A stretch of 64,000 bases of DNA from Candidatus Nomurabacteria bacterium (lineage in GTDB: Bacteria > Patescibacteriota > Minisyncoccia > Phycocordibacterales > UBA918): contig CP060228.1 in the NCBI GenBank assembly GCA_023898565.1, positions 560,594 to 624,593 on the forward strand, written 5' to 3'. Positions 1 to 64,000 of the stretch are shown one piece after another. Within the stretch, counting starts at the first letter, position 1; each line of letters opens with the position of its first letter. The notes under the pieces are model-generated. The model was not told where the DNA came from and ran no database searches. It saw only the letters and a list, made by a program, of their open reading frames with translations. Both the position numbers and the translations under genes were made by a program.

Positions 1-81
1 TTGCCAGCTATTTTGGAGCGAGCGAACAAAATAGCGACAACCTGTACCGAATCTGTAAGATTCAAATCCTCCCGTCGACAC

Positions 82-128
82 AAAAGGTACAGCGGCCGGA
101 AACGAAGTTTCCGGCCGCTGTACCTTTT
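82..128. terminator. Perfect GC-rich hairpin followed by T-run, downstream of a gene lying left of the window
   Basis: Stem ggtacagcggccggaaac / gtttccggccgctgtacc with gaa loop, then tttt. Confidence 0.7.
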
Positions 129-154
129 CCTCTAAACATATAGTTACAAGGAGT

Positions 155-349
155 ATGATAGAAAAAATTTCCTTACGTATTTTTTGGGCTGCAATGCTGC
201 TGTGCGCAACAACCGCACTTACCAATATCTGGTTCTTTGGAGCCGGTGAGTCACAGATTAGTTTTTTGATACCAACCTTCTTTATCATTGGCTTTGCCAG
301 TTTTCTCATTTGGGTGCCGCTCGTCGTGTATCGGTTTCTAGAGAAGTAG
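155..349 (+). CDS. Small hydrophobic membrane protein (64 aa), hypothetical
   Basis: ORF preceded by aaggag SD 7 nt upstream; two predicted TM segments. Confidence 0.5.
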   Translation: MIEKISLRIFWAAMLLCATTALTNIWFFGAGESQISFLIPTFFIIGFASFLIWVPLVVYRFLEK

Positions 350-374
350 TCTGTCCGGCTGGTATACTGCATGT

Positions 375-602
375 ATGATAGAAATTGTTGGTATTTCCGG
401 CGCAGCGTTAATTTTGCTAGCGTTTACCATGAGTCAGCTGGGGAAATGGTCTATTGAGAGCAGGCGATATGATAGTGTGAATGCTGTCGGGGCATTGCTT
501 CTCATTGTATATGCCTATCTGCTTGCGAGTGTGCCATTCTTTGTTTTGAATGTGGTGTGGTTTGTGGTGGCAGTACGAGATCTGGTCATTGCAAAGAAAT
601 AA
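375..602 (+). CDS. Small membrane protein (75 aa), hypothetical
   Basis: ORF with TATACT -10 just upstream of ATG; hydrophobic segments; followed by terminator. Confidence 0.5.
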   Translation: MIEIVGISGAALILLAFTMSQLGKWSIESRRYDSVNAVGALLLIVYAYLLASVPFFVLNVVWFVVAVRDLVIAKK

Positions 603-632
603 AAACATCTGCATTTTGCAGATGTTTTTATT
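601..632. terminator. Bidirectional intrinsic terminator
   Basis: Hairpin acatctgca/tgcagatgt flanked by A-run and T-run. Confidence 0.7.
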
Positions 633-635
633 TTG

Positions 636-709
636 CGCGCCAGACGGGACTCGAACCCGCAACCTCCCGCGTGACAGGCGGGTGCTCTAACCAGTTGAGC
701 TACCAGCGC
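636..709 (-). tRNA. tRNA-Asp (anticodon GTC)
   Basis: Cloverleaf on minus strand; anticodon loop cTGTCAc; T-loop TTCGAGT; acceptor GCGCTGG/CTGGCGC. Confidence 0.85.
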
Positions 710-728
710 AAATATTTGAGGTGGCAAG

Positions 729-757
729 AGTATAGCGGTTTTGGAGAAATTTTGCAA
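729..757 (-). promoter_or_regulatory. Sigma-70-like promoter for tRNA-Asp (TTGCAA-17-TATACT on minus strand)
   Basis: -35 TTGCAA (752-757) and -10 TATACT (rc of 729-734), 17-nt spacer, about 20 nt upstream of tRNA 5' end. Confidence 0.45.
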
Positions 758-782
758 CGCTTTCTTTGATTAGTATTCCCAG

Positions 783-811
783 TTGTGTGATGCGATGAAT
801 TCCTCTAGAAT
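783..811 (+). promoter_or_regulatory. Sigma-70-like promoter for the tRNA-Thr pair (TTGTGT-17-TAGAAT)
   Basis: -35 at 783-788, -10 at 806-811, tRNA 5' end at 821. Confidence 0.45.
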
Positions 812-820
812 ATTTTTCGT

Positions 821-949
821 GCCATCTTAGCTCAGTTGGTAGAGCGTAGCATCCGTAACGCTAAGGTCCGGAGTTGACCTAGTTTTTATTGACCGGAGGG
901 AATATAAAAACGGAAATACTCTCGTGGTGCGATCCTCCGAGATGGCTCA
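821..949 (+). tRNA. tRNA-Thr(CGT)-like gene interrupted by a 54-nt insertion in the T-loop; anticodon loop tCCGTaa has C33
   Basis: Acceptor GCCATCT/AGATGGC, D-arm GCTC-AGTTGGTA-GAGC, anticodon arm like E. coli thrW; T-stem CGGAG...CTCCG; removing 876-929 restores canonical T-loop TTCGATC. Confidence 0.5.
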
Positions 950-1005
950 AAAGCTGGCGTAATGATCATTGATTTGTTATGCTGTCGGTCATTAATGATG
1001 ATTAC

Positions 1006-1081
1006 GCCAATGTAGCTCAGTTGGTAGAGCGCATCCATGGTAAGGATGAGGTCCCCAGTTCAATCCTGGGCATTGGCTCCA
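1006..1081 (+). tRNA. tRNA-Thr (anticodon GGT), CCA encoded
   Basis: Canonical cloverleaf; anticodon loop aTGGTaa; T-loop TTCAATC; 3' CCA present. Confidence 0.9.
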
Positions 1082-1086
1082 AAGGA

Positions 1087-1109
1087 AAAGGCCCTTGCGG
1101 GCCTTTTTA
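1087..1109. terminator. Bidirectional intrinsic terminator after tRNA operon
   Basis: aaaaggccc ttgc gggcctttt. Confidence 0.75.
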
Positions 1110-1328
1110 CATGTGCTTGTTTCGGTACTTGCTGCCGTGTCGTGCTTTTGGTTTGCTGCTCCTAATAGAGGGTCGTTTGTGTCGATTGGAGAGATAGCCA
1201 GCTGCAGCCAGATCACCGCCACCAAGAAACGCATTGCGGTAGCCAGGAAGAGCGTTTTTGCTCATCACGTGCCCGGTTTGATTGCAGGCGTAGCGGTTAC
1301 GAGAACGAGGGGCAAAGGTCAGTTTCAT
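1107..1328 (-). CDS. Basic 73-aa protein whose N-terminus resembles ribosomal protein L34 (MKxTFxPSxRNR...MSKN); C-terminus divergent; uncertain
   Basis: N-terminal MKLTFAPRSRNRY...MSKNA vs L34 MKRTFQPSxxKRxRxHGFRxRMxTKNG; terminator immediately downstream on minus strand. Confidence 0.25.
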   Translation of the reverse strand: MKLTFAPRSRNRYACNQTGHVMSKNALPGYRNAFLGGGDLAAAGYLSNRHKRPSIRSSKPKARHGSKYRNKHM

Positions 1329-1396
1329 TGTCAGTACCTCCAGTGTTTGCTCGGCTGAAAATACAGCAGGTACCTAGTTATGTCAATGTTTCAACA

Positions 1397-1426
1397 CCGG
1401 CGCGGCCCTTCGGTCCGCGCCGGTTT
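1397..1426 (+). terminator. Intrinsic terminator-like hairpin upstream of prfB
   Basis: ccggcgcgg ...loop... ccgcgccgg followed by ttt. Confidence 0.5.
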
Positions 1427-1452
1427 CCCTATTTCTTGCTATACTCACCAAC

Positions 1453-2337
1453 ATGTCAGACGGAAAGATAGACGCACAAAAACGGATTGCCGAAATTGAA
1501 ACAGCCATGCTACTGCCTGATTTTTGGAGTGACCCACAGAAAGCGCAAGTAATGATTAAGGAGCTGCAAGAACTCAAGGATACTGCGGAAGGAAAAGGAA
1601 AGTATGATCGTAGTGATGCTGTCTTTACGATTGTGGCCGGCGCCGGTGGTGACGATGCGGAAGATTTTGCGCGCATGCTGGTCGAGATGTACCAGCGCTA
1701 TGCGGAAGGAAAAGGTTGGGGAATGGTGGTGATAGACAGTAATGCCAATGATCACAACGGCTATCGCAATATTACACTTGAGGTACAAGGGAAGGGGGCG
1801 TATGGGGCACTGCAGCACGAATCGGGTGTCCATCGCTTGGTACGTATCTCGCCGTTTAATGCTAACGGCAAGCGACAGACGTCATTTGTGTTGGTGGAAG
1901 TGTCACCGCGCCTGGAAGATACGTCGGCAGTTCAGCTCAAAGATGAGGACTTGGATATTTCGTTTGCGCGCTCTGGTGGGGCTGGTGGGCAAAATGTAAA
2001 TAAGCGTGAGACAGCGGTGCGTATTGTGCATAAGCCAACGAACATTTCAGTACACATTTCTTCGGAACGGTCACAGCAGCAAAATCGTGAAAAAGGAATG
2101 GCGCTGTTGGCTGGAAAAATTTTTGCGTTTGAAGAGGAGCAGCGTCGTCGGGAGCTACAAGGTCTTGCGGTCGAAAAGACGCTTAAGATTGAGTGGGGCA
2201 GTCAGATTCGTTCGTATGTGCTGCATCCATATCAGCTTGTAAAAGATCATCGCACCAACACCGAAGTACGCAATGTTGACGCGGTCTTAGGGGGTGATAT
2301 AGAGCCGTTTATTGAGGCTTCGGCCCAGTCTAATTAG
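1453..2337 (+). CDS. prfB: Peptide chain release factor 2, compact form with no programmed frameshift
   Basis: SPF motif (RISPFNANG) and GGQ motif ([11 protein letters not shown]); continuous 294-aa ORF with shortened domain 1. Confidence 0.85.
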
Positions 2338-2404
2338 AACGTTTTGAGGTCCTGTGTGACATGGTATACTGTCTCGTATGATTTACTACCGAGTGAGTGA
2401 GCGT

Positions 2405-2441
2405 CATATACATACTTCAGAAATTCTGAAGTATGTATATG
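2405..2441. promoter_or_regulatory. AT-rich perfect 16-bp palindrome in the ftsE leader, candidate operator or RNA hairpin
   Basis: catatacatacttcag aaatt ctgaagtatgtatatg; lies downstream of a TATACT -10 (2366-2371) and about 40 nt upstream of ftsE ATG. Confidence 0.3.
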
Positions 2442-2478
2442 GCCGAACGAGCGAAGGTAGCAGTAAGTACATGTATTT

Positions 2479-3162
2479 ATGATCTACTTTGATAATGTTT
2501 CAAAGGTGTATAACGATGGCCGCAGCGCCGCTCTTCAGGAAGTCACCTTCCAGGTCGCACCAAAAGAGTTTGTCTCAATCGTAGGACATTCAGGCGCTGG
2601 AAAGACCACCCTCCTCAAGATGATCATTGCCGAAGATCGCCCATCACATGGCCAGGTCTTTTTTGAGTCGCTTGATGTGCATCGTATTCCAAAGACCAAG
2701 CTGCCAAACTATCGTCGTAAGATTGGCACTATTTTCCAAGACTTTAAGCTTTTGCCGCATAAGACCGCGTTTGAAAACGTGGCGTTTGCTATGGAAGCCA
2801 ATGGCCGCACCGATGCCGAGATTGCTGAAAATGTCCCTCATGCACTTGCGCTGGTCGATCTCGATGATAAGGCGTGGAATTTCCCAAATGAACTTTCCGG
2901 AGGAGAAAAGCAGCGCGTCGCAATCGCTCGTGCGATTGTAAATCAGCCAGACATTATCATTGCCGATGAGCCAACCGGAAATCTTGATCCAATTGCAACC
3001 TATGAAGTAGTGCAGATTTTGCGCAAGATTAATGATTTGGGTACCACGGTCATCATGACTACGCACAACAAAGGCGTAATTGATGAGATCGAGCGACGCG
3101 TGATTACGATGGATGGTGGTCGCATCGTTCGAGATGATACTAGTGGTAAGTATGTTTTATAG
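2479..3162 (+). CDS. ftsE: Cell division ATP-binding protein FtsE
   Basis: Walker A GHSGAGKTT, ABC signature LSGGEKQRV, immediately followed by ftsX. Confidence 0.85.
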   Translation: MIYFDNVSKVYNDGRSAALQEVTFQVAPKEFVSIVGHSGAGKTTLLKMIIAEDRPSHGQVFFESLDVHRIPKTKLPNYRRKIGTIFQDFKLLPHKTAFENVAFAMEANGRTDAEIAENVPHALALVDLDDKAWNFPNELSGGEKQRVAIARAIVNQPDIIIADEPTGNLDPIATYEVVQILRKINDLGTTVIMTTHNKGVIDEIERRVITMDGGRIVRDDTSGKYVL

Positions 3163-3168
3163 TTTTTT

Positions 3169-4089
3169 ATGGTCACCGCGTTTCGTAGAGTAGTAAAAGC
3201 AGGATTTGTTGGGTTTTGGCGCAATGCGTATGTATCGCTTGCGTCTATCTTCGTGCTTACTATTGGGTTGTTTGTGATTGGAGCAACTATGTTCCTCAAT
3301 CAGCTGTTGCAGACATCACTGATGACCTTGCAATCAAAGGTTGATATCAATGTTTATTTTGTTCCCGATGCTCCGCAGGAAGAGATTGACCGCATTATGC
3401 AAGCAGTGGAAGCCTTGCCGGATGTATCAGGCGTAACCTACACTTCACGCGAAGATGCATTGGCTAAGTATCGTCTCGAAAATAAAGACGACACCGTGGC
3501 GATGCAGGCACTTGAAGAACTCAATGAGAACCCGCTCGGTGCCAACATTGCGGTCCAGGCCAAGCAGACTTCACAGTATGAGAGTATTGCGCGTTTTCTG
3601 GACGAGCAGCGCGAGCTCGAACAGCCTCAAACGCCGGTGATTGATGAGGTGAACTACAACCGCAATCGCGATTCAATTGATCGTCTAACAACCATCATTG
3701 GGGCGACTGAGCGGGCTAGTCTGGTAGTGATGGGTATTCTGTTGATTGCCGCTATCCTCATTACGTTTAATACTATCCGCTTGGCGATTTACACATCTCG
3801 CGAAGAAATAGCCATTATGCGTTTGGTGGGCGCTGGCAACATGTACATCCGTGGACCATTTATGTTGCAGGGCATTATGTATGGATTCATTTCTGGTGTA
3901 TTGGCGTTAGCATTCTTCTATCCAATGCTCATCTGGCTTGGTCCAGCGACGGCAGAATTTTTTGGAGTCGATCTCTATCAGTACTACATTTTAAACTTCG
4001 GTGAAATCTTTGGGGTATTGGTCGGCATTGGTATCGTGCTTGGACTTATTTCAAGTATCTTAGCAGTGGCTCGCTACTTGCGAACCTAA
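3169..4089 (+). CDS. ftsX: Cell division permease-like protein FtsX
   Basis: N-terminal TM, periplasmic loop, three C-terminal TM helices; typical FtsX N-terminus. Confidence 0.8.
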   Translation: MVTAFRRVVKAGFVGFWRNAYVSLASIFVLTIGLFVIGATMFLNQLLQTSLMTLQSKVDINVYFVPDAPQEEIDRIMQAVEALPDVSGVTYTSREDALAKYRLENKDDTVAMQALEELNENPLGANIAVQAKQTSQYESIARFLDEQRELEQPQTPVIDEVNYNRNRDSIDRLTTIIGATERASLVVMGILLIAAILITFNTIRLAIYTSREEIAIMRLVGAGNMYIRGPFMLQGIMYGFISGVLALAFFYPMLIWLGPATAEFFGVDLYQYYILNFGEIFGVLVGIGIVLGLISSILAVARYLRT

Positions 4090-4104
4090 TTCCTACTTTT
4101 ATTT

Positions 4105-5775
4105 ATGTCTACTAAAAAACAACGAACGACTGTCAAACAGCCGGCTGTGAAATACATCTTCGTGGTGGGCGGTGTGATGAGTGGTGTAGGCAAGGGAGTG
4201 GCTTCGTCTTCGATTGCAACGGTCCTTCAAGCGCGCGGGCTCAAGGTGACAGCAATGAAAATTGATCCGTATATCAATGTCGATGCTGGCACTATGAATC
4301 CAACCGAGCACGGTGAAGTGTTTGTGCTCAAGGATGGCTTGGAGACCGATCAAGACATGGGTAACTACGAACGATTTCTAAATACTGATTTGCCGAGCAT
4401 CAATTACATGACCACTGGCAGCGTGTATAAGTCAGTGATCGAAAAGGAGCGAAATCTCGAATACGGTGGCCGCAATGTAGAAGTGGTACCGGACATTCCA
4501 TTGGAAGTCATTCGTCGCATTAAAGCAGCTGCTACAGAAGCGGCCGCCGACGTGGTGCAGATTGAAGTGGGTGGTACGGTTGGCGAGTACCAAAACGTTC
4601 TCTTCCTAGAAGCTATTCGTATGATGAAAATGGAAGAGCCAGAGAATGTCGCAGTGGTGATGGTGAGCTATCTGCCGGTGCCAGGGAGTATTGGCGAAAT
4701 GAAGACCAAACCGACCCAGACGGCGGTACGTGCACTCAATAGTGCAGGCGTGTTTGCCGATGTGATCGTGTGTCGAAGTCCGATGGGAGTGGACCAGAAA
4801 CGTAAAGAGAAAATTGCACGGTTTTGTAATGTGAAAGTGGAGAATGTCATCTCTGCACCTGATGTGCCAAGTATTTATGACATTCCGCTCAATTATGAAG
4901 AGGATAAACTCTCCGAACGCCTCCTTGCTACGCTCGGACTTAAAGCCAAAAAGCCAGCCGACCTCAAAGCGTGGAAGCAGTTCGTGAAGCGCTCACACAG
5001 CGTGACTGAGCCAGTCAAAATTGCGGTGGTTGGGAAGTACTTTAACTCCGGTGATTTTGTATTATCTGATGTGTATCTCTCAGTGCTTGAAGCGATTAAG
5101 TATTCTTCATACAAACTCAATCTCAAGCCGGAGATTTCATATCTTTCGGCGCAGGACTTCACTGACAAAAAGAAGTTGAAAGAACTTAAAAAATACGACG
5201 GTGTGTTGGTGCCTGGTGGTTTCGGAACGACTGGTATTGAAGGCAAGCTTAATGTAATCGAGTATGTCCGGAAGAATCGGATTCCGTACTTTGGTATTTG
5301 CTACGGCATGCAGCTGATGGTCTTAGAGTACGCGAAGAATGTGCTTAAGCTCAAGGATGCGAGTACGGAGGAAATTAACCCGAGGGCAAAAGACTTAGTA
5401 ATTGGTGTCATGAATGAGCAGCGAGAGAAAATCGCCAACAAAGAAATGGGTGGTACTATGCGCTTGGGGCAGTATCCAGCTAGCTTGGTGGCCGGTTCGC
5501 TTGCTGCCAAGGCGTACAAAGCAAAGGAAACTGTAGAGCGGCATCGCCATCGGTATGAAGTAAATCCAGCCTACGTGGCAACTCTGCAAGAAAAGGGCCT
5601 GCGCTTCTCGGGCACCTCGCCAGACGGTCGCTTGATGGAAATTGCCGAGCTTGGAGTCGCAGAGCATCCCTTCTTTGTGGGAGTGCAGTTTCATCCCGAA
5701 CTTACCGCTCGGCCGTTGGCGCCACATCCGCTCTTTACCGCTTTTATCAAAGCGGCATACGAAAGTGATATGTAA
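4105..5775 (+). CDS. pyrG: CTP synthase
   Basis: N-terminal synthetase motif VVGGVMSGVGKGV, C-terminal glutamine amidotransferase with catalytic GICYGMQ. Confidence 0.9.
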   Translation: MSTKKQRTTVKQPAVKYIFVVGGVMSGVGKGVASSSIATVLQARGLKVTAMKIDPYINVDAGTMNPTEHGEVFVLKDGLETDQDMGNYERFLNTDLPSINYMTTGSVYKSVIEKERNLEYGGRNVEVVPDIPLEVIRRIKAAATEAAADVVQIEVGGTVGEYQNVLFLEAIRMMKMEEPENVAVVMVSYLPVPGSIGEMKTKPTQTAVRALNSAGVFADVIVCRSPMGVDQKRKEKIARFCNVKVENVISAPDVPSIYDIPLNYEEDKLSERLLATLGLKAKKPADLKAWKQFVKRSHSVTEPVKIAVVGKYFNSGDFVLSDVYLSVLEAIKYSSYKLNLKPEISYLSAQDFTDKKKLKELKKYDGVLVPGGFGTTGIEGKLNVIEYVRKNRIPYFGICYGMQLMVLEYAKNVLKLKDASTEEINPRAKDLVIGVMNEQREKIANKEMGGTMRLGQYPASLVAGSLAAKAYKAKETVERHRHRYEVNPAYVATLQEKGLRFSGTSPDGRLMEIAELGVAEHPFFVGVQFHPELTARPLAPHPLFTAFIKAAYESDM

Positions 5776-6087
5776 TTGTCTATGAATAAACAACAACAAG
5801 CTATTGATGTGTGGTTTAAAGAGCAAGGCTGGGAATATTGGAAGCCTCACGAGATCCTGGCTCGTCTGGCGGAGGAGGTGGGTGAGCTGGCACGGCTTAT
5901 CAATCACGAATATGGCCCGAAGCAAAAGAAGAGTGACGAACGGCAACAGGAGTTTGAAGAGGAGGTGGGCGATATTTTGTATACACTTGCGTGCTTTGCG
6001 AATACACACGATATTGATTTGGATGCAGCGCTAAAGCGCAGCCTTGATAAGGTGGCTGTGCGCGACAAAGACCGCTTTAACCAATAG
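5776..6087 (+). CDS. MazG-like nucleotide pyrophosphohydrolase (small single-domain form)
   Basis: EEVGEL...EExGDILYTL...dimer-helix motifs of the MazG/NTP-PPase fold. Confidence 0.6.
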   Translation: MSMNKQQQAIDVWFKEQGWEYWKPHEILARLAEEVGELARLINHEYGPKQKKSDERQQEFEEEVGDILYTLACFANTHDIDLDAALKRSLDKVAVRDKDRFNQ

Positions 6088-6103
6088 GGAAATTATGCTA
6101 CTC

Positions 6104-6140
6104 TGTGTCGGCGCGAAACCGAAGGTTTCGCGCCGACACA
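6104..6140. terminator. 17-bp perfect inverted repeat downstream of the mazG-like gene
   Basis: tgtgtcggcgcgaaacc gaa ggtttcgcgccgacaca; no T-run, so may be a protein site rather than a terminator. Confidence 0.35.
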
Positions 6141-6153
6141 TCAATGTAGTCGC

Positions 6154-6179
6154 AAAATAATACCGGATCGTCTAATGGT
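6154..6179 (+). repeat. 26-nt direct repeat copy of the 5' end of tRNA-Gln (plus 7 upstream nt)
   Basis: aaaataataccggatcgtctaatggt identical to 6299-6324; followed by two hairpins (6183-6216, 6222-6254). Confidence 0.8.
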
Positions 6180-6305
6180 TGCCAGAAGTTACAGAGCGAA
6201 GCGACAATAACTTCTGAGTACATCTGATTTTCTTTCTCCAAAAGAAAATCAGATGAAAAGCGCCAAAGCTGACAGTATCGGTCGAAGTGACGTACAGAAA
6301 AATAA

Positions 6306-6376
6306 TACCGGATCGTCTAATGGTAGGACTCCAGGTTTTGGTCCTGGCTATCTAGGTTCGAGTCCTAGTCCGGTAG
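6306..6376 (+). tRNA. tRNA-Gln (anticodon TTG)
   Basis: Acceptor TACCGGA/TCCGGTA, anticodon loop tTTTGgt, T-loop TTCGAGT; no encoded CCA. Confidence 0.8.
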
Positions 6377-6403
6377 CATTTACCCCTCATCCTTTCGAGG
6401 TTG

Positions 6404-6706
6404 TTATCGCTGAATATTGTACAACGTCTCGGCGTAGTCAATCTTCTCAAGACATTGTTCTCGCATGTTCCGATGCTTTTGGTTTATCTCATGGGCTGTG
6501 TTGGCTGGAAGGCATTCGCCTTGCATAAAACCAATTACGTACTGATCATCTCCAAGACTAAAACCAAGAGCTAGCTCATGAAGCACCTGTTCTTCTTCGA
6601 GTGTGAGAATGGCCTCTTCACGTAACGTGGTGTTTATCTCTGTGCACCACTCTTTCCAAGTATTCCATTGTCCGGGCTTCACCTTATATAAAACGGCTTT
6701 TTCCAT
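6404..6706 (-). CDS. Hypothetical protein (100 aa)
   Basis: Clean ORF, no recognisable motif. Confidence 0.45.
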   Translation of the reverse strand: MEKAVLYKVKPGQWNTWKEWCTEINTTLREEAILTLEEEQVLHELALGFSLGDDQYVIGFMQGECLPANTAHEINQKHRNMREQCLEKIDYAETLYNIQR

Positions 6707-6836
6707 CTGGGTATCATACTAAATAATAATCAATCGTGTGTTTGGGTGTGAGGATACAGGTGATGTCTTTGGCAGTGAAGATTCTTCCTTGCGTCGTTAT
6801 TTGATACATGTAAGAGTAAGTGATACAAATCGTTAT

Positions 6837-7334
6837 ATGAGTCAGGAGCAACTAGAGATAAAGTTTGTGGAATCGTTTGCCGAGTATGGCGATGCGATCT
6901 TTCGCTTTTGTATGGTGAAGGTATCGCAGGTTGAATTGGCGGAGGACATGACACAAGAAGTCTTTGCGCGCTACTGGCAGTACTTGCGTGACGGTAAGGA
7001 AATAACGAATGCGCGTTCGCTCTTATACACTATCGCGAATAATCTAGCCAAGGATTGGTACAAAAAGAAAAAGAGTGAATCGCTGGACGCACACATGGAA
7101 TCTGGTGCGATGCCAGTGGCGACTGAGGCCAGTCCAGAGCTGCTGGCGTCGTACCAAGAGGTGCTGGATGCGATTGGCGTGCTTGAAGAGCGCGATCAAG
7201 AAGTGTTGCTCTTGAGGTATGTCGAAGGTCTTGATCCGAAAGATATTGCTGTCGCGCTTGGCGAGACGGCCAATACGATTTCGGTTCGGCTCAATCGAGC
7301 GACGAAGCGCTTGCAACAAACATTACACCTATGA
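6837..7334 (+). CDS. ECF-type RNA polymerase sigma-70 factor
   Basis: Region 2 (FxxYWQYLRD) and region 4 HTH (LDPKDIAVALGETANTISVRLNRATKRL); start chosen at MSQEQLE. Confidence 0.8.
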   Translation: MSQEQLEIKFVESFAEYGDAIFRFCMVKVSQVELAEDMTQEVFARYWQYLRDGKEITNARSLLYTIANNLAKDWYKKKKSESLDAHMESGAMPVATEASPELLASYQEVLDAIGVLEERDQEVLLLRYVEGLDPKDIAVALGETANTISVRLNRATKRLQQTLHL

Positions 7335-8557
7335 ATAAAGACACTAAAACAACTGAATACGTCGAAACGCTCAAGGGCATGAAGCTGTCAGAGACGTCGC
7401 GGGCGCGCATGCAAGCTGAGCTTTTGGAGTACGCGCGCTTTCATGGTGTAAGAGTTGGCGAGGAGAGTCGTTCTATAGAGCAGGTATCGTCGCCAGTAGG
7501 TGCTCGTGCCAGATTATTTACCCTATTTAAAACCCCAAAACCTATGACTGCTGCATTTCTTGCAATTATGTTGATCGCTGGCGGAGGAACGTCGTTTGCT
7601 GCTGAAGGGGCAGTGCCGGGTGATCTCTTGTATCCAGTGAAAACTGAAGTGAATGAAACGATTAAAAGTGCTCTCGCATTTTCAAGCGAGGCTGAGGCTG
7701 AACTACAGGTGAACTTGGCTAAAGAGCGCCTGGAGGAAGCAGAAACGTTAGCTGCTCGTGGTGAGCTTACTGCTGAAGTGTCGGCCGACCTCAGTGCGCG
7801 TTTAGAGGAGCATTATGAGGAAGCTGCGGCGCAGAGTAATGAGACTGAAGCAGATGGTGAGTATGAGTCATCAGCAACCGTGCGCGCTTCGCTTGAAGGG
7901 TCGTTGCGTGCTGCGGCGGACGTGCTCACGAGTCTAAATGCGCAAGTCGCTGGCAATGACGGATCGCTGCTTATTACAAATATTCGCTCGTATGCCGATG
8001 CTGCTGCAACAGCGCAGGCAACGGCAACGGTAGATGTGTCGGCGGATGTCCGCGCTGATGTGGCTGCTACAGTGATTGCCGCGAGCGATCGTGTTGCGAT
8101 GGCTCAGGCTAAACTTGCAGCGCTAGCAGGGAAGGTATCGACCGCAGCGTATGCTGAGGCTGAAGCAAAGCTAGCGATGGCAGTAGCAGCGGAAGCACGT
8201 GCTCATGTTGCGCTGGAGTCTGAGTCGTATCAAACGGCGTACATTGAAGCGCAGGCAGCTATTCGTATCGCTCAAGAAGTGGTGAGTGCCCTCGAGAGTG
8301 TGTTGCGCCTAGAGGCAAGCGTACGCATCGATGCCGATGTGAATATCGATACTATACTTGATGCTTCAGCGTCGTCTGATGCTGCTGGGTATGAAACAGA
8401 GGCTTCTGCTGCATCCGAAGCTGGTGCAGATGACTCGCAGGATTCTTCTGTGACTGAGGTAGAGATTGATGCGGGTGTTAAGGCTGATGTTGATACAGAT
8501 GTTATCGAAGTTGAAGCCAAGACTGATGCATCCTTACGATCTACTTTGAGTTTGTAG
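7331..8557 (+). CDS. Putative anti-sigma factor / DUF5667-like membrane protein, Ala/Glu-rich extracytoplasmic domain
   Basis: ATGA start/stop overlap with sigma gene; single TM (AFLAIMLIAGGGTSFAA); coiled, repetitive C-terminal domain. Confidence 0.55.
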   Translation: MNKDTKTTEYVETLKGMKLSETSRARMQAELLEYARFHGVRVGEESRSIEQVSSPVGARARLFTLFKTPKPMTAAFLAIMLIAGGGTSFAAEGAVPGDLLYPVKTEVNETIKSALAFSSEAEAELQVNLAKERLEEAETLAARGELTAEVSADLSARLEEHYEEAAAQSNETEADGEYESSATVRASLEGSLRAAADVLTSLNAQVAGNDGSLLITNIRSYADAAATAQATATVDVSADVRADVAATVIAASDRVAMAQAKLAALAGKVSTAAYAEAEAKLAMAVAAEARAHVALESESYQTAYIEAQAAIRIAQEVVSALESVLRLEASVRIDADVNIDTILDASASSDAAGYETEASAASEAGADDSQDSSVTEVEIDAGVKADVDTDVIEVEAKTDASLRSTLSL

Positions 8558-8563
8558 GTTATA

Positions 8564-8597
8564 AAAAAGCGCGCCGGCGAAGCCGGCGCGCTTTTTG
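8564..8597. terminator. Intrinsic terminator
   Basis: aaaaaagcgcgccggc gaa gccggcgcgcttttt. Confidence 0.8.
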
Positions 8598-8636
8598 TTA
8601 CTATTCATTTTTACCAAGAAGCGTATACTTACTCAT

Positions 8637-9158
8637 ATGAACTGGCGAATTACACAGCTCACTATTGGCTTGGTTGCGCTTGCGGCGGCGTACTTCTTTT
8701 ATGTTGAGACCACTCATGATGACACTACAACAGAAGAACCGGAGTCTGAGGTAATTACCACAACTCCGACAGTGTCCGGAGGAATGGTGGTGATTGATTG
8801 GCATGGTCAGGAGTTGCAGCAGGTGCCACAATCGTTATTTGAGCAAGTCGATACCGAGGTGCTGGACCTATCAAATAACGAGTTGAGTGGTGCGCTGCCG
8901 GCTGAAGTACATCGGTTGACTAAGCTCCGCCGGTTGGACTTAAGCAACAACAACTTTACTGGCTTGCCGGCGGAGCTTGGCCAGCTTTCCCAGCTTGAAT
9001 ATCTCAACATCTCTGGGAATCCTATTACTGGTTTACCGTACGAGCTCGGCAATTTGAAAAACCTCAAAGAGCTTAACCTCCGTGCTACGAATTATTCAAC
9101 ACATGACTTAGAGATTATTACGCAGTCACTGCCAGCTGGAGTTATAATATATAAGTAA
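8637..9158 (+). CDS. Leucine-rich repeat protein with N-terminal TM anchor
   Basis: LxxLxLSNNxLxG repeats (LDLSNNELSGALP, LDLSNNNFTGLP, LNISGNPITGLP). Confidence 0.7.
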   Translation: MNWRITQLTIGLVALAAAYFFYVETTHDDTTTEEPESEVITTTPTVSGGMVVIDWHGQELQQVPQSLFEQVDTEVLDLSNNELSGALPAEVHRLTKLRRLDLSNNNFTGLPAELGQLSQLEYLNISGNPITGLPYELGNLKNLKELNLRATNYSTHDLEIITQSLPAGVIIYK

Positions 9159-9174
9159 TCTGTTACGTATAGCT

Positions 9175-9771
9175 ATGAAAAAGACGCTCGTGGTTGGGGT
9201 TGTTGTGGCCGTGGTTTTGTTGGCGTGGCAGCGTACCCATGACGATGCTACATTGGTTACGGATTCTGAACCGGAGACATATGCCGCTGTTTCGGCGCCT
9301 GATTTGGGTCTGGCTTTTCAGTACCGCACGGCACCAAACGGTTATGTTCTGCATACGCTCGAAAAAAATGAGCAAACTGACCCAGACTTTGAACGTCTCT
9401 ACACGCTCATGTTGGCGACAGACTATGAATTCATGCAAGGGCAACTGGATGCAAGTGAATGGCCGCCATCAATTGGTATTACTGTGTATAAAAATAGTAA
9501 CCACGAGACGACAAGTACTTGGGTCGACGCTCACCCCGAATTTTCAAATAGCCAGCTTATAGCCGGCGCAGTCAATCGTGACGTGACGGTGGCAGGGGTA
9601 CATGCAGTACGATATACCGTAGATGGTCTCTACCTCGTTGACACCATCGTGGTCGCAAATGGAGAATTCATATACGTATTGACTGGCGCGTATCTCGAGT
9701 TTGATTCGATAATTCATCATGATTTTGAGGTGTTTGCTGAATCATTGCAGTTTGTCCCATTGAATTCTTAA
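9175..9771 (+). CDS. Secreted/membrane-anchored hypothetical protein
   Basis: N-terminal signal/TM MKKTLVVGVVVAVVLLAW. Confidence 0.5.
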   Translation: MKKTLVVGVVVAVVLLAWQRTHDDATLVTDSEPETYAAVSAPDLGLAFQYRTAPNGYVLHTLEKNEQTDPDFERLYTLMLATDYEFMQGQLDASEWPPSIGITVYKNSNHETTSTWVDAHPEFSNSQLIAGAVNRDVTVAGVHAVRYTVDGLYLVDTIVVANGEFIYVLTGAYLEFDSIIHHDFEVFAESLQFVPLNS

Positions 9772-9791
9772 GTATTGAAGACTAGTTGGTT

Positions 9792-10025
9792 TTATTTAGA
9801 CTGTTCATCAGCGAGTGCTTGCAGATACGCTACCTGTGCTTGAAGTTTTTGGATGTAGATTAATTGCAGTAGTTTTACATCCTCCCTCAGCACGTTGACT
9901 AGCTCAATCATAACGGTGCGTTTTTGTTCGGTAATTTGTTCGTCAGTAATAGTCGCGGCTTGTGCTGGCAGTGCAGCAATCGAAACAAATGCTAGTAACG
10001 ATAGAAACATTCCCGCCGCGTACAA
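9792..10025 (-). CDS. Small secreted protein (77 aa) with signal peptide and coiled region
   Basis: Signal peptide ending AQA; no Cys. Confidence 0.45.
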   Translation of the reverse strand: MYAAGMFLSLLAFVSIAALPAQAATITDEQITEQKRTVMIELVNVLREDVKLLQLIYIQKLQAQVAYLQALADEQSK

Positions 10026-10131
10026 GTGAAGTGATCGTTGTACATGGTGTTTTTGTTTTAGTTCTAGTAATTGTGGCTACATTAGGCGATGACGACAAAG
10101 TGTCGGTTTACTTACGAATATCGTGTGTTCT

Positions 10132-10158
10132 TATAAAAACACCCCCGAAGGGGTGTTG
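10132..10158 (-). terminator. Intrinsic terminator for the radical SAM gene
   Basis: aacacccc gaa ggggtgtt, T-run on minus strand. Confidence 0.7.
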
Positions 10159-10168
10159 AAGTGAGGAG

Positions 10169-11077
10169 TTACCCTTTCGGGAAACAGGGAATGCAGCCAG
10201 TCGGAGCGCAGGGGCCGGGGCCGTGCTTGGGTGAACAGGTATCGTACGGAGAGCAGACTTTCGGCGTGCAAACTGCTTGCTTGCCGATAGTAGCCTCGCC
10301 AATCTGGCGACGAATGATGCCACTTGTCGGTGAATCCAGGACCGTAGTGAGGGATTTTCCGTCGCTCACCGAACCAATCGACCAGCTGGTTGACATCGTG
10401 CAGGGAGAGATGCGTCCGTCGGCGCCGACGAAGACAGTATCGCCAGCACAGTGACCACAGAGTTCGCCCATGTCACCAGAACCGTCATTGGCGCGACCGA
10501 CCTTGCGAGCGGTTTCGTAGCCGTGCACTTCCACACCCATGTCTTCCAGCATGGCGATGGTGGTCAGTGCGGCTCCTTCGTTTTCTGCCATTTCAATCAC
10601 CGCGGCCTTCACCGGCACGTGGTTGCCAATAAGGCCGAGAATGTTGCCGATCGTACGATTGAAGCTTCCCGGATGCTTGGTGACAGCGTCGTGAATTTTG
10701 GCGTCAGGCCCGTAGACCGACGTCTTAACGTTCACGTTGTGCGCAACAATCGCATCGACGACTTCGCGGCTGAGATGGTAGAGGTTGGTGTAGAGCTGGA
10801 TCTCAGTATAGCCGCGGGTGGCAGCGTAGGCGATCAGTTTCGGCAGGTCAGGATTGAGCGTCGGCTCGCCGCCGATGAATTGCACCAGGCGGCAACCGAG
10901 GTTGTATGACTCGTCCAACATGCGTTTCCAGTCTGCCGTGGTCATGATGTCGGTGTTGCCCGAGTAGGGTCCCGAATCAACACAGCAATGCGCACACTGC
11001 ATGTTGCAGCGATTGGTGAGTTCCAGCCAGAGAAAGTCCACTTTCGGAGCGTTCGGTTCAGTGCTGATAATCGTCAT
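10169..11077 (-). CDS. Radical SAM / SPASM-domain peptide-modifying enzyme
   Basis: CNMQCAHCC (CxxxCxxC) radical SAM cluster motif; C-terminal CX10GX4C ... C-x4-C-x5-C-x7-C-x4-C-x2-C auxiliary-cluster (SPASM/twitch) cysteines. Confidence 0.75.
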   Translation of the reverse strand: MTIISTEPNAPKVDFLWLELTNRCNMQCAHCCVDSGPYSGNTDIMTTADWKRMLDESYNLGCRLVQFIGGEPTLNPDLPKLIAYAATRGYTEIQLYTNLYHLSREVVDAIVAHNVNVKTSVYGPDAKIHDAVTKHPGSFNRTIGNILGLIGNHVPVKAAVIEMAENEGAALTTIAMLEDMGVEVHGYETARKVGRANDGSGDMGELCGHCAGDTVFVGADGRISPCTMSTSWSIGSVSDGKSLTTVLDSPTSGIIRRQIGEATIGKQAVCTPKVCSPYDTCSPKHGPGPCAPTGCIPCFPKG

Positions 11078-11129
11078 GGTAATTCCTCAGAGAATGTAAA
11101 AAGAACACGCCTATGTAGGCTCTGAGACT

Positions 11130-11585
11130 ATGACACACATTTTTATCATTTCAAGCACTGCTTCAATGCGGTATGATGGGCGAGTGAGTCTGCGGTTTAG
11201 GCGTTTTTTTCGATATTCTCTTGTTGGCGGATCGACCTTTTTGCTTGATCTTGCTTTGTTGTTCTTGCTGATTGACTGCCTACAGATTGATTATTTACGA
11301 GCTGCTGGAGTTGCGTTTCTGGTAGCCGTTTCAATAAATTATGTCGTGAGTCGAACGTTTGTTTTTCCTGGAACAACGCGAACCCTTAAACAGGGGTATT
11401 TCAACTTTATTGGCATAGCTCTCTTGGGGCTGGGTTTGGTGGTTGGCGGCATGTTTGTGGTCGTGGAGAAGCTTGGCGTTTCGTATCTCGTTGCAAGGAT
11501 ATTGATTGCAGCAGTGACAGGTTTCTGGAATTATCTGATGAATCTATTTGTGAATTTCAAGGTGGTTGGTTTGCATCTTAAGTAG
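11130..11585 (+). CDS. GtrA-family membrane protein
   Basis: Four TM helices, RYxxVGxxxxxxDxxxLFLL motif typical of GtrA. Confidence 0.6.
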   Translation: MTHIFIISSTASMRYDGRVSLRFRRFFRYSLVGGSTFLLDLALLFLLIDCLQIDYLRAAGVAFLVAVSINYVVSRTFVFPGTTRTLKQGYFNFIGIALLGLGLVVGGMFVVVEKLGVSYLVARILIAAVTGFWNYLMNLFVNFKVVGLHLK

Positions 11586-11605
11586 ACAATCGTAATACTG
11601 TACAT

Positions 11606-11998
11606 ATGAAAAAGCTTTTCTCAATCTTTTTTATGGCATTGGGTGTCATTTTCTTTGTACTGATTTTGTTCTCGGTGTACCTTTATGTCGTTGACCCGTT
11701 TAATCTTAAACCGCTTTTTACGGACGGAGCATCGGTAGCACCAATTGCCGCTGAAGCCACCACTAATTTGGTGGCCACTTCAAGTGCTGTGGTTGATAAA
11801 AACCCGGCACTCTCACCAAGCCAGGAGGCTGCGCTGGAGAGTTTTGGTATTAATCCGGCCACTGTGCCAAGCAACATTTCGTCAGAGCAGGAAGCTTGCT
11901 TTGAGGCAGCGCTTGGAGTGTCGCGAGTCGCGGAGATTAAGGCAGGTGCAGCTCCGACAGCGACTGATCTCTTTAAGGCTCGGAGTTGTCTTCAGTAG
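11606..11998 (+). CDS. Hypothetical N-terminally anchored protein (130 aa), two Cys near C-terminus
   Basis: N-terminal TM then low-complexity Ala/Ser/Pro-rich region. Confidence 0.45.
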   Translation: MKKLFSIFFMALGVIFFVLILFSVYLYVVDPFNLKPLFTDGASVAPIAAEATTNLVATSSAVVDKNPALSPSQEAALESFGINPATVPSNISSEQEACFEAALGVSRVAEIKAGAAPTATDLFKARSCLQ

Positions 11999-12007
11999 GT
12001 ATAGGTG

Positions 12008-12049
12008 TAAAACAAAGGCCGGCGCGCAAAGCGCGCCGGCCTTTGTTTT
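12008..12049. terminator. Bidirectional intrinsic terminator (19-bp stem)
   Basis: aaaacaaaggccggcgcgc aaa gcgcgccggcctttgtttt. Confidence 0.85.
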
Positions 12050-12077
12050 ACACCTTATTTTGCGTTATCATGAAGTT

Positions 12078-14000
12078 ATGAGTACAGTAGCTGAAAAAGT
12101 CTTCGCTGAAATCGAAGAAGAACGAAAAGAATTACGGCTAGGGGTCATTTTAACCACAGTGACTCTAGTTGGTTTGCTGGCAGGAGTGTATTTTGAGCTC
12201 ACAGGCGCATCAACGGTGTGGTGGGGTGGAGCGTATGTTATTGCTTTTTTAGCAGGTGGTTTACCAGCTGCTAAAGGGGCAATTGAAGAGTTGTTCAATA
12301 AATCAATTGACATTGATTTATTGATGGTGCTGGCGGCACTCGCGGCGGCTGGAGTCGGTGAGGCGCGTGATGGCGCAATTTTACTTTTTCTTTTTAGCTT
12401 AGCAGGTACTCTCGAAGGGTACGCGATGGGCAATACTAAGCGCGCAGTGGCTGCACTTATGCAGCTGCGACCGGACGAAGCCAATGTGCTGAATGAAGAC
12501 GGTTCGACTACACGTGTGCGTGTGGAAGAGCTTTCAATTGGGCAGAAGGTAGTGGTGCGTCCTGGTGAACGTATGCCGATTGATGGTGTGGTGGTGTCTG
12601 GAGTTGGTGCAGTAGATCAGTCTTCAGTGACGGGTGAATCGGTGCCAGTTGATAAGCAGCCAGACGATGAAGTGTTTGGTGGTACGGTCAATCAAAATGC
12701 AGTACTGACTATTGAAGTTACCAAGACCGCCGAACAGTCAACTATTTCACGTATGATTGAAATGGTTACCGAAGCCCAAGAAAAACGTTCACCAAGCGAG
12801 CGCTTTAGTGAGTGGTTTGGTGAAAAGTACACCGTTTTTGTACTGATTGGTAGCGTGTCGGCATTTGGTCTGTTTCTCCTCTTTGGATTAGGTATGGACG
12901 AGGCGCTCTATCGCGCGGCAACTATGCTCGTGGTTGCGAGTCCTTGTGCAATTGTAATTAGTGTGCCGGCAGCGGTCTTGTCTGCAATCGCGGCCTCAGC
13001 GCGAGCGGGTGTTCTCTTTAAGGGTGGCGCTGCGCTGGAGAGTTTTGGTGGAATCAAGACAGTTGCGTTTGATAAGACGGGTACCTTGACTGAAGGAAAG
13101 ATGAGGGTAACCGAAGTGATTCCGTTTGCAGGTAAGACTGAAGAGGAAGTGGTGCTAATTGGCGCTGCTCTTGAAGCACACTCAGACCATCCGCTCGCAA
13201 AGAGTGTCGTGGTGTACGCCAAGGAACATAAGCTCAGCATTCCGCATGCGTCAAATACTGAAGCGGTTCCTGGACGCGGTATTGTGGCAATGGTAGACGG
13301 CGTGTCATACTGGGCTGGCAACCGTCCATTGGCAGAAATGCGTGGTGCGAAGATGGACGAAAAGACGGAAGAGAAGTTAGCTTCGCTTGAAGAAGCGGGG
13401 AATACTACTGTGCTCGTGGGAACAGACAAGGAAATTATTGGCGCCTTTGCGATTGCTGACGCGGTCCGTGAAAGTGCGAAAGTTGCGCTTGCAGAGTTAA
13501 AGCGTCATGGCATAGAAGATTTTGTGGTACTGACCGGTGATACACAACGTGTAGCAGACTCTGTGGCGGAAAGGCTCGGGCTGTCAAAAGAGGTGATGAA
13601 GGGCGGCCTTCTACCGGAAGATAAAGTGCGATTGGTGGAAGAATTGGCTAAAGAGAAGCAAGTGGCGTTTGTGGGTGATGGGGTTAATGATGCGGCTGCA
13701 CTTACCACTGCACACGTTGGTATCGCCATGGGAGTGGGTGGTAGCGATGTGGCGATTGAAGCGGCTGACGTGGCGTTGCTTTCAGATGATCTTGAGAAGC
13801 TGGCACACACTCACGCTTTGTCAAAGAAAGCAAATCGTATCATCAAACAAAACCTCTACTTTGCAGTGGGTATCATGGCTTTGATGGTGGTGGTAAATGC
13901 TTCGGTAGGATTGCCGTTGCCGCTTGGTGTGATTGGGCATGAAGGAGGAACTTTGTTAGTGGTTGCTAATGGGCTTCGGTTGCTGTTTCAGAAGGTGTAA
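12078..14000 (+). CDS. P1B-type heavy-metal-translocating ATPase, SPC-motif (P1B-4-like, Co/Zn/Cd) with no N-terminal metal-binding domain
   Basis: DKTGTLT, GDGVNDAAAL, TM motif SPC (VASPCAIV); start at MSTVAEK just after terminator. Confidence 0.8.
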   Translation: MSTVAEKVFAEIEEERKELRLGVILTTVTLVGLLAGVYFELTGASTVWWGGAYVIAFLAGGLPAAKGAIEELFNKSIDIDLLMVLAALAAAGVGEARDGAILLFLFSLAGTLEGYAMGNTKRAVAALMQLRPDEANVLNEDGSTTRVRVEELSIGQKVVVRPGERMPIDGVVVSGVGAVDQSSVTGESVPVDKQPDDEVFGGTVNQNAVLTIEVTKTAEQSTISRMIEMVTEAQEKRSPSERFSEWFGEKYTVFVLIGSVSAFGLFLLFGLGMDEALYRAATMLVVASPCAIVISVPAAVLSAIAASARAGVLFKGGAALESFGGIKTVAFDKTGTLTEGKMRVTEVIPFAGKTEEEVVLIGAALEAHSDHPLAKSVVVYAKEHKLSIPHASNTEAVPGRGIVAMVDGVSYWAGNRPLAEMRGAKMDEKTEEKLASLEEAGNTTVLVGTDKEIIGAFAIADAVRESAKVALAELKRHGIEDFVVLTGDTQRVADSVAERLGLSKEVMKGGLLPEDKVRLVEELAKEKQVAFVGDGVNDAAALTTAHVGIAMGVGGSDVAIEAADVALLSDDLEKLAHTHALSKKANRIIKQNLYFAVGIMALMVVVNASVGLPLPLGVIGHEGGTLLVVANGLRLLFQKV

Positions 14001-14063
14001 AAACAAGCGGCCACTTTGTGGCCGCTTGTTTTAATAAAACAGACTTGCACAGGCAAGTCTGTA
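14001..14063. terminator. Two tandem hairpins after the ATPase gene
   Basis: aaaacaagcggccac tttg tggccgcttgtttt, then acagacttgc acag gcaagtctgt. Confidence 0.8.
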
Positions 14064-14076
14064 GAATGTGTCAGTT

Positions 14077-14277
14077 TTATTTGGTAGTGAAAACACGGCT
14101 GAACCATTTGGCGAGGCCGCTGGTTGTCCACCAGGTCATTTGCTCGTCTTTGGTACGATTGGTGTGGTGTGTGGCAATCAGATGTACAAATCGAAACAGC
14201 CAGCTGTTGGCAAGTCGAATTTGCCAAGCATTGTAACTTTTTTGGCTGACCGAGACCGGCAGGTGTAGGGAACTCAT
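14077..14277 (-). CDS. Small Trp-rich hypothetical protein (66 aa)
   Basis: Strong SD aaggaga 5 nt upstream of ATG on minus strand; preferred over overlapping plus-strand ORF. Confidence 0.4.
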   Translation of the reverse strand: MSSLHLPVSVSQKSYNAWQIRLANSWLFRFVHLIATHHTNRTKDEQMTWWTTSGLAKWFSRVFTTK

Positions 14278-14469
14278 GGTTGTCTCCTTTATACCGACTT
14301 CCTCAGAGAAGTTCTGCTAATATTAAAAGACAGGTAGAGCAATACGTCAATCAGTCGGTGTTCATATCCACAAGTAATAGCAGCGGTAATTCACATTTTT
14401 TCCACAGGTTTGCTCAGTATATTATAAACAGCAGTGTCCTGGTATAGTAGAAGTACGTTTTTGTAGAAC

Positions 14470-15396
14470 ATGTCCATTTCCCAAAAAACTGCCAATAAAA
14501 TCATCGTCACATTGTCGGCTGGTTGTGTGGTATTGGCGTTATTTGGTCTTTTCCAGTCCAATCAGACGTTGGTTAGTTTTGAAACAAATGGTGAAATTGT
14601 ACGTTTAGATGGCACCAGTGAGGGTCGTCGACCGCTGCCCTCCGCTGCAGGGGAGGTTCTAGAGCCTCCGGTCGGCACGACGACCGAGACTTCAATTGTG
14701 CCAATCGAAGAAGGTTGGTTTCAGTATGTGGAAGTGATTGATGGTTGTGGTCCGTATTTTGATGGAGACTGTTTGGCAGTGCGATCTGGCCCAGGAACGG
14801 ATTTTGGAGTGACACACAGTTTGCGTAATGGCATGGTGCTGAAAGTGAGCGGACAGGTCGAGCGTGAAGGGCGTGTGTGGTACAAGATTGTATTTGATGA
14901 GTGGCTGCGTTACCCAGAACGTTTGCGGGGTGATTGGTATGTTGCTGCTGACTTTGTGCGCGTATTGTACGATGAAGGTGACAAGACCATTGATATAAGC
15001 AAACAGATGAGCATATCGAAGAAGCACATTGTTGTTGATCGGTCTGAGCAAAAACTGTACGCGTATGATGGAGAGGAGTTGTTTATGAAAACGACTATTT
15101 CAACGGGACTTGAATTAACACCGACTCCCCGCGGTGTCTTCACGGTTTTTAAAAAGACTCCTAGTCGATACATGCAAGGTCCACTTCCTTGGCTCGTTGA
15201 CCAGCAAGTATATGATTTGCCAGGTGTGCCATGGAATTTGTATTTTACTGAACAGGGGGCGGTAATTCATGGAGCCTACTGGCATGATAAGTTTGGTAAA
15301 CCATATTCACACGGTTGTGTGAATCTTTCGCCTGCAGAGGCAGAAAAATTATACGAGTGGGCAGACTTAGGCACAGAAGTTGTCGTGCAAGACTAG
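14470..15396 (+). CDS. L,D-transpeptidase (YkuD domain) with N-terminal membrane anchor
   Basis: Catalytic motif HGCVNLSPAEAEKLY; N-terminal TM. Confidence 0.8.
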   Translation: MSISQKTANKIIVTLSAGCVVLALFGLFQSNQTLVSFETNGEIVRLDGTSEGRRPLPSAAGEVLEPPVGTTTETSIVPIEEGWFQYVEVIDGCGPYFDGDCLAVRSGPGTDFGVTHSLRNGMVLKVSGQVEREGRVWYKIVFDEWLRYPERLRGDWYVAADFVRVLYDEGDKTIDISKQMSISKKHIVVDRSEQKLYAYDGEELFMKTTISTGLELTPTPRGVFTVFKKTPSRYMQGPLPWLVDQQVYDLPGVPWNLYFTEQGAVIHGAYWHDKFGKPYSHGCVNLSPAEAEKLYEWADLGTEVVVQD

Positions 15397-15448
15397 CAAC
15401 TTTTTCAAGCGTGGTATCATAGGTGCATATTCGTAATCGAAATGTTCC

Positions 15449-16423
15449 ATGGCATTGATCTTTGTTACTCGTAGGATTCCTGAGATTGGACTTCGCTACA
15501 TGCGCGAAGGAGGACATGAGGTGGTGGTGAGCGAGAAGGATGGCGTGCTCACTGAAGCGGAGCTTAAAAAAGCGCTCGCAGCGCGCCCATACGACGGCGT
15601 AGTCAGTCTGCTGACTGACACTATTACTATGGATGTTCTCAAAGGAGCACCAACGGTGAAAGTGGTCGCTAACTACGCAGTTGGTTTTAATAATATTGAC
15701 GTGAAAGGTCTGCAGGAGGCTGGAATTGTGGTCACTAATACTCCTGGTGTGCTCACTGACACCGTCGCAGAATTCACGGCTGCCTTTATTATGGCAGTGA
15801 CGAAGCGTATTCCGGAAGGCGATCGCTTTACTCGTGCAGGGAAGTATAAGGGCTGGGCGCCAGAGCTGCTTCTCGGTAGCGACTTGGCTGGCAAAACACT
15901 CGGTATTGTCGGAGCGGGTCGCATTGGTTCTGGGGTGGCGCGGCGTATGGCAGCTGGCTTTGGAATGCAGGTGAAGTACTACGATATCGCTCGTTCTGAA
16001 GCGCTCGAGGCGGAGGTTGCGTGCGAGTATTACGAATCCCTAGAGGAGCTTCTTAAAGTGTCTGATATCGTGTCTATCCATGTGCCGTTGTTGCCGCAAA
16101 CTGAGCACCTCATCAATGCCGAGCGTCTCGCACTCATGAAACCGACTGCCTATCTCGTAAATACTTCACGCGGCCCGGTGATTGATGAAAAGGCGCTTGT
16201 AGCAGCCCTGAAGAAAAAGATCATCCGCGCCGCTGCGCTAGATGTGTTTGAGCTTGAACCAAAGCTTGCTACTGGACTAAAGAGTCTTGATAATGTCGTT
16301 CTGACACCACACATTGCCTCAGCTAGTGAAGAAACACGAGGCAAGATGTCAGAGCTCGTTGGCTACAACATCAATGAATTTTTCCTCGGTCATACCCCAC
16401 CTAATATAGTAGAAGTGAAGTAA
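15449..16423 (+). CDS. D-isomer-specific 2-hydroxyacid dehydrogenase (glyoxylate/hydroxypyruvate reductase family)
   Basis: NAD-binding GxGxxG (GIVGAGRIGSGVA), catalytic R/E/H arrangement. Confidence 0.8.
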   Translation: MALIFVTRRIPEIGLRYMREGGHEVVVSEKDGVLTEAELKKALAARPYDGVVSLLTDTITMDVLKGAPTVKVVANYAVGFNNIDVKGLQEAGIVVTNTPGVLTDTVAEFTAAFIMAVTKRIPEGDRFTRAGKYKGWAPELLLGSDLAGKTLGIVGAGRIGSGVARRMAAGFGMQVKYYDIARSEALEAEVACEYYESLEELLKVSDIVSIHVPLLPQTEHLINAERLALMKPTAYLVNTSRGPVIDEKALVAALKKKIIRAAALDVFELEPKLATGLKSLDNVVLTPHIASASEETRGKMSELVGYNINEFFLGHTPPNIVEVK

Positions 16424-16426
16424 TAC

Positions 16427-16450
16427 AAAGCACCCCTTGGGGTGCTTTTG
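16427..16450 (+). terminator. Intrinsic terminator
   Basis: aaagcacccc ttgg ggtgctttt. Confidence 0.75.
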
Positions 16451-16469
16451 TTTGGTACTATAGGAAGAT

Positions 16470-16748
16470 ATGGGATTATTTGGAAACGACCTCCCGAAAC
16501 GGGTCACGGAAGTAGAATTTAAAGAAATTATGAGTCGCCTCTATGGCAAGCTTGATGAGAATGAACGAGTAGAGGTAGAGAAGTTATTCCGGGCAGACTT
16601 GTATGAGTCTGGGCGTGAGGCTGGTATTACACAAGAAGAGTTTGGTGCTGGAATTACCTGGCTTAAAAATAATCCACGGAAGCATATTCTTGAGGAAACT
16701 GATATTGAACTCATTACAAAGTATTTTGAAGAACACTTGAAGGATTAA
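16470..16748 (+). CDS. Hypothetical protein (92 aa)
   Basis: Clean ORF tightly coupled to msrA. Confidence 0.45.
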
Positions 16749-16749
16749 T

Positions 16750-17238
16750 ATGACGAAAAAAGCAGTAGTAGCAGGTGGGTGTTTTTGGGGGCTCGAGGAT
16801 TTGATTCGCGACCTAAAGGGTGTAGTGCGTACTGAAGCGGGATACACAGGTGGAGAAAATGAAAATCCAACCTATGAGCAGCACCCAGGACATGCGGAAG
16901 CGGTAGAGATTGAGTATGACCCAGAGGTAGTGGATTATCGTCACATCCTGGATTTCTTTTTTCAGATTCATAATCCCACTACGCTCAATCAGCAAGGGAA
17001 CGATAAAGGAACTTCCTACCGTTCGGCAATCTTCTACAGTAATGAAGAAGAGAAGCGAGTGGCTGAAGAGATGATTGCGGTGGTGAATGAGTCTGGTCGC
17101 TGGGATGACTCGGTAGTTACAACGCTTGAACCACTGACGCGTTTTTGGCCGGCAGAAGAATATCACCAGGATTATTTAATAAAGAATCCGGGTGGGTACA
17201 CGTGTCATGCGATTTATTTCGAGAGTTATCTAGATTAG
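16750..17238 (+). CDS. msrA: Peptide methionine sulfoxide reductase MsrA
   Basis: GGCFWGLE active-site motif. Confidence 0.85.
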
Positions 17239-17312
17239 AAAAGCGGGCGGGCCCTATGGGCCCGCCCGCTTTTCTAAAAGGACAACAGCACGCGGGTGGG
17301 CGTGCTGTTGTC
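17238..17312. terminator. Two convergent terminator hairpins (msrA on plus, helicase on minus)
   Basis: aaaagcgggcgggccc tat gggcccgcccgctttt, and gacaacagcacgc gggtgg gcgtgctgttgtc. Confidence 0.8.
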
Positions 17313-17343
17313 TAATTATTATGACAAGCTTGAAATTGTTTGT

Positions 17344-18636
17344 CTAGTGCTTTGGCACGAAGGTAAGGGCTTCACCACGCTTGGTGCCGCGACCAGTACG
17401 ACCAATACGGTGTACGTAGTCTTCAAAGGTGTTTGGCAAGTCGTAGTTGATCACGTGCGTCACATTGTCGACGTGGATACCGCGGGCGGCGACATCGGTA
17501 GCAACAAGCACACGTGCATTACCGCTCTTGAAGGTGCGGAGTGCTTGCTGGCGCTGGCCATGGCTCTTGTTGCCGTGAATTGATTCAGCTTTGACACCGT
17601 TGGCGGTGAGCTCCTTTGAGAGCTTCTCCACGCTGTGCTTCATTGAACCAAAGATAATCACACGTTGAAGTTCGTCTTTTGCAAGAAGTGCAAGGAGCGT
17701 ATCAAATTTATGCGCGTGCTCAAATGGTACGACATCCTGCTTGATGCTGTTTGTCACATCCTTCTTCTTTACCGAAATCGTGATCGGGTCACGCATGAAG
17801 TCGTTTACCAGTGCTTCGGCTTCTTTATTCATCGTAGCAGAGAAGAAGAGTGTCTGACGGTCTTCGGTGACATGGCTCAAAATCTTGCGCATGTCATGGA
17901 TGAATCCCATGTCGAGCATGCGGTCAGCTTCATCGAGAACGACGCTGCGGATTTTATCCATCTTAAGTGCGCGGCGTTCGATGAGGTCGATAATACGACC
18001 CGGGGTACCAATGATGAATTGGTTGTGACGACGGAGGGCACGAATCTGTGGGTTGATATTGGTCCCGCCAACACAGGTAGTCGCCCAGAGTCCGAGACTA
18101 ATACCAAACTTCTTAAATTCCGCCTCTACTTGGAGCGCAAGCTCGCGAGTAGGGGTAAGAATCAGCGCTTGTTCAGACTTATGATTGGCCAAGTGCTCAA
18201 TGAGCGGGAGGAGAAACGCAGCGGTTTTACCGGTACCGGTTTCTGCCAGACCAATTACATCAAGGCCTTTGAGGGCGACCGGAATCGCTTGGTCTTGAAT
18301 CGGTGATGGGGTAGTGAGGCCGAGTGCTGTAAGGCTGTCGACGATTTTCTTATTGAGTCCAAAGTCAGCAAAAGTGTGCTTTGGCACATATACTTCTTCC
18401 TTCATTTCTACCGGGTTGGTATTGATGAATTGAGATGGGTCGAAGGTTGGCTGCTTGCGGCCACCACCAGAACGACCACGGCTTCCGCCGCGACGATCTG
18501 AAAAGCGTCCGCCGCCGCTGCCACCACGACGACCACCGCCAGGGCGGCGGTTATTACTATTAAAGGGGCGGTCAGATTTTCCTGAACCAGAATACGAGCG
18601 TCGACCTGACGGACGGCGCGAAGTTTGCGTTGGCAT
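17344..18636 (-). CDS. DEAD-box ATP-dependent RNA helicase with N-terminal Arg/Gly-rich disordered tail
   Basis: Q-motif, AETGTGKT (motif I), VLDEADRMLDMGF (DEAD), SAT, HRIGRTGR; 70-aa RGG/RGGS-rich N-terminus. Confidence 0.85.
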   Translation of the reverse strand: MPTQTSRRPSGRRSYSGSGKSDRPFNSNNRRPGGGRRGGSGGGRFSDRRGGSRGRSGGGRKQPTFDPSQFINTNPVEMKEEVYVPKHTFADFGLNKKIVDSLTALGLTTPSPIQDQAIPVALKGLDVIGLAETGTGKTAAFLLPLIEHLANHKSEQALILTPTRELALQVEAEFKKFGISLGLWATTCVGGTNINPQIRALRRHNQFIIGTPGRIIDLIERRALKMDKIRSVVLDEADRMLDMGFIHDMRKILSHVTEDRQTLFFSATMNKEAEALVNDFMRDPITISVKKKDVTNSIKQDVVPFEHAHKFDTLLALLAKDELQRVIIFGSMKHSVEKLSKELTANGVKAESIHGNKSHGQRQQALRTFKSGNARVLVATDVAARGIHVDNVTHVINYDLPNTFEDYVHRIGRTGRGTKRGEALTFVPKH

Positions 18637-18967
18637 CTAAATTTTGTGTAGTTAAGTTGGAGTGAGAGAGTGTCTTAATCTCCGGGGCGTGCAGGTAGAT
18701 AATATTTTCAGAAACCTGACAGCTACGCTTAGACAGACATCTGTAGCTAATGTGCCCCACACGAGTTACATAAGCATCTATATGATAATACATTTTGGCT
18801 ATTTGTCAATGTATTTTGGGCACAGAAGTCCTGGCTTTATTTTAAGCGTCCGTGGGGACTGAGTGCAGATTGAACTCGGCAAACATCGGAGCGTGCGAAA
18901 AATAAAGTCAGGACTTATGCATGGGATAAAAAAGACCCCCGCCGAAGCGGGGGTTGCCGGGTTGAGT

Positions 18968-19054
18968 TCAGGTGTTCACGTTGGCGACGGCCGTGTCGTC
19001 CTTCTCGACGGCTTGGGGGGCGAAAGCGGGCGGACTGTGCGTGCTCTTCTTCAT
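18968..19054 (-). CDS. Micro-ORF (28 aa, MKKSTHSPPAFAPQAVEKDDTAVANVNT) with strong SD and intrinsic terminator
   Basis: aaggag 6 nt upstream of ATG; stop followed by cccccgc ttcg gcggggg tctttttt terminator (18928-18953); lies in a GC-rich island. Confidence 0.35.
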   Translation of the reverse strand: MKKSTHSPPAFAPQAVEKDDTAVANVNT

Positions 19055-19180
19055 CTGAATCTCCTTGTAGGAACGGGCCACTCGTCTCCGAATGGAGCAG
19101 TGGTTTGTAGAGCATAACAAATTAATCTTGCTTGTACAAGGATGCTTGTGCGACTGGCTTTGCGTTATACTACAAGGCAT

Positions 19181-20566
19181 ATGAGTATTGAATTGCAGGC
19201 AGACTACAAGCGCGCCTTTAAAGACGCTGACATCCGAGCGATTTATCCGACTGAAATTGATGAAGAGCTAGTGTACTTTGTAGCGCGAGCGTTTGTGGAA
19301 GAGTTTGGCTATACGAAAGTGCTTGTCGCGCGTGACATGCGCCTCTCGACACCGCAGCTTCATGCTGCCTTTCTCAAAGGTGCAACCGACTCAGGCGCAG
19401 CGGTCGTAGATATTGGCCAGGTGTTCACACCAGCGCTGTACTTTGCCTCAGCGACGATGAATCTCCCAGGAGTGATGATTACTGCCTCACACAGTCCAAA
19501 GGAATACAATGGACTTAAGCTCGTACATGCGCAGGCGATTCCGCTCACCGAAAAGTCTGGGCTTGGCAAAATTCGCAAACGCATTGAACGTGGGAAATTT
19601 GTGGATGCGAAGAAGGTGGGTAAGGTGACCGCCAAGGATGTGCTGAAGGGCTACCAGCGGTTTGTGCTGAAGGGCTACAAAGCCAAGAAGCTTGCAGGGA
19701 TGAAGATTGCCACCGATGCGGGCAATGGTATGTCGTCGGTGCTTTTGCCGCTTCTTCAGGAAAAACTTCCGGCGAAGTTTGATGTGCTATTTCCAAAGCT
19801 TGATGGCGCGTTTCCAAATCGCGGTTCTGACCCAACGCTGCGGGCTCATCAGGAGCCACTGCGTGAACAGTTGGCTAAGAAAAAGTATGACTTCGGTGTG
19901 GCCTTTGATGGCGACTCTGATCGCATTGCGTTCTTAGATGAAAATGGCCAGTATATCAATAGCGCGGTTATCGGTGCGCTAATCGCTGAGTACTATTTGG
20001 CAACCAATCCAGGAGCAAAGATTGGCTACACCGGACTCACCAGTCGCTCGTTTGAAGAAGCGATTAAGCGCGCTGGCGGAAAGCCTGTTCTGATGAAAGT
20101 CGGTCATGCCTTTATTAAGGAAAGTATGCGTAAGCAAGATGTGCTTTTTGCCGCCGAGCACTCAGGCCATTTTTACTTCAAGGATTATTTCTTCACCGAC
20201 TCAGTGACACTCACGCTTTTGGCGGTGTGCGACGCGTATGCGCTAGTAAAAGCTGAAGGGAAGACGTTTAGTGAAATGATGGCGCCACACCTAGAATATG
20301 AACAAACTGAGGATGTGGTGGTGATGGTAAAAAATAAAGAAGTAGCGCTCGAAAAAACCCGCGTGTACCTCGAAAGCTTGCAGCCGAAGAAGCTTAAGAA
20401 AGCGGATGGGTACATCGTGGATTTTGGTGAGGTGTGGGGGATGGTCAAGCCGAGTGTGACTGAGTATGCACTGAAGCTTATGTTTGAATCGAAGAAAAAG
20501 TCTTTGGCGGTAAAAATGCAGAAGGACTTGGTGAAGTTTGTGAAGAGCGTGGCGAAAGTCGAGTAA
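19181..20566 (+). CDS. Phosphoglucomutase/phosphomannomutase (alpha-D-phosphohexomutase)
   Basis: Active-site TASHSPKEYNGLK, metal-binding FDGDSDR; TATACT -10 at 19165-19170. Confidence 0.8.
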   Translation: MSIELQADYKRAFKDADIRAIYPTEIDEELVYFVARAFVEEFGYTKVLVARDMRLSTPQLHAAFLKGATDSGAAVVDIGQVFTPALYFASATMNLPGVMITASHSPKEYNGLKLVHAQAIPLTEKSGLGKIRKRIERGKFVDAKKVGKVTAKDVLKGYQRFVLKGYKAKKLAGMKIATDAGNGMSSVLLPLLQEKLPAKFDVLFPKLDGAFPNRGSDPTLRAHQEPLREQLAKKKYDFGVAFDGDSDRIAFLDENGQYINSAVIGALIAEYYLATNPGAKIGYTGLTSRSFEEAIKRAGGKPVLMKVGHAFIKESMRKQDVLFAAEHSGHFYFKDYFFTDSVTLTLLAVCDAYALVKAEGKTFSEMMAPHLEYEQTEDVVVMVKNKEVALEKTRVYLESLQPKKLKKADGYIVDFGEVWGMVKPSVTEYALKLMFESKKKSLAVKMQKDLVKFVKSVAKVE

Positions 20567-20630
20567 TTGCCGAGCTTGCTGAAATTTCAAGGATTGCGAA
20601 CAGGCGATGATTAGCTAGGAAGGCGAAACA

Positions 20631-20670
20631 GAAAAAGCCAATGTTTGAGCTTGCGAGTTTTGGCTTTTTC
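20631..20670 (+). terminator. Intrinsic terminator after the phosphohexomutase gene
   Basis: aaaaagccaa ...loop... ttggcttttt. Confidence 0.6.
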
Positions 20671-20863
20671 GTTGTTGCGCCGACCATAGCTATTTCGCGT
20701 GGAAGCATTTTGCTTGGAATTTTAGGGAGCGAGCAATATGGCATCATCAGACACGGATCAAGTCCTATGCTCAGCCGTTTAGGAGACGGCTTCCGCAATG
20801 TCCTCTTCAGCCACATTGCTCACTTCCTTTTATCAGAGCCTTCTGCTACGATGCGATACATAT

Positions 20864-21613
20864 ATGAAAGCAGAAGTGGAATTTATTTTTGGGAAGCATG
20901 CTGTGCGCGAGGTGCTTAGAGAGCGGCCAGATGTAGTTGCCGAGATTCATGCGGCGGCGGATTTTTCTGATGAGTCAATTTTGGCGTTGGCTGACAAATA
21001 TAAGCTACCGCTTCGGGTGCTCAACCTAAAAAATCCGCCGCGTGGCGTCTCGTCTAAAGCTGCGCATCAGGGGATTGTGGCAGGCATTTTGCCGAGCAAG
21101 CTCACCATTCCATTTAAGACGTTTAAGTCTACCTTGGAAGCAACTCCAGGTACGGCGCTTTTGGTGCTTGGTGAGGTGCAAGATCCACATAATGTTGGCG
21201 CAGTGATTCGCTCCGCTGCTGCGTTTGGTCTAAAGGGTGTGCTGATCCCGCCACACAATCAAGCGCCAATTACTGGCACGGTGGTGAAGGTATCGGTTGG
21301 TATGGCGTTTCGGATTCCGCTCGTGACTATTCCAAATGTAAATACTGCACTGCGTGACCTCAAGCAAAGCGGCTTTTGGACGTATGGTCTCGAAGGCGAT
21401 GGTGCCACTTCTACTACGACTGAAAAATTTACTAAACCAACAGTCTTTGTGCTCGGTAATGAAGGGTCGGGGTTGCGGGAAAAGACGAAAGAGGAGTGCG
21501 ATGAGCTCATTTCAATTCCGATTCATCCCCAGTGTGAATCACTAAATGCTGCCGCAGCAACGGCCATTGTGCTCTCGAGTTGGTCATCCCAACACCCTGA
21601 GGCTTTGTCATAG
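20864..21613 (+). CDS. SPOUT-class RNA 2'-O-methyltransferase (RlmB/TrmH family)
   Basis: SpoU motifs VLGNEGSGL and IPIHPQCESLNAAAATAIVL. Confidence 0.75.
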   Translation: MKAEVEFIFGKHAVREVLRERPDVVAEIHAAADFSDESILALADKYKLPLRVLNLKNPPRGVSSKAAHQGIVAGILPSKLTIPFKTFKSTLEATPGTALLVLGEVQDPHNVGAVIRSAAAFGLKGVLIPPHNQAPITGTVVKVSVGMAFRIPLVTIPNVNTALRDLKQSGFWTYGLEGDGATSTTTEKFTKPTVFVLGNEGSGLREKTKEECDELISIPIHPQCESLNAAAATAIVLSSWSSQHPEALS

Positions 21614-21700
21614 GCTTTTTCCTGGTGTACTATTCTGGGTACGACGTTGTTCACTCAGTCTCTGTGTGGCTGCGGTAATTTAGATTTAAATATTGAAAAC

Positions 21701-22525
21701 ATGAGCGAAAACGAAACTACAGAAACTGTAGCAGCGACCGAATCTGCTACTTCAGCTGCGCCAGCAGCAAAATCTGGCATGGGTAAAATCATCGCGGCGG
21801 TGGTCGTGGTAGCCGTGCTATTACTCGGTGTTTTGTATGTGTTAGAAAAAGAGGGCCGTTCTTCAACCACTATCTTTTCTTCAATGATTGAAAAGCAACG
21901 AGCGGCTGAAGTAGTGGCAACGGTAAACGGTGAAGACATCACTAATGCTGATCTTGATGTGAGCATCAATCAGTTTGAACAACTAGCTGCGGCGCAAGGA
22001 ATTGATACCACGAGCCCAGAGATGCAAGCTGAAGTTCGTGCGCAAGCACTCGAAGTACTAATCAATACAACATTGCTCCGTCAGGCAGCTGCCGAAAAGG
22101 GAATTGAAGTAACCGATGAAGATGTGGCGGCTCGCATAGAAGCTATTACTGCTGATATCGGTGGTGCCGAGGCACTTACTGCTCGTATGCAAGAGCTGCA
22201 ACTTGAGGCGGGTCAGATGCAGGATGATATCAAGGATGAACTCATGATTCAGGCACTGCTTGAAACTGTTTTTGCTGATGCTGCAGTGGAGGTGACCGCA
22301 GAAGAAGTGCAGGAGCTGTACGATAATGCAAAAGAGCAGGCTGGTGGTGCCGAAGCAGCTGATTTCCCGGCATTAGAAGAAGTGCAGGCGCAAGTAGAAC
22401 AGCAGATTCAGTCTGGCAAGGAACAAGCTGCAATTGATGAATATCTGGCTGAACTCAAAGCGGAAGCTGACATTTCTGTTGAAGGCGGAGCAGAAATGTC
22501 TGGTGACGCTGAAGCAGGTGAATAA
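21701..22525 (+). CDS. Membrane-anchored SurA N-domain-like chaperone, acidic
   Basis: TM anchor then SurA_N-like helical region; very acidic C-terminus. Confidence 0.4.
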   Translation: MSENETTETVAATESATSAAPAAKSGMGKIIAAVVVVAVLLLGVLYVLEKEGRSSTTIFSSMIEKQRAAEVVATVNGEDITNADLDVSINQFEQLAAAQGIDTTSPEMQAEVRAQALEVLINTTLLRQAAAEKGIEVTDEDVAARIEAITADIGGAEALTARMQELQLEAGQMQDDIKDELMIQALLETVFADAAVEVTAEEVQELYDNAKEQAGGAEAADFPALEEVQAQVEQQIQSGKEQAAIDEYLAELKAEADISVEGGAEMSGDAEAGE

Positions 22526-22531
22526 TCAGTG

Positions 22532-22585
22532 AAAAACCAGCAGAAAGGCCGGCCCCTTCGGGGCCGGCCTTTCTGCTGGTTTGTT
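22532..22585 (+). terminator. Long intrinsic terminator (21-bp stem)
   Basis: aaccagcagaaaggccggcccc ttcg gggccggcctttctgctggtt. Confidence 0.85.
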
Positions 22586-22603
22586 TCTATCTGGTATACT
22601 TGG

Positions 22604-24754
22604 ATGTACATTATGGTGCGAACTCTTACCCCAACCAAACTCCTCTTCTTAATCTTCGGCATCTCTGCTCTGGTCTACTTTTCTTTTTTTGCCGCCAACG
22701 CTTCTTTTGAGTTTGCTCGTACCACTGATACGTTAGTGTCAAACACTCTCGATGATGGCTTAGTCGGTCACTGGACCTTTGATGGACCGGATGTGGATTG
22801 GTCGGCGACCACTGCTGAGATTAAGGATGTGGTCAGCACTAACGAAGGCAATGCTCTTAATTTGGCTGCTGCCAATGTAACATCAGGCGCTTTGGGACAG
22901 GCGGTCTTGTTTGATAAGGGTATTTCAGGACAGGCGGTCAGTGTTGGTTCTGCTGCTGCCTTGGATGATTTGACACAAAGAACAGTTGTAATGTGGATTA
23001 GACCAACCGGTACGCAGAGTGTTGGAACCTTATTTACTAAAGACTTTTCCTCACCGTTGTTGTCAATGTCGGGCGGTTCGTTGATGGTGCGTGCAAGTTT
23101 TTCAACTATGGATGGTTGGTGGATTTCGGAGGTTTCACCCCAAAACGATGTGTGGCAGCAAGTTGCAGTAACATACGACAGAAGTTCTACTACTAATGAT
23201 CCAGTAATGTACATTAATGGCGAGTCAGTGATGGTATCTGAAGTGCTTGGTCCGTCAGGAAGTTATGTTTCAAATGCTGCAAATACTGCACATATTGGCG
23301 GCTGGCTTGGAACTTCGGTAACCTTTAATGGCGGCATAGACGATGTTCGTGTGTATAACCGCATTCTCTCTCCAGACGAAATCGCCCAGCTCTACGCCAT
23401 GGGCGAGGGTGTTAAAGTCGCCACCACTATCGTATCTGCAGCTAGCACGCTCGATGATGGCCTGGTTGGCCACTGGACCTTCGATGGCGTAGACATAAGC
23501 GGCACCACCGCCTACGATCTCACGAGCAGCTACGCTACGGGCACGCTCACGAGCGGCGCGGCGGTGGCTGGCGGCGCGATTGGGCAGGGTATTGCGCTTG
23601 ATGGCAGTGATGATTTTGTGACGGTCGCCGACACCGCCGCGCTCGACTTCGGCGCGAGCGCCGACTTTACGCTCTCGGGCTGGTTTCGTCGCGAGAGTTA
23701 TACCACCGACGACACGCTCATCGCCAAGCGTAATGGCCTCGCCAACACCGATGATGGCTACATTGCCTACATCGACGATGCTGACGATAAATTCTACTTT
23801 GAAGTGTCAGAAAATAGCGGCACCGATGAATATAGCTTAGTTTCCACTCGCACCTTCACCGACAACGACTGGCATCATTTCATGGTGACATGGGATGATG
23901 ATAACGCCAACAACACCAATCTGTTCATTGACGGCACCTACGAAACTACCGTGAAGACGGGTACAATTGGGAATATTGGTGATCTCTCCACGGCGCTCGC
24001 GTTTCGCATTGGTGCTGAAAGCGATGGCGACAATCCCTTTGCCGGCAAGGTAGACGATGTAAAAGTATACAACCGCGCGCTGTCCACCGCTGAAGTGTAC
24101 CGTACTTACAGCAGCGGCTCGGCGTACCTGCGCACCTGTGGTAGCGTGACCGACGCGGACGGCAATCTCTACAGCACGCTCGTAATAGGCACCCAGTGCT
24201 GGCTGGCGCAAAATATGCGGGTAGGTACGCGCATTAGTGCCTCCACCGCTCAAACCAACAACGCCACTATTGAGAAATGGTGCTACTCAAACTCTGACGC
24301 CAACTGCACCAGTAATAACCCCAACGAACCCGATGGCGGTCTCTACCAATGGAACGAAGCCATGCAGTACAGCTCGACCCAAGGCGCGCAGGGCATCTGC
24401 CCGGCTGGTTGGCACATTCCCACCCACGATGAGTTCACTACTCTAGAAAGAGCCCTCTGCACCTCCAGCACCTGCGCCACCGACTTCCCGTATGACACCA
24501 CCACTGCTGGCTACCGCGGTACTACCGAAGGTACGAAGCTCAAGCCAAATGGCACCGCCGGCCTCAATTTCAACCTCGCCGGCCTCGGTTTCTCGGGGTC
24601 GTTCAGCAATCGCGGCACGTACGGTTACGTCTGGTCGTCTTCGGAGTCTGGTGCCTTTGCTTGGTCCCGCTACGTGCTCTCAGGTACTGCCCAAGTGGTC
24701 CGGTACGCGTACGGCAAGTCTAACGGGTTATCCGTGCGCTGCGTGAAGGACTAA
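22604..24754 (+). CDS. DGR target protein: signal/TM anchor, two LamG-like domains, C-terminal C-type-lectin-fold FISUMP/DUF1566-like domain carrying the variable region
   Basis: Two LDDGLVGHWTFDG...DDV(R/K)VYNRxLS LamG-like modules; C-terminal GNLYSTLVIGTQCW...GGLYQWNEA...CPAGWHIPT...SVRCVKD; TATACT -10 just before ATG. Confidence 0.8.
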   Translation: MYIMVRTLTPTKLLFLIFGISALVYFSFFAANASFEFARTTDTLVSNTLDDGLVGHWTFDGPDVDWSATTAEIKDVVSTNEGNALNLAAANVTSGALGQAVLFDKGISGQAVSVGSAAALDDLTQRTVVMWIRPTGTQSVGTLFTKDFSSPLLSMSGGSLMVRASFSTMDGWWISEVSPQNDVWQQVAVTYDRSSTTNDPVMYINGESVMVSEVLGPSGSYVSNAANTAHIGGWLGTSVTFNGGIDDVRVYNRILSPDEIAQLYAMGEGVKVATTIVSAASTLDDGLVGHWTFDGVDISGTTAYDLTSSYATGTLTSGAAVAGGAIGQGIALDGSDDFVTVADTAALDFGASADFTLSGWFRRESYTTDDTLIAKRNGLANTDDGYIAYIDDADDKFYFEVSENSGTDEYSLVSTRTFTDNDWHHFMVTWDDDNANNTNLFIDGTYETTVKTGTIGNIGDLSTALAFRIGAESDGDNPFAGKVDDVKVYNRALSTAEVYRTYSSGSAYLRTCGSVTDADGNLYSTLVIGTQCWLAQNMRVGTRISASTAQTNNATIEKWCYSNSDANCTSNNPNEPDGGLYQWNEAMQYSSTQGAQGICPAGWHIPTHDEFTTLERALCTSSTCATDFPYDTTTAGYRGTTEGTKLKPNGTAGLNFNLAGLGFSGSFSNRGTYGYVWSSSESGAFAWSRYVLSGTAQVVRYAYGKSNGLSVRCVKD
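24575..24750 (+). repeat. DGR variable region (VR), 176 bp, last codons of the target gene
   Basis: Matches TR 25422-25597 except 17 positions, 16 at TR adenines; 3' 40 nt identical (IMH-like). Confidence 0.9.
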
Positions 24755-24829
24755 TCTCTTGGACTCTTTTCCTCTTTTCACGCAATTTTCTTATGTCACT
24801 AACATACCAACTTTAGTCACCCTCTTTGT

Positions 24830-25180
24830 ATGACCACTACCAATAATTTGCCCGTATACAAGGAAAGCTACGATCTCATTGAAGAGCTGTTTCGATACGT
24901 CAAGGAATTCAATCGGGAATATAAGTACACGCTTGGCGAACGTGTCAAAACTGAAATGATTGCGCTTGTAATAGATATCTATCGTGCAAATAGTTCAATC
25001 GAAAAGCGTGGTGAGCATATCAAGTCGGCTCGGGAGCGGGTGGAAGTGATTCGCTTGCTCTTGCGTCTGCTCCGCGATCTGCGACAGCTTCCGCTCGAGA
25101 AGTTTGTGTCACTCAATGTGAAGATTGAATCAGTGAGTCGGCAACTCACCGGCTGGCTCAAAAAGAGTCAGGCCAAGTAG
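24830..25180 (+). CDS. avd: Accessory variability determinant (Avd; four-helix-bundle / 23S rRNA IVS-protein family)
   Basis: 116 aa, basic helical protein with IVS-protein family pattern. Confidence 0.75.
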   Translation: MTTTNNLPVYKESYDLIEELFRYVKEFNREYKYTLGERVKTEMIALVIDIYRANSSIEKRGEHIKSARERVEVIRLLLRLLRDLRQLPLEKFVSLNVKIESVSRQLTGWLKKSQAK

Positions 25181-25421
25181 TATTGAAGGCCTACGCCCGA
25201 GGACTGTCCTCGGGCACTGGTAGCTGGTAGGGTATACTAGGTGAGCCAGAGCTGAGTGCTGTTACGACACACTCAGGAGTGCATGATGAATCCAGTCATC
25301 CTCCTTGGCAACACTCACGAAGTGGGTGTCGCCAAGGGTTGCGGAGTGTCCCTCCCTTGCTGCTGGCGGCAATCATAAGTCCGTCAGTGGTGAAAGATAA
25401 GTGATGGCTTCCTAACGATAG

Positions 25422-25597
25422 CTCGCCGGCAACGGTTTCTCGGGGTCGTTCAACAATCGCGGCACGAACGGTAACGTCTGGTCGTCTTCGGAGTCTGGTG
25501 CCAGTGCTTGGAACCGCAACGTGAACTCAGGTACTGCCCAAGTGAACCGGAACGCGAACGACAAGTCTAACGGGTTATCCGTGCGCTGCGTGAAGGA
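25422..25597 (+). repeat. DGR template repeat (TR)
   Basis: In-frame AAC codons at all variable sites; followed by an 11-bp perfect hairpin (25610-25637). Confidence 0.9.
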
Positions 25598-25687
25598 TTC
25601 ATCGGTAATACAAAGCAAGCATAGCGCTTGCTTTGTGTGTTTAGTAAGGTAATTTGAAATGATTTTCATTTCTGCTACACTGAAAAT

Positions 25688-25906
25688 ATGAAAAAGCAAG
25701 TTCACATTATGCTTGATATCGAACGCCTTCCAGAGGGGTGTTATCTAGCGACGAGCAAAGATGTGCAAGGGCTTGTTGTGCAAGCAAAAACTTTTGAAAA
25801 GACCATAGAGATTGCAGAAGATGTTGCTCGACAACTTCTCTTGGCGCAGAAAGGAAAACATACATCACCTGAGCGTATCTTGTATCCGATGACTATTACT
25901 GCCTAG
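25688..25906 (+). CDS. hicB: HicB-family antitoxin
   Basis: UPF0150/HicB fold pattern (EGCYLATSKDVQGLVVQAKTFEKTIEIAEDV). Confidence 0.65.
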   Translation: MKKQVHIMLDIERLPEGCYLATSKDVQGLVVQAKTFEKTIEIAEDVARQLLLAQKGKHTSPERILYPMTITA

Positions 25907-25909
25907 TGT

Positions 25910-26134
25910 ATGGGGCGGCTTTCTGGTATTACGTATCGTGCACTTTCAAAAAAGTTGCGTTCTTTTGGTTTTGTATTTTGGCGGAGCGCTAAGGGAAGTC
26001 ATGAGATTTGGTACAACGAAGCACAGGATATTTTTACTACTATCCCTCGGCATACTGGCGATATGGCGGAGGGTACCGTGCGGGCAATATTGAAACAGGC
26101 TAGTATTGAAGTTGATGACTTTTTAAAATTGTAA
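25910..26134 (+). CDS. hicA: HicA-family mRNA interferase toxin
   Basis: KGSHEIW ... IPRH ... GTVRAILKQA motifs of HicA/YcfA. Confidence 0.7.
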   Translation: MGRLSGITYRALSKKLRSFGFVFWRSAKGSHEIWYNEAQDIFTTIPRHTGDMAEGTVRAILKQASIEVDDFLKL

Positions 26135-26139
26135 AAACA

Positions 26140-27324
26140 TTGAGTCGTATATTAAGTAGCTCATCTCCCTTACTTACTGATCTTTTTAAGGCCTACGAAG
26201 ACGCGCGGCGACATAAGCGAAAAACAAAAGGTACGCTGGAGTTTTCACTCAATTACGAAGAGCGACTGTTTGAACTTTACGAAGACCTTGTGTGTCGGCG
26301 TTACAAAATTGCCCCTGCAACCTGCTTTATTGTGACCAAGCCAGTTCGGCGCGAAATATTTGCGGGTGATTTCCGCGACCGTATCGTACATCACCTCATT
26401 TTTAATTATCTCAACCCGCTCTGTGAACGACTGTTTACCAACGACAGCTATGCGTGTCGAAAGGGGAAGGGGACGAGTTATGGTATTAAGCGCGCCGACC
26501 ACTTTATTCGCTCTGTTTCTCACAATTACACGCGCGACTGCTACGTACTACAGCTCGATATAAGTGGGTATTTTATGTCAATCAACCGCACAATCTTGTA
26601 CGAGAAAGTGACGCGCATCATCGAACGATATCGTGATGAAATAACGTTTGATACAGAGCTAGTGTTGTGGCTTTTGGAGAAAATAATCTTTCACGACCAC
26701 ATCAAGGCGTGTATCCAGTGTGGGGACACGAGTAATTGGACCGAGTTGCCATCATCGAAAAGTCTATTCCACGCGGCACCTGGCTGCGGGTTACCGATCG
26801 GTAACCTCACTTCACAGTTATTTGGAAACGTGTATCTCAATGACTTTGATCATTTTGCGATGCGACTGGTGCCAGGGGTGCGCTGTGGTCGGTATGTCGA
26901 TGATATGATTTTTGTACATCAAGATAAAGAAGTGCTGAGGCAAATAATTCTCAAAGTGCAATATTTTCTTTCTGAAAAATTAGCGCTTACGCTGCACCCG
27001 CGCAAGATTAAACTGACTCACTATGAGCAGGGAATTGATTTTTTAGGAGCGCGGATGTTTCGTGGCCGGATGTATCCACGTCGGCCGATCGTGACAAACG
27101 TGGAGCGGACAATCATGCAGTGGAATGAAGTGTTGCAAGTGAATGATGTGCTAACCGAAGCCGAGGTGCAGAAATTGCTGGCATCTATAAATGCTTCGCT
27201 AGGTCACCTAGCGTTTTTTCAGACGAGACGACTGCGTCAGTGTTTGTTGGCGAGATGTATGCCTGCTTTCTTGCGGCATGTTCAGTGTGATAAATCATTT
27301 CGAACGCTTGCGAGGATGTGGTGA
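26140..27324 (+). CDS. DGR reverse transcriptase
   Basis: RT motifs with DGR-specific SQ (NLTSQLFGNVYLN) and catalytic YVDD (GRYVDDMIFVH). Confidence 0.9.
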   Translation: MSRILSSSSPLLTDLFKAYEDARRHKRKTKGTLEFSLNYEERLFELYEDLVCRRYKIAPATCFIVTKPVRREIFAGDFRDRIVHHLIFNYLNPLCERLFTNDSYACRKGKGTSYGIKRADHFIRSVSHNYTRDCYVLQLDISGYFMSINRTILYEKVTRIIERYRDEITFDTELVLWLLEKIIFHDHIKACIQCGDTSNWTELPSSKSLFHAAPGCGLPIGNLTSQLFGNVYLNDFDHFAMRLVPGVRCGRYVDDMIFVHQDKEVLRQIILKVQYFLSEKLALTLHPRKIKLTHYEQGIDFLGARMFRGRMYPRRPIVTNVERTIMQWNEVLQVNDVLTEAEVQKLLASINASLGHLAFFQTRRLRQCLLARCMPAFLRHVQCDKSFRTLARMW

Positions 27325-27365
27325 AAAGAAGCGGCCGGAAGCGAAGCTTCCGGCCGCTTCTTTTC
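27325..27365 (+). terminator. Intrinsic terminator after the RT gene
   Basis: aaaagaagcggccggaagc gaa gcttccggccgcttctttt. Confidence 0.85.
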
Positions 27366-27413
27366 ACAGCACATAAAAATCAGTAGATAGTGAGGTTGTA
27401 TACTGAAGTCATT

Positions 27414-28673
27414 ATGTCCAAGAAAGAAAAGATTGACTATGTAAAGGAATTGACGTATCACCCAGATGATCGCATGAAAACGATTCGTGCACTGACCGTT
27501 CCTGAGCGAGCCGCTGCCTTTGAGAAGCTTTCGCCGTATGTACAACAGACTATCTTAAAGCAACTGCGTATTCATGAGATTGTCGACATGCTTGATCATA
27601 TGGATATGCAGCACGCGCAGCGGGTGCTCACGCGTATCTCAAACGAAAAGCTGCGTGAAAAAATTGTGCAGCGGCTTAAGGGCGACGTAAAGGAGAAAGT
27701 AGAGTATTTTCTACGTTTTCATCCAAAAGCAACACTTTCACTGATTAATTTTAATTATCTTTTTCTGGATGGTGCACTTACCATAAAGGAGGCAGCAGAT
27801 ATTGTCTCCGATCACTACGAAGAAACGGCGCGTTACCCAGAAGTGTTGATTCACGATGAAACAGGAGCGCTCATCGGGGAGCTCCCGCTTTCGGCAATTG
27901 TGAAGGAGCGAAATACGAGTTTACTCAAGAAGCATACACAGCCAGTGCAGACCATCACGTACCAGGCAGAGGTACATGAGGTGGTGGAAATACTCGTGAC
28001 TACAAACAGCAAGAAGGTAGTTGTGCTTGATCGTGACACAAGTGTGCTGGGTATCATTTATGCCGAGGCCGCGCGCCAACTCTTTGGCAATTTACCCGCT
28101 GAGTCGCTTTATGAATTTGCTGGCGTCGATAATAGTGAGCGTCCATTTGATGGGGTATGGCGTAAGGTAAATAATCGCTATCGATGGTTGATTCTCAATT
28201 TGGCTACTTGTTTCTTGGCTGGTTCTGTCGTGCTTGCATTCCAGGACACGCTCAATGAGCTCACTATTCTGTCGGTGTATATTCCAATCGTGGCTGGTAT
28301 GGGTGGTAACGCTGCTACGCAGTCATTTGCCATTATGGTTCGTGGTCTTACGCTTGGGACCATATCACTTCAGAACGCTGGGCCAGCTATTTGGAAAGAG
28401 TTTTTGGCAGGCATCATTAACGGAGTCATTATCGGTTCTTTGGTGGCTCTGGTGTCAGCTTTGTGGAATGGTGAACCATTGCTTGGAGTAATGGTTGGTG
28501 TGGCACTGATTGGAGCTCATATAGTTGCTGCAATTGCAGGTTCAATCGTACCGCTTTTAATGAAGCATCTTGGAAAGGATCCAGCTGCTACTTCTACTAT
28601 CTTTATTACCACTGCGACTGACGTGGGAGGTCTTTTGTTTTTGCTCGGCTTAGCTACGGCCTTCTTACTCTAA
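27414..28673 (+). CDS. mgtE: Magnesium transporter MgtE
   Basis: MgtE N-domain, tandem CBS, C-terminal 5-TM MgtE domain; TATACT -10 11 nt before ATG. Confidence 0.8.
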   Translation: MSKKEKIDYVKELTYHPDDRMKTIRALTVPERAAAFEKLSPYVQQTILKQLRIHEIVDMLDHMDMQHAQRVLTRISNEKLREKIVQRLKGDVKEKVEYFLRFHPKATLSLINFNYLFLDGALTIKEAADIVSDHYEETARYPEVLIHDETGALIGELPLSAIVKERNTSLLKKHTQPVQTITYQAEVHEVVEILVTTNSKKVVVLDRDTSVLGIIYAEAARQLFGNLPAESLYEFAGVDNSERPFDGVWRKVNNRYRWLILNLATCFLAGSVVLAFQDTLNELTILSVYIPIVAGMGGNAATQSFAIMVRGLTLGTISLQNAGPAIWKEFLAGIINGVIIGSLVALVSALWNGEPLLGVMVGVALIGAHIVAAIAGSIVPLLMKHLGKDPAATSTIFITTATDVGGLLFLLGLATAFLL

Positions 28674-28694
28674 GATGCTATACTCTATGCATCT

Positions 28695-29243
28695 ATGAAA
28701 ATCGCCGAACGGATTGTGATGCTCCTTTTGCTCGGCTGCCTGCTTGGCGGCGCCGGATGGATATATGTGTCGGTAAAGCAAGAGCAACAATCAGTGCGCG
28801 ACGCGGTGGCGCGAGGTGAATATGAAAAAAGGGAGGTTGATTTGAACGAGGTTGCAAAGGACGATTGGCGTATTTTGTATCCAAACACCATTCCCGTACA
28901 AATTGGTTCGACAACAGTGCTCGCATCAGTGGCTGACACATTGCCGAAGCGGATTAAAGGTCTTTCTGATACACCATTTTTACCAGAAAATGTAGTAAAA
29001 CTATTTGTGTTTGGAGCGGGTGGTGAACAGTCAATTTGGATGAAGGACATGCGGTATTCAATTGATATTCTATGGATGTCGCAAGATGGATATATTGTGC
29101 ACATTGAAGAGAACGTTGCGCCAGAAACCTATCCGGAGTCATTTTCCTCACCTACACCAGCCTGGTATGTTATTGAAACAAACGCCGGTTTTGTGGCGCA
29201 GCACAACATTGCGCTCGGCGAGCGAGTCAGATTGGTTGAGTAG
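28695..29243 (+). CDS. DUF192-family protein with N-terminal TM anchor
   Basis: C-terminal DUF192/COG1430-like pattern (IDILWM...G.I..I). Confidence 0.55.
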   Translation: MKIAERIVMLLLLGCLLGGAGWIYVSVKQEQQSVRDAVARGEYEKREVDLNEVAKDDWRILYPNTIPVQIGSTTVLASVADTLPKRIKGLSDTPFLPENVVKLFVFGAGGEQSIWMKDMRYSIDILWMSQDGYIVHIEENVAPETYPESFSSPTPAWYVIETNAGFVAQHNIALGERVRLVE

Positions 29244-29278
29244 CTTGCATAAATTTGTAATTATTGCATAATATTGAC

Positions 29279-29636
29279 GCACGATGGTCGCCTCGTTTGA
29301 ATGAACGGGGAGGAAAGTCCGGACACGCCCACATCTTTGATGTGGAGCAGGGTAGCGGGTAATACCCGTCGCGGCGGATGGCGGGCCACATTTTGAAAGC
29401 TTTCAAAATGTGGCCCGCCATCCGACCGAGAGGTGCGAGCAGAGACGCCCGAATCGAAAGTGCAGGGGTTCCTTAGGGAATAGTCGCTTGGGAAACCAAG
29501 CGAGTGAAACGGCTAAATCCTTACTTGCGTGCAAGGCCGTGCCTGTTTACAGGAGAGCCGCATGAGCTTTGTAGTAATACAGAGCCTAGGTATATGACCA
29601 TCCGAGCATTTGTTCGACAGAATCCGGCTTACGTGC
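29279..29636 (+). ncRNA. rnpB: RNase P RNA (bacterial type A-like)
   Basis: P4 5' strand GGGAGGAAAGTCCGGAC, P4 3' strand ACAGAATCCGGCTTA, P2 GATGGTC/GACCATC, P8 CGGGTAATACCCG; terminator follows. Confidence 0.8.
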
Positions 29637-29638
29637 AC

Positions 29639-29665
29639 AAAAACACCCCTCGGGGTGTTTTTTGT
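29639..29665 (+). terminator. Intrinsic terminator after rnpB
   Basis: aaaaacacccc tcg gggtgtttttt. Confidence 0.8.
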
Positions 29666-29717
29666 ATGTGATAGAATTTACAGAATTAGTAAGCGGGTAG
29701 CTATAGTTTTATTTGTT

Positions 29718-32279
29718 ATGTCAGAAAATGTCTTTATTCCTAAGATGAAGCACAAGGAAGAAGAAAAGGAGCCAGGTGAAATTCGGTCCTCAGTTGATGT
29801 TGCTGGTAAAAACATACTTTCGGCCATACAGTACATCACGGTAGCTCTTTTGGGATTACTGCCAGTCGTGTTCATGCCAAAGCTTTTTATGTCGGCTGGG
29901 TATACCAAAGTTATGACCGTATTTGTTGCTCTTGGTGTGGTGGTGGTGCTCGCGAGCTTGTTGATGTTGCGACAACACAAAATGCGCACAGTTACTCCGC
30001 TTTCGCTTTTGTTATTCGGAACCTTTGTACTTGTTACGTTTGCTTCCAGCACTATTAGCGGTGATGTTCAGGATGCAGTTCGTGGTAGTTTTTTTGAGCC
30101 ACAATCGGCCGGATTCTGGCTGCTCACGCTGTTGGTTATGCTGCTCCCGCTGTCACTCCAGTCTTCCAAGCTGTTAACCATAAAGTCGATTATTCTCTAT
30201 GCACTTAGTGCGAGTGTGTTACTGGTGTACATGTTACTACGCAGTGTATTTGGCGCTGAGTTTATGTCGTTCGGTGCATTCTCGTCTCTTACGGCGACTC
30301 CAATTGGTGGATTCAATGACTTGGCGATGTTTTCAGGAGTCACCATTATTATGGCGTTGGTTACATTGGCACAGCTCCCGCTGAAGCCATTGGCGCAGTA
30401 TGCTCTCTTGGGAGTGACAGGACTGGCATTGGTCCAGCTGGCAATTGTCAATTTTTTTATGGTATGGCTAGCTGTTGGATTTTTTGCACTTTTAATGTTT
30501 GTGTTTCAAGTTTCAAAGGACACAATATTTAAAAACGATGCACCGTCTAACGCCTCGCGAAGCGTTATTGTTGCAACCGCGGTAACTGCAAGCGTAAGTT
30601 TGGCATTTTTGGTTGCGGGTGATTATCTTGGTGCAAAGATTGGAGAAGTGGTGCAGGTAAACTACGTCGAGGTTCGCCCATCACTTGAGGCAACAATTAA
30701 TATCACTAGGGCCGTATATGATAACGGAGATGCGATGCTTGGTGTTGGACCTAATCGTTTCGCTGATGCTTGGCGATTGTACAAGGATCCAGCAATCAAC
30801 AATACCCTTTTTTGGGATACTGAGTTTACCGCCGGTGGCAGTTTAGTCGCTACTATCTTTGCTACTACTGGAGTGCTTGGTGGTGCGTTGTTTGTGCTAT
30901 TCCACCTCGGACTTTTATATGCCGGATATCGAATGCTGCTTCGTCACCAGCAGCGTGATTCATACTGGTATTATGTCGCGTCACTTTCTTTTACTGCAGC
31001 CTGTTTCTTGTGGGGGTTTGCGTATGTATATGTGCCAGGCGTTGCGATGTTGCTCTTGGCTGCATTTTTTACCGGGTTGATGTTTGCTGCTTCGGCAGCG
31101 TTGCTGCCAAAGTCCGTAAGGACTATTTCACTAGCGAGCAATCAGTCGCGCGGATTTGCGCTCATGACAGTAGCAATTTTGGCTATTGTTGGAACGGCAG
31201 CGACTCTCTATTCCGTGGTGCATCAGTATCAGGCGCACCTGTTGTATGTGGAAGCAAGCACAGAAGCTACTACGCTCGATGCTTTTGATGATTTGCTCAC
31301 AAAGGCTATTGGCCTGTATAAAGACGACCGATTTTTGGCGGCGAATGCACAAGCGTACGTAGCTGAAATGAACGCAATGATGCAAACACGTGATCTCTCT
31401 AAGGAAGAGGAACAGCAAGCATTGCTGGCCGTCGCTGAACGAGCTCTTGATCAGTCTGAGCGAGCGGTGCAGCTTGATCAGTCAAACCCACGTAATCATG
31501 CAGTCTTGGCGGCAGTATACGCAAATCTAGCGAGTCTAAAAGTCGGACCAGCCTTAGCTCGTGCAGAGAGTTCACTTGCAGATGCGCAGCATTTTGATCC
31601 AACAAATCCTGGATATCACTTGATGGCGGCACAACTCGCTGCACGCATTGGTGATGTGGAGAAAGCGCAGAGTGAAATTGATGCTTCTCTGAAATTAAAA
31701 CGAAATTATACTGAAGCACTCTATCTTGCTGCACAGCTGGATATTGCCGCCGGTGATGTGGCTTCTGCCATCGAGACAACTCGATCAATTATTACGTTAG
31801 AACCACAGAATCCAACGCGATACTTCCAGCTTGGTGTGTTGCTGGCCGCAAATAATGATCTTGATCAGGCAATTGCTGCGTACCGTGCTGCCATCGCACT
31901 TGATACACAATACGCAAATGCGCGTTACTTACTTGCCCTTGCGTATCTCAACTCCAATCGCACAGACGAAGCGCTCAGTCAGCTGTATGTGATTAAGGAA
32001 ACCAATGGAGAGAATCAGGAGCTTCTTGGTCTGATTGAGCAGGTTGAAAGTGGTACATATGTTCCGCCGACAGAAGCTGAGATTACCCCACCATTATCAG
32101 ATGTGGTCGCAACTGATGGAGACGGCGAGCTGCTTACTCCGTCCGATATAGCCTCTGGTCTTTTGACGCCGCTGAATACAATGAGTACTGCCATTGAAAC
32201 TGATGCTCGTGCGGATGAATCTGCTTCTGCTGAATCAGACGCTACTACTGATGTAACCGAATCTGTAGACACTGAGTAG
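29718..32279 (+). CDS. Polytopic membrane protein with C-terminal TPR repeats (O-antigen-ligase/Wzy-like topology suspected)
   Basis: About 12 TM helices followed by TPR-like repeats; start placed after rnpB terminator. Confidence 0.55.
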   Translation: MSENVFIPKMKHKEEEKEPGEIRSSVDVAGKNILSAIQYITVALLGLLPVVFMPKLFMSAGYTKVMTVFVALGVVVVLASLLMLRQHKMRTVTPLSLLLFGTFVLVTFASSTISGDVQDAVRGSFFEPQSAGFWLLTLLVMLLPLSLQSSKLLTIKSIILYALSASVLLVYMLLRSVFGAEFMSFGAFSSLTATPIGGFNDLAMFSGVTIIMALVTLAQLPLKPLAQYALLGVTGLALVQLAIVNFFMVWLAVGFFALLMFVFQVSKDTIFKNDAPSNASRSVIVATAVTASVSLAFLVAGDYLGAKIGEVVQVNYVEVRPSLEATINITRAVYDNGDAMLGVGPNRFADAWRLYKDPAINNTLFWDTEFTAGGSLVATIFATTGVLGGALFVLFHLGLLYAGYRMLLRHQQRDSYWYYVASLSFTAACFLWGFAYVYVPGVAMLLLAAFFTGLMFAASAALLPKSVRTISLASNQSRGFALMTVAILAIVGTAATLYSVVHQYQAHLLYVEASTEATTLDAFDDLLTKAIGLYKDDRFLAANAQAYVAEMNAMMQTRDLSKEEEQQALLAVAERALDQSERAVQLDQSNPRNHAVLAAVYANLASLKVGPALARAESSLADAQHFDPTNPGYHLMAAQLAARIGDVEKAQSEIDASLKLKRNYTEALYLAAQLDIAAGDVASAIETTRSIITLEPQNPTRYFQLGVLLAANNDLDQAIAAYRAAIALDTQYANARYLLALAYLNSNRTDEALSQLYVIKETNGENQELLGLIEQVESGTYVPPTEAEITPPLSDVVATDGDGELLTPSDIASGLLTPLNTMSTAIETDARADESASAESDATTDVTESVDTE

Positions 32280-32287
32280 TAGAGAAC

Positions 32288-33970
32288 ATGGTTACGCGGG
32301 TATTTAATTTAGTGTATAAGGAGGTGCGTGGTTTGCATCAGGCGGCATATATTCTTGCGCTTTTCGCGCTTGGTTCTCAAATACTTGCTGTGGTCCGTGA
32401 TCGTCTCTTAGCACATACTTTTGGTGCTGGAGCAGAGCTCGATTTGTACTATGCAGCATTTCGAATTCCAGATTTGTTATTTGTGTTGTTTGCTTCAGTT
32501 TTGTCCATTTATGTGTTGCTGCCATTCGTTAATCAGGCAACTCTGAAAGACGGTGATCAGGCAGGTGCTGGGGTGCTTTCCCAAGTGTTTACACTCTTTT
32601 TGTATGTGTATGTAACTGTTGCTGGAACGTTGGCATTTTGTGCACCTTGGTACGTACCAAGATTATTCCCCGGCTTTGCAGGTGAGTACGATACGTTTGT
32701 TCTGTTGTTGCAAGTTTTGTTGCTCCAGCCGTTATTGCTGGGATTGTCCAGTCTTTGTGGTGTTGTAACACAGATGAATCATCGATTTATTTTGTATGCA
32801 CTTAGTCCGCTTCTGTACAATATAGGCATTATTCTTGGGATTGCGGTGTTTTATCCGTTGTATGGTCTTGGTGGATTGGCTCTCGGTGTAGTGGTGGGTG
32901 CGTTTGGACATGTGCTTATTCAGGTGCCGTTTGTCGTGCGTAGCTCGTATTCATTTGCTCTTGTCAGACATATTGACTTCTCGCTTATCAGGCGAATCTT
33001 AGTCGTATCAGTGCCGCGGGCGCTCACACTCTCAATCAATCAAATTGTACTTCTGGTGCTGGTTAGCATGGCGTCACTGATGGCAGCGGGGTCTGTATCG
33101 GTATTTCAATTTGCGTTTAATTTGCAGTCAGTACCATTAGCGATTATTGGTATGAGCTATTCGGTAGCCGCCTTTCCAACACTTTCTAATCTTTTTGCAA
33201 AAAAAGATCATGACGGATTTAATGTGCAATTGCTCACGGCACTGAGACATATTATTTTTTGGTCAGTGCCAATTATCGGTCTCGTTGTGGTGCTTCGAGC
33301 ACAGATTATTCGAGTGCTGCTCGGGAGCGGTGCATTTGACTGGAGCGACACCAGACTTACCGCAGCAATGCTTGCCATTTTTGTACTCTCACTTATAGCT
33401 CAAGCCGTGTTGCTTCTTTTGGTTCGGGCATTTTATGCAGGAGGTAAAACGATGCTTCCGTTGTGGGTTGCGCTTGGCAGCTCAGCAGTATCAATTGTGT
33501 TGGCGTATTGTTTTCGGGCGCTGTACGCAAATCATGAAGGAGTCCAGACATTTCTCACAGAAGCACTTCGTTTGAAGGATGTACACGGTGCTGAGGTTTT
33601 GGTCCTGGCATTAGCATTTATTGGTGGGCAGTTTGTGCAGCTGGTGGTGTTGCTTTTGGTTTCAGTACGCACGTTCAGAATCAGCTACCGACCGCTCTGG
33701 TGGCTCATGACCGAATCAGTGATTGCTGCACTCTCTGGTGCTATTGCGGCGTATGTTACGCTGGCATTTATTGTTGATGGGGTAAACCAAGAGACGTTTT
33801 TAGGGATTTTGATTCAAGGTGGTGTCGCAGGAATTATGGGACTTGTTGCAGTTATTTTGGCGTATATTGCCACTGGCGCTCCAGAGCTTCGTGAGATTTA
33901 CCGCTCATTCCAGACCAAGATTCTTAAGACTGATATCATCGCACCGCAAGAAGAAGCGTTGCATGACTAG
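32288..33970 (+). CDS. murJ: Lipid II flippase MurJ (MviN family)
   Basis: N-terminal GSQILAVVRDRLLAHTFGAG...YYAAFRIPDLLF pattern; 14 TM. Confidence 0.75.
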   Translation: MVTRVFNLVYKEVRGLHQAAYILALFALGSQILAVVRDRLLAHTFGAGAELDLYYAAFRIPDLLFVLFASVLSIYVLLPFVNQATLKDGDQAGAGVLSQVFTLFLYVYVTVAGTLAFCAPWYVPRLFPGFAGEYDTFVLLLQVLLLQPLLLGLSSLCGVVTQMNHRFILYALSPLLYNIGIILGIAVFYPLYGLGGLALGVVVGAFGHVLIQVPFVVRSSYSFALVRHIDFSLIRRILVVSVPRALTLSINQIVLLVLVSMASLMAAGSVSVFQFAFNLQSVPLAIIGMSYSVAAFPTLSNLFAKKDHDGFNVQLLTALRHIIFWSVPIIGLVVVLRAQIIRVLLGSGAFDWSDTRLTAAMLAIFVLSLIAQAVLLLLVRAFYAGGKTMLPLWVALGSSAVSIVLAYCFRALYANHEGVQTFLTEALRLKDVHGAEVLVLALAFIGGQFVQLVVLLLVSVRTFRISYRPLWWLMTESVIAALSGAIAAYVTLAFIVDGVNQETFLGILIQGGVAGIMGLVAVILAYIATGAPELREIYRSFQTKILKTDIIAPQEEALHD

Positions 33971-34007
33971 TCTTTTTTGAAAAGTGCGGTAGAGTAGAGC
34001 CACTTTT

Positions 34008-35792
34008 ATGCAGATTCGAAATTTTAGTATTATTGCGCACATCGACCACGGTAAATCTACCTTGGCTGACCGTATGCTTGAAGTAACCAACACAGTGGAG
34101 GCACGTAAAATGAAAGAACAGGTGCTTGACTCTATGGATCTTGAGCGCGAGCGTGGAATTACCATCAAGATGCAGCCAGTGCGGATGCGGTACCAGCACG
34201 AGGGCACCGAATATGAATTCAACCTCATCGATACGCCGGGGCATATCGACTTTTCCTACGAGGTATCACGTGCGCTAAAGGCAGTGGAAGGGGTGCTTCT
34301 CTTGGTAGATAGTACACAGGGTGTGCAAGCTCAGACACTGACAACACTTCAGATGGCAAAGGATCAAGGGCTCACAATCATTCCTGTGCTCACTAAAACT
34401 GACGTCCCTCACTCCAATCCCGAAGAGGTGGGTGATGAAGTGATGCGACTACTTGGGTGTGAGCGCGACGATATTCTTTTGGTGTCAGGTAAGACGGGAG
34501 ATGGGGTGCCGGCGCTCCTTGAGGCTATTTGTCTACGGATTCCGCCGCCGGCACCCAGCAAGCTCGATGACTATCGAGGACTTATTTTCGATTTTGCGTA
34601 CTCAAATCATCGCGGGATTATTGTCTATATGCGCGTGTTTGATGGCGAGGTGAAGAAGGGCGATGTGCTCAAGTTTGCTGCGAGCAAGCGAAGTTTTACA
34701 GCGCTTGAGGTGGGAATCGTCACACCAGAAGAGGTGCCGGTGGATAGTCTCAATGCGGGCGAGATTGGCTATATCGTCACTGGTATTAAAGAGCCAGGTG
34801 TGGCCGGCGTTGGTGATACTCTCATGAAAGAGAAGGCCGCTGTGCCAGCGCTCTCAGGATATCAACAAGCACACCCGGTAGTGTGGTCTTCAATTTTTCC
34901 AGAGAACCAAGATGAATTCACACAGCTTCGCCAGGCACTTGATAGACTCCAGCTCTCAGATTCTTCGCTCTCATACGAAGAAGAATCTTCCGGTGTCTTG
35001 GGCCGCGGTTTTCGCTGCGGTTTTCTGGGGATGCTGCACATGGAGATAATTACTGAACGGCTCCAGCGAGAATTTAATATTGATATTATTATTACCTCGC
35101 CATCGATTTCATATGAAGTGACGTGGGCAGATGGTAAGATTGAAAATATCTATGCTGCCAACCGTTTTCCAGAGTGGGGTGAAAAGGTGTCAGTTCGAGA
35201 GCCTTGGATTCTTGGTCAGATTATCCTTCCGGGTGATTATATTGGCAACGTGATGACACTTTTGTATGAACATGAGGCAAGTGTGATTGATACGGAGCTG
35301 TTCAGTGACGGGCGTACGCTACTCGCAATTGAAATGCCGCTACGTGAGCTCATGCGCGGTTTCTTTGATCGGCTGAAGAATGCGAGTAGCGGATACGCAT
35401 CACTGTCGTATGAGATTGCTGAGCTTCGTCCGGCGACGGTAACCAAACTTGATGTGCTTGTAGCCGAAGAAGAAGTTCCTGCCTTTTCTCGTGTCGTGGG
35501 TATCGTGCGAGCTGAGACTGACGCTAAGGCAGTGACTGAGAAATTATATACGACACTACCAAAGCAACAATTTGTGGTAAAAATTCAAGCAAAAGTGATG
35601 GGAAAGATTATTGCCACCAAGAAGATTTCAGCACTCCGCAAAGATGTGACTGGCCATCTCTACGGTGGAGATATCACTCGAAAAATGAAGTTGCGTGAAA
35701 AGCAGAAAAAAGGGAAAGCAAAGGCGCTCGCGCGTGGGAAGGTGCATATTCCGCCAGAAGTTTTTATGAAAATGATGAAGGGAGACAACTAA
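34008..35792 (+). CDS. lepA: Elongation factor 4 (LepA)
   Basis: G-domain AHIDHGKST, DTPGHIDF, TKTD; LepA C-terminal domain. Confidence 0.9.
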   Translation: MQIRNFSIIAHIDHGKSTLADRMLEVTNTVEARKMKEQVLDSMDLERERGITIKMQPVRMRYQHEGTEYEFNLIDTPGHIDFSYEVSRALKAVEGVLLLVDSTQGVQAQTLTTLQMAKDQGLTIIPVLTKTDVPHSNPEEVGDEVMRLLGCERDDILLVSGKTGDGVPALLEAICLRIPPPAPSKLDDYRGLIFDFAYSNHRGIIVYMRVFDGEVKKGDVLKFAASKRSFTALEVGIVTPEEVPVDSLNAGEIGYIVTGIKEPGVAGVGDTLMKEKAAVPALSGYQQAHPVVWSSIFPENQDEFTQLRQALDRLQLSDSSLSYEEESSGVLGRGFRCGFLGMLHMEIITERLQREFNIDIIITSPSISYEVTWADGKIENIYAANRFPEWGEKVSVREPWILGQIILPGDYIGNVMTLLYEHEASVIDTELFSDGRTLLAIEMPLRELMRGFFDRLKNASSGYASLSYEIAELRPATVTKLDVLVAEEEVPAFSRVVGIVRAETDAKAVTEKLYTTLPKQQFVVKIQAKVMGKIIATKKISALRKDVTGHLYGGDITRKMKLREKQKKGKAKALARGKVHIPPEVFMKMMKGDN

Positions 35793-35805
35793 TTTGGGTG
35801 AGATT

Positions 35806-35852
35806 AAAACATAAAAGCGGGCGACCCGAAGGGTCGCCCGCTTTTATGTTTT
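35806..35852. terminator. Bidirectional intrinsic terminator
   Basis: aaaacataaaagcgggcgaccc gaa gggtcgcccgcttttatgtttt. Confidence 0.85.
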
Positions 35853-36033
35853 AAAATAATCCAGCGCCGCCAGAGTAGGTGAGAATCATGCCGATGATAA
35901 TAATCACTGCAATGACACCCCAAATCCATTTTATAGCAGCCTTAGTGCGTCGATGAAATAAGATACTCATGGCGACTATTGTACCTGAAGTCCGTAAAGA
36001 GGCAAAGTCATCAAATTACGATACAATACTCTC

Positions 36034-36423
36034 ATGTTTGATTTTCACCAAAAGCGTAAACTTCGGGCGGTAATAAATTCACCCTTCACCCAAGCTGTAC
36101 TTTTGGCATTGGTGTTCATGATCGCTTGGAGCGCGTATGTACGATTTGATATCGCGATGGAAATGCGTGATCGCCGAGTACAGGCGGAGTTGCAAGCTGC
36201 AGCGCTTGAGGCACGTAAAACAGAGCTCGAAAAACAGGTAAAGTATCTTTCGAGCGAGCGTGGTATTGAAGCGGAAATGCGCCGACAGTTTGATGTGGCT
36301 TTGCCTGGTGAGCAGGTGGTGGTTATTGTCGAAGAGCAAGATAGCGGGTCTGAGGTGTTGCCGCTTTCTACTTCAACTCCAGAAGAATCGTCTGTGCGGC
36401 ACTGGTACCAGTTTTGGCGGTAA
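36034..36423 (+). CDS. Septum formation initiator family protein (FtsB/DivIC-like)
   Basis: N-terminal TM followed by coiled coil. Confidence 0.55.
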   Translation: MFDFHQKRKLRAVINSPFTQAVLLALVFMIAWSAYVRFDIAMEMRDRRVQAELQAAALEARKTELEKQVKYLSSERGIEAEMRRQFDVALPGEQVVVIVEEQDSGSEVLPLSTSTPEESSVRHWYQFWR

Positions 36424-36470
36424 GTCACGGTTTTGGTATACTTAAGAACGTATTAAATTAAATTTTCACT

Positions 36471-36710
36471 ATGGATAAGCCAGCAGTAACAATCTACAGC
36501 ACGCCAGTATGTCACTTTTGTCATGCTGCTAAAGAGTTTTTTGCCGAAAACAATGTCACATATACTGAGCATGATGTGGCCGGTGACGCAGAAAAGCGTC
36601 AAGAAATGATCGACATGACTGGCCAAATGGGCGTGCCAGTAATCCGCATCGGTGATGACGTAATTATTGGCTTTGATGAGCCAAAGCTAAAAGAACTGCT
36701 CTCACTCTAG
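36471..36710 (+). CDS. Glutaredoxin-like (NrdH/YruB-type) thioredoxin-fold protein
   Basis: CHFC active site, 79 aa. Confidence 0.75.
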   Translation: MDKPAVTIYSTPVCHFCHAAKEFFAENNVTYTEHDVAGDAEKRQEMIDMTGQMGVPVIRIGDDVIIGFDEPKLKELLSL

Positions 36711-37421
36711 GGTGCTTAAAAGCGGCTTAGGCCGCTTTTTTAGTTTGTAGTACTTATGCACTTTGTAGCTGCCAACCAAAAGATTGATAAACGCTAGTAT
36801 GCTGATAGTTCTAAAACCTTCTTCGTTGCTGACAGTTGCCAGGTCGATAATAAAAGGAATGATGAGTGCGTACACGATCAAACCTGCACAAGTGATTGTT
36901 TTTATCCGTAACGTTGAAATAAATACGCGTCTGGCTGAGTATCCCGCGATTACTTGTGCGACTTCTTGATTGGCTCGAAAGGCTGGGAACCAAGTAAGGC
37001 CGGCGTTTGTTTCCGGGTCACTGTGCTGTGTTTTTTTGTGTAGCATTGATGATCCGGCTTTTGCACCCAAAATATTCACACTGCCAGCTGCAATCCAGCC
37101 TATATACACCGCTGCTATTATTCCAATGAAGTGAGCCCAGCCAGCAATTTGTCCTAGGATTGCGATAACTAAGACTACTGTTGTTCCCGGGAAAAAACTA
37201 CCAATAATATAGAGTCCTTCAAAAAAAATGGAGAGAAACGCAGCCAAAAACAACCAACCGCCTTTAGCTGATTCGATAAATGCAATCAAGTCTGCAATGC
37301 CAGGAATATTTGTCTGGAACAATCCCAAAATACCGTAGATGAGTAGAAATACACCTGTAGCAATCCAAACAATCCCACTGCGCAGATGTTCTGTATGCGT
37401 TTGCATGCATGCAGTATACAA
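36702..37421 (-). CDS. DedA/TVP38-family membrane protein
   Basis: Multi-TM with ...FEGLYIIGSFFPGTT... pattern. Confidence 0.5.
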   Translation of the reverse strand: MYTACMQTHTEHLRSGIVWIATGVFLLIYGILGLFQTNIPGIADLIAFIESAKGGWLFLAAFLSIFFEGLYIIGSFFPGTTVVLVIAILGQIAGWAHFIGIIAAVYIGWIAAGSVNILGAKAGSSMLHKKTQHSDPETNAGLTWFPAFRANQEVAQVIAGYSARRVFISTLRIKTITCAGLIVYALIIPFIIDLATVSNEEGFRTISILAFINLLVGSYKVHKYYKLKKRPKPLLSTLE

Positions 37422-37455
37422 TAGTTAGCATTACTACAGGTAAGCTTAGGTACGT

Positions 37456-38325
37456 ATGAGTGGCACCGCTACAAAAGAATTGATTCGCTTTTTTTCTATT
37501 TCGTTTTTCTTTGCAACGGCCGTAACGATTGCAATGTATGCGTTTGAATTACCTGCCGAGGCGTTAGTGCTAGTTATGGGATCAGTTTTCTTTTCAGCAA
37601 TTGTATGTGAAAAAATTGATGGTGTTTCGGTCGCAAAAAATATTCTCAGTCAGTTTACGACTGTCCGTTGGGTAAAAATAGTAAAATCATACGCATTTTT
37701 TGCCGTACTCTTTTTGTGTATACAAATCATGTGCATTATGTTGCTGTCCTTTGTCTCACCAGCATTCGGGACTTTGGTTACGAGCGATGTTGCATTTCAG
37801 CAGTTGAATGCGCAGGTTGGCTTTGGCTATAGCCAGACGATGTCGCTCGTTCAAGCCGCGTTTGGCAGCGTGCTCATGGCAATTATTTTGGGCGCTACGA
37901 TTAGTGGTGCTTTTGCTTTTTTAGAAGAGTATGCGTGGAGAGGGTATGTATATCAAAAAACTGCTGAGCTCAGCTACTTTAAACAAGATATGATAATTGG
38001 AGTATTGTGGGGCTTGTGGCATGCTCCAGCGATTATGCTGCTTGGCCTCAATTATCCAGACAATCGTTTGGAAGGAGTTATACTTATGGTTATTTTTACA
38101 ACGGTAGTATCGTTTGTATTTAATGCGATGAGGCGCAGTTCTGGGTCTGTCGTGTTGAGTGCAATGGGGCACGGTTTCATAAATGCTGCTGGTGCACAAA
38201 TACTCTTCTTTGCAGGTCAGCCTGATGGGCTACTTGGTCCGGTAACGGGACTGAGTGGTATAATGGCTTTTCTTATTACCTACGCAGTAATGCGTTTTGG
38301 TGCTGTTACAGCGCGAACTACCTAG
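37456..38325 (+). CDS. CPBP-family intramembrane metalloprotease (CAAX protease-like)
   Basis: EEYAWRGY, GLWHAPA and HGFINAAG motifs. Confidence 0.75.
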   Translation: MSGTATKELIRFFSISFFFATAVTIAMYAFELPAEALVLVMGSVFFSAIVCEKIDGVSVAKNILSQFTTVRWVKIVKSYAFFAVLFLCIQIMCIMLLSFVSPAFGTLVTSDVAFQQLNAQVGFGYSQTMSLVQAAFGSVLMAIILGATISGAFAFLEEYAWRGYVYQKTAELSYFKQDMIIGVLWGLWHAPAIMLLGLNYPDNRLEGVILMVIFTTVVSFVFNAMRRSSGSVVLSAMGHGFINAAGAQILFFAGQPDGLLGPVTGLSGIMAFLITYAVMRFGAVTARTT

Positions 38326-39118
38326 TCTTTGTGTACACAATTGACTGAAGAATAAAGACAGCAATTAATACAGCAATAATAAGACTGCTCGTAGGTACGT
38401 CAACATAGAGCGCCGTTGCAAGGCCAATTGTCACAGATACTACTGAGACTCCGATTGATGTGAACACCAATCCTTTAAATGAGGTCACCCAGTTTCGTGC
38501 GCTGAGTACTGGAATAACGAGCAGTGCGCCGATCAGCAGACCTCCAATCGTTTTGATTCCTACCCAGACAGCAATTGCTAAAATCCAAAAGTATAGCAAC
38601 GAGACGAGTTGGGGAGTGCGCTTAAACGGGATAACGTACCGCGGGCTTTGGGTTGCGCCAAGGAGCGGGTACCAAAAGTGCCACACAGCACCAACGACAA
38701 ATATGGTAGCACAAAGAATAGCTATGAGGTCGCTCGTCGTGAGTGTTAGAATACTTCCAAACAGGTAATTTTCAAAAGAAAAGGCTGTATCTTTAGCAAT
38801 GTGCACAAAGGCTAATGCAAGAGCCAGACCACCGCTTAAGAAAAACATGGCAAGCGCGTCGGGACTGTATGAGTCTGAGTCAAGCAACCACCAGATTAGC
38901 GTGCTGACTAAAATAAGTGTTGGAAGGGCTCCCCACCACGGACTTACTCCCACGAGTAGTGCACCCCCAATACCCGCCAAAGCGACATGAGCAAACATAT
39001 CTGAGGCGATTGATTGTCTACTTTGCACGACAAATGGACCGAGGATACCGGCTAAGATGGCCATACCAATACCGCCAAGGAATGCATATTGTACAAATGT
39101 GTATGTGAGTAGTTCCAT
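38318..39118 (-). CDS. znuB: Zinc/manganese ABC transporter permease (ZnuB-like)
   Basis: ABC-3 permease family, 8 TM. Confidence 0.8.
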   Translation of the reverse strand: MELLTYTFVQYAFLGGIGMAILAGILGPFVVQSRQSIASDMFAHVALAGIGGALLVGVSPWWGALPTLILVSTLIWWLLDSDSYSPDALAMFFLSGGLALALAFVHIAKDTAFSFENYLFGSILTLTTSDLIAILCATIFVVGAVWHFWYPLLGATQSPRYVIPFKRTPQLVSLLYFWILAIAVWVGIKTIGGLLIGALLVIPVLSARNWVTSFKGLVFTSIGVSVVSVTIGLATALYVDVPTSSLIIAVLIAVFILQSIVYTKTR

Positions 39119-39123
39119 GGTTG

Positions 39124-39861
39124 TTAGTGGAGTGAATTACGAGGCTTGGGTGGGTTGCTGGACGAGCAGTGATGATGAATGACCTGTGGTGGTTCTTCTA
39201 TTGGGGAAAGGGTCGTTTGGTGGCAGTCAGTGCGTAGGGTTTTGTTGAGGCATAAAACGCGATCACTGAGTGGCAACACGCTCTCAATGTCATGCGAGAC
39301 CAAGAGGACTGTCATGTGATGGTCTTGTTGCAGGTGTCTAATAAGTTCGTATAAGCCACCACGGGAAACATAATCTACCGCAGCCAGCGGCTCGTCCAAA
39401 ACGAGAATGTTTGGATTACTGAGTAACGCTCTAGCGATTGCGACACGCTGACGTTCACCGCCAGATAAACCTAGGTAAGACTGGTGTAACGTACCAAGTG
39501 ATACGCCTACGTGGGTAAGTGCTTCCTCGTAGTCGGTTGCTGTGAACGATTTGCGCTGGCTGTAGAGTGGGGTGGTGCCAATCCGAAGGTATTCGTATAC
39601 CGATAGGGGCAGCTGGTATTGGTCTGTTGCTGAGAGTTGTGGAATGTATTGAATTTGGGTGTTTTTCCGAATGTGCACGGTGCCAGTGTAATGCGGGTCA
39701 AGACCAAGGATGATTTTAACCAAAGTGGTTTTACCGGCTCCGTTAGGTCCAATTAAAGAGACAAGCGATTGCTCTCTGATATCAAAGGTAATATCAACCA
39801 AAAGCTGCTTGCCGCCAATTGTTTTGTTGACATTCTTGAGGCTGATGATGGCGTTAGTCAT
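39124..39861 (-). CDS. znuC: Zinc/manganese ABC transporter ATP-binding protein (ZnuC-like)
   Basis: Walker A GPNGAGKTT, signature LSGGERQRV, Walker B LVLDEP. Confidence 0.85.
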   Translation of the reverse strand: MTNAIISLKNVNKTIGGKQLLVDITFDIREQSLVSLIGPNGAGKTTLVKIILGLDPHYTGTVHIRKNTQIQYIPQLSATDQYQLPLSVYEYLRIGTTPLYSQRKSFTATDYEEALTHVGVSLGTLHQSYLGLSGGERQRVAIARALLSNPNILVLDEPLAAVDYVSRGGLYELIRHLQQDHHMTVLLVSHDIESVLPLSDRVLCLNKTLRTDCHQTTLSPIEEPPQVIHHHCSSSNPPKPRNSLH

Positions 39862-40855
39862 GACACTGAAGCGCTGTTGCGAAGGCGGTAAGATTGCTTC
39901 GCATGAGCGTTAGGTAATTGTGCCCTGTGGGAACAATATACGCAATCGGATTTATGGTAAGTGTCTGTAAACCAGTTTCTCGAGCCAGTGTTTCTCCGTA
40001 TGCTGCTACGCTGTTTTCTTCTAGGAGAATAGCGTCGATTCCTTCTGCTGCTTCTTCTTTAAGCTCAGCCATGGTAGTGACTGATGGGGTGTCTTGAGTA
40101 GAGAGCCCCGCAATTGAATGTACTTCAAAATGATATCGCTCAGCTAGGTAGCCAAAAGCGTCATGAGAGGTGATTACTTCAGTCAGTGCACAATCGGCAA
40201 GTCTGTTTTCATATTCGTTGTTAAGTGCGGCTAGTTCTGACTGCAGGATTGCTGCGTTTTCTTGGTAGGTGGCTGCATTGCCGGGATCAATAACAGATAT
40301 TCTTTCTGTAAGATAGGTAACAGTCTGGCTGAAAAGAATGGGATCAAGCCAGGTGTGTGGATCATACGCACCATGGTGGTGCTCGTCCTCGTGTACTTCC
40401 TCCTCGTGTTCATTTTCATGCTCCGTTTCCGCTTCTTCGTGACCTTCGTCCTCGTGATTATGGCCGCCCTCGTGGAGTTCGATTGTGTCTGTCGCGATAA
40501 TGACTGGTACGCCGTCGGCTTCTAGTCGGTCGATGGTGCTGTCACTCCAGGGTTCAAATTCCGCACCTTGTAGCACTACAACATCTGCTCGCTGCATAGC
40601 GACCATGTCTTTGGTAGTTGGTTCAAAATTGTGAGGGTCGCTACCAGCGCCAATATTGGTGACGGTCCCTACATCACCTACAATACGCGTAAGTGCAAAT
40701 TCGAGCGGGTAGAAGGAGGTGACAATTGAAATGTCCTCAGCGTGCATTACATCAGTACGGGCAGATTCGCCTTCGGGCATTTTGGTGTTTGAAGTTGCGT
40801 ACCAGATTCCAGCAAAGAAAAGAAAGATAATAATGATTCCGAATAAGTACTTCAT
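39854..40855 (-). CDS. znuA: Zinc ABC transporter substrate-binding protein (ZnuA-like) with His/Glu-rich loop
   Basis: TroA-like fold; loop HEGGHNHEDEGHEEAETEHENEHEEEVHEDEHHHGAYDPHTW. Confidence 0.8.
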   Translation of the reverse strand: MKYLFGIIIIFLFFAGIWYATSNTKMPEGESARTDVMHAEDISIVTSFYPLEFALTRIVGDVGTVTNIGAGSDPHNFEPTTKDMVAMQRADVVVLQGAEFEPWSDSTIDRLEADGVPVIIATDTIELHEGGHNHEDEGHEEAETEHENEHEEEVHEDEHHHGAYDPHTWLDPILFSQTVTYLTERISVIDPGNAATYQENAAILQSELAALNNEYENRLADCALTEVITSHDAFGYLAERYHFEVHSIAGLSTQDTPSVTTMAELKEEAAEGIDAILLEENSVAAYGETLARETGLQTLTINPIAYIVPTGHNYLTLMRSNLTAFATALQCHD

Positions 40856-40884
40856 AAGATGGTAAGTATGTGTTAATTAATTTA

Positions 40885-40943
40885 TGCAAATGATTCGCAA
40901 TTGCGAGTATAGCAGATTAGTGCTAATATGCAAATGATTCGCA
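40885..40943. promoter_or_regulatory. Two copies of a palindromic Zur/Fur-type box (tgcaaatgattcgca) in the znuA-zur divergent region
   Basis: 40885-40899 and 40929-40943; the second abuts the zur start codon. Confidence 0.6.
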
Positions 40944-40944
40944 T

Positions 40945-41307
40945 ATGAAAATTCGACTAACTAAAAAACGTCAAGTCATTCTCGACGTATTAAAAGAACA
41001 ACACACGGCACTTTCTGCTGCAGAAATCCACGCGCTGGTCCCGGATATTGATTTGGCTACTGTATATAGGAGCCTCGATTATTTTGCGAGTGTGAAGGTC
41101 ATCAAAAAACTGCAGCTTGGATCGCAAGAAACACGCTTCGAGTTTCAGCATGAGCCACACCATCATGCTGTGTGTACAGAATGTCAACGGGTGATTCATT
41201 TCACTGCTCCAGATGAGAAAATTAAAAAACTACTCGGAGTGAAGGACTTTAAGGTTGATGAACTGGAGGTAACGGTGCGGGGAATCTGTAATCACGTAGT
41301 TACATAG
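40945..41307 (+). CDS. zur: Fur-family metalloregulator (Zur-like)
   Basis: DNA-binding winged helix; HHHAVCTEC metal site; divergent from znuACB. Confidence 0.8.
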   Translation: MKIRLTKKRQVILDVLKEQHTALSAAEIHALVPDIDLATVYRSLDYFASVKVIKKLQLGSQETRFEFQHEPHHHAVCTECQRVIHFTAPDEKIKKLLGVKDFKVDELEVTVRGICNHVVT

Positions 41308-41347
41308 CCGCACTAGGCGTGACATTGGCTTTTGAAGCAGAGAATTT

Positions 41348-41419
41348 GTGCCCTGAGCAGGAATCGAACCCACATTTCCTCCTTAGGACGGAGTTGTTCT
41401 ATCCATTGAACTACCAGGG
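41348..41419 (-). tRNA. tRNA-Arg (anticodon CCT)
   Basis: Acceptor GCCCTGG/TCAGGGC; anticodon loop gTCCTaa; T-loop TTCGATT. Confidence 0.8.
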
Positions 41420-41421
41420 CG

Positions 41422-41775
41422 GTGCTAGCTACTGTAGCACAAAAGTGTCGTTTCTTTGAGTCTTGCTGCTATACTGTAGGTATGTTGCCAGATTACGACG
41501 CTCATGAGCAGCTGCGGACACTGATGCTCGAAAATCAGCGCCTATTAACTGAAAACAACCAGCTGATGCGGAAGCTGTATAAGCGTACGATGCTTCTGTT
41601 TTGGTGGCGGATTGCGTCGTTTTTAATCCTCATTGGTGCACCGTTTGTGCTGTACTTTTATGTAGTTGAACCCTATTTTGACAAGCTAGGATCCTCGTTT
41701 GAGACATTTCAGCAAGGCTTGCAGGAGGTGCCGGGCTGGAAACAGTTTTACCAAGCAATTGGCGGGGATGAATAG
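41422..41775 (+). CDS. Hypothetical membrane protein (start possibly at 41482)
   Basis: One TM (LLFWWRIASFLILIGAPFVLYF). Confidence 0.4.
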   Translation: MLATVAQKCRFFESCCYTVGMLPDYDAHEQLRTLMLENQRLLTENNQLMRKLYKRTMLLFWWRIASFLILIGAPFVLYFYVVEPYFDKLGSSFETFQQGLQEVPGWKQFYQAIGGDE

Positions 41776-41835
41776 ATTGAAATTATTAGAGAAATAGGTA
41801 CAATAGCGGTCACATTCAGTGGTATGCACTGATTT

Positions 41836-41908
41836 GCTTGGGTAGCTCAGTTGGTAGAGCATTCGCCTGAAGAGCGAAGGGTCAGCAGTTCGAGCCTGCT
41901 CCCAAGCA
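41836..41908 (+). tRNA. tRNA-Phe (anticodon GAA)
   Basis: Acceptor GCTTGGG/CCCAAGC; anticodon loop cTGAAga; T-loop TTCGAGC. Confidence 0.9.
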
Positions 41909-41956
41909 CATATCGCCGACCCCGACACGAAAGTGTCGGGGTCGTTGCTATATGTA

Positions 41957-42088
41957 GCTTGGGAGCAGGCTCGAAAACCGGAGTCGGTATACAAGACGAC
42001 GAGCCTGCGAGGAGTGCTTGTCGGCGAGGTGGGGTTGCGAGCGCGACCGGAGGGAGCGACTTGTGACCGAGCCTGCTCCCAAGCACAC
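41957..42088. repeat. Inverted (41957-41976) and direct (42066-42088) partial copies of the tRNA-Phe 3' end
   Basis: gcttgggagcaggctcgaa is the reverse complement of the tRNA T-arm/acceptor; gagcctgctcccaagcaca repeats it directly. Confidence 0.8.
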
Positions 42089-42123
42089 CCTGAAGCTTTG
42101 CTTCGGAGGTGGGCTATCCACAT

Positions 42124-42152
42124 TTGACGAAAATCATATTGGCTGGTATTCT
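42124..42152 (+). promoter_or_regulatory. Sigma-70 promoter TTGACG-17-TATTCT
   Basis: Drives the 54-aa ORF at 42219 through an approximately 60-nt leader. Confidence 0.5.
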
Positions 42153-42218
42153 CTCCCGGTCATTCACTTTGGATGGCACAAAATTCACAATAAACAGTTC
42201 TTTTTTGGAGGTTGGTTT

Positions 42219-42383
42219 ATGTCGGAAGAAAGTAATAGTGTCACTCATCAGACACGCGATCTGCACCCGAGCCACTTGAGTGACTTCATGGTCAAGACGT
42301 TGTTCTGGCTGGCTGGCGCTGAGGTGCCGTCCGGTGAAGACGGAAGCAGCACGCTGCTTGAAGGTGTTGCTCAAGAAGCATAA
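42219..42383 (+). CDS. Small hypothetical protein (54 aa)
   Basis: GGAGG SD 8 nt upstream; followed by terminator. Confidence 0.5.
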   Translation: MSEESNSVTHQTRDLHPSHLSDFMVKTLFWLAGAEVPSGEDGSSTLLEGVAQEA

Positions 42384-42450
42384 AACCCAAAAACCCGCAT
42401 GTGCGGGTTTTATTTTTTACAATTCAGCCGCGCCCTGTGGGCGCGGCTGA
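42384..42450. terminator. Two back-to-back terminator hairpins (plus-strand small gene; minus-strand hsp20)
   Basis: aaaacccgcatgtgcgggtttt; cagccgcgccc tgt gggcgcggctg. Confidence 0.8.
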
Positions 42451-42455
42451 CCTTG

Positions 42456-42968
42456 TTATTTATGTCCAGCGTTGGTGCGTACTTTGAGTTGCGTACTGCG
42501 GTGCTTATCGAGCTTTGGTAGCTTAATCTCAAGCAATCCATGCTTTTCCTGTGCTTCAGCTTCGTCGATAGCTACTTCTTCCGGTAAGAGAAGAGTGCGA
42601 GAGAAGCTGCCCCAGAAAAGTTCGCGGTGGAAGTAGTTGTCGTCGTGGGCTTCTTGGTATTCTTCTCGAAGACCACGAATAGTTACCATGTCACGTGTAA
42701 TAGAGATGTCGAGTTCTGCCGGGCTTACTCCTGCGACAAGTGCACGAATGACGATTGCATCATCGGTCTGGTACATATCCACTGGAAGCTCACCTTCTTG
42801 CGGGCTCCCTGATTCGTTGTGGTCATCCCAAGCCTCTTCCTCTTCTTGATAGTCTTCCTCTACAGCAAGATCGTCATCTTCACCAAATTCATGCTCCTCG
42901 TCGAGAATGCGGTCGTATTCGTCCGGTTGACCACCGGTGAGACGTTCTAGAAATGAAGGTTTTTTCAT
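42456..42968 (-). CDS. Hsp20/alpha-crystallin family small heat-shock protein
   Basis: Alpha-crystallin domain with conserved C-terminal I-x-I-like motif region; acidic N-terminal extension. Confidence 0.75.
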   Translation of the reverse strand: MKKPSFLERLTGGQPDEYDRILDEEHEFGEDDDLAVEEDYQEEEEAWDDHNESGSPQEGELPVDMYQTDDAIVIRALVAGVSPAELDISITRDMVTIRGLREEYQEAHDDNYFHRELFWGSFSRTLLLPEEVAIDEAEAQEKHGLLEIKLPKLDKHRSTQLKVRTNAGHK

Positions 42969-43666
42969 GATGCTTGTTGAAGATTATGCTTTTGTTCAAG
43001 GATTTTGATTTTTTCAAAAAGAAGAAACAGGAGGATGATGCCCATCCAGACAAAGAGAAAGACGGTAAGAATAGTCTCTCCGCTTGCATCCATTATAAAA
43101 AAGTTAAATAAGGCATGCAATACAATAGCAATGAACAACCCTACGGTGCCAGCGACTACTTGAATACCACGAGACTTATAGTATGCGAGTGCAAGCGCAA
43201 TCCCAACAGTGCCAGAAGCGAGCACATGGAGCAGGGTGGCACCTAAAAAACGAAAGCCACCGGTAATAACTGAATCCATGTACTCACCCAGTACGAGTGG
43301 ATTGAAAATGAAGAGTGCGTTTTCCAGGGCGGCAAAGCCTAAGGCCAGCACAATCATGTAAATGACCATGTCGATTGGCTCGTCGACTTCTTTATTCCAA
43401 AAAATAATTGCGAGGGCCACTGCATATTTGAGCAGCTCTTCCACGATGACCCATACCACGATGATGTGGGTGCCTGAGTAAAGATCGATGGCGAGTTTTT
43501 GCAGGGGGAGCGCCATAGGAACGACTGCCATGCCGGCGATAAAAGAAATTGCAATCAGGAAGTACGGTTCTGGTTTTTTGCTGTCTTCACGCAACCAAAA
43601 CCAGACCCAAAAGAGAGCCGGAATGAGTCCTGAGAGAAAGGCAATGGCAAAGTACGTGGATTCCAT
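42965..43666 (-). CDS. PrsW-family intramembrane protease
   Basis: EExxK (VEELLKY), FxxxEN (FAALENALF), HxxxxG motifs; 6-7 TM. Confidence 0.7.
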   Translation of the reverse strand: MESTYFAIAFLSGLIPALFWVWFWLREDSKKPEPYFLIAISFIAGMAVVPMALPLQKLAIDLYSGTHIIVVWVIVEELLKYAVALAIIFWNKEVDEPIDMVIYMIVLALGFAALENALFIFNPLVLGEYMDSVITGGFRFLGATLLHVLASGTVGIALALAYYKSRGIQVVAGTVGLFIAIVLHALFNFFIMDASGETILTVFLFVWMGIILLFLLFEKIKILEQKHNLQQAS

Positions 43667-43729
43667 TTGTGATTATTGTAGCAAAACGCGGCGCCCACTT
43701 CGTGGGCGCCGCGTTTTTGCGGGGGATTG

Positions 43730-45883
43730 CTACTTGCCTGGCCACTTTGCCACCATGAGCAAGTCGCGGTCTTTTGCAGTCTCTGGAAGGTTCTGCCAGA
43801 TTGCTTCTGTCACAAACGGCATAAATGGATGCAGCATTTTGAGTGAAGAGGTGAGCGCTGTCATGAGGACGTACTGTCGCGCCTGCTTCGCGGCGGCGTC
43901 ATCGCCGTTAATAATTTCTTTTGATTCTTCGAGCACTTTGTCGGCGAGTTCGTGCCAGATGTAGTGGTAGATGTTTTCAGCTGCCAGGTACATTTTATAT
44001 CCTTCAATATCGGCGGTTACACCAGCAACTACTTCATCTAGGTTAGCTAAGATTTCTGAATCACGCTCGCTCAAGGCAGGCTCTTGGCTCGCGTCGTAGT
44101 CGCTACAGCTGGTGAGAATGAAGCGGGTGATATTCCAAACCTTATTAGAGAATTTTTTATACGCGCGTACCTTGTCTTCTGAGAGAGGCATGTCGCTGCC
44201 TGGTGGATTGGCTACCACAAACGCCATGCGGGTGGCGTCGGTACCAAACTGGTCGCCAAGGTCAATTGGTGAGAGGACGTTACCTTTGCTCTTGCTCATC
44301 TTCTTGCCGTGCTTGTCGAGCACCATGCCGTGGAAGTAGACGTCTTTAAATGGAGTCTCTTCGGTGAGATAGAGGCCGAACATCAGCATGCGTGGTACCC
44401 ACTTAAATACCAAGTCAGCACCAGTTTCCATGACATTAGTTGGGTAGTAGGTTTTGAAGTCGTCTTTTTCTGGGTATCCAAGAGTCACGAGTGGCCACTG
44501 GCCACTACTAAACCACGTATCAAAGGTATCTGGATCTTGTTCCCATCCTTCGCCCGGGGAGTCCATTTGTACTTTTACTTCTTCGCCCTTAAACCAAGCT
44601 GGAATACGCATGCCCCATACAATCTGACGAGAAATGTTCCAGTCTTGTGGGTTGCTCATCCAGTGACGGAAAATCTTTTCGTGACGTTCCGTAAGAATAT
44701 TGAATTTCTTGGCATCAAGCGCGTCGAGAGTCATCTTAGCCAGAGTATCCATTTTCACAAACCACTGGTCTTTCACTTGTGGTTCTACCACCACACCAGT
44801 GCGCTCACAGAGGCGTACGGCGTGCGTGTAGTTTTCGTCGATTTCGACTAGGAGACCTTTTTCTTTGAGTTTCTCAACAATCAGTGGGCGAGCAGCTTCA
44901 ATCTTCATGCCGGCAAATTCACCAGCTACCGGGAGCAGTTTGCCATCCCAGTCGATGATTTGTTCAAGCGGGAGATTGTACTTTTGCGCAAGTTCAAAGT
45001 CGACTTGGCTGTGCCATGGGGTGATAGTCATGGCACCTGAGCCCTTTTCCATGTCGGCTACTTCATCTTTAAGGAGAGTGGCTTTGGTTGGTCCGTTAAT
45101 CCACTCAAGTTCGAATTCTTGAAGGTGTTCATACTGTGCGTAGCGAGGGTCGTCAGGGTGTACCACAATGTATTTATCGCTAAACTTTGTTTCAGGGCGA
45201 GCGGTACCAATGACGAACGGTCCGTACTGGAAGTAGTAGAATTTATCCTTACGGTCTTCAAACATGGTCTCAATATCTGAGAGGGAAGTTTTGAATTTTG
45301 GATTCCAATGAATACAGCGCTTGCCGCGGTAAATGAGTCCATCCTCATACATTTTGACGAAGGTCTTCTGCACGCGCTCAACGACATCAGGCTGGAGGGT
45401 AAAGGTGTTGCGAGACCAGTCGCATGACACACCAAGTGAGCGTAGGTCTTCTTCCATGACACCTTTGTTTTGCATAACGAAATCGTAGATTTCGTTATAG
45501 AGCTCGTCGCGCTCCATACCGAAGCGTGAGCGACCTTCTTTTTGGAGCTTCTTTTCAAATACCCCTTGGGTTTCAAAACCGGCGTGGTCTGAGCCGGGGA
45601 GGAGGAGGGTACGCTTGCCACGCATGCGATTGAAGCGGATGAGAATATCCTTCAATGTCATGTCGGTACCGTGACCGGCATGGAGGCGGCCGTTGGCGTT
45701 TGGTGGTGGCATGATGATGCTGTAGGTGTCTGCGTCGGCGGTCGCAATCCCGTCTTTCACGCAGTTGTCAGGATTGAAATAGCCTGAAGACTCCCACTGC
45801 GCATAGGTCTCCTTCTCGTGTTTAGTATGATCGTACGGAGACAAAAAAATCTCCGGAATTTGTGGTGTGTTCTTTTCCTCCAT
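43730..45883 (-). CDS. valS: Valine--tRNA ligase, compact form lacking the long C-terminal coiled coil
   Basis: PPPNANGRLHAGHG ... LPGSDHAGFETQ ... KMSKSKGNV class-I motifs matching ValS. Confidence 0.8.
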   Translation of the reverse strand: MEEKNTPQIPEIFLSPYDHTKHEKETYAQWESSGYFNPDNCVKDGIATADADTYSIIMPPPNANGRLHAGHGTDMTLKDILIRFNRMRGKRTLLLPGSDHAGFETQGVFEKKLQKEGRSRFGMERDELYNEIYDFVMQNKGVMEEDLRSLGVSCDWSRNTFTLQPDVVERVQKTFVKMYEDGLIYRGKRCIHWNPKFKTSLSDIETMFEDRKDKFYYFQYGPFVIGTARPETKFSDKYIVVHPDDPRYAQYEHLQEFELEWINGPTKATLLKDEVADMEKGSGAMTITPWHSQVDFELAQKYNLPLEQIIDWDGKLLPVAGEFAGMKIEAARPLIVEKLKEKGLLVEIDENYTHAVRLCERTGVVVEPQVKDQWFVKMDTLAKMTLDALDAKKFNILTERHEKIFRHWMSNPQDWNISRQIVWGMRIPAWFKGEEVKVQMDSPGEGWEQDPDTFDTWFSSGQWPLVTLGYPEKDDFKTYYPTNVMETGADLVFKWVPRMLMFGLYLTEETPFKDVYFHGMVLDKHGKKMSKSKGNVLSPIDLGDQFGTDATRMAFVVANPPGSDMPLSEDKVRAYKKFSNKVWNITRFILTSCSDYDASQEPALSERDSEILANLDEVVAGVTADIEGYKMYLAAENIYHYIWHELADKVLEESKEIINGDDAAAKQARQYVLMTALTSSLKMLHPFMPFVTEAIWQNLPETAKDRDLLMVAKWPGK

Positions 45884-45931
45884 AAATAAAAATAAACGCC
45901 TAAAATAGCCTTATACATAGGGGATAGTAGC

Positions 45932-46531
45932 ATGAAACACTGCCTTGAAAAAGCTCTGCAAGTAGTGCATCGTAGAAGGGTGAGTGAAATTATTCTCTAT
46001 CCGACTGAGACGGTCTATGGACTTGGAGTGCACGCTTTTGATGCTGAAGCATGGCGTGATTTATGCGTGCTCAAAGGGCGCTCGGAAGCACAGCGTGCGA
46101 GCTGGCTCGTGCGTGACATGTCGGACATTGAGCGGTTGGCAGTGGTAGCGCCTGCTGCGCGTGAGCTTGCACAGCAGTATTTGCCCGGCCCACTTACCTT
46201 AGTGCTTCAGGCAAAAGATACGGTGCCGGCACACTGCGTGGCAGCAGATGGTACGGTGAGTTTTCGGATTTCGTCGGATGGTGTGGCGGCAGCCCTCATC
46301 GCGGACTATATGGAAAGGAGTGGTGGGGTGCCGCTTACGTGCACCAGCGCCAACGTGCACGGGCTGCCGCCACAAACCACCCCAACGGAAATCTTGTTGC
46401 AATTTGGTGATCGAGCAACAATGATTACGCAGGTAATTGATGGCGGAAAACGAAGTGGCCAGGCTTCAACCGTAGTGCGTTGCGTGGGAGAGGATGTCTC
46501 TATACTGCGACAAGGCGTGATTGCGGTGTAG
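45932..46531 (+). CDS. tsaC: L-threonylcarbamoyladenylate synthase (TsaC/YrdC family)
   Basis: YrdC-domain motifs (PTETVYGLG, LTLVL, SANVHG). Confidence 0.75.
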   Translation: MKHCLEKALQVVHRRRVSEIILYPTETVYGLGVHAFDAEAWRDLCVLKGRSEAQRASWLVRDMSDIERLAVVAPAARELAQQYLPGPLTLVLQAKDTVPAHCVAADGTVSFRISSDGVAAALIADYMERSGGVPLTCTSANVHGLPPQTTPTEILLQFGDRATMITQVIDGGKRSGQASTVVRCVGEDVSILRQGVIAV

Positions 46532-46541
46532 TTCAAAATGG

Positions 46542-49484
46542 CTACTGCCAGAATGACAAACTTCCGCCAAAGTTGCGCAGCCAATTAGTGAAGCGTCCCA
46601 ACATGTTCGCTGGCAAGAGCGACGCACTGCGGTATTGAATGGTGGTGGTTTGTGTTGACCAATTTATTTTGTCGCCAAGAAGAATCATTTTACGTTGTGT
46701 AACAACAGTTGGCTTTTTTGTCGCTACAGTATTGTTCACCCTTACATCTCCAGCTGGCAATGGTGAGCTATTAGGTACGGCAGTATTCGCAACTGGTTTT
46801 GCTGATGAGGCTGTGCTATCTCGATAGTGGGCTATTTCTGCAATTTGTTCAGTACTGAGCGGAAAGGTGATGGTGTTGGCACAGTATATCTCATTGATTT
46901 GTTTCTGGGTGGTGTAGTACACGTATCCCGTCGGATCAGTGATTCCCCATGGTATGAGTATGGTGGCACGATGTCTTCGCTGAAAATCGCGTACGGCTCG
47001 TTCGGTCGCTTGATCAAAGTGGCCAGTAGGAACGAGGCTTGTGTCAATCTGCTCTTGCAAAAATCGTTGCAGCTTCAGTACCTCGGTCGGGTCATTGTTT
47101 GCTCCGGCGCGAAGGTAGTCTTGTAGATATGGTTCACAGCTGGCGCTAGTAGAGATACCGAGTACTTGTGGCTGCGCTCCAGTGATTTTGATAGGTGTCG
47201 TAGCAATTTCAGAATCGTACTCCTGCATAAATTGCGCCTTTCTATTTTTATGGTACCCAAGCACTTGCGCGCTGTTGGTGTACGTACCGGGACCAATTTC
47301 GCTGTCGAAGGTAATTTCATAGGTAACCGTGATAGTCTCGTCAGCATCAATCGTGTAGAGTGGCCAGTTTTGGTCCAGCACAATACCATCTGCTTCATCG
47401 TAAAGTGTGTCGTACAAAATGCCGTTAAAGACCGGTCCTCCGTGGTTCGTAATGGCTACTTCGTACTCGACAGTATCACCAGGGAGAATGATTTCTTTGT
47501 TAGCAGTTTTGGTGATTTCAATATCGGCATTTCGAGTAATATCATTGGCGCCAAAACCGTTGCTATTAGAGTGCCCCCGAGTGATATTTTCAGCAATAAC
47601 GGTTACCACTTCTTCATTATTGGCGTGATTTTCGTCAGGCTCAGCGCTGGTAATAGAGGCGGTTAGATTAATAGGGAACGAACCGTTTGGGAGTGTGTCT
47701 GTCACACGCGCAGCGTAGGTGAGTTCGACCATCTCACCTGGTTCAATGGTGCCGAGGGAAATATTTTGTAGCGGAGTATTAAGTTGAATCAGGCTACTGT
47801 CTAGGACGCCGTTTAAAACCACATTGTTGGCAGCGCTGTCGCCAAGATTGCTGACAGTGAAGGTGTATTCAATCGCGGCGCCAGACCCAGTGTTGCCGCC
47901 GATGGCACTGGCTGTTCCGCCAATCCAAAGATCAGGTTGGCCAAATGAAAGATTGCCCATCCAATCGCCAAAAATATCAAAGATAAGGAGCGACCAGTTG
48001 CGACCAAGGATGTTGGTGTTTGCGATGTTGGTGATGTTGGTAGTGGCGTAGGCGTCACCAGTTTCGATGTGGCTGAGACTATCACCAGAAGTGCTGTTGC
48101 CACCGGTGGATGCGCTGACCGAAACGTTGTTTTCAATATCGGCAATGTTCACAATGTCGGCCGATATGCCACGGGTGGCGGGGGTGGTTTGGCCACCAGT
48201 ATTAGTGATCGCGATGCCCCCGGGAGTCGCAAACCAGCTGAGGTTGTCTGGCAATCCGAAGACCGAACCGTTCCAGTCGCCATGGATACGGAAGAGCATG
48301 ACAAACGAATCGTCATTAACCACGTTAGTATTCACTTGATTGTATACGTTGGTGTAGGTGGTGGCGTCGCCGGTGTCAATGTAGCCACCGCTGGTGGAGG
48401 CAGTCGAAGACGCGGCGTTGCCTCCGGTGTTGGCGGTGGTGGTTACGTGATTTTCAATCGTGGCTTGATTGTCTGCCTGATAGGCGAGCGCGCTGACGCC
48501 GCTCGTGTATTGAAAGAGTTTTTCGAGCAATGATTTGTTTGGCAGGACGATGTCGCCAAGTAGGTCACCGAAGTTACTGAACGAAAGCACAAGGTAGTTG
48601 GCATCAATAATATTGGTGTTGGTCACGTTGGTCACGTTGGCGCCGGCGTAGGCGTCGCCAGTGATGATCGCTGCGCCACTGCCGCTGGCGTGATTCCCAC
48701 CAGTGTTGGCGCTCACAGTGACGGTGCTGGAGGTGGTGCTGTAGTTGTTGAGGAGATACTGCTCAAGACTTGCTCCATCGCAACCATCAGAGCTACAGCG
48801 GCCGGTGCTGGTGTCGGAGAACACATCAAACATATCTCGAATGTCGACGGTACCTGCGCCAAATAGCTGATTGATAAAGGCAATGAAGCCAGTGGAGTTG
48901 ATGATGTTTGTGTTGGTGAGGTTAACGACATTGGCGTAGGCATAGGCATCGCCAGTCACGATAGCGCTCGGGCCATCACCCGCTGCCGTGTTGCCGCCAG
49001 TGTTGGCACTGGTGGTGGCGTTGTTTGTGGTGGTGGCATGGTTATCTATGGCGATGGTTGAGCTCGCTACTGCATCGGTCGATGTGGCGGTGGAGCTGGC
49101 GTCAAGGGCATGAAGGGGAGTGGTGGTAGGAGTTGAACTAGCGGTTGGTACGAGGCTGTCTTCAGTGGAAGAAGCTATTTCGGTGTCACCTTCGCTGCTG
49201 GTGCTACTTGCGGTGTTAGCAGCTTGGCCAGCGGCTTGTTCAGTGCTGGTGGCAGTACCTTCAGTATCAATCTTGTTGGTGTTACTGGTGATGACTGTGT
49301 CACTAATCGCTACGGCGTCGCCGGTGTCCACAATCGCATCTGGTGTTAGTTCGACTGGTTCGGCCGTTTGCGCTAGGGCGGTCGCTCCTGGCGAGAGAGT
49401 TAGAATCATGCCACAAATCAGCAGACCGCTGACTGCACGAGTAAAGTGCTTGGATGGCTTAAAAAAGTTGTTCCACATACGCAT
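46542..49484 (-). CDS. Large secreted repeat protein: four approximately 78-aa repeats (ANTGGN..G....I.TGDAYA..NV.N.TNTNI...F..FGDW.G), then CARDB-like region and C-terminal peptidoglycan-binding domain
   Basis: Signal peptide; internal repeats; PG_binding_1-like LKLQRFLQEQIDTSLVPTGHFDQATERAVRDFQRRH; longest ORF extends to 49547. Confidence 0.7.
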   Translation of the reverse strand: MRMWNNFFKPSKHFTRAVSGLLICGMILTLSPGATALAQTAEPVELTPDAIVDTGDAVAISDTVITSNTNKIDTEGTATSTEQAAGQAANTASSTSSEGDTEIASSTEDSLVPTASSTPTTTPLHALDASSTATSTDAVASSTIAIDNHATTTNNATTSANTGGNTAAGDGPSAIVTGDAYAYANVVNLTNTNIINSTGFIAFINQLFGAGTVDIRDMFDVFSDTSTGRCSSDGCDGASLEQYLLNNYSTTSSTVTVSANTGGNHASGSGAAIITGDAYAGANVTNVTNTNIIDANYLVLSFSNFGDLLGDIVLPNKSLLEKLFQYTSGVSALAYQADNQATIENHVTTTANTGGNAASSTASTSGGYIDTGDATTYTNVYNQVNTNVVNDDSFVMLFRIHGDWNGSVFGLPDNLSWFATPGGIAITNTGGQTTPATRGISADIVNIADIENNVSVSASTGGNSTSGDSLSHIETGDAYATTNITNIANTNILGRNWSLLIFDIFGDWMGNLSFGQPDLWIGGTASAIGGNTGSGAAIEYTFTVSNLGDSAANNVVLNGVLDSSLIQLNTPLQNISLGTIEPGEMVELTYAARVTDTLPNGSFPINLTASITSAEPDENHANNEEVVTVIAENITRGHSNSNGFGANDITRNADIEITKTANKEIILPGDTVEYEVAITNHGGPVFNGILYDTLYDEADGIVLDQNWPLYTIDADETITVTYEITFDSEIGPGTYTNSAQVLGYHKNRKAQFMQEYDSEIATTPIKITGAQPQVLGISTSASCEPYLQDYLRAGANNDPTEVLKLQRFLQEQIDTSLVPTGHFDQATERAVRDFQRRHRATILIPWGITDPTGYVYYTTQKQINEIYCANTITFPLSTEQIAEIAHYRDSTASSAKPVANTAVPNSSPLPAGDVRVNNTVATKKPTVVTQRKMILLGDKINWSTQTTTIQYRSASLLPANMLGRFTNWLRNFGGSLSFWQ

Positions 49485-49887
49485 GTAAATAATTAAGCAG
49501 AGCCTCAAGCTGTGACCAGAGCTCAGCTGGTGTGGTTGAGGTTGCAAAGGCGGAGGGGAGCTTTGTGGATGTCTGGTCTAATGAAAACGTGCTGCTGGAG
49601 GTGGTACCAGACGTGGAGCGCACGATACTGGTCTGCGTGGTTACTGTGCCACCAGTGGTGGTAGCGAAATGGTACGACGATCTCTCCCCGTTAATAACCG
49701 TCGTCTGTGACATCTCCACACTGCTCACGCCGCCGGTGTCGACATGCGCGCTGGTTATAATCTCAGTAACACTGCTGCTTTGAGATGCTGCAAACAGCGG
49801 CTCTGGGAAGCAGAGTATGATACCGAGTAATAGTGTGTACCCGAGTCGGGTATTGGTGTGGAATGGTTTCATATCCTTCATGCCCAA
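49459..49887 (-). CDS. Secreted Thr/Ser-rich protein (142 aa)
   Basis: Signal peptide; TGGV...TGGT motifs; overlaps start of the downstream large gene. Confidence 0.5.
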   Translation of the reverse strand: MGMKDMKPFHTNTRLGYTLLLGIILCFPEPLFAASQSSSVTEIITSAHVDTGGVSSVEMSQTTVINGERSSYHFATTTGGTVTTQTSIVRSTSGTTSSSTFSLDQTSTKLPSAFATSTTPAELWSQLEALLNYLHAYVEQLF

Positions 49888-49953
49888 ACTTCGATATGAG
49901 AGCTCAAAGTCTGGGCAAAAGGAGCGAGGCTCCCTTTGCGTTAGGGCGTGTGC

Positions 49954-51126
49954 TTAGCGCACAAGCACGCGCACACGATTAACGATGTTGGTTAGTTCTG
50001 AGCGAGTGTCAGCAGCGCCAGTGAGCACTGAGCCACCATCCGAACTCGTACCACCGTTACCACCACTACCAGTGGTAGCGTCATCTACCTCTTGATCGGC
50101 GTTATCATCGCCGTCACCTCCTTCATTCTCAATATCACCACCGTTACCACCGCTTCCGGCGTAGCTACCATCAGCGTAGTTATCACCAGTGTCGGCCTTG
50201 GTGCGGATACTGTTCATGAGGAAGGCGGAGTCGCGAAGATGGACGCGAATTCGATTGAGGCTCGAAGTGGCGTCGCAGCCACAGTTATCTACAGTAACCG
50301 TAGCCGAATTTACGTCGTTGCCGACGGTGCTTTCAGCAGTCGCATCACCCGTCTGCACCGCACCACCAAAGCCACTGTTACCACCGGTACCACCGTTACC
50401 AGTGGTAGCCCCTTCAACATCTTGCTCACCATACTCATTCTCAATATCACCACCGTTACCGCCGTCACCGGCGTAACTACCATCAGCCGAGTTGTCTCCA
50501 GTGTCGGCTTTGGTCTCGACGTGGTTCATGACCATGGCGTCACCGTGGAGTGAGATGTGGACACTAGTCGGTTTTTGTGGTTTTGGTTCTGGGCAGGTCT
50601 CATCGTAATCAGCGGTAAAGGAGTCAACATCGAAACCGTCAGAGGTATCGTTGTGTAAGCTAGAGTCTGTGGTGTCTACAACACGCACATACTGATAGCA
50701 CTCTTCAACACGGAGCTCTGACGCGCCGTCACCGTCACCTTCTTCGTTGGTGGCCTCACCAACGAAGGTCCACGGTCCAGCCGGGTTGGTGCTGACATAG
50801 ACGTCAGCAGTTTCGAGTGGATAGACACCGCCGGTCACTTCCTGCACGGTGAGAAGGAGATTCCCGCTCATGTTCTGTGCAAAGCCGACGACGAGTTCAC
50901 CGCCGTAGCCGAGCGACACAAACGATCCGTCAGCGACGCCAAGAGCGGCGCTTGGATCAGAGCGAGCGGGGGCAACCACAGCCCCGTTTTTTTGAAGTCC
51001 TTGGCTGAAGGACTCATTGCTACTCGCGTTATCGGTAGCAGCAAACGCAAGGGTTGCGCTCACAAAGAACAAAGAGAGGATCAGTGCGAGCAAGCTAATT
51101 CGTTGTAAAATTGATGCGTACGTCAT
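49954..51126 (-). CDS. Secreted repeat protein (390 aa), paralogue of 51261..51998
   Basis: Signal peptide; ADTGDN.ADGSYAG.GGNGGDIENE repeats; C-terminal 177 aa nearly identical to paralogue. Confidence 0.7.
   Translation of the reverse strand: MTYASILQRISLLALILSLFFVSATLAFAATDNASSNESFSQGLQKNGAVVAPARSDPSAALGVADGSFVSLGYGGELVVGFAQNMSGNLLLTVQEVTGGVYPLETADVYVSTNPAGPWTFVGEATNEEGDGDGASELRVEECYQYVRVVDTTDSSLHNDTSDGFDVDSFTADYDETCPEPKPQKPTSVHISLHGDAMVMNHVETKADTGDNSADGSYAGDGGNGGDIENEYGEQDVEGATTGNGGTGGNSGFGGAVQTGDATAESTVGNDVNSATVTVDNCGCDATSSLNRIRVHLRDSAFLMNSIRTKADTGDNYADGSYAGSGGNGGDIENEGGDGDDNADQEVDDATTGSGGNGGTSSDGGSVLTGAADTRSELTNIVNRVRVLVR
50011..50541. repeat. 531-bp near-identical direct repeat, copy A (copy B at 51321-51851)
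   Basis: Only a handful of mismatches across 531 bp; covers the 3' halves of the two paralogous genes. Confidence 0.9.
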
Positions 51127-51260
51127 ATGTAATGATGATTTAAACTGGTTAATAAAGATATATAGAACCCTTTATTAAGACCTTGTCATCGACTGTGGTG
51201 ACCAGATCTTAAGTAAGGGGAAGAGAAGTGTCTCTTCACACCCTACTTAGCACTAATCAA

Positions 51261-51998
51261 TTAGCCGCGAACGCGAACGAGTCGGCTGTTTACCAAGTTG
51301 ACGAGATTGGTGCGTGAGGTAGCAGCTCCAGTGAGCACTGAGCCACCATCCGAACTCGTACCACCGTTACCACCACTACCAGTGGTAGCGTCATCTACCT
51401 CTTGATCGGCGTTATCATCGCCGTCACCTCCTTCATTCTCAATATCACCACCGTTACCACCGCTTCCGGCGTAGCTACCATCAGCGTAGTTGTCGCCAGT
51501 GTCGGCCTTGGTGCGGATACTGTTCATGAGGAAGGCGGAGTCGCGAAGATGGACGCGAATTCGATTGAGGCTCGAAGTGGCGTCGCAGCCACAGTTATCT
51601 ACAGTAACCGTAGCCGAATTTACGTCGTTGCCGACGGTGCTTTCAGCAGTCGCATCACCCGTCTGCACCGCACCACCAAAGCCACTGTTACCACCGGTAC
51701 CACCGTTACCAGTGGTAGCCCCTTCAACATCTTGCTCACCATACTCATTCTCAATATCACCACCGTTACCGCCGTCACCGGCGTAACTACCATCAGCCGA
51801 GTTGTCTCCAGTGTCGGCTTTTGCCTCGACGTGGTTCATGACCATGGCGTGGCTAGCGATAGAGATTTCTACGCCAGAATGAAAATTGTGATAGCCTTCT
51901 TCATTCGCGTACGCAACTTGGGTTGCAAAGAAAGCTGCAACCATGAGTGCTGCGGCAGCAAGTGCGCCGCTCACCACTCGTGTATATGTAGTCGTCAT
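51261..51998 (-). CDS. Secreted repeat protein (245 aa), paralogue of 49954..51126
   Basis: Signal peptide; same repeat motifs. Confidence 0.7.
   Translation of the reverse strand: MTTTYTRVVSGALAAAALMVAAFFATQVAYANEEGYHNFHSGVEISIASHAMVMNHVEAKADTGDNSADGSYAGDGGNGGDIENEYGEQDVEGATTGNGGTGGNSGFGGAVQTGDATAESTVGNDVNSATVTVDNCGCDATSSLNRIRVHLRDSAFLMNSIRTKADTGDNYADGSYAGSGGNGGDIENEGGDGDDNADQEVDDATTGSGGNGGTSSDGGSVLTGAATSRTNLVNLVNSRLVRVRG
51321..51851. repeat. 531-bp near-identical direct repeat, copy B
   Basis: See copy A. Confidence 0.9.
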
Positions 51999-52332
51999 AA
52001 AAATATGTTGTTATGCCCGATAAATAACTCGGCCAATTTCTTCGATAGTAAAAATAGAGTGAGGAAATAGGTCGATCGGTGAACGGTACAGGCTGTACTG
52101 TTCACAGACGGGGACAGGTGGAGGTCCGTCCTGGTCCGTGGGCGGTACTACGGAGACTTTTAAAGAGGGAAGTCGGTCGTAGCGGTGCGGTAAGAATGTA
52201 AAAACCTGCGTGAATACGCAGGAATAAGTAGCTACAGTATAAGCAAGCTAGCGGTGGAGGTCTGTTGAGTTGTTACGTTGAGGTAAGTCATACGAAACCA
52301 ATCAACTCGGTTTCCCCTCCAAGTATCAATCA

Positions 52333-52360
52333 ATGATAAACCTGCCTCTGAAACTGTCAA
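52333..52360 (-). promoter_or_regulatory. Minus-strand sigma-70 promoter TTGACA-16-TATCAT inside the 650-bp intergenic region
   Basis: -35 rc of 52355-52360, -10 rc of 52333-52338; about 115 nt upstream of a hairpin+T-run (rc of 52210-52236). Confidence 0.45.
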
Positions 52361-52652
52361 TCGTATTTCGGTAATCAAGTACACTTATCTACCATAGTCA
52401 AGTAGTAGATGTGGAAAACTTTTACCTGTTTTGCGTACAGAAAAGTACGTGGTTGAGTGTTGGTTGTATTACCGCCCAGAGTGGATCAGCGAACCTGGGA
52501 AAAGCACCCGGTATTGTATTGTCCGGGTGAAGGTTCGCTGATCCACTCTGGGCAGTCCGTTGAAGAGAGCAGACAGAAAAACACTGTAGTACAGTTCTGT
52601 CTTGTTATATACTCGTTTCAAGGGCGCTGCAAGTGGTCTTGTGTTGCTAGGT

Positions 52653-53855
52653 TCAGGCCAGGCTTTTATTGCCGTCGGCACGCATCACGCTTGTGCCTGC
52701 GGGTGCGAGTGCGCCATCTTTGCGAGCATGACCAGCGAGCGCGATCATGATGCTGTTGTCGGTGGAGAGTCCCGGTGGTGGGAAGTACGCTGTTACTTCA
52801 GGGTGCTCGGTGAGCAGCTTGGCTTCCATGACTTGTTTGATGTGGCGGTTGGCACTAACACCGCCGCCTACAATCAATGTGGTGGCGCCATGGGTTTCAA
52901 TGGCATCGATGGTTTTCTTGACCAGTACGGTAGTGACGGCGTCTTCGAAGTCGCGCGCAACGGCAGCGATTTCATCGTCCGAAAGGGTGTCTTGCTTAGA
53001 GCTGTTTATGTTGTTTTGGACGGCGTAACGGACGGCGGTCTTCAGGCCCGAAAACGAAAAGTCTAAATCGCCTGAGTGCAGCATTGGCGTCGGCAGCTCA
53101 GTAAAAGTTGGTAGTTTTCGTTTTCGGGCCTCTGCCGCTCGCTTGGAAATCTCCGGTCCACCTGGATACGGAATGCCCATTAAGCGTGCGACCTTATCAA
53201 ACGCTTCTCCGACGGCATCGTCTCTAGTTTGGCCAATTTTTTCATACGTTCCCCAGTCACGCATGAGAATCAGCTCAGTGTGGCCACCAGAAATGAGTAG
53301 TGAAATGGCAGGGAATGAAATATCAGAGAGTTGGTTGTCGCGGTCGGCATCAAAAATGCTAGCGAGGATATGACCTTCCATGTGGTTGGTTGGTACTACT
53401 GGTGCATCCCACAAGAGCGCTAATGCTCGTGCAAAATTTACCCCCACCCACAGTGCAGGTTCGAGGCCAGGACCGCTCGTCACTGCAATCAAATCCACTG
53501 GCAGCGCGCCGTGTTCTTGGTGGAAGGTGAGGAGTTGGTCAGCGAGTCCGTGTTCGCGGTTTAAGATTTCTCGAACAGCAGCTTCAGTTTCTTGCTCAAT
53601 GTGTGGGGTGAAATCAGGTTTTTCTAAGCCGCTTTCGGTCCAAGCTTTTTCGAGCATGGCTACAATTGTCGCTGCGTGCTCGCGCTTGGCGAGTGCCGGA
53701 AAGACACCGCCGTATTCGCGATGAATATCAATCTGTGACCAGAGGCCGTTTCCGAGTACTTCATACGTGGCGTGCGGGAAAGTGCCAGTGGCCTGTACGA
53801 GGCTGACGGCGGTTTCATCACACGAAGTTTCAATTGATAGTATCAACATGGCCAA
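52653..53855 (-). CDS. tsaD: tRNA N6-adenosine threonylcarbamoyltransferase TsaD (Kae1/YgjD family)
   Basis: N-terminal LSIETSCDETAVSL; ASKH-fold metal-binding His pair; 400 aa with C-terminal extension. Confidence 0.8.
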   Translation of the reverse strand: MAMLILSIETSCDETAVSLVQATGTFPHATYEVLGNGLWSQIDIHREYGGVFPALAKREHAATIVAMLEKAWTESGLEKPDFTPHIEQETEAAVREILNREHGLADQLLTFHQEHGALPVDLIAVTSGPGLEPALWVGVNFARALALLWDAPVVPTNHMEGHILASIFDADRDNQLSDISFPAISLLISGGHTELILMRDWGTYEKIGQTRDDAVGEAFDKVARLMGIPYPGGPEISKRAAEARKRKLPTFTELPTPMLHSGDLDFSFSGLKTAVRYAVQNNINSSKQDTLSDDEIAAVARDFEDAVTTVLVKKTIDAIETHGATTLIVGGGVSANRHIKQVMEAKLLTEHPEVTAYFPPPGLSTDNSIMIALAGHARKDGALAPAGTSVMRADGNKSLA

Positions 53856-53904
53856 ACTATACGAAAAAGATACAAATTAGTCTATGTGCGGTATAGTATT
53901 TCCC

Positions 53905-54786
53905 ATGCAGACAATCGTAACGCATGATGGAAGCTTCCATCCCGACGACATCTTAGCTGTCGCTACTATTAAGATTTTGCTCGGTGATGAACCGACTACT
54001 ATTATTCGAACTCGTGAAGATGAGGTTATTGCCAGTGCTGATTGGGTAGTAGATGTAGGTAATGTGTATGACTCAGCTACACAGCGGTTTGATCATCATC
54101 AAAATGGTCTAGAAGTGCGTGAGAACAAGATTCCGTACGCCGCATTTGGCTTGGTCTGGAAAGAATTTGGTGCGCAAATTTGCGGCTCAGCAGAAATTGC
54201 GGCCGATATCGACCAGCTTATCGTGCAGCCCATCGATGCTGGCGACAATGGGGTAGGTCTCTATGACGTAAATGAGTACGAAGTTAAGCCGTATGAGCTA
54301 TTCAGTGTATTTAGTGCTTTTCGTCCGGTGTGGGGAAATGAACACGAAAACGACACGGCATTTGTTGAAGCAGTTGATTTCGCCAAGATGCTTCTCGAAA
54401 AGATTATCGCTCATGCGCAACGTGCTCAGGCTGTGCGGCAGGTGGCAGAAGCTGGATATCAAGCTGCCGATGATAAAGAATTGTTGGTGTTTGATGATCC
54501 GGTTGACCGGCATATGTTTGTGCGGTATCCAGATGTGAAAATGGTCGTGTACCCATCTGATGTGAGTAAGCAAAAATGGAAAGCCTCCACGGTGCCAACC
54601 GGTGAGAAAGCATTTGAGTCGCGCGTTGATTTTCCTAAAGACTGGAGCGGTTTACGAGACGATGAGCTTGCTGAGAAGACAGGTATAGCTGATGCAATCT
54701 TTTGTCATAAGGGCGTATTTCTTTTTGTTGCAGCGAGTAAGGAGTCGGCGATTACGGCAGCCAAGATTGCGCTTGAAAGAGACTAG
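53905..54786 (+). CDS. MYG1/UPF0160-family metal-dependent phosphohydrolase
   Basis: THDGSFHPDDILAVA N-terminal motif characteristic of MYG1 family. Confidence 0.65.
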   Translation: MQTIVTHDGSFHPDDILAVATIKILLGDEPTTIIRTREDEVIASADWVVDVGNVYDSATQRFDHHQNGLEVRENKIPYAAFGLVWKEFGAQICGSAEIAADIDQLIVQPIDAGDNGVGLYDVNEYEVKPYELFSVFSAFRPVWGNEHENDTAFVEAVDFAKMLLEKIIAHAQRAQAVRQVAEAGYQAADDKELLVFDDPVDRHMFVRYPDVKMVVYPSDVSKQKWKASTVPTGEKAFESRVDFPKDWSGLRDDELAEKTGIADAIFCHKGVFLFVAASKESAITAAKIALERD

Positions 54787-54796
54787 GGAGGGTGTA

Positions 54797-54836
54797 AAAC
54801 AGCGGGCGGGCCCAAAGGGCCCGCCCGCTGTTTTGC
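54797..54836 (+). terminator. Intrinsic terminator
   Basis: aaaacagcgggcgggccc aaa gggcccgcccgctgtttt. Confidence 0.85.
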
Positions 54837-54838
54837 TA

Positions 54839-54934
54839 GTGACCGATACAAGACTTGCACCACAAGAGTATTTCCGAAATTATGGTCGAATAAAATTCTC
54901 CCTAATTTCTAGGTCAACTTGTGGCCTCTACAAT
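54839..54934. repeat. Fragments of the tRNA-Val 3' half duplicated downstream of the gene (54839-54857 and 54916-54934)
   Basis: gtgaccgatacaagacttg and acttgtggcctctacaatg are exact copies of tRNA segments. Confidence 0.8.
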
Positions 54935-54960
54935 GAAGACGGCGGGTATAAAAATTTCGG

Positions 54961-55033
54961 TGACCGATACAAGACTTGAACTTGTGGCCTCTACAATGTC
55001 AATGTAGCGCTCTACCAGCTGAGCTAATCGGTC
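54961..55033 (-). tRNA. tRNA-Val (anticodon GAC)
   Basis: Acceptor GACCGAT/ATCGGTC; anticodon loop tTGACat; T-loop TTCAAGT. Confidence 0.85.
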
Positions 55034-55104
55034 GTGAATGTTGAGCACTATAACAAATTTTAAAAAATTAAAACAGCCCATCTTTTGGAAAGTGGGCTGT
55101 TGGG

Positions 55105-55287
55105 TTACATTTTGGTGCCGATTTTATACGTCACCCCCTCGTGTTCGATGGTTGAGAATGCACGAACTGAAGTGTCATCCGCTTTTGCAATGTAGAAATG
55201 CGGAGCTTTATCGATTCGAGTCGGCAAAGTGCTGCCCGTTTTCAAAATTTCTTTTGCATTCTCAATGATGTGCCTTGAGATTTTCAT
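55105..55287 (-). CDS. Small hypothetical protein (60 aa)
   Basis: ORF followed on the minus strand by a terminator (rc of 55071-55100). Confidence 0.45.
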   Translation of the reverse strand: MKISRHIIENAKEILKTGSTLPTRIDKAPHFYIAKADDTSVRAFSTIEHEGVTYKIGTKM

Positions 55288-55327
55288 AAGTTTACTCAGT
55301 TTCTGTTGAGGGTCTTTTTTAACTATA

Positions 55328-56179
55328 TCATTCTATATCTAAATTGTCAATATCTCTGAAAAACTTTTTAATTTCAGAGCTAATTAATGCAAGGTCTGAT
55401 TTTCTAAATTGCTCGTGGTCTTCTCCGACTTGCTCGTGTTTCGCTTTTCCAAAATCAATAATGTAAAACAATCCGTCTTCAGAGAGCATGATGTTTCTTC
55501 TAAACAAATCATTGTGTGTAATGCCAAACTGTTCATGCATTTGTGTGATGTATAACAGTAAGTTTTGCTCAACTGCAACTCGATCGAGGGTTTTTGCAAG
55601 CTTAATGAGTTCAAGATTTTTTTTAGGCCACTCTAGAATTCTGGACAGGTTTTCTCCCATGATTCGTTCCATGCCATAAGAATGTCCCTCGCTTGGGTGA
55701 ATCCTTAAGAAGTACGGATGTGGGGTTCTGATATTATTTACTTCAAAATGATGTAGTTCATCAAGGTATTCATATTCAGTGCGCATATGATTGTTTTCGT
55801 TGTATGCATTTTGGTCGGTGATGTATTTTACGCATAGATGTGGAGCGATCGAAAGGGTGTAGGTTTCGGCAGTCCATCCATTGCCAAGGAATAGTTCAGG
55901 ATTACCAAAGCCGTTTTTAATGGCTTCATGCACGGAAAGGATTTCTTTACGAATTTCCTCATTGACTTCAGTGTGTACTTCAAGCGAACCTGAGAGTGCC
56001 ATTTTTCGTTTTAGTAAAAAATCCTTAAACTCTTGGTAAAAAATAGTAAGATCATCATCGGGTTCATCTAGTTCTTCATATCGAGTGATCCAAACACTGG
56101 CGATTTGTTCAGGTAGAGATTCTACTTGTCTGTAGAAATCTGTTTCAAGAATTTCCGGATTGGTCTCAGATGATTCCAT
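55328..56179 (-). CDS. Protein-kinase-like fold phosphotransferase (APH/choline-kinase-like)
   Basis: Catalytic HNDLFRRNIML and IIDFGKA motifs. Confidence 0.6.
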   Translation of the reverse strand: MESSETNPEILETDFYRQVESLPEQIASVWITRYEELDEPDDDLTIFYQEFKDFLLKRKMALSGSLEVHTEVNEEIRKEILSVHEAIKNGFGNPELFLGNGWTAETYTLSIAPHLCVKYITDQNAYNENNHMRTEYEYLDELHHFEVNNIRTPHPYFLRIHPSEGHSYGMERIMGENLSRILEWPKKNLELIKLAKTLDRVAVEQNLLLYITQMHEQFGITHNDLFRRNIMLSEDGLFYIIDFGKAKHEQVGEDHEQFRKSDLALISSEIKKFFRDIDNLDIE

Positions 56180-56252
56180 GTGAAAACTTTAGCATCCTCT
56201 GCCATATTTCCAAAATTTGTAAGAAATACGTCTATTTTTCGTCATAATTCAA

Positions 56253-58025
56253 ATGCCAAAAGAAACAAAGCATTCGAATACAGCTATGGAGATACCCAAT
56301 ACTCCATCTGGCTTCTTCTTCTACGTTTCAAAACCATACCGTAAGTGGGCTATTATTGCTGCTTTGGCAGTGGTTTGCGGGTCGGCGCTTGAGCAAGGCT
56401 CGGCCTATATCTTTAAGCTTATCGTAGATTCAGTTGAACAAGGAGATTATCATGCTACTTTGCAATACGCGCTGTTCTATCCTGTTTTGGTTTTGAGTAT
56501 TCAGCTATTCTTTCGGGTGAGTGGTTACGCTGGTGCTCGGTGGGCAACGAGCTCATCTTCATACACATATGAAGTTCTATCAAACTACGCGCTCGGCCAT
56601 AGTCATGGATATTTCACCAATCGCTTTTCTGGTTCACTCCTCAGTAAAATTAGCAATGTGGCAGGCGCGATAGATAGGCTGATTCCTGAAGTATTGTGGA
56701 CGCATATCAACGCATCTGTATCACTGATTGTAACTATGTCTTTCTTGTTTTTAGTCGATCCAGTTGCAGGCGGCATTTTTGTTATGCTTTTGATTGTGCT
56801 TATTTCGTACAATCGCTCACTCGCGAAAACGAAAGCCGCTATCGCAGAGGCGTCTTCGCAGGCAGGAACAGATTTGCGAGGGAGCATTGTTGATACTTTT
56901 AGCAATGTACAAGCAGTGCGCCAGTACGTGCAACACAGTGAGGAGAAGCGGAGAACATTTGATTTAATTGATCGTTATCGTGCCGCAAACCTTAAAAGTT
57001 GGATGTATACCGAAATGATGCTTTTCTGGAATGGAATGATTCTTTTTGTTTTTTCATTGGCCATGTTTTGGGTGCTTGTTCACGGCTGGCAGGCGGGTGA
57101 GATTTCTACGGGAGACATGGTGTTGGTCATCGCGCTCTATGCCCAGATTACTGGCTTGTTGATATTTATTGGTCGAGCATTCAATGCGACCGCCAGAACT
57201 GTCGGTGAAATGCGTGAAGGTCTTTCTGAACTCTTGGTGCCACACGAGATTGTGGATACTCCTGACGCAGAAGCGCTTGCCGTATCGGGAGCTGGTATTT
57301 CATGGCAGCAAGTGCGTTTTGATTTCGAAAACCAAACCATCTTCAAAGACTTTAGCCTTGATATTGCGCCCGGGCAGCGACTGGGCTTAGTCGGCCATTC
57401 GGGAGCCGGAAAATCCACTTTCGTTTCTTTGCTTTTGCGTCAGCATGAAATTGGTGGTGGTGAAATTTCAATTGATGGACAAAGTATTGCCAAGGTTACT
57501 CAAGATTCCTTGCGTCAAGCGATAGCGCTCGTGCCGCAGGAGCCGGCGCTGTTTCATCGGTCAATTCGTGACAATATTCTCTACGGCAAGCCAGATGCGT
57601 CTGAAGCTGAGGTTATTGAGGCTGCAAAGCGAGCGCAAGCGCATGATTTCATCATGGCGCTGCCAGATGGCTACAATACGTTGGTGGGTGAGCGTGGTGT
57701 AAAGCTTTCAGGTGGACAGAAGCAGCGGGTTGCGATCGCGCGCGCCATGCTTAAGGATGCGCCAATTCTCGTGCTCGATGAAGCTACTTCAGCGCTTGAT
57801 AGTGAGAGCGAAGTAGCGATTCAAAAAGCACTTGAAACACTGATGGAAGGGCGCACGGTGATTGCTATCGCACATCGCCTGTCGACGCTTCGTAAGATGG
57901 ATAGAATTATTGTGCTCAAAGCAGGGGTGATAGTTGAAGATGGTACTCATGTAGAGTTGAGCCAGGCAGGTGGTGTATATGAGCGACTCTGGAAGCATCA
58001 GGCAGGTGGTTTTTTGAAGGAGTAG
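56253..58025 (+). CDS. ABC exporter, fused permease/ATPase (MsbA-like)
   Basis: Six N-terminal TM; Walker A GHSGAGKST, LSGGQKQRVAIARA, Walker B ILVLDEATSALD. Confidence 0.85.
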   Translation: MPKETKHSNTAMEIPNTPSGFFFYVSKPYRKWAIIAALAVVCGSALEQGSAYIFKLIVDSVEQGDYHATLQYALFYPVLVLSIQLFFRVSGYAGARWATSSSSYTYEVLSNYALGHSHGYFTNRFSGSLLSKISNVAGAIDRLIPEVLWTHINASVSLIVTMSFLFLVDPVAGGIFVMLLIVLISYNRSLAKTKAAIAEASSQAGTDLRGSIVDTFSNVQAVRQYVQHSEEKRRTFDLIDRYRAANLKSWMYTEMMLFWNGMILFVFSLAMFWVLVHGWQAGEISTGDMVLVIALYAQITGLLIFIGRAFNATARTVGEMREGLSELLVPHEIVDTPDAEALAVSGAGISWQQVRFDFENQTIFKDFSLDIAPGQRLGLVGHSGAGKSTFVSLLLRQHEIGGGEISIDGQSIAKVTQDSLRQAIALVPQEPALFHRSIRDNILYGKPDASEAEVIEAAKRAQAHDFIMALPDGYNTLVGERGVKLSGGQKQRVAIARAMLKDAPILVLDEATSALDSESEVAIQKALETLMEGRTVIAIAHRLSTLRKMDRIIVLKAGVIVEDGTHVELSQAGGVYERLWKHQAGGFLKE

Positions 58026-58035
58026 GTTGATACAA

Positions 58036-58075
58036 AACGGCCGGAAGCTTCGCTTCCGGCCGTTTTGTATTCTGC
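58036..58075. terminator. Bidirectional intrinsic terminator
   Basis: aaaacggccggaagc ttcg cttccggccgtttt. Confidence 0.85.
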
Positions 58076-58077
58076 GT

Positions 58078-59253
58078 CTACCGCCCAACCGCATCACAGC
58101 GGTACTGTAGTGTTTCGTGCTTTTGACTAGCAAATAATCTTGGCACCATAATTTCCATGTGAATATTTTGGTATTGCTTGTCTGCACAGAGTCCTTGAAA
58201 CACGTCTTCGAAGACGCGAATTTCCGGATACGGTACCATGTTGAGCTCGGTTTGCGACCAATGAGCAAATTTTAAGTGACCAGCGGCAGCTTTTTCAGAA
58301 AGGGTAAAGAGTGTGGCTTGATTGCCAATTAGAGTAGCCTCAGGTACGTGGCCGGAATATAATGACCAAGACAAGTAGTGGTCGGTGACGCCAAAGTAGT
58401 TGCCGATAGGCATAATCCAGAAGAAGGCAAACGCAATCCAAGCTAGTGCATTGTGTCGTTGTCGCTTTATAAACTCAGGTAGAGAGGTTTGGAGACCAAG
58501 AAAGAGTGCGACAGCCATGCCGTAGATGCCGAAGTTCCATGGCCAGACGGAGCTGTTCCAGCTGTGACCAAGTGGTCCAAGACAGGTGAGCACCACGATA
58601 ATCATGCTGGTAGCGCCCAGAAGCGAGAGATGTCGAAAGCGTCGTGTAAAAAAGCCAAGCGCAAAACCAGCCTCAATCACGGGAATACAGAGTCCGATTA
58701 TAATGGCAATGGTTGCGCCGGTTTCGCCAAAGGGCCGCCAGAGTGATTCAGTAAACCACGGAAAGACCTCAGTAAAAAACCGAATATTAAACTTTTGCAC
58801 TCCCGCCCAGAAATACATGCCGCCAACAACGAGGCGGGCAGCATCAAGCATGTATACGCCTTGTGCATATTTTTTGGGAATTGCAAAACTAAAAAGCAGC
58901 AAGATAGCCGTGTAGTGAATAATCCATGGTTGCAGGCGGGTAATGTCTTGCGCGACAAGCAGAAGCAACGCGATGAGTGCAGCTGATACTAAATGCCCGC
59001 GGTATTTTTTAGTACATAAACTCGCTGCTAGTCCACAGACAAGGGTGGCATATAGAATATGTTGTGTTGCTGCGGAAGTAGTGAAGGGAATGATCGGACT
59101 TAATGCATAGTTGCGTAGACTCGACCATGCGTCCACAGTCATAATCAGGCTCGCGAGTGCGCCAATAATTGCGATAGTAAAGATGAGGTGTAATCGGGTG
59201 TTGTTATCAATAAGTCGAACTCGCTCTTGGAACTTCATTCGTAACAGTTTCAT
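58078..59253 (-). CDS. Polytopic membrane protein (DoxX/HTTM-like)
   Basis: About 10 TM helices; VVGGMYFWAGVQKF DoxX-like segment. Confidence 0.4.
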   Translation of the reverse strand: MKLLRMKFQERVRLIDNNTRLHLIFTIAIIGALASLIMTVDAWSSLRNYALSPIIPFTTSAATQHILYATLVCGLAASLCTKKYRGHLVSAALIALLLLVAQDITRLQPWIIHYTAILLLFSFAIPKKYAQGVYMLDAARLVVGGMYFWAGVQKFNIRFFTEVFPWFTESLWRPFGETGATIAIIIGLCIPVIEAGFALGFFTRRFRHLSLLGATSMIIVVLTCLGPLGHSWNSSVWPWNFGIYGMAVALFLGLQTSLPEFIKRQRHNALAWIAFAFFWIMPIGNYFGVTDHYLSWSLYSGHVPEATLIGNQATLFTLSEKAAAGHLKFAHWSQTELNMVPYPEIRVFEDVFQGLCADKQYQNIHMEIMVPRLFASQKHETLQYRCDAVGR

Positions 59254-59334
59254 ACGCCAGTAGTATACACCCGCATAACTTCAATGAAATAAAAGTAGTA
59301 CTATATAGCATATACGCTATAAGTAAAAAGTATC

Positions 59335-61149
59335 ATGTGTGGAATCTTTGGGTATGTGGGAAGTAAGACTGCTGCACCAGTGCTTCTGGATGGCTTGCGT
59401 ACGCTCGAGTACAGAGGGTATGACTCAGCCGGAATATTTGTGCCGGGGAATGAGCCTGTGCGGTCGGTTGGTCCGATTGATAATCTCGCTAAAAAAGTCC
59501 CTGCTGCAATTTCTGGCACCTCTGGAATCGCCCACACTCGCTGGGCGACACACGGTGCTCCGACTGAAGCAAATGCACATCCACACCTCGACATGTCTGA
59601 TGCCATTGCGCTGGTGCACAATGGCATCATCGAAAACTATCGTGAGCTACGAGAGGGGTTGGTAACACAGGGCATTATCTTTAATTCCGATACTGATTCT
59701 GAGGTTCTGGCGAAGCTAATTGGCACGATGTATAGAGGAGATTTACTTCAGGCAGTGCGTGAAGCGCTTAGGGTGGTGCGTGGCACATACGGAATAGCCG
59801 TTATGCATGCTAAGAATCCAGACGAGATTATTGTCGCACGCATGGGCAGTCCGATTGTGCTTGGCCTTGGTATTGACGAAAACCTAGTTGCGTCTGACCC
59901 TTCTGCGCTCCTTGCACACACCAAAGATGTTATTTTTCTGAATGACGGGGAGTGTGCGGTAGTAAGGAAAGGCTCGTATCAAGTGCTGACCATTGAAGGC
60001 AAGAAGCTGAACAAGCTACCCGAAAAAGTCGAGTGGGATGTAGAGTCAGTGCAGAAGCAAGGATATGAACACTTCATGCTCAAGGAAATTTATGAAGCCC
60101 CCGAAGTGATTGAGAACACCATTAGAGGTCGACTGTTGGTTGAGAAAGGACGAGCAAAACTAGGTGGTCTTGAAAGTAAACTGAATACATTGGTTGGCCT
60201 TAATCGTGTAACGATTGTTGGTTGTGGGTCAGCGTATTATGCTGGCCAGATTGGCCGCTATCTTTTTGAAGAGTATGCCAATTTGCCAACAGAGGTAGAG
60301 TTGGGGAGTGAGTATCGGTATAAGAAGAATCTGCCCGATAAAAGGAATGCGGTGCTTGCGATTACTCAGTCTGGCGAGACAGCAGACACTTTGGCGTCTG
60401 TGCGCGAAGCGAAGAGACTGGGTCTTCTGACGATTGGTGTGGTGAATACCGTTGGTTCGACAATCGCGCGCGAAACTGATGTGGGAGTGTATAATCACGC
60501 TGGTCCAGAAATCGCAGTCGCATCCACAAAAGCGTTTATTTCTCAGCTTACTGTCTTGACTCTCATGACCTTACTCCTTGGGCGAGAGCGTGGACTTAGT
60601 CTGGCAGAAGGTCAAAAAATTGCGCGTGGACTCATTGAGCTGCCTGGCGTCTTACGTGACATGTTGGCTGATACAAGTCATATTAAAGCGGTGGCAACAC
60701 GGTATGCAAGGTATTCGAATGCTATGTTTATCGGTCGCAAGTTGCATACTCCCATTGCGTACGAGGGGGCGCTTAAGCTGAAGGAGGTAACATACACTCA
60801 TGCTGAAGCATATGCTGGCGGCGAGTTGAAGCATGGCTCGATTGCGCTTCTTGATGAACATTTCCCTGTGGTTGCTCTTGTGCCAGAAGATGATGTGTAT
60901 GAAAAAATGATTTCTAATATTGAAGAGGTGCGGGCACGAAAAGCGCCGGTCTTGGCCATTGCCACCGAGGGCGACCGACAGATTGATGCGCTGGCAGACG
61001 ATGTGCTTTTCGTGCCCAAAGTCCACCCAATTTTGCAGCCGATAGTGTCCACTATACCGTTACAGTTACTTGCGTATTATGTTGGGGTAGAGAAGGGACT
61101 TAATGTTGATCGACCGCGCAATTTGGCAAAGAGCGTGACGGTGGAGTAA
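59335..61149 (+). CDS. glmS: Glutamine--fructose-6-phosphate aminotransferase (isomerizing)
   Basis: N-terminal MCGIFGY Ntn-amidotransferase; two SIS domains; C-terminal ...KSVTVE. Confidence 0.9.
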   Translation: MCGIFGYVGSKTAAPVLLDGLRTLEYRGYDSAGIFVPGNEPVRSVGPIDNLAKKVPAAISGTSGIAHTRWATHGAPTEANAHPHLDMSDAIALVHNGIIENYRELREGLVTQGIIFNSDTDSEVLAKLIGTMYRGDLLQAVREALRVVRGTYGIAVMHAKNPDEIIVARMGSPIVLGLGIDENLVASDPSALLAHTKDVIFLNDGECAVVRKGSYQVLTIEGKKLNKLPEKVEWDVESVQKQGYEHFMLKEIYEAPEVIENTIRGRLLVEKGRAKLGGLESKLNTLVGLNRVTIVGCGSAYYAGQIGRYLFEEYANLPTEVELGSEYRYKKNLPDKRNAVLAITQSGETADTLASVREAKRLGLLTIGVVNTVGSTIARETDVGVYNHAGPEIAVASTKAFISQLTVLTLMTLLLGRERGLSLAEGQKIARGLIELPGVLRDMLADTSHIKAVATRYARYSNAMFIGRKLHTPIAYEGALKLKEVTYTHAEAYAGGELKHGSIALLDEHFPVVALVPEDDVYEKMISNIEEVRARKAPVLAIATEGDRQIDALADDVLFVPKVHPILQPIVSTIPLQLLAYYVGVEKGLNVDRPRNLAKSVTVE

Positions 61150-61156
61150 GTATAAA

Positions 61157-61185
61157 TTGACAATACATACTTTTTATGCTATCAT
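61157..61185 (+). promoter_or_regulatory. Consensus-like sigma-70 promoter TTGACA-17-TATCAT
   Basis: Followed by aggaga SD and ATG at 61220. Confidence 0.55.
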
Positions 61186-61219
61186 AAAAAAAGTTAGTAA
61201 TTTCCGAGAGGAGACAAAA

Positions 61220-61504
61220 ATGGATTACGCTGTTGGCTATACCTTCACGGCATTGTTGATGGGCTTTGTACTCGTTGCGGTGCAAGGTGCGCTCGGATTC
61301 ATGGCTGCAAAGTTTACGAGTGAAGAAAACAATGTTAACTATGGTCGCTTCTGGCTCGGCGCTGCCGTGTTCGTGGCCATCATCACTCTGCAACATTTCA
61401 GCTTTCTCCAGGTGGTTGGCATTTCGTTCGTGAGCTTTTTGCTCGGGATGGGGGCTTACCTTCTGGTCGAAAAGTTTGATGTAGGGCATCCTGACCACGA
61501 GTGA
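61220..61504 (+). CDS. Small membrane protein (94 aa)
   Basis: Strong promoter and SD; three TM segments; terminator follows. Confidence 0.55.
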   Translation: MDYAVGYTFTALLMGFVLVAVQGALGFMAAKFTSEENNVNYGRFWLGAAVFVAIITLQHFSFLQVVGISFVSFLLGMGAYLLVEKFDVGHPDHE

Positions 61505-61604
61505 TTCTCATCTTTAAACACCCTGCTTCGGCCGGGTGTTTTTATATTGACTTTCTGATGCGGTCGGCGTACGGTTTGTGTAGGTACATGCACAGGAGAA
61601 CATC

Positions 61605-61934
61605 ATGTCAGAAAAACTCAATCCTGAGTTTGGTGGCCTCACGTTTGATGAGTGGGCGAAACTCGCAAAGTCTAGTCCAGATTTGTTTGCGCTGAAACGC
61701 TTGGAGGTGACTGCCGAGTACATCGCTTCAGTGCCAGAGCAGTATCGTCTTCGACTTGAGCAGCTGCAGTTTCGTGTGAATGGTCTTCGTGCCAAGTATG
61801 GAAAGTGTCCGCTGGCTTCGGCGCAGGTGTTGCAAGACGAGATGTTTGCCTCACTACGCTGTCTTGGTGGTGAGTTGCGTGAGCTGGAAGGGCTTTTGTC
61901 TTCAAGTCCAGAGGGACTTCGTTCGGTGAAGTAA
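61605..61934 (+). CDS. Hypothetical protein (DUF3135-like)
   Basis: 109 aa, helical; pattern FDEWAKLAKSSPDLF...RLRLEQLQFRV. Confidence 0.45.
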   Translation: MSEKLNPEFGGLTFDEWAKLAKSSPDLFALKRLEVTAEYIASVPEQYRLRLEQLQFRVNGLRAKYGKCPLASAQVLQDEMFASLRCLGGELRELEGLLSSSPEGLRSVK

Positions 61935-61970
61935 ATAGGCCGCGTGCGTAGCACGCGGCCTTTGCTTTGA
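61935..61970 (+). terminator. Intrinsic terminator
   Basis: aaataggccgcgtgc gta gcacgcggcctttgcttt. Confidence 0.8.
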
Positions 61971-62003
61971 CATATTTTTTGTTTGCAGTACTTTACTACA
62001 TAG

Positions 62004-62285
62004 ATGTGTAAAAGTGAGGAGCTTGCAATGGAACTCGAGACTTTTCTTGCTACATCGTGGTGGATCTTTACAATCGAGTTATTTTTAGGAATGTTGGCCG
62101 GGCTCTCGTATCATTTTTCATTTCAGAGACTAACCACGCTTCTGGTGCTGCTCGCAATCGGTTTCATCTTGGTGGTAGCTGTTTTTTCAACAGCCAAGCT
62201 TCCCATTTTCGGCATCGCTCTAATCTGCGGAGTAGTTGGTTTTTGTGCCGGTCACAGCTATGGAATCGTTAGATTTCCTCGTTAA
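62004..62285 (+). CDS. Small membrane protein
   Basis: Three TM helices; terminator follows (62286-62320). Confidence 0.45.
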   Translation: MCKSEELAMELETFLATSWWIFTIELFLGMLAGLSYHFSFQRLTTLLVLLAIGFILVVAVFSTAKLPIFGIALICGVVGFCAGHSYGIVRFPR

Positions 62286-62317
62286 AATATTCACCCAGCT
62301 TTTTGGCTGGGTGAATT

Positions 62318-62866
62318 TTACTTTAGCGTGGCGTTGGCAAGTGTGGCTAGTGTAGTGGTGGTATTCCAGTTGCGAATGGTTATGTGTTTGTATTGAGGCA
62401 GTGCTATTATTTTTGATAATTTACTGCTACCACTTCTGGCTATAAGTCTGGAGGTGTAGAGCGCTTTGGTGCCGACATATAGCGTGTCTACTTCAGGGTG
62501 GAGCGGGAAGTTGGCGGCGGCTGCTTGTGGAGCAAGCGGTCGCTTCAGAAAGTACACATCGTATCGAAACATATCTACGTTATCTCCAAAACCAGATGGT
62601 GCTTCTCTGACAATGGTTGCCAATTCAGATGTGCTCATAATTACGACGACACCGGAGTATCCAAAACGGCGCTTGAGCATTGCTTCTATAGTATTCTCAA
62701 GTTCTACGATGTTCGTGCGAGGAGTTGTGAATAGCACATTTCCGCTTTGAATATACGTTAGAACATTATCGTAGCCTGACTGTTCAAAACATAGTTTAAG
62801 ATCCGTCATTTTTATTATATTGTTCCCGCCGACATTTATGCCTCGTAGTAGTGCAAGATATTTCAT
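62318..62866 (-). CDS. DUF1697-family protein
   Basis: N-terminal LALLRGINVGGNN motif. Confidence 0.6.
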   Translation of the reverse strand: MKYLALLRGINVGGNNIIKMTDLKLCFEQSGYDNVLTYIQSGNVLFTTPRTNIVELENTIEAMLKRRFGYSGVVVIMSTSELATIVREAPSGFGDNVDMFRYDVYFLKRPLAPQAAAANFPLHPEVDTLYVGTKALYTSRLIARSGSSKLSKIIALPQYKHITIRNWNTTTTLATLANATLK

Positions 62867-62978
62867 CGTGTGTGCAGTTTACTCATGCGCTAGTTAGTAT
62901 ATATCAAAAACCAACTTCACAGCGAGAGGTCATTTGTGATTGAGTTGGCTGCACTTCATCTTATTCGCACGTACTTTA

Positions 62979-64000
62979 CTAGAGTGATTCTCCTAGGATA
63001 AAGAAAGCGTATAGTAGGTAGATATTTAGACAAATAATGGCCAGTCCGCACAGCCAGGCAATGTTGGTCGTGACTTTTTTGTTAGTAATTTCACCCAAGA
63101 CGTCTCGCTTTGATGAAAAGTAGATGATTGGTATCAGAGGTAGTGGAATGAGCAAGCTGAGTACAACCTGACTATATACCAGAAGGTTTAATGGATCCCA
63201 GCCAAGTAGAATCGCCACGGTGAGTGGAATAACATTGATGACTCGGGTGATGACTCGTCGTACGAAGAGGCTAAGCTTAAAGTCTGTGAGACTATCCATG
63301 ATTGCCTGACCTGCCAATGTTCCAGTAATCGATGAGGCAATGCCCGCAGAAAGAAGTGCTGCTCCGAAAACGGTGGATGCCATTGGGCCAAATAGTGGAG
63401 TAAGGGTTGCGTAAGCTCCTTCTAGCGTAGCTACTGGGGTGTCAAGGCCAAAGAAAGCTGCGGCTGCCATAATAAGCATGGCCGCGTTGATAATGCCAGC
63501 CAAGAACAGGAACAGTATGTTGTCAAAAAGGTGATACCGTGAAGCTTGTCTGATGCTTAAGTGCAGGAAGCGCTCCATCTTCTTTTTGATGAGCCATGAA
63601 TGTACAAACAAAGCATGTGGCATAACTGTAGCACCAATAATCCCCACTATTAGAATAATAGTCTCCTTATTCAGAATTGGTTGTACCGAGTGCTTTATGA
63701 TCTCAGTCATGTCTGGCGCGGCTACGATTACTTCATACAGGAAAGAGAAGCCAATCAGCCCAACAAAGAATACAAATGCTCGCTCGAATCGTCGCAGATT
63801 TTCTCCGAAAAAGAAAAAGAAGATTAGCACATCCGCAATCGCGATGAATGTGCCGTAAATCATTGGAATATCAAAAAGTAACTGTAGTGCAACTACAATG
63901 CCGAGGAATTCAGCTAGGTCTGTTGCCAAGATAGCTAGTTCTGCCAGTATCCAGTAGCTGATGATTTGCCATTTTTTCTGTAGCTTGTTTCGTACTAGGT
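62979..64000 (-). CDS. mntH: NRAMP-family divalent metal transporter (MntH), 5' end beyond window
   Basis: MATDLAEFLG matches E. coli MntH internal MATDLAEFIG; MPH motif (TVMPHALFVHS); reading frame open to the window edge. Confidence 0.8.
   Translation of the reverse strand, partial: LVRNKLQKKWQIISYWILAELAILATDLAEFLGIVVALQLLFDIPMIYGTFIAIADVLIFFFFFGENLRRFERAFVFFVGLIGFSFLYEVIVAAPDMTEIIKHSVQPILNKETIILIVGIIGATVMPHALFVHSWLIKKKMERFLHLSIRQASRYHLFDNILFLFLAGIINAAMLIMAAAAFFGLDTPVATLEGAYATLTPLFGPMASTVFGAALLSAGIASSITGTLAGQAIMDSLTDFKLSLFVRRVITRVINVIPLTVAILLGWDPLNLLVYSQVVLSLLIPLPLIPIIYFSSKRDVLGEITNKKVTTNIAWLCGLAIICLNIYLLYAFFILGESL

Follow-up and report, generated by a model that had tools for sequence, protein, structure and literature searches.

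An interruption in a tRNA gene raises a simple question: is it removed from the RNA of a working gene, or has it put the gene out of use? We address this question for a threonine tRNA gene, tRNA-Thr(CGT), in a 64,000-nucleotide stretch of the Candidatus Nomurabacteria contig CP060228.1 (hereafter the window). The gene is split in its T-loop by 54 nt, for which the preliminary description offered three readings: a novel intron, an insertion scar, or a pseudogenising insertion.

The split stands as first described, in sequence and in coordinates: 821-875 and 930-949 form the two parts of the tRNA, and 876-929 lies between them (Table 1). The break follows T-loop position 55 (TT, 874-875), and CGATC resumes at 930. 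The parts provide an acceptor stem (GCCATCT/AGATGGC), a canonical D arm, an anticodon arm (TAGCA-TCCGTAA-CGCTA), and a T-stem (CGGAG/CTCCG). In native 821-949, neither ARAGORN nor Rfam at threshold calls a tRNA; Rfam gives a partial match to 821-879 at 24.4 bits, under its threshold of 29 bits. When 876-929 is removed in silico, ARAGORN calls a 74-nt tRNA-Thr(CGT) with the T-loop TTCGATC restored, as had been proposed. The boundaries of the insert are fixed and allow no 1-base slide: the left flank ends in T, the insert begins and ends with G, and the right flank begins with C. Three features of a functional tRNA-Thr(CGU), namely a contiguous cloverleaf, U33, and an intact 7-nt T-loop, are missing from 821-949. 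The neighbouring tRNA-Thr(GGT) is canonical, again as described, and scores 66.1 bits in Rfam.

Table 1. Positions in the window of the split tRNA-Thr(CGT) gene, its syntenic neighbours, and the two copies of element E
Feature	Position	Strand	Evidence
tRNA-Thr(CGT) 5' part, positions 1-55 (acceptor, D arm, anticodon arm, variable loop, T-stem 5' strand, T54-T55)	821..875	+	ARAGORN after deletion; orthologue alignment
Anticodon CGT	854-856	+	
C at tRNA position 33	853	+	T in three intact orthologues
Element E, 54-nt copy: GA, hairpin, 16-nt tail AAATACTCTCGTGGTG	876..929	+	Covariance model R1, 73.6 bits, E-value 4e-21; family alignment A1
Imperfect hairpin of E, CC to GG, E positions 3-38	878..913	+	RNAalifold consensus, covariation
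Conserved single-stranded 3' tail of E	914..929	+	Invariant columns in A1; also 28 copies found without the search motif
tRNA-Thr(CGT) 3' part: C56 to T-loop end, T-stem and acceptor 3' strands, downstream TCA	930..949	+	ARAGORN after deletion; orthologue alignment
Intact tRNA-Thr(GGT), syntenic neighbour	1006..1081	+	ARAGORN, Rfam
Intact tRNA-Asp(GTC), syntenic neighbour	635..709	-	ARAGORN, Rfam
Second E copy, 58 nt	54858..54915	-	R1, 68.2 bits; sequence read
Partial tRNA-Val(GAC) copy, positions 37-55, 19 nt, adjoining the E 5' end	54916..54934	-	Same layout in six conspecific assemblies
Partial tRNA-Val(GAC) copy, position 56 to 3' end, adjoining the E 3' end	54839..54857	-	Same layout in six conspecific assemblies
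Intact tRNA-Val(GAC), 24 nt upstream of the interrupted partial copy	54959..55033	-	ARAGORN, Rfam

Orthologous loci, found through PrfB (window 1453-2337), come from relatives whose PrfB is 86-89% identical, on contigs labelled Kaiserbacteria and Nomurabacteria. Three relatives (loci L127/L128, L129, and L131) hold an uninterrupted tRNA-Thr(CGT) at the syntenic place upstream of prfB. The order there is tRNA-Met, tRNA-Asp on the minus strand, tRNA-Thr(CGT), tRNA-Thr(GGT), and prfB, with tRNA-Thr(GGT) missing in L131. Conservation of the insertion in relatives had been suggested as a check, and in all three the site is empty. The joined halves from the window are identical to these orthologues at 71/75, 71/75, and 69/75 positions, so the split gene is neither chance nor a misreading. 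The abnormal C at position 33, which the preliminary description had singled out, is T in 3/3 intact orthologues and is therefore derived; it is a lineage-specific change consistent with relaxed selection on this sequence. The other exon differences are compensatory stem changes at 4/69 and 50/64 and a purine swap at T-loop position 57, while an A31-C39 mismatch is common to the orthologues and hence native to tRNA-Thr(CGT). The sister strain at L001 has an identical PrfB; there, about 760 nt (L001 1787-2550) replace window 768-1003 and contain no tRNA-Thr(CGT). This replacement segment encodes a 217-aa membrane ORF where the split gene stands in the window. The site is thus empty in relatives, filled in the window, and gone with its gene in the sister strain.

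The insert, which we call element E, occurs twice in the window: a scan for repeats matched 904-930 to 54857-54883. On the minus strand of the latter region, tRNA-Val(GAC) (55033-54959) is followed by a 24-nt spacer, tRNA-Val positions 37-55, a copy of E, and tRNA-Val from position 56. The Val-associated copy is 58 nt long, begins GACCTAG, and ends CGGAAATACTCTTGTGGTG. It shares its T-loop position and its ends with the Thr insert; the hairpin stems differ, being GAAATTA/TAATTTC in the Val copy versus GTTTTTAT/ATAAAAAC in the Thr copy. Within the window, covariance model R1, built from 61 E copies, recognises these two sequences and no others (73.6 and 68.2 bits). Both the partial tRNA-Val copy and E are missing from relatives L219 and L221, and neither window copy is kept at orthologous sites of related species. 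In the conspecific assembly L214 (GCA_020428845.1), the Val-associated copy is identical except for a tail mutation, GTGGTG to GTAGTG. General pairing of the E tail with the 5' exon was considered and rejected: it fits the Val copy (CTTGTGG/CCACAAG) alone, and the tail is constant while flanks vary. Elsewhere in the window, 47900-51900 holds long internal direct repeats: units of 300 nt, at 94% identity and a distance of 1310 nt, and units of 97-114 nt, at up to 99% identity. They suggest one or more large repetitive proteins.

All copies of E share three features: a 5' GACC(T/A)A, a covarying hairpin of variable sequence, and the near-invariant tail GGAAATACTCTTGTGGTG. The layout is 5'-GA, CC-(T/A)A, stem, apical part, stem, GG, tail AAATACTCTTGTGGTG-3', with a length of 52-58 nt and a mode of 54; the apical region holds a purine-rich GGAG motif. 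In the RNAalifold consensus, columns 3-20 pair with 28-43, and 10/12 pairs have compensatory changes. Paired cells make up 90.6% of this structure versus 69.0% in shuffled alignments, cells changed on both sides number 148 versus 44.9 expected, and the covariation score is 0.546 versus 0.174; for each measure, 0/500 shuffles reached as high a value. When the partner is slid by 1-3 columns as a control, pairing falls to 34-53%. G-T cells (43) far outnumber A-C cells (7) in the stems, which places selection for the fold on the E strand, whether in RNA or in single-stranded DNA, and not on the complementary strand. The hairpins are thermodynamically weak (DNA fold z -0.8 and -2.3), and the evidence for structure is therefore covariation and not energy.

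The family was sampled with one motif, the 18-mer GGAAATACTCTNGTGGTG (17 fixed bases), in a species-representative genome collection of 2 x 596 Gb. The motif matches at least 120 loci of this collection, where about 70 chance matches are expected for 17 fixed bases. Among the matches listed, about 29 lie in other phyla and have no further similarity, several of them inside uvrA, and about 88 loci hold the whole structured unit, nearly all labelled Patescibacteria. The chance matches in uvrA fall in the codons for GNTLVVIEHN (L028, L036, L063, L124, and other non-CPR loci). The labels of the E loci are Saccharibacteria, Paceibacterota, Parcubacteria, Nomura-, Kaiser-, Lloyd-, and Taylorbacteria, Minisyncoccia, or simply "bacterium." Four of the E loci lie in MAGs labelled Flavobacteriaceae or Crocinitomicaceae (L085, L096, L106, and L118; contigs of 1.4-22 kb), which are either mis-binned CPR contigs or signs of a wider host range. 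Five IMG/VR contigs match the 18-mer, and 0/5 show the E structure; a phage origin was rejected.

Near-invariance of the tail is in part ascertainment, the tail having been the search query. Run on 660 kb of listed CPR loci, R1 finds at least 128 E copies; 28 of the 128 are without the exact search motif yet keep the tail GGAA(A/G)T(A/G)C(T/C)CTTGTGGT(G/A), so ascertainment alone does not account for its conservation. The 5' GACC(T/A)A, never part of the search motif, is more than 90% conserved in alignment A1, and for the tail and the 5' end alike, conservation extends to distant CPR classes. Element E is a non-coding repeat family with a unit length of 52-58 nt, and this one motif search found it almost only in Patescibacteria (CPR).

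Where do these repeats sit? A logo from 68 non-redundant E flanks has T at -2 in 41/68, T at -1 in 62/68, C at +1 in 49/68, A at +3 in 45/68, and C at +6 in 41/68. The target reads T(T)^CRAAYC, that is, GTT^CRAAYC (the caret marks a junction), which is the DNA form of the tRNA T-loop; often the right flank of E alone is T-loop-like. ARAGORN finds a tRNA within 400 nt of 29/84 E copies, against an estimate of about 4% for random places that assumes a 1-Mb genome with about 45 tRNA genes. Among the listed loci, two complete tRNAs are split in the T-loop by E: Thr(CGT) in the window and Ser(CGA) in L086, both of them C34 isoacceptors that a U34 isoacceptor can replace. The remaining tRNA-like targets are partial copies 24-130 nt from the intact gene. 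E occurs in both orientations relative to tRNA-like targets and also in intergenic DNA; beside tRNA-Ile(TAT), for example, it lies in the antisense T-arm CTTGGACT^CGAACCAAGG (L008, L055, and L069). Since TTCGAA is palindromic, the two orientations fit recognition of DNA and not reverse splicing into tRNA. Copies also stand head to tail (GTGGTG^GACC; L021, L033, L076, and L112) or nested within one another, where a run of T precedes the inner copy (L034, L030, L042, and L071). None of 72 E junctions (0/72) lies in a reading frame open across 800 nt, though the genomes are densely coding.

Comparison of filled with empty sites shows that no target bases are duplicated or lost. In L021, five E copies occur within 8 kb, each in the context GGCGACGTCGTAGANGATGTT^CGAACTGTGTTTGAGA, and a protein search with the read-through ORF of this locus led to an uninterrupted version, P0243. 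The context is a repeat of about 70 nt; direct inspection found five copies of it uninterrupted and at least seven that E splits precisely at GTT^CGAAC. L033 and L048 have filled and empty repeats within the same contigs. These pairs identify E as a discrete insertion with exact ends.

Several of the sites deserve description in their own right. The ~70-nt repeat, GGGCGACGTCGTAGAGGATGTTCGAACTGTGTTTGAGA..GATGA..TATATTCC, lies between gene cassettes in L021 (2346-6777) and also occurs in L023, L033, L048, and L225; the cassettes around it include nucleotidyltransferase, toxin-antitoxin, ECF sigma, and other genes in a layout like that of a cassette array. This frequent target of E translates to a conserved peptide, GDVVEDVRTVFERL.DE..YIP. 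In Paceibacterota (L007, L019, L034, and L095), a REP-like palindromic repeat, GTCATTCTGAACTYGATTCAGAATCCACGTCG, is found both intact and with E in its loop. The Saccharibacteria locus L011 has, on its minus strand at about 3400-3750, an intact tRNA-Thr(TGT) and, after it, two successive partial copies of the tRNA 3' end spaced about 70 nt apart; the second of them continues into the 3' half of an E copy. Hairpins that look like distant relatives of E also occur beside tRNA sequences. One in window 1-46 (TTGCCAGCTATTTTGGAGCGAGCGAACAAAATAGCGACAACCTGTA; R1 12.4 bits at 4-36) is followed at 61-84 by a repeat of the tRNA-Met 3' end (TTCAAATCCTCCCGTCGACACAAA); the intact tRNA-Met itself falls just outside the window, on its upstream side (L001 877-951). 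The same element is present after tRNA-Met in L127/L128 as well, and L131 has two copies. Similarly, a duplicate of the tRNA-Gln 5' end, 19 nt long (TACCGGATCGTCTAATGGT), lies 140 nt upstream of the intact gene (window 6166-6214; gene 6306-6377) and is directly followed by a hairpin of the distant E type, TGCCAGAAGTTACAGAGCGAAGCGACAATAACTTC (R1 15.3 bits).

We consider it very probable that element E is a non-autonomous mobile element, inserted at the DNA level into a dispensable tRNA-Thr(CGU) gene that is now probably a pseudogene. The pseudogenising insertion is the one of the three initial readings that fits: E is a repeat family with exact ends, and its presence at many non-tRNA sites, in both orientations, in tandem, and nested is the behavior of inserted DNA. 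The novel intron is left without support, and a random insertion scar is ruled out by at least 128 copies that have the same ends and a covarying hairpin. The element would have entered between positions 55 and 56 of the gene; separation of U55 from C56 would destroy the T-loop/D-loop elbow, and no normal tRNA would form. Loss of tRNA-Thr(CGU) would be tolerated through wobble reading of ACG by tRNA-Thr(UGU).

The codon ACA needs tRNA-Thr(UGU), which reads ACG too by wobble. Among the Thr codons in 33 long ORFs of the window, ACA accounts for 18% and ACG for 19%; tRNA-Thr(UGU) must therefore exist in the genome, its gene being absent from the 64-kb window, and loss of the CGU isoacceptor should be tolerable. 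The sister strain at L001, which has no tRNA-Thr(CGT) at this locus, indicates that a strain lives without the gene. The split gene may be decaying or already dead, as the change of U33 to C and the loss in the sister strain would suggest. The tRNA-Thr(CGT) gene has probably been inactivated by the insertion and become a pseudogene. As a sign of decay, a single substitution such as C33 is thin evidence: the split tRNA-Ser(CGA) in L086 shows no decay, and the Thr halves make a perfect tRNA apart from C33. The insertions may be recent.

Could E be the remnant of something larger? A recombination site left over from larger integrative elements, in the form of joined arms or an att-type scar, is one possibility; a tyrosine or serine recombinase would have acted there with its crossover in the tRNA T-loop, and E would not move by itself. 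Work by Williams from 2002 on the sublocations of tRNA integration sites is said to place T-loops among the targets of integrases. Many E copies adjoin partial copies of a tRNA 3' end that follow an intact tRNA gene, as displaced att fragments would; the T-loop likeness of the right flank alone and the arrangement of L021, with E between gene cassettes, would also be in keeping with such an origin. We nevertheless think it unlikely, given that E stands alone between unduplicated flanks in tRNA-Thr(CGT), tRNA-Ser(CGA), and the ~70-nt repeat. A direct tRNA repeat on both sides, as att sites would leave, is absent around 876-929, and a partial tRNA duplication is present at the Val copy. Furthermore, the joined E ends (GTGGTG^GACC) and the target (GGTT^CGAA) have no common core, the copies (at least 128) keep the same length and ends and include tandem and nested ones, and no long element bounded by E-like ends was found.

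An intron is the more tempting alternative: E would be an RNA element cut from the tRNA-Thr(CGU) precursor, the halves would be joined, and the gene would still function. The agents proposed are a hypothetical endonuclease with an RtcB-type ligase, or self-cleavage. The exact boundaries, the perfect T-loop restored by removal, exons intact apart from C33, and a hairpin selected on the transcribed-sense strand (G-T far above A-C) are all as expected of an intron. So is a short insert at a non-anticodon position of a tRNA, which recalls the archaeal bulge-helix-bulge introns, whose non-canonical sites include the T-loop. E differs from these in its bacterial host, in its copies outside and antisense to tRNAs, and in its fold: the bulge-helix-bulge that the preliminary description proposed looking for in 876-929 is absent, both by inspection, with only ACC/GGT (3 bp) pairing beside the junctions, and in MFE and centroid folds of 821-949. 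Patescibacteria are intron-rich, and a recent survey of their tRNA introns deals with group I introns at position 35/36 only, T-loop or short inserts going unmentioned (PMC13011429, mSystems 2026). E resembles these introns in phylum, in hiding tRNAs from gene finders, in following U (-1 T in 62/68), and in ending with G in nearly all copies, the shared ends being a weak criterion alone. Group I introns, however, run to hundreds of nucleotides (more than about 200 nt), have a catalytic core, and occupy the anticodon loop; E has 54 nt, lies in the T-loop, and gives no RF00028 match at the gathering score or at an E-value <= 10.

No other Rfam intron or ribozyme family matches E, even at an E-value <= 10, and 54 nt is well under the sizes of known self-splicing cores. 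An intron also fits poorly with copies that are antisense to tRNA-like targets, tandem, nested, or intergenic, with the absence of junctions from long ORFs, and with targets that are redundant C34 isoacceptors or partial tRNA copies only; in the window, C33 is derived, and the sister strain lives without the gene. We therefore hold excision from a functional precursor to be quite unlikely. A T-loop mini-intron of 54 nt that is mobile at the DNA level and spliced by a Patescibacteria-specific activity seems improbable on the same grounds; were it true, tRNA-Thr(CGU) and tRNA-Ser(CGA) would stay functional and E would be harmless in transcripts.

It is highly improbable that E is a host-selected module (a small RNA, a processing or stability signal, or a protein-binding site) with the split tRNA as a by-product or a regulated tRNA-like RNA: conservation of the tail and 5' end across distant CPR classes, one-strand covariation, and the apical GGAG motif would suit such a role, but the position relative to genes is inconsistent, no Rfam family matches, and selfish repeats typically show what E shows, namely both orientations, tandem and nested copies, and filled/empty polymorphism. 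Frame 1 of the 54-nt copies is open (DLIFKE..YKNGNTLVV), and a translated in-frame insertion, like the Rickettsia palindromic elements, was also rejected: lengths of 52-58 nt do not keep to multiples of 3, some copies contain stops (L023 and the Val copy in the window), and the covarying stem changes alter the peptide.

If E is a mobile element, to which known systems is it closest? It appears to be undescribed and to belong with the small non-autonomous bacterial repeats. No Rfam 15 family matches E at the gathering score, and an E-value <= 10 yields chance-level matches (CRISPR-DR43 with E-value 9, and others); keyword searches on CPR repeats, MITEs, and T-loop insertions yielded no description of it, and none of the papers searched contains the motif. 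Like REP/BIME with their RAYT (Y1 HUH) transposases and like PATEs, which are non-autonomous and derive from IS200/IS605, E is a short, non-coding, hairpin-forming, strand-asymmetric repeat with no terminal inverted repeats and no target duplication, lies 3' of a short motif, and would be moved in trans. It differs from both in its single hairpin with a 16-nt tail, its lack of a GTAG/CGTC head, its T-loop-like target, its hairpin sequence that is free to vary, and its distribution, which is not clustered around RAYT genes. The 20-40-nt palindromes with a GTAG/CGTC head and flanking RAYT gene that define REPs and REPtrons do not describe it. With PATEs it shares the lack of inverted repeats and duplication and a location 3' of a fixed motif, although this motif is just T(T) with a right-flank preference; it has one hairpin, and no cognate longer TnpA-type element with the same ends was found. 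IS200/IS605 ends, in turn, have two hairpins.

Rickettsia palindromic elements, Correia/NEMIS, and BOX/RUP are, like E, small selfish repeats confined to particular lineages and able to insert within genes, RNA genes among them. Compared with MITE-like repeats, E, at 54 nt, is much shorter, lacks terminal inverted repeats, makes no TA or other duplication, and is almost never inside long ORFs; its ends, GACCTA... and ...GTGGTG, are not inverted repeats, and filled/empty comparisons reveal no duplication of the kind left by a classical MITE. Rolling-circle elements of the IS91 family insert next to GTTC/CTTG without duplication. E resembles them in its GTTC-like target, the lack of target duplication, and its asymmetric ends; it differs in splitting GTT^C instead of abutting the motif and in its size of 54 nt, and no Y2 transposase was seen. 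The family is set apart by the combination of a single covarying hairpin and 16-nt tail, a T-loop-like target, a CPR-wide range, and no linked transposase.

How might such an element move? An enzyme acting in trans would mobilise E in the form of a folded single strand, namely the E strand. By analogy, the mobilising enzyme could possibly be an HUH-type single-strand transposase of the IS200/IS605/RAYT or IS91 kind, a tentative suggestion prompted by the exact asymmetric ends, the lack of inverted repeats and duplication, the strand-specific hairpin, insertion 3' of T(T), and the head-to-tail tandems. A less radical novel reading than a new intron is that E would represent a single-strand transposon of a new type, with one hairpin and an enzyme that recognises T-loop-like DNA. 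Linkage to RAYT or IS200-like Y1 transposases was examined by tblastn against the E loci, with Y1 transposase queries, and was rejected. Y1_Tnp genes (PF01797) lie 0.4-5.6 kb from E in 4 of about 85 listed E loci (L081, L084, L064, and L038), the L081 gene (2400-3065, minus strand) being 360 nt from E. These four loci looked promising, but 80 metagenome loci with relatives of these Y1_Tnp genes (332 kb) contain no E; L089 has the same insertion site as L081 and no Y1_Tnp gene. The E loci likewise contain no candidate for an autonomous parent: neither orphan pairs of 5' and 3' ends with an ORF between them nor a long element with E-like ends.

At this locus, the tempting reading of a novel bacterial T-loop intron gives way to that of a mobile element inserted in a dispensable tRNA gene. 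Element E is a structured mini-element widespread in CPR bacteria and was found in neither Rfam 15 nor the searchable literature. Its insertions hide tRNA genes from standard finders and can thereby distort the tRNA complements reported for CPR bacteria. The T-loop-like target, the frequent partial tRNA copies, and the near-invariant tail point to a trans-acting enzyme at work in very small genomes, and the filled or empty state of E sites can serve as a natural marker in strain-level population genomics of CPR bacteria.

Follow-up and report, generated by a model that had tools for sequence, protein, structure and literature searches.

According to Wu et al. [quoted passage not shown] The LdtA DGR of Legionella pneumophila is an example of both. 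In the DGR of Bordetella phage BPP-1 (mtd–avd–TR–brt), the essential RNA was found to include 20 nt upstream of TR and a 140-nt downstream spacer, and an Avd-binding stem-loop lies just 3' of TR in many DGRs (Handa et al., preprint 10.1101/2023.10.23.563531, section 10 for the stem-loop). According to Roux et al. (2021, PMC8144416), DGR activity is widespread in natural populations. Of the RNA motifs RT-1 to RT-19, Weinberg et al. (2017, PMC5737381) tied only RT-10 to a DGR and gave no assignment for the rest.

The window considered here, a whole stretch of 64 kb, contains a cassette with the order target (carrying the variable repeat, VR), avd, RT-7-like RNA, TR, hairpin, hicB–hicA and RT (Table 1). 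It shares with the LdtA DGR the gene order, the presence of Avd, adenine mutagenesis, and a VR at the C-terminus of a lectin-like Fib_succ_major/DUF1566-type domain in a target predicted to be extracellular. In contrast to LdtA, the target has two N-terminal LamG domains and lacks an LdtA-type lipobox, a hicBA pair separates TR from RT, and the host is probably a member of Patescibacteria. Unlike the phage-borne BPP-1 element, the cassette is chromosomal, with housekeeping neighbours (PGM/PMM, SpoU, SurA-like, MgtE, DUF192 and MurJ). Its closest relatives are found in genomes of Patescibacteria (CPR), and no substantive difference separates it from the CPR DGRs of Roux et al., which diversify surface or attachment proteins in uncultivated bacteria; the activity of the present element is documented over five assemblies. 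The target class and the host group are well-described DGR territory and the cassette is otherwise ordinary. The new elements are the hicBA pair nested in a DGR and what appears to be a conserved RNA scaffold around the template; the initial annotation had noticed neither of them.

Table 1. Coordinates of the features of the cassette in the window.
Feature	Position	Strand	Details
Target gene	22604–24754	+	716 aa if the start is ATG 22604
VR	24575–24750	+	last 176 nt of the target coding sequence; five alleles, 28 variable positions
avd (accessory variability determinant)	24830–25180	+	116 aa; PF22296 bAvd, E 1.6e-16
Structured non-coding RNA leader, RT-7-like	25245–25415	+	adjoins the 5' end of TR
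Parts of the RNA leader	5' hairpin 25245–25282; X 25285–25293; Y 25294–25300; inner hairpins; Y' 25403–25409	+	X is GATGAATCC
TR (non-coding)	25422–25597	+	38 adenines; no differences in six assemblies; last adenine seen mutated 25577
Segment X'	25595–25603	+	GGATTCATC; TR 3' boundary; complement of X
Post-TR hairpin	25610–25636	+	11-bp stem, 5-nt loop; folding z = -4.9
hicB-like antitoxin gene	25688–25906	+	72 aa; DUF1902, E 1e-3, under the Pfam cut-off
hicA toxin gene	25910–26134	+	74 aa; PF07927 HicA_toxin, E 1.6e-14
DGR reverse transcriptase	26140–27324	+	394 aa; TTG start 5 nt past the hicA stop codon
GC-rich hairpin closing the cassette	27329–27359	+	repeat families D5/D7, inverted repeat I4; probable terminator, also used by the adjacent gene

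VR and TR align over 176 nt without gaps on the same strand, and a base-by-base recount gave the 17 mismatches reported initially. One is a G to T change (G25504, VR 24657); the other 16 fall on TR adenines, an enrichment with Fisher p = 1.6e-11. Of the 38 TR adenines, 16 differ in this VR, which is the only VR-like copy of TR within the window. It had been stated that every variable adenine sits in an AAC codon; this holds for 14 of the 16, which are in frame, while the other two belong to an AGT (codon 710) and a GAC (codon 729). An identical, IMH-like 3' end is also present, with limits differing from the 24711–24750 first given: mismatches in the window end at 24714, leaving 36 identical nucleotides (24715–24750), and in other assemblies adenine substitutions extend to VR 24730. 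The end without variation is the GC-rich segment 24731–24750, which looks IMH-like from its sequence. It is followed by two fixed non-adenine VR/TR differences, at 24751 (C vs. T) and 24753 (A vs. C), which all five VR alleles share, and weaker homology continues to 24756/25603. Substitutions at the TR adenines 25593, 25594 and 25597, beside or within X', were never seen across the VR alleles.

Four other assemblies of the locus carry VRs that differ from that of the window, so that there are five distinct alleles with pairwise distances of 7–17 in otherwise near-identical cassettes. These counts rest on alleles compared between assemblies, not on reads, each assembled VR being a population consensus. 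TR adenines account for 26 of the 28 variable positions; the claim that adenines only are targeted is therefore true for these and fails for the two non-adenine positions. VR divergence among assemblies amounts to 85–97 differences per kb against 0–1.6 per kb elsewhere in the cassette, and is about 100-fold higher than that of the flanking target sequence (0.5–1.6 per kb). Not one difference was found across assemblies over the 2,574 nt from 24751 to 27324, which include avd, the RNA leader, TR, hicBA and RT; TR, hicBA and RT are the same in six assemblies. The flow of changes is thus one-way in independent assemblies, with a diversifying VR and a constant TR. Because independent assemblies differ in VR at TR adenines while TR is identical, the activity of the DGR, earlier deduced from the mismatch pattern, is shown directly. 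In our opinion, the locus is a chromosomal, currently active DGR, with a probability of about 0.93. In 24 related loci a long TR/VR pair (at least 150 nt) was found, and nearly all of the scorable pairs have their mismatches mostly at adenines.

The enzyme and its accessory protein were assigned correctly from the start. The RT contains the motif IGNLTSQLFGNVY (IGxxxSQ type) and RYVDD, matches RVT_1 (E 2.3e-17) and, by PDB sequence match, has as its best solved relative the Bordetella phage DGR RT, bRT (8ub7, E 3.1e-30), followed by a group II intron RT (2.4e-12). Avd was confirmed by PF22296 (61.2 bits, Pfam cut-off 40); its match to NF033474 DivGenRetAVD (1.2e-14, 54.5 bits) is under the NCBIfam cut-off of 80, and an avd homologue lies upstream of RT in 47 of 58 related loci. 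An RT of some other class (group II intron, retron or defence-type DRT/Abi) beside an unrelated duplication would account for the weak partial matches from generic group II intron, retron and DRT models, but these are far under the family cut-offs (e.g., 104.6 vs. 300 bits for group II RT/maturase) and the DGR RT is ahead by 18 orders of magnitude in E-value. Moreover, the locus combines the SQ motif with an adjacent Avd and a TR/VR pair that is adenine-specific, and searches for intron RNA and for retron msr/msd families gave nothing, which makes such an RT next to inconceivable. It may also be supposed that the element is a decayed relic, whose mismatches record past activity only and whose differences among assemblies came from ordinary mutation, selection or recombination between strains. 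A recombination tract with 27–29 SNVs per kb does lie nearby, at 20164–21598 in the loci L001 and L002, and the weak TTG start of the RT and the insertion that separates it from the template point in the same direction. Such processes are hard to reconcile with the adenine bias of the variable positions, with a VR so much more divergent than its own flanks, with intact, identical avd, TR and RT genes in every assembly and with the VR distances between near-identical cassettes, and we consider a relic very improbable.

The initial annotation listed the order target–avd–TR–hairpin–RT, and all these components are present, but a hicB-like gene and hicA stand between the hairpin and the RT. Relatives, unlike BPP-1, usually have only 3–72 nt from TR to the RT start; the distance here is 537 nt. 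The pair resembles type II HicAB modules, with a HicA past the Pfam cut-off (54.2 vs. 27 bits), a catalytic-type histidine in the motif KGSHEIW, which aligns with 1whz (6e-7), a further PDB relative in the HicA-family toxin 9svk, and a small partner gene directly upstream, a homologue of which occupies this place in 76 of 80 metagenomic hicA loci. Unlike usual HicAB modules, hicB precedes hicA, and its 72-aa product has no recognisable DNA-binding domain, reaches only 19.7 bits against DUF1902 (cut-off 22) and gave no PDB sequence match. The pair could be a functional part of the DGR, as an addiction module that keeps the cassette stable, as a source of the RT promoter and translational coupling, or through processing or limitation of the template RNA by the HicA RNase. 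Its position precisely in the gap from the post-TR hairpin to the RT, whose TTG codon so closely follows hicA, its identity across six assemblies, the intact histidine motif and a promoter-like site just 5' of hicB (25654–25681; TTGAAA, 16 nt, TACACT, with TG) are compatible with such a role. However, hicBA is missing from every one of the 58 related RT loci and was seen inside a DGR at no other locus examined, neither an RT nor avd lies within 3 kb of any of the 80 metagenomic hicBA relatives, and the literature searched gave no paper tying HicA to DGR function. A functional role is therefore unlikely. Given its absence among relatives, the association is one event confined to a single lineage, which is what the landing of a mobile toxin–antitoxin cassette in an intergenic gap would produce. 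Accordingly, hicBA appears to have entered the space from the hairpin to the RT start later, as a lineage-specific insertion that has not stopped mutagenesis, as it is present in all four assemblies with divergent VR.

The region upstream of TR is occupied by an RNA leader that matches Rfam RT-7 (RF03028) over model positions 1–191 with 48.6 bits (E 2.4e-10). It resembles RT-7 in the full-length match, the 5' hairpin, the conserved GCCAGAG...GAGUGC frame, the 7-bp closing helix and the adjoining RT gene, which belongs to the definition of the family; its score is, unlike those of RF03028 members, below the gathering threshold of 116.8 bits (relatives score 33–67 bits), so that by the Rfam criterion the leader is a relative of the family, not a member. 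A sub-threshold RT-7 match was obtained in 13 of 19 relatives tested, and in the nine of these with a mapped TR it ends about 10 nt or less from the TR start. Whereas in BPP-1 the spacer downstream of TR is the Rfam RT-10 region, the large RNA of about 170 nt here and in the relatives is upstream of TR. A leader model built here (R1) has matches at 41 of the 48 related loci and a single match in the window. In an alignment of these 41 loci and the window, which was fitted to the model and hence favours structure, 95.7% of cells in the leader helices are paired vs. 33–49% with slid partners, and compensatory changes occur in 13 of 16 pairs (0 of 500 shuffles as high).

The leader contributes to two helices, both of which were earlier overlooked. 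Y/Y', 12 nt ahead of TR, is the 7-bp closing helix of the RT-7-like domain, and X pairs with X' at the 3' boundary of TR, with all nine pairs formed in the window. Across 32 loci, in an alignment anchored independently of pairing, X/X' is 83.7% paired vs. 16–48% when slid, with 77 double-change cells against 27.8 for shuffles, none of the 500 reaching the observed value. It appears that Y/Y' shuts the RT-7-like domain and X/X' joins the leader to the TR 3' boundary, bringing the ends of the template together, and that, in this clade of DGRs, the template forms a loop of about 185 nt protruding between the two helices, which adjoin each other and covary. This scaffold probably does the job of the BPP-1 spacer RNA and the 'cPRT Stop' duplex. 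The 11-bp hairpin reported after TR is real and, by analogy, probably the counterpart of the Avd-binding stem-loop; at the corresponding place, the locus L007 carries a 14-bp stem whose sequence differs.

Following the Bordetella phage paradigm, the RT–Avd complex would bind RNA spanning the leader, TR and the hairpin, and cDNA would start within TR 25578 to about 25592, a few nucleotides before X'. Synthesis would proceed toward the 5' end of TR with miscopying of adenines, and the cDNA would then replace VR, for which the invariant GC-rich end may serve as a homing anchor.

The target protein is probably shorter than the 741 aa initially proposed, as the frame opening at GTG 22529 traverses the 20-bp terminator hairpin of the upstream gene (22537–22579). 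Judging from the sequence, translation likely starts at ATG 22604 or at ATG 22613 (713 aa, called in GCA_020428845.1). The proposed domain plan was borne out. The N-terminus carries a hydrophobic stretch that ends in ANA, as a signal peptide or a membrane anchor; there are two Laminin_G_3 domains, and the C-terminus is formed by a C-type-lectin-like domain of the Fib_succ_major (FISUMP) family, which spans aa 553–740 in the numbering of the match; Lcl_C (PF07603, formerly DUF1566) matches at E 1.8e-5, under the Pfam cut-off. VR overlaps the Fib_succ_major match and lies within the coding target at the end of the C-type-lectin-like fold, a feature by which DGRs are recognised. Seventeen codons, 11 AAC and six others, were seen to vary; no stop codon is reachable at them, and the computed number of reachable protein variants is about 8.3e16. 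In the FISUMP family they coincide with the columns of highest entropy (3.08 vs. 1.45 bits, p = 3e-8), and the varied residues alternate (i/i+2) with invariant scaffold residues in C-terminal beta-strands, a pattern of variable and constant columns common to sixty family members. On the basis of secondary structure and this alternation, the variable residues would lie on one face. The product is a predicted secreted or membrane-anchored binding protein and, by analogy with the Bordetella phage paradigm, the property being diversified may be ligand binding or attachment to host cells.

The element is an active chromosomal DGR, with a probability of about 0.93, and its description as a complete system in the initial annotation was upheld, since avd reached 61 bits with the Pfam family bAvd (cut-off 40), the RT was nearest to a known DGR enzyme and the VR/TR mismatches were adenine-biased. 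The RT matched RVT_1 in Pfam, and its closest solved relative was 8ub7, the RT of the Bordetella phage DGR (bRT), at E 3.1e-30, followed by a group II intron RT at 2.4e-12. In the alignment of the two enzymes, IGNLTSQLFGNVY faces bRT IGSLTSQLFANVY and RYVDD is present, as expected from the SQ and YVDD motifs recognized earlier. Group II, retron, DRT and Abi types were rejected, all of their models matching the RT far under the cut-offs. Assignment to a defence system is not supported either: in PADLOC, the RT was best matched by a generic model of RTs, and none of Avd, HicA and HicB had a match. Comparison of Avd with PDB sequences gave no meaningful match. The anatomy of the cassette is presented in the table.

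Features of the DGR cassette and of the RNA elements around its template repeat
Feature	Coordinates	Strand	Remarks
VR	24575-24750	+	variable repeat, 3' end of target gene
avd	24830-25180	+	
RT-7-like RNA	25245-25415	+	
X	25285-25293		GAUGAAUCC; 9 nt immediately 5' of Y, ~130 nt upstream of TR
Y	25294-25300		AGUCAUC; arm of closing helix, pairs with Y'
Y'	25403-25409		GAUGGCU; 12 nt before TR
TR	25422-25597	+	template repeat
X'	25595-25603		GGAUUCAUC; TR 3' boundary, complementary to X
Post-TR hairpin	25610-25636	+	11 bp, z = -4.9
Promoter-like site	25654-25681		
hicB-like ORF, 72 aa	25688-25906	+	DUF1902 E 1e-3, below cut-off
hicA toxin gene, 74 aa	25910-26134	+	PF07927 1.6e-14, above cut-off
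RT	26140-27324	+	

An abundance of DGRs is an established feature of CPR bacteria. The element as first described belongs to an already well-known kind of system, because VRs overlapping DUF1566, DUF823 or Fib_succ_major, such as that of Legionella LdtA, constitute target category 'd' with 14% of DGRs, the avd-TR-RT core corresponds to architecture B with 68% of them (Wu et al., PMC5758913), and, in a catalogue of more than 30,000 DGRs, one of six clades is limited to Patescibacteria and broad activity of DGRs was reported (Roux et al., PMC8144416). As a DGR alone, the locus adds little, FISUMP/DUF1566 targets being an established class.

A base-by-base recount agreed with the ungapped, same-strand alignment of the 176-bp VR with TR and with its 17 mismatches, of which 16 are at TR adenines (16/38 A's) and one is G25504 to T (Fisher p = 1.6e-11 for adenine enrichment). 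Weaker homology extends to 24756/25603. A repeat search of the 64-kb window found this one pair only, with no further TR copies or second VR. The substituted adenines, all of which had been placed in AAC codons, occupy such in-frame codons in 14 cases out of 16, and the other two belong to AGT (codon 710) and GAC (codon 729). The identical 3' stretch, estimated before as approximately 40 nt, does exist and is 36 nt long, because the 3'-most VR mismatch in the window falls at 24714.

Other assemblies with the same locus were located by an exact-protein look-up of the RT in public assemblies. Two of them (L003 and L006) do not differ from the window, and four (L001, which is GCA_020428845.1, L002, L004 and L005) are divergent. 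The samples with this locus are represented by ERZ27248697, ERZ27309307, ERZ28654902, ERZ28655237, GCA_020428845.1 and SRR6747722. In a position-by-position comparison of the assembly consensus sequences, which provide one VR allele each, each divergent assembly departs from the window sequence at 15-17 positions in the 176 nt of VR (85-97 per kb), at 1-3 positions in the remaining 1.9-2.0 kb of the target gene and at none in 24751-27324 (2,574 nt; avd, RNA leader, TR, hicBA and RT). Five VR consensus alleles on cassettes with an identical TR bear out the view that the element has been active. Altogether, 28 VR positions vary against TR or between the five alleles, and 26 of these are TR adenines, so that the claim of adenines as the sole targets holds apart from G25504 (in the window alone) and T25472 (in L005 alone). 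Diversification of VR is adenine-specific and one-way. With its five VR alleles on otherwise identical cassettes in public assemblies, the locus is a clean, ready-made case of DGR activity.

The farthest 3' substitution among the five alleles was found at VR 24730 (TR 25577), and the invariant end of VR is thus 24731-24750; TR adenines 25593, 25594 and 25597 are substituted in none of the alleles. The AAG codon 730 (window 25563-25564) lies within the mutagenised zone and is also unsubstituted in all five. Stop codons can be reached by A-to-N changes from two TR codons only, AAG 730 and AAG 740, and Lys is kept at the position of codon 730 in 46 of 60 family members. The constancy of this codon suggests that VR variants are under purifying selection, not that its adenines are protected. 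The 17 codons seen varying correspond to ~8e16 possible protein variants.

Outside the cassette, L001 and L002 carry 27-29 SNVs per kb relative to the window in 20164-21598, against <1 per kb in the remainder of the 13 kb. The genes affected are those for phosphoglucomutase (3' end) and the SpoU methylase, the SNVs are mostly spaced by multiples of three bases, and the stretch resembles a tract acquired by homologous recombination with a diverged strain.

Pfam bore out the domain composition proposed for the target protein, with Laminin_G_3 matched in two stretches and Fib_succ_major at the C-terminus (2.9e-28, aa 553-740). Its length of 741 aa should be corrected, as that ORF starts at GTG 22529 and crosses the 20-bp terminator hairpin (22537-22579) of the upstream SurA-like gene; the likely start is ATG 22604 (716 aa) or ATG 22613 (713 aa, as annotated in GCA_020428845.1), and all three lengths occur in public annotations. 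A TATACT box at 22586-22591 would leave a near-zero leader ahead of ATG 22604. From the likely start, the protein begins with MYIMVRTLTPTKLLFLIFGISALVYFSFFAANA, a hydrophobic segment predicted to be a signal or anchor, in line with the earlier assignment. The C-terminal 212 aa retrieved more than 1,000 FISUMP-domain proteins, many of them from Patescibacteria, and the domain also matches formylglycine-generating-enzyme-like proteins and dozens of C-type lectin domains; the VR thus encodes part of a lectin-like variable domain. Codons varying here are the most variable columns of the family alignment (mean entropy 3.08 vs 1.45 bits, p = 3e-8), and near-invariant W, S, R and C occupy the alternate positions between them in the last beta-strands (713/715/717 and 724/726/728), a pattern expected if the variable residues lie, as they probably do, on a single exposed face of the sheet.

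An RT genome scan gave 58 related loci, mainly from Patescibacteria and Bacteroidota MAGs, the nearest being L007 from a Candidatus Nomurabacteria MAG with 68% identity. The avd gene is directly upstream in 47 of the 58, and in 24 the DNA retrieved includes a long TR/VR pair of at least 150 nt, with mismatches mostly at adenines in the great majority of scorable ones. The distance from avd to TR in these TR/VR loci is 70-436 nt, and that from the TR end to the RT start is 3-72 nt with two exceptions (~190-236 nt), compared with 537 nt in the window. In L043 from Dysgonomonadaceae (1201-2065), the end of the lectin domain is repeated in three tandem TR-like copies, and these, rather than a toxin-antitoxin pair, fill an avd-to-RT gap of 960 nt, equal to that of the window. 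Two Bacteroidota loci (L036, 5122-9430, and L063, 4167-7206) have a second RT or avd-RT copy beside the first, possibly as tandem DGRs or as a duplicate that has decayed. In L021 (4769-4955 and 5498-6747), a group I intron match below threshold (45.4 bits vs gathering score 50) separates the DGR RT from a 16S rRNA gene.

In the alignment with L007, the extra DNA of the window, which holds the hicB-hicA pair left out of the initial gene order, is located after the post-TR hairpin and ahead of the RT start. The matches of HicA include 1whz and the structure of a HicA-family toxin, and its KGSHEIW histidine is retained; HicB had no match in the PDB. The pair is a two-gene module of wide occurrence that was inserted a single time in this DGR, because a hicB homologue is directly upstream in 76 of 80 metagenomic hicA relatives, no RT or avd lies within 3 kb of any of these 80, and none of the 58 related RT loci carries hicA or hicB. 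The insertion is present with unchanged sequence in all four assemblies with divergent VRs, so by parsimony VR turnover would have continued after it. The hicBA pair is a lineage-specific insertion compatible with continued activity.

The 242 nt separating avd and TR have a more stable fold than shuffled sequences (z = -4.2 for 25181-25660). At Rfam gathering thresholds, only tRNAs were found in the window and RT-7 in no relative. A relation to RT-7 emerges only under E-value thresholds: the leader matches the whole RT-7 model (RF03028) with 48.6 bits vs a gathering score of 116.8 (E 2.4e-10), sub-threshold matches occur in 13 of 19 relatives tested, and in the nine of these 13 with a mapped TR they end within ~10 nt of its start. 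By the Rfam criterion, the leader RNA is a relative of RT-7, not a member. Among RT-1 to RT-19, RNA motifs found near RT genes, only RT-10 was tied to a DGR, as the BPP-1 spacer; it was speculated that other motifs serve DGRs, and RT-7 was given no function (Weinberg et al., PMC5737381). No paper mentioning RT-7 and DGRs together was found in the literature searched.

Our own covariance model, built from ten leader regions, matches 41 of 48 related loci, in each case on the strand that carries RT, and the 64-kb window once; in every locus with avd mapped, the element sits between avd and RT. In its alignment, which was fitted to the model and thereby favours structure, with slid controls carrying the same bias, 95.7% of the cells of three helices are paired vs 33-49% with partners slid by 1-3 columns. 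Compensatory changes were observed in 13 of 16 pairs, and the covariation was matched by 0/500 shuffles. A longest-duplex scan for long-range pairing was abandoned as too unspecific in favour of anchored alignments. X was set by adjacency to Y and X' by a 5-nt fixed offset from a conserved Cys codon, anchors independent of pairing, and across 32 loci X/X' was paired in 83.7% of cells vs 16-48% when slid, with 77 double-change cells vs 27.8 in shuffles (0/500 as high). Conserved, covarying helices thus bracket the TR and, with Y/Y' and X/X' both paired, the template would be a ~185-nt loop extruded between adjacent helices with its ends brought together. The hairpin noticed earlier after TR was found again, and its L007 counterpart has 14 bp and a different sequence.

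In BPP-1, the Bordetella phage, 20 nt upstream and 140 nt downstream of TR wrap RT-Avd, an Avd-binding stem-loop lies just after TR, and a 'cPRT Stop' duplex pairs sequences flanking TR on both sides; only 40 nt upstream of TR were used in the survey of other DGRs in the same study (Handa et al., preprint 10.1101/2023.10.23.563531). By analogy, the post-TR hairpin and the X/X' duplex are plausible counterparts of this stem-loop and duplex. In contrast to BPP-1, the bulk of structured RNA in this clade is upstream of TR, with X ~130 nt away. Downstream of VR, a search for a BPP-1-like hairpin or cruciform gave only weak structure (-8.9 kcal/mol, z = -2.7). It is conceivable, in our opinion at somewhat less than even odds, that a large DGR clade (Patescibacteria, Bacteroidota and other phyla) positions and bounds its template unlike the Bordetella phage model, by a ~170-nt RT-7-like domain upstream and Y/Y' and X/X' helices clamping both TR ends, with almost nothing needed downstream. 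The putative RNA clamp is a property of the whole clade. In a bolder version of the clamp reading, X could also guide cDNA or RNA to the target site; X has equal complementarity to the VR homing end. The idea that two fixed TR/VR differences in X' are kept for pairing with X holds for the window (9 pairs against 7) and for L007 (9 against 6), but it was discarded as a general rule, the means over 17 loci being 7.5 vs 7.4.

Following the BPP-1 paradigm, RT-Avd would bind the leader-TR-hairpin RNA, and cDNA synthesis would begin just 5' of the X/X' duplex, a start point consistent with 25577 as the last adenine to be mutated and with the lack of changes at the adenines in 25593-25597. Synthesis would halt near the Y/Y' helix, adenines would be miscopied, and the cDNA would replace VR via its invariant end. 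The diversified protein may then be exported and mediate binding, plausibly, in the case of a Patescibacteria episymbiont, to a host cell or to another surface.

Elsewhere in the window, similar GC-rich hairpins of the type AAAAGCGGGCGGGCCC...GGGCCCGCCCGCTTTT are located at gene ends (83-120, 17236-17273, 27322-27361, 35810-35847, 54793-54832 and 58028-58065), and the one at 27322-27361 closes the DGR cassette. The group probably consists of intrinsic terminators with a common sequence type, or else is a small repeat family. A large, repetitive surface protein is the probable product of the repeat-rich region 47996-51849, in which 300-nt copies occur at a distance of 1,310 nt (94% identity) together with nested repeats of 97-114 nt.

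The hicBA insertion represents a natural experiment in favour of the clamp reading, in which the RT gene was moved ~500 nt farther from the template and mutagenesis apparently went on. Such disturbance of cassette spacing tolerated without loss of function is relevant to the engineering of DGRs for targeted mutagenesis. A definite position and a likely role in DGRs can now be given to an orphan RT-associated motif, in its RT-7-like form, and RT-7 itself would gain a function if the clamp reading is true. The bracketing helices yield testable predictions about where cDNA starts and stops in DGRs outside the Bordetella phage model.

Follow-up and report, generated by a model that had tools for sequence, protein, structure and literature searches.

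A type II toxin-antitoxin (TA) cassette, hicBA, lies between the template repeat (TR) and the reverse transcriptase (RT) gene of a diversity-generating retroelement (DGR) within the 64,000 nucleotides analysed here (the window), and we consider it likely that this cassette was inserted into the TR-RT spacer as a passenger and became fixed, that retrohoming continues in its presence and that the RT gene now lies downstream of it. All features locate to the plus strand, whereby the gene order is target gene with the variable repeat (VR) at its 3' end, avd, TR, hicB, hicA and RT. The target gene (22529-24754) encodes 741 aa when read from GTG 22529 and comprises two LamG domains (Laminin_G_3, E=4.6e-41) and a C-terminal Fib_succ_major domain (E=2.9e-28) containing the VR (24575-24756), a 182-nt direct repeat with 90% identity to the TR (25422-25603, likewise 182 nt); the gene calls of other assemblies place the start of the target gene at ATG 22613. 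Downstream of it, avd (24830-25180) encodes a four-helix bundle protein of 116 aa, which matches Pfam bAvd with E=1.6e-16 and NCBIfam DivGenRetAVD with E=1.2e-14, the latter being under that model's cutoff. Between avd and the TR an RT-7-like structured RNA motif was identified (25245-25415; Rfam RF03028), and the TR is followed by a hairpin (25610-25636) with a perfect 11-bp stem (ACAAAGCAAGC/GCTTGCTTTGT) and a loop of 5 nt. The hicBA cassette extends approximately from 25637 to 26139 (about 0.5 kb), with its left junction somewhere in 25637-25653 and its right junction at or near the RT start. It consists of a promoter-like site (25654-25681; TTGAAA, 16-nt spacer, TG-extended TACACT), hicB (25688-25906, 72 aa) and hicA (25910-26134, 74 aa), both starting with ATG, and is followed by the RT gene (26140-27324), which starts with TTG and encodes 394 aa (RVT_1, E=2.3e-17). 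The gap between hicB and hicA amounts to 3 nt (25907-25909) and that between hicA and RT to 5 nt (26135-26139), and the co-oriented, tightly spaced arrangement that a sequence-only reading had described was thus recovered.

The hicA product is securely a member of the HicA family, as documented by its Pfam score, its fold and its conserved histidine. It matches PF07927 with 54.2 bits (cutoff 27; E=1.6e-14) over profile positions 2-57 of 58, the same Pfam family was found on all 91 HicA homologues having Pfam annotation, and NCBI names the product HicA family toxin. The AlphaFold2 (AF2) model (pLDDT 91.7) shows a dsRBD-like alpha-beta-beta-beta-alpha fold (H9-18, E21-27, E31-36, E41-46, H54-63), for which the first six ranks of a Foldseek search were all HicA structures, namely 1WHZ (TM 0.81/0.85, rmsd 1.6), 5YRZ_B, 6G26_E, 6G26_F, 4P78_C and 4C26. 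The family profile identified 1WHZ in the PDB as well (1.2e-11), next to 9SVK, 6G26_E and 4C26. The motifs quoted earlier are readily read in the translation (AKGSHEIW...TTIPRH); within KGSHEIW, G29, H31 and E32 are invariant across 40 homologues, and H31 aligns with the histidine of 1WHZ (AKGGHRLY) and with that of 9SVK. The histidine of this Gly-x-His element we take to be the catalytic residue in the family. HicA-family toxins are RNases, and judged from its sequence the window protein is presumably an RNase toxin neutralised by HicB.

HicB is supported as a short antitoxin of the DUF1902/TTHA1013 type on account of its homologues, its fold and its gene context. The profile-HMM comparison proposed earlier placed HicA where it was expected. 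HicB came close to the threshold of one model, reaching 19.7 bits (E=9.8e-4) against DUF1902, the cutoff of which is 22, and matched neither a HicB-named Pfam model nor any NCBIfam model. Of 44 close homologues, 39 reach E<=0.01 with DUF1902 (best 1.2e-5), the identical protein is named 'DUF1902 domain-containing' by NCBI and homologues are named 'HicB family antitoxin'. A PDB search with the single sequence returned no match, and the family profile was required to identify 1WV8/TTHA1013 as top match (E=0.019). The AF2 model (pLDDT 87.3; E9-13, E19-23, E30-33, H36-57) possesses the beta-beta-beta-alpha, partial RNase H-like fold of the toxin-binding HicB N-terminus, and its best Foldseek match was HicB3 (6U0I_B; prob 1.00, TMq 0.62), followed by HicB-N 6G1C, E. 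coli HicB 6HPB_B, 2YZT and 1WV8 with E-values of 0.04-0.2, which are weak as expected for a 72-aa query. All invariant positions of the HicB family are kept, and both genes are present at 81 of 85 homologous hicBA loci. The modelled HicB carries no C-terminal RHH/HTH DNA-binding domain, the helix being followed by an unstructured tail of 15 residues; this is in line with the short DUF1902 form and leaves membership of the wider HicB group unaffected, yet as a consequence the autoregulation usual for TA operons cannot be assumed. Taken together, the earlier assignment of a HicB/HicA pair holds, for HicA by PF07927, fold and histidine and for HicB by homologues, fold and gene context.

The TR/VR pair together with Avd settles the identity of the surrounding element as a DGR. 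VR and TR differ by 19 mismatches, of which 16 fall on TR adenines, one is a G beside an A and two locate to the extreme 3' end, the latter being read as a difference of the IMH/IMH* type. The RT is 39-68% identical to the RTs of 58 loci linked to Avd and TR, with an Avd homologue at 50 of these. An assignment as defence, retron or group II intron RT was dismissed, with matches in NCBIfam and PADLOC being sub-threshold or generic. Comparison of nine assemblies of the species revealed eight VR alleles, whereby 28 of 30 variable VR columns locate to TR adenines (Fisher p=9e-22) and the variation falls on codon positions 1 and 2. The TR is identical in eight of the nine assemblies, that of L067 being different. 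Samples of activated-sludge type contain this genome, SRR6747722 and those of WANG18 among them. The hicBA arrangement is fixed in all nine without any substitution in hicBA among strains, and in seven assemblies the entire stretch 24757-27324 is free of differences from the window. As hicBA is present in every one of these strains and their VR diversifies at TR adenines, the DGR has not been disabled, and this indirect, population-based evidence shows that it is still active with the cassette in place. A recent unrelated insertion disrupting the RT, the outcome that the sequence-only reading had set against its own proposal, is hence borne out as far as the unrelated insertion is concerned but not with respect to disruption, since RT function persists and the VR keeps diversifying.

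Comparison with related elements points to an autonomous TA cassette having been inserted in this one lineage. The survey covered 138 DGR loci of one RT clade, 58 from genomes (437 kb) and 80 from viruses (611 kb), the viral loci having been found with an RT alignment, while the window RT alone as query matched nothing. Neither hicA nor hicB was found in the 58 genome loci by tblastn or family HMMs (E<=1), and hicBA resides inside the cassette at none of the 138 loci; a HicA-like ORF was identified at two of the 80 viral loci, about 1.8 kb past the RT, outside the DGR cassette. The notion that the arrangement is unusual was thereby substantiated. The distance from TR end to RT start is 548 nt here versus 47 nt in the closest relative (L001, RT 68% identical) and 11-243 nt in other relatives, and the gap between avd and RT is 959 nt versus 343-460 nt in most relatives, those with larger gaps containing extra repeat copies instead of genes. 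Conversely, the closest homologues of the pair (74-86% HicB identity) are found in other Patescibacteria at unrelated sites lacking both RT and Avd, next to LamG/DEAD, FtsK/PaaX/L10, PG_binding/TPR/Wzy or SecG/GroES genes, and no RT, Avd or CLec gene was found at 85 hicBA loci. Nucleotide similarity to the nearest free-standing copy (L069) is restricted to 25687-26124, i.e., the hicBA coding region. Among the loci surveyed, hicBA thus lacks the recurrent association with DGR RTs that would place it alongside accessory genes such as Avd, HRDC, MSL or CH1. The GC3 of hicBA is 0.37-0.38 versus 0.49-0.59 for avd, RT and target gene; taking this AT-richness as proof of foreign origin was rejected, as SurA also shows a GC3 of 0.37, within the range of the genome, so that composition lends weak support. 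Around the cassette no transposon-like borders, i.e., no flanking direct or inverted repeats beyond chance 8-12-mers, were found, nor a target-site duplication or a recombinase for its movement. It was also considered whether hicBA is associated with LamG surface proteins, since the L069 pair directly follows a protein with two LamG domains (28% identical to the window target, without the CLec/VR end); as the contexts of hicBA differ elsewhere, this adjacency is regarded as coincidental.

The cassette is placed downstream of the conserved RNA parts of the DGR, namely the RT-7-like motif, the TR and the post-TR hairpin. With 48.6 bits (E=7e-10) against a gathering score of 116.8, the match of the motif to RF03028 is sub-threshold; the motif was found at the equivalent position in all seven related DGR loci tested and is presumed to be the 5' part of the DGR RNA. 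Strong hairpins of other sequence occupy the equivalent position in about 14 related DGRs, among them L001, in which the TR is followed by the hairpin, 14 nt and the RT ATG. A function of the hairpin as intrinsic terminator was rejected, since it is followed by a U-tract neither here nor in L001, and the RT start 14 nt past the hairpin of L001 implies that read-through must occur.

The site upstream of hicB reached 9 of 12 matches plus TG in the promoter scan, and merely 6 nt separate its -10 element from the hicB ATG, a geometry which predicts a leaderless hicB mRNA; the same sequence of extended -10, 6 nt and ATG was found upstream of the free-standing homologues L069, L076, L085, L094, L157, L160, L162 and L164. 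Between the promoter hexamers an inverted repeat (GAAATGA/TCATTTC; 25656-25662 / 25666-25672) is located, which is apparent both from the letters and from the fold but is not conserved in homologues. For the RT, TTG is the sole start, no ATG being present upstream of the conserved LLxDLF motif, whereas the RT starts with ATG in 50 of 53 relatives. Besides that of hicB, the scan reported no plus-strand promoter upstream of the RT. Terminator-like sites were absent between the end of the hicA coding sequence and the RT, the sole plus-strand match of this kind in the cassette being a weak one where hicB meets hicA. A dedicated RT promoter in the 3' end of hicA was discarded, as TAAAAT at 26124-26129 lacks a properly spaced -35 element and was unreported by the scanner. 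From the TTG-only start 5 nt past the hicA stop we infer that RT and hicBA probably share a transcript and that translation of the RT is probably coupled to that of hicA. While the anatomy makes such co-transcription plausible, a single transcript spanning TR, hicBA and RT is not the sole option, as the cassette has brought along a promoter-like site of its own.

Considering this, the following course of events is proposed. In the ancestor of one Candidatus Kaiserbacteria species, a type II hicBA cassette, composed of the HicA RNase toxin, a short HicB without DNA-binding domain and its own promoter, would have entered an Avd-type DGR at the short spacer between TR and RT and subsequently have become fixed. 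The landing point would have been just 3' of the RT-7-like motif, TR and hairpin, leaving the RNA parts of the DGR unharmed, so that mutagenic retrohoming could go on. As a side effect the RT gene would have come to be the last gene of the hicBA unit, most likely being transcribed from both the upstream avd-TR transcript and the hicB promoter and translated via re-initiation after hicA. HicB presumably neutralises the HicA mRNA interferase, which would otherwise cause a post-segregational, stress- or phage-related growth arrest, and any stabilisation of the DGR locus by the pair would be incidental.

The sequence-only reading had gone further and suggested a functional integration of the pair with the DGR, for which the analysis found no support. 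In a broader version of this idea, hicBA would have been made part of DGR regulation after insertion, its promoter and the coupling to hicA setting RT dosage, e.g., for stress-responsive hypermutation, while HicA might trim or degrade the TR RNA and addiction might guard the TR-RT half from loss. The lack of an RT ATG with TTG 5 nt behind the hicA stop, the run from the hicA coding sequence to the RT free of terminator-like sites, the fixation of the arrangement in nine assemblies with an active DGR and the RNase nature of the HicA family, to which the structural matches point, are all compatible with this. The arrangement is nevertheless confined to a single species and absent from all 138 related DGRs, the homologues of the pair reside in non-DGR contexts with DGR genes missing from all 85 hicBA loci, regulated transcription is not evident given a HicB devoid of a DNA-binding domain, and the inverted repeat in the promoter is not conserved; such a co-option is therefore judged unlikely. 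Its strongest form, in which RT supply and hypermutation rate are governed by the TA operon and the cell is addicted to the TR-RT half, is considered quite unlikely.

The opposite case, in which the toxin is inactive and both ORFs persist mainly because RT expression runs through them, would agree with the apparent dependence of RT translation on hicA termination and with the TA decay seen at L160-L162, where hicB lacks an adjacent called hicA. It is deemed very unlikely in view of full-length ORFs that retain G29, H31 and E32 of HicA and the invariant HicB positions, of confident folds (pLDDT 87 for HicB and 92 for HicA) and of zero substitutions among strains. Even less credence, to the point of being highly improbable, is given to the idea that the pair does not constitute a TA system, HicA with its dsRBD-like and HicB with its RNase-H-like fold instead being RNA-binding DGR accessories comparable to Avd or HRDC. 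Both folds are of nucleic acid-binding type according to their fold matches and the position inside the cassette is the usual place of accessory genes, but relatives with the same avd-TR-RT core and VR/TR pairs work without hicBA, the nearest homologues occur outside DGRs, as free-standing cassettes of two genes equipped with a promoter of their own, and the catalytic histidine is conserved as in toxins. What these considerations favour is the insertion of a passenger cassette into a DGR that kept working.

Both the TA pair and the DGR are of known kinds, and in the existing NCBI annotation the genes are already listed as encoding HicA toxin, DUF1902 protein and four-helix-bundle protein. The locus represents a natural experiment, in which an active DGR tolerates a foreign cassette of 0.5 kb between TR and RT. 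By implication, about 35-50 nt behind the TR, i.e., the hairpin, suffice to accommodate the cis elements required there in this clade of Patescibacteria DGRs, and TR RNA and RT need not be immediate neighbours. The locus further illustrates how a mobile hicBA cassette with predicted leaderless mRNA spreads into operons of the streamlined CPR genomes and how it can capture the expression of a gene downstream of it. Should the RT indeed depend on the TA operon for its expression, a selfish module controlling a hypermutation system would be at hand as a simple, testable example. In the literature searched, no description was found of a DGR cassette containing a TA module, and publications mentioning both HicA and DGRs handle the two separately.

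Among known TA systems the pair most resembles the Thermus thermophilus-type HicAB (TTHA1913, 1WHZ; TTHA1013, 1WV8, the DUF1902 founder), likewise a two-gene cassette encoding proteins of about 70 aa, with an alpha-beta-beta-beta-alpha HicA carrying Gly-x-His and a beta-beta-beta-alpha HicB as identified here; 1WHZ and 1WV8 are the best PDB sequence-profile matches of HicA and HicB and were also among the Foldseek matches. In E. coli hicAB the toxin gene comes first, whereas the window pair is antitoxin-first, and the HicB proteins of E. coli, Y. pestis and B. pseudomallei comprise 132-141 aa with RHH/HTH, unlike the 72-aa HicB of the window. From all of these HicAB systems the window pair differs by its place inside a retroelement operon. 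The canonical Avd-type DGR, that of Bordetella phage BPP-1, represents 'Architecture B', i.e., target-avd-TR-RT (Wu et al. 2018, PMC5758913). The window DGR shares its order, strand, adenine-specific TR/VR differences and the VR within the C-terminal domain of the target, and differs by the foreign two-gene cassette of 0.5 kb between TR and RT. BPP-1 possesses a functionally defined spacer 3' of the TR; the conserved structured RNA of the window DGR (RT-7-like) lies 5' of the TR instead. Genes unrelated to the element were noted before in the main text of Wu et al. 2018 (PMC5758913), where those 'sandwiched' between DGR genes, mostly hypothetical ones but in five CPR DGRs also genes for ribosomal proteins, were judged uninformative, and the word 'toxin' is absent from that main text. 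Here, by comparison, the interloper was identified, its autonomy shown and the activity of the DGR after insertion documented. A further parallel is offered by chromosomal superintegrons. Their TA cassettes have been proposed to act as array stabilisers, and likewise in the window an addiction-type module resides in a dispensable, diversity-generating element, the deletion of the region removing the antitoxin gene, too; in contrast to superintegrons, the window locus possesses neither recombination site nor integrase, and a stabilising effect of hicBA on it is conjecture.

The diversity-generating retroelement (DGR) surrounding the hicBA pair is complete, comprising target gene, variable repeat (VR), avd, template repeat (TR) and reverse transcriptase (RT), all on the + strand. 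The target gene (22529-24754, alternative start 22613) encodes 741 aa with two LamG domains and a C-terminal Fib_succ_major domain, and is followed by the bAvd gene (avd, 24830-25180, by domain match), an RT-7-like RNA motif (25245-25415), the TR (25422-25603), which forms a 182-nt repeat pair with the VR (24575-24756), and a strong hairpin 3' of the TR (25610-25636). Downstream of this hairpin, promoter scanning identified a hicB promoter-like site (25654-25681: TTGAAA, 16-nt spacer, TG-extended TACACT), after which hicB (25688-25906, ATG start, 72 aa), hicA (25910-26134, ATG start, 74 aa, 3 nt past the hicB stop) and the RT gene (26140-27324, TTG start, 394 aa, RVT_1 domain, 5 nt past the hicA stop) are located. 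The gene coordinates of the sequence-only reading were all found to be exact when compared with ORF table and sequence. VR and TR differ by 19 mismatches, of which 16 locate to TR adenines, one to a G beside an A and two to the extreme 3' end, the latter being read as a putative IMH/IMH*-type difference. The window VR carries a T at 24657 for the TR G at 25504, a non-adenine change beside a mutated A, and all other VR alleles retain this G; the VR allele of comparison locus L063 also departs from the TR at a thymine (column 50). No further VR, hicA or hicB was found in the window.

The assignment of hicA to the HicA toxins, as claimed from sequence inspection, was confirmed by Pfam PF07927 (54.2 bits, cutoff 27) and is secure: a profile built from 40 homologues matches the solved HicA structures 1WHZ (E=1.2e-11), 9SVK, 6G26_E and 4C26, the AlphaFold model (pLDDT 91.7) adopts an alpha-beta-beta-beta-alpha fold whose best six Foldseek matches are all HicA toxins, headed by 1WHZ (TM 0.81, 1.6 Å), and the KGSHEIW motif contains three residues that do not vary in the family (G29, H31, E32). 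From sequence, the family assignment of HicB appears less clear. Its claimed HicB likeness stayed just below threshold at profile level, as DUF1902 is matched with 19.7 bits (cutoff 22) and neither the HicB-named Pfam models nor any NCBIfam model gave a match, but it is supported by 39 of 44 close homologues matching DUF1902, by 1WV8/TTHA1013 as best PDB match of the family profile, and by the predicted beta-beta-beta-alpha domain (pLDDT 87), the best structural matches of which are HicB3 (6U0I), B. pseudomallei HicB-N (6G1C), E. coli HicB (6HPB_B) and 1WV8. Unlike long HicBs, the 72-aa protein lacks a C-terminal DNA-binding domain. Both genes are already annotated in public records, since the source databases name the identical HicB protein 'DUF1902 domain-containing' and its partner 'type II toxin-antitoxin system HicA family toxin [Candidatus Kaiserbacteria bacterium]'.

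Comparison with related DGRs bore out the earlier claim that a toxin-antitoxin (TA) pair embedded between TR and RT is unusual, as none of 58 genome and 80 viral loci carries one in the cassette. The genome loci (RT 39-68% identical to that of the window) derive mainly from Patescibacteria and some from Bacteroidota, and hicA and hicB were absent from them by tblastn and by family HMMs (E<=1, 437 kb). The avd-to-RT distance is 959 nt in the window versus 343-460 nt in most of these relatives, whereby the few longer gaps are filled by additional TR/VR-like copies or by non-coding sequence and not by inserted genes. L001 (Ca. Nomurabacteria, RT 68% identical) is the closest relative; there, the TR and a strong hairpin are followed by the RT ATG 14 nt on, whereas in the window the same order of TR and hairpin is followed by about 0.5 kb with hicBA, and the RT comes last. 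Among the viral loci (RT 35-44% identical), those with avd 5' of the RT have avd-to-RT gaps of 23-578 nt. On two related phage contigs (L213 4100-4282, L205 6905-7135; RT 38% identical) a 60-aa HicA-like ORF lies about 1.8 kb downstream of the RT with other genes between, which is neighbourhood co-occurrence and not embedding. The Dysgonomonadaceae DGR L037 holds in its 1020-nt avd-to-RT gap (1314-2065) an A-rich TR-like copy and two further copies that look diversified and reside in short ORFs of 74 and 91 aa that terminate in ...SVRCVAELNANVL; these may represent miniature VR-bearing genes between TR and RT.

The RNA elements of the DGR, i.e., RT-7-like motif, TR and post-TR hairpin, all lie upstream of the insertion and are untouched. 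RT-7 (RF03028) belongs to the RT-associated motifs reported by Weinberg et al. 2017 (PMC5737381), and its match between avd and TR (48.6 bits, E=7e-10) is below the gathering score of 116.8, as are, with 33-56 bits, the equally positioned matches in seven of seven relatives tested (L001 2942-3115, L002 1149-1309, L003 2015-2165, L008 5607-5758, L016 935-1093, L021 5436-5573, L029 2940-3101). These matches suggest a divergent RT-7 subfamily in this clade that may make up the 5' portion of its DGR RNA. The hairpin lies 11-17 nt past the conserved '...RCVKD' codons of the TR and is kept in position, not in sequence, in L001, L002, L003, L008, L012, L016, L018, L021, L025, L029, L033, L044, L053 and L054, with a U-tract after it in only some loci; in other relatives it is missing and the TR abuts the RT (11-22 nt). 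It could serve as DGR RNA 3' end, in priming or as attenuator.

Outside the DGR, the hicBA family is populous, and homologues with 74-86% HicB identity reside in unrelated neighbourhoods (LamG protein/DEAD helicase; FtsK/PaaX/ribosomal L10-L12; PG_binding/TPR/Wzy_C; SecG/GroES-GroEL). Neither in 80 metagenome hicBA loci (HicA 59-71% identical; 39 with at least 1.2 kb of downstream sequence) nor in the group of L069, the nearest free-standing copy, were RT, Avd or CLec found in the sequence at hand. Nucleotide similarity between window and L069 is limited to the coding region (25687-26124). A link between hicBA and LamG was rejected and their adjacency in L069 is considered coincidental, as its LamG protein is only 28% identical to the window target and lacks a VR domain. 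Some close-homologue loci miss hicA: the hicB homologues of L160 (4001-4219), L161 (518-736) and L162 (1814-2032), 75-82% identical, have no called hicA directly downstream and look like orphan antitoxins remaining after toxin loss; in L160 a second, different HicA pair lies just upstream. The GC3 of hicBA is 0.37-0.38 versus 0.49-0.59 for avd, RT and target, one host gene being as low, and the flanks show neither terminal repeats nor a target duplication.

The cassette is predicted to carry its own promoter-like expression signal. The TACACT box ends 6 nt before the hicB ATG, a geometry found again 5' of free-standing homologues and resembling the TATACT-type starts, leaderless or with short leaders, at host genes nearby. 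TATACT/TACACT boxes 6-12 nt before the ATG, without Shine-Dalgarno, occur at target 22613 (22592-22612), MgtE 27414 (27394-27413), DUF192 28695 (28675-28694) and hicB 25688 (25673-25687), suggesting that leaderless or very-short-leader mRNAs may be widespread in this genome. Due to its placement between the -35 and -10 hexamers, an inverted repeat (GAAATGA-TTT-TCATTTC, 25656-25672) looks operator-like; the repeat is not shared by the upstream regions of homologous cassettes, and HicB is devoid of a DNA-binding domain. Between the DUF192 gene and a TPR gene, an intergenic perfect palindrome of about 25 bp (GGCGGATGGCGGGCCACATTTTGAAAGCTTTCAAAATGTGGCCCGCCATCCG, 29373-29425) lies in a 121-nt region folding with -65.6 kcal/mol (z=-7.6 vs shuffles). 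As for the RT, an ATG precedes the conserved LLxDLFxAY motif by a few codons in 50 of 53 relatives; in the window RT this ATG is missing and the TTG at 26140 is the only start. No Shine-Dalgarno-like sequence and no + strand promoter other than that of hicB were found upstream of the RT, nor a terminator-like site from the hicA coding sequence to the RT. On the simplest reading, the avd-TR transcript, a transcript from the hicB promoter, or both would extend through hicBA into the RT, whose translation would start by re-initiation once hicA has been read.

Identical HicB occurs on at least 24 contigs from several projects, and nine locus-overlapping assemblies were compared with the window. 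Over 24757-27324 (avd, RT-7-like motif, TR, hicBA, RT) seven show 0 differences, while the nine comprise 8 distinct VR alleles, with 28 of 30 variable VR columns at TR adenines (39 A in 182 nt; Fisher p=9e-22) and likewise 28 of 30 at codon positions 1 and 2. The strains also differ outside this stretch, e.g., by a SNP-dense tract in a SpoU methylase gene, which makes them separate lineages, each with hicBA. Adenine-targeted VR alleles next to an unchanged avd-to-RT stretch therefore indicate that mutagenic retrohoming operated with the cassette present, and the population comparison argues that the insertion did not break the DGR. Hence, of an unrelated insertion disrupting the RT, which the sequence-only reading had considered, the unrelated insertion stands and the disruption does not, the VR still diversifying. 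The SpoU-type gene (20902-21598) differs from comparison loci L059 and L060, otherwise near-identical over 10 kb, by 40-50 clustered substitutions, mostly spaced at multiples of three and apparently at third-codon positions, which suggests putative recombination from a diverged lineage. Metagenome contig L067 shows 4 differences within the TR (window-equivalent 25512, 25518, 25525, 25548), three at adenines, most likely reflecting a VR/TR chimeric assembly and possibly a variant TR.

Taken together, hicBA is probably an ordinary, autonomous cassette, a passenger that would have entered the DGR operon at a permissive site and left the element functional; the RT would thereby now be the last gene of the hicBA unit, and any stabilising effect on the locus would be incidental. 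That hicBA was co-opted as regulator or stabiliser of the DGR is compatible with the wiring of the RT, but comparative support is absent and we regard it as unlikely. Somewhat less probable still is a disarmed module persisting only since RT expression passes through it, given that the invariant residues are intact, and a non-toxic accessory RNA-binding pair, against which the family distribution speaks, appears very improbable.

A literature search retrieved no paper on a TA module between TR and RT of a DGR, hence the arrangement appears undescribed; Wu et al. 2018 (PMC5758913) had already listed unrelated genes 'sandwiched' among DGR components, regarding them as uninformative. The insertion concerns one species and is not a new class, yet it serves as a natural experiment showing that DGRs of this clade can accommodate 0.5 kb between TR and RT, and it is a candidate for a selfish cassette having taken over expression of a hypermutation enzyme. 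Both partners are of familiar kinds: the TA pair recalls the minimal HicA/HicB-like proteins of T. thermophilus, and the DGR follows the common target-avd-TR-RT architecture.
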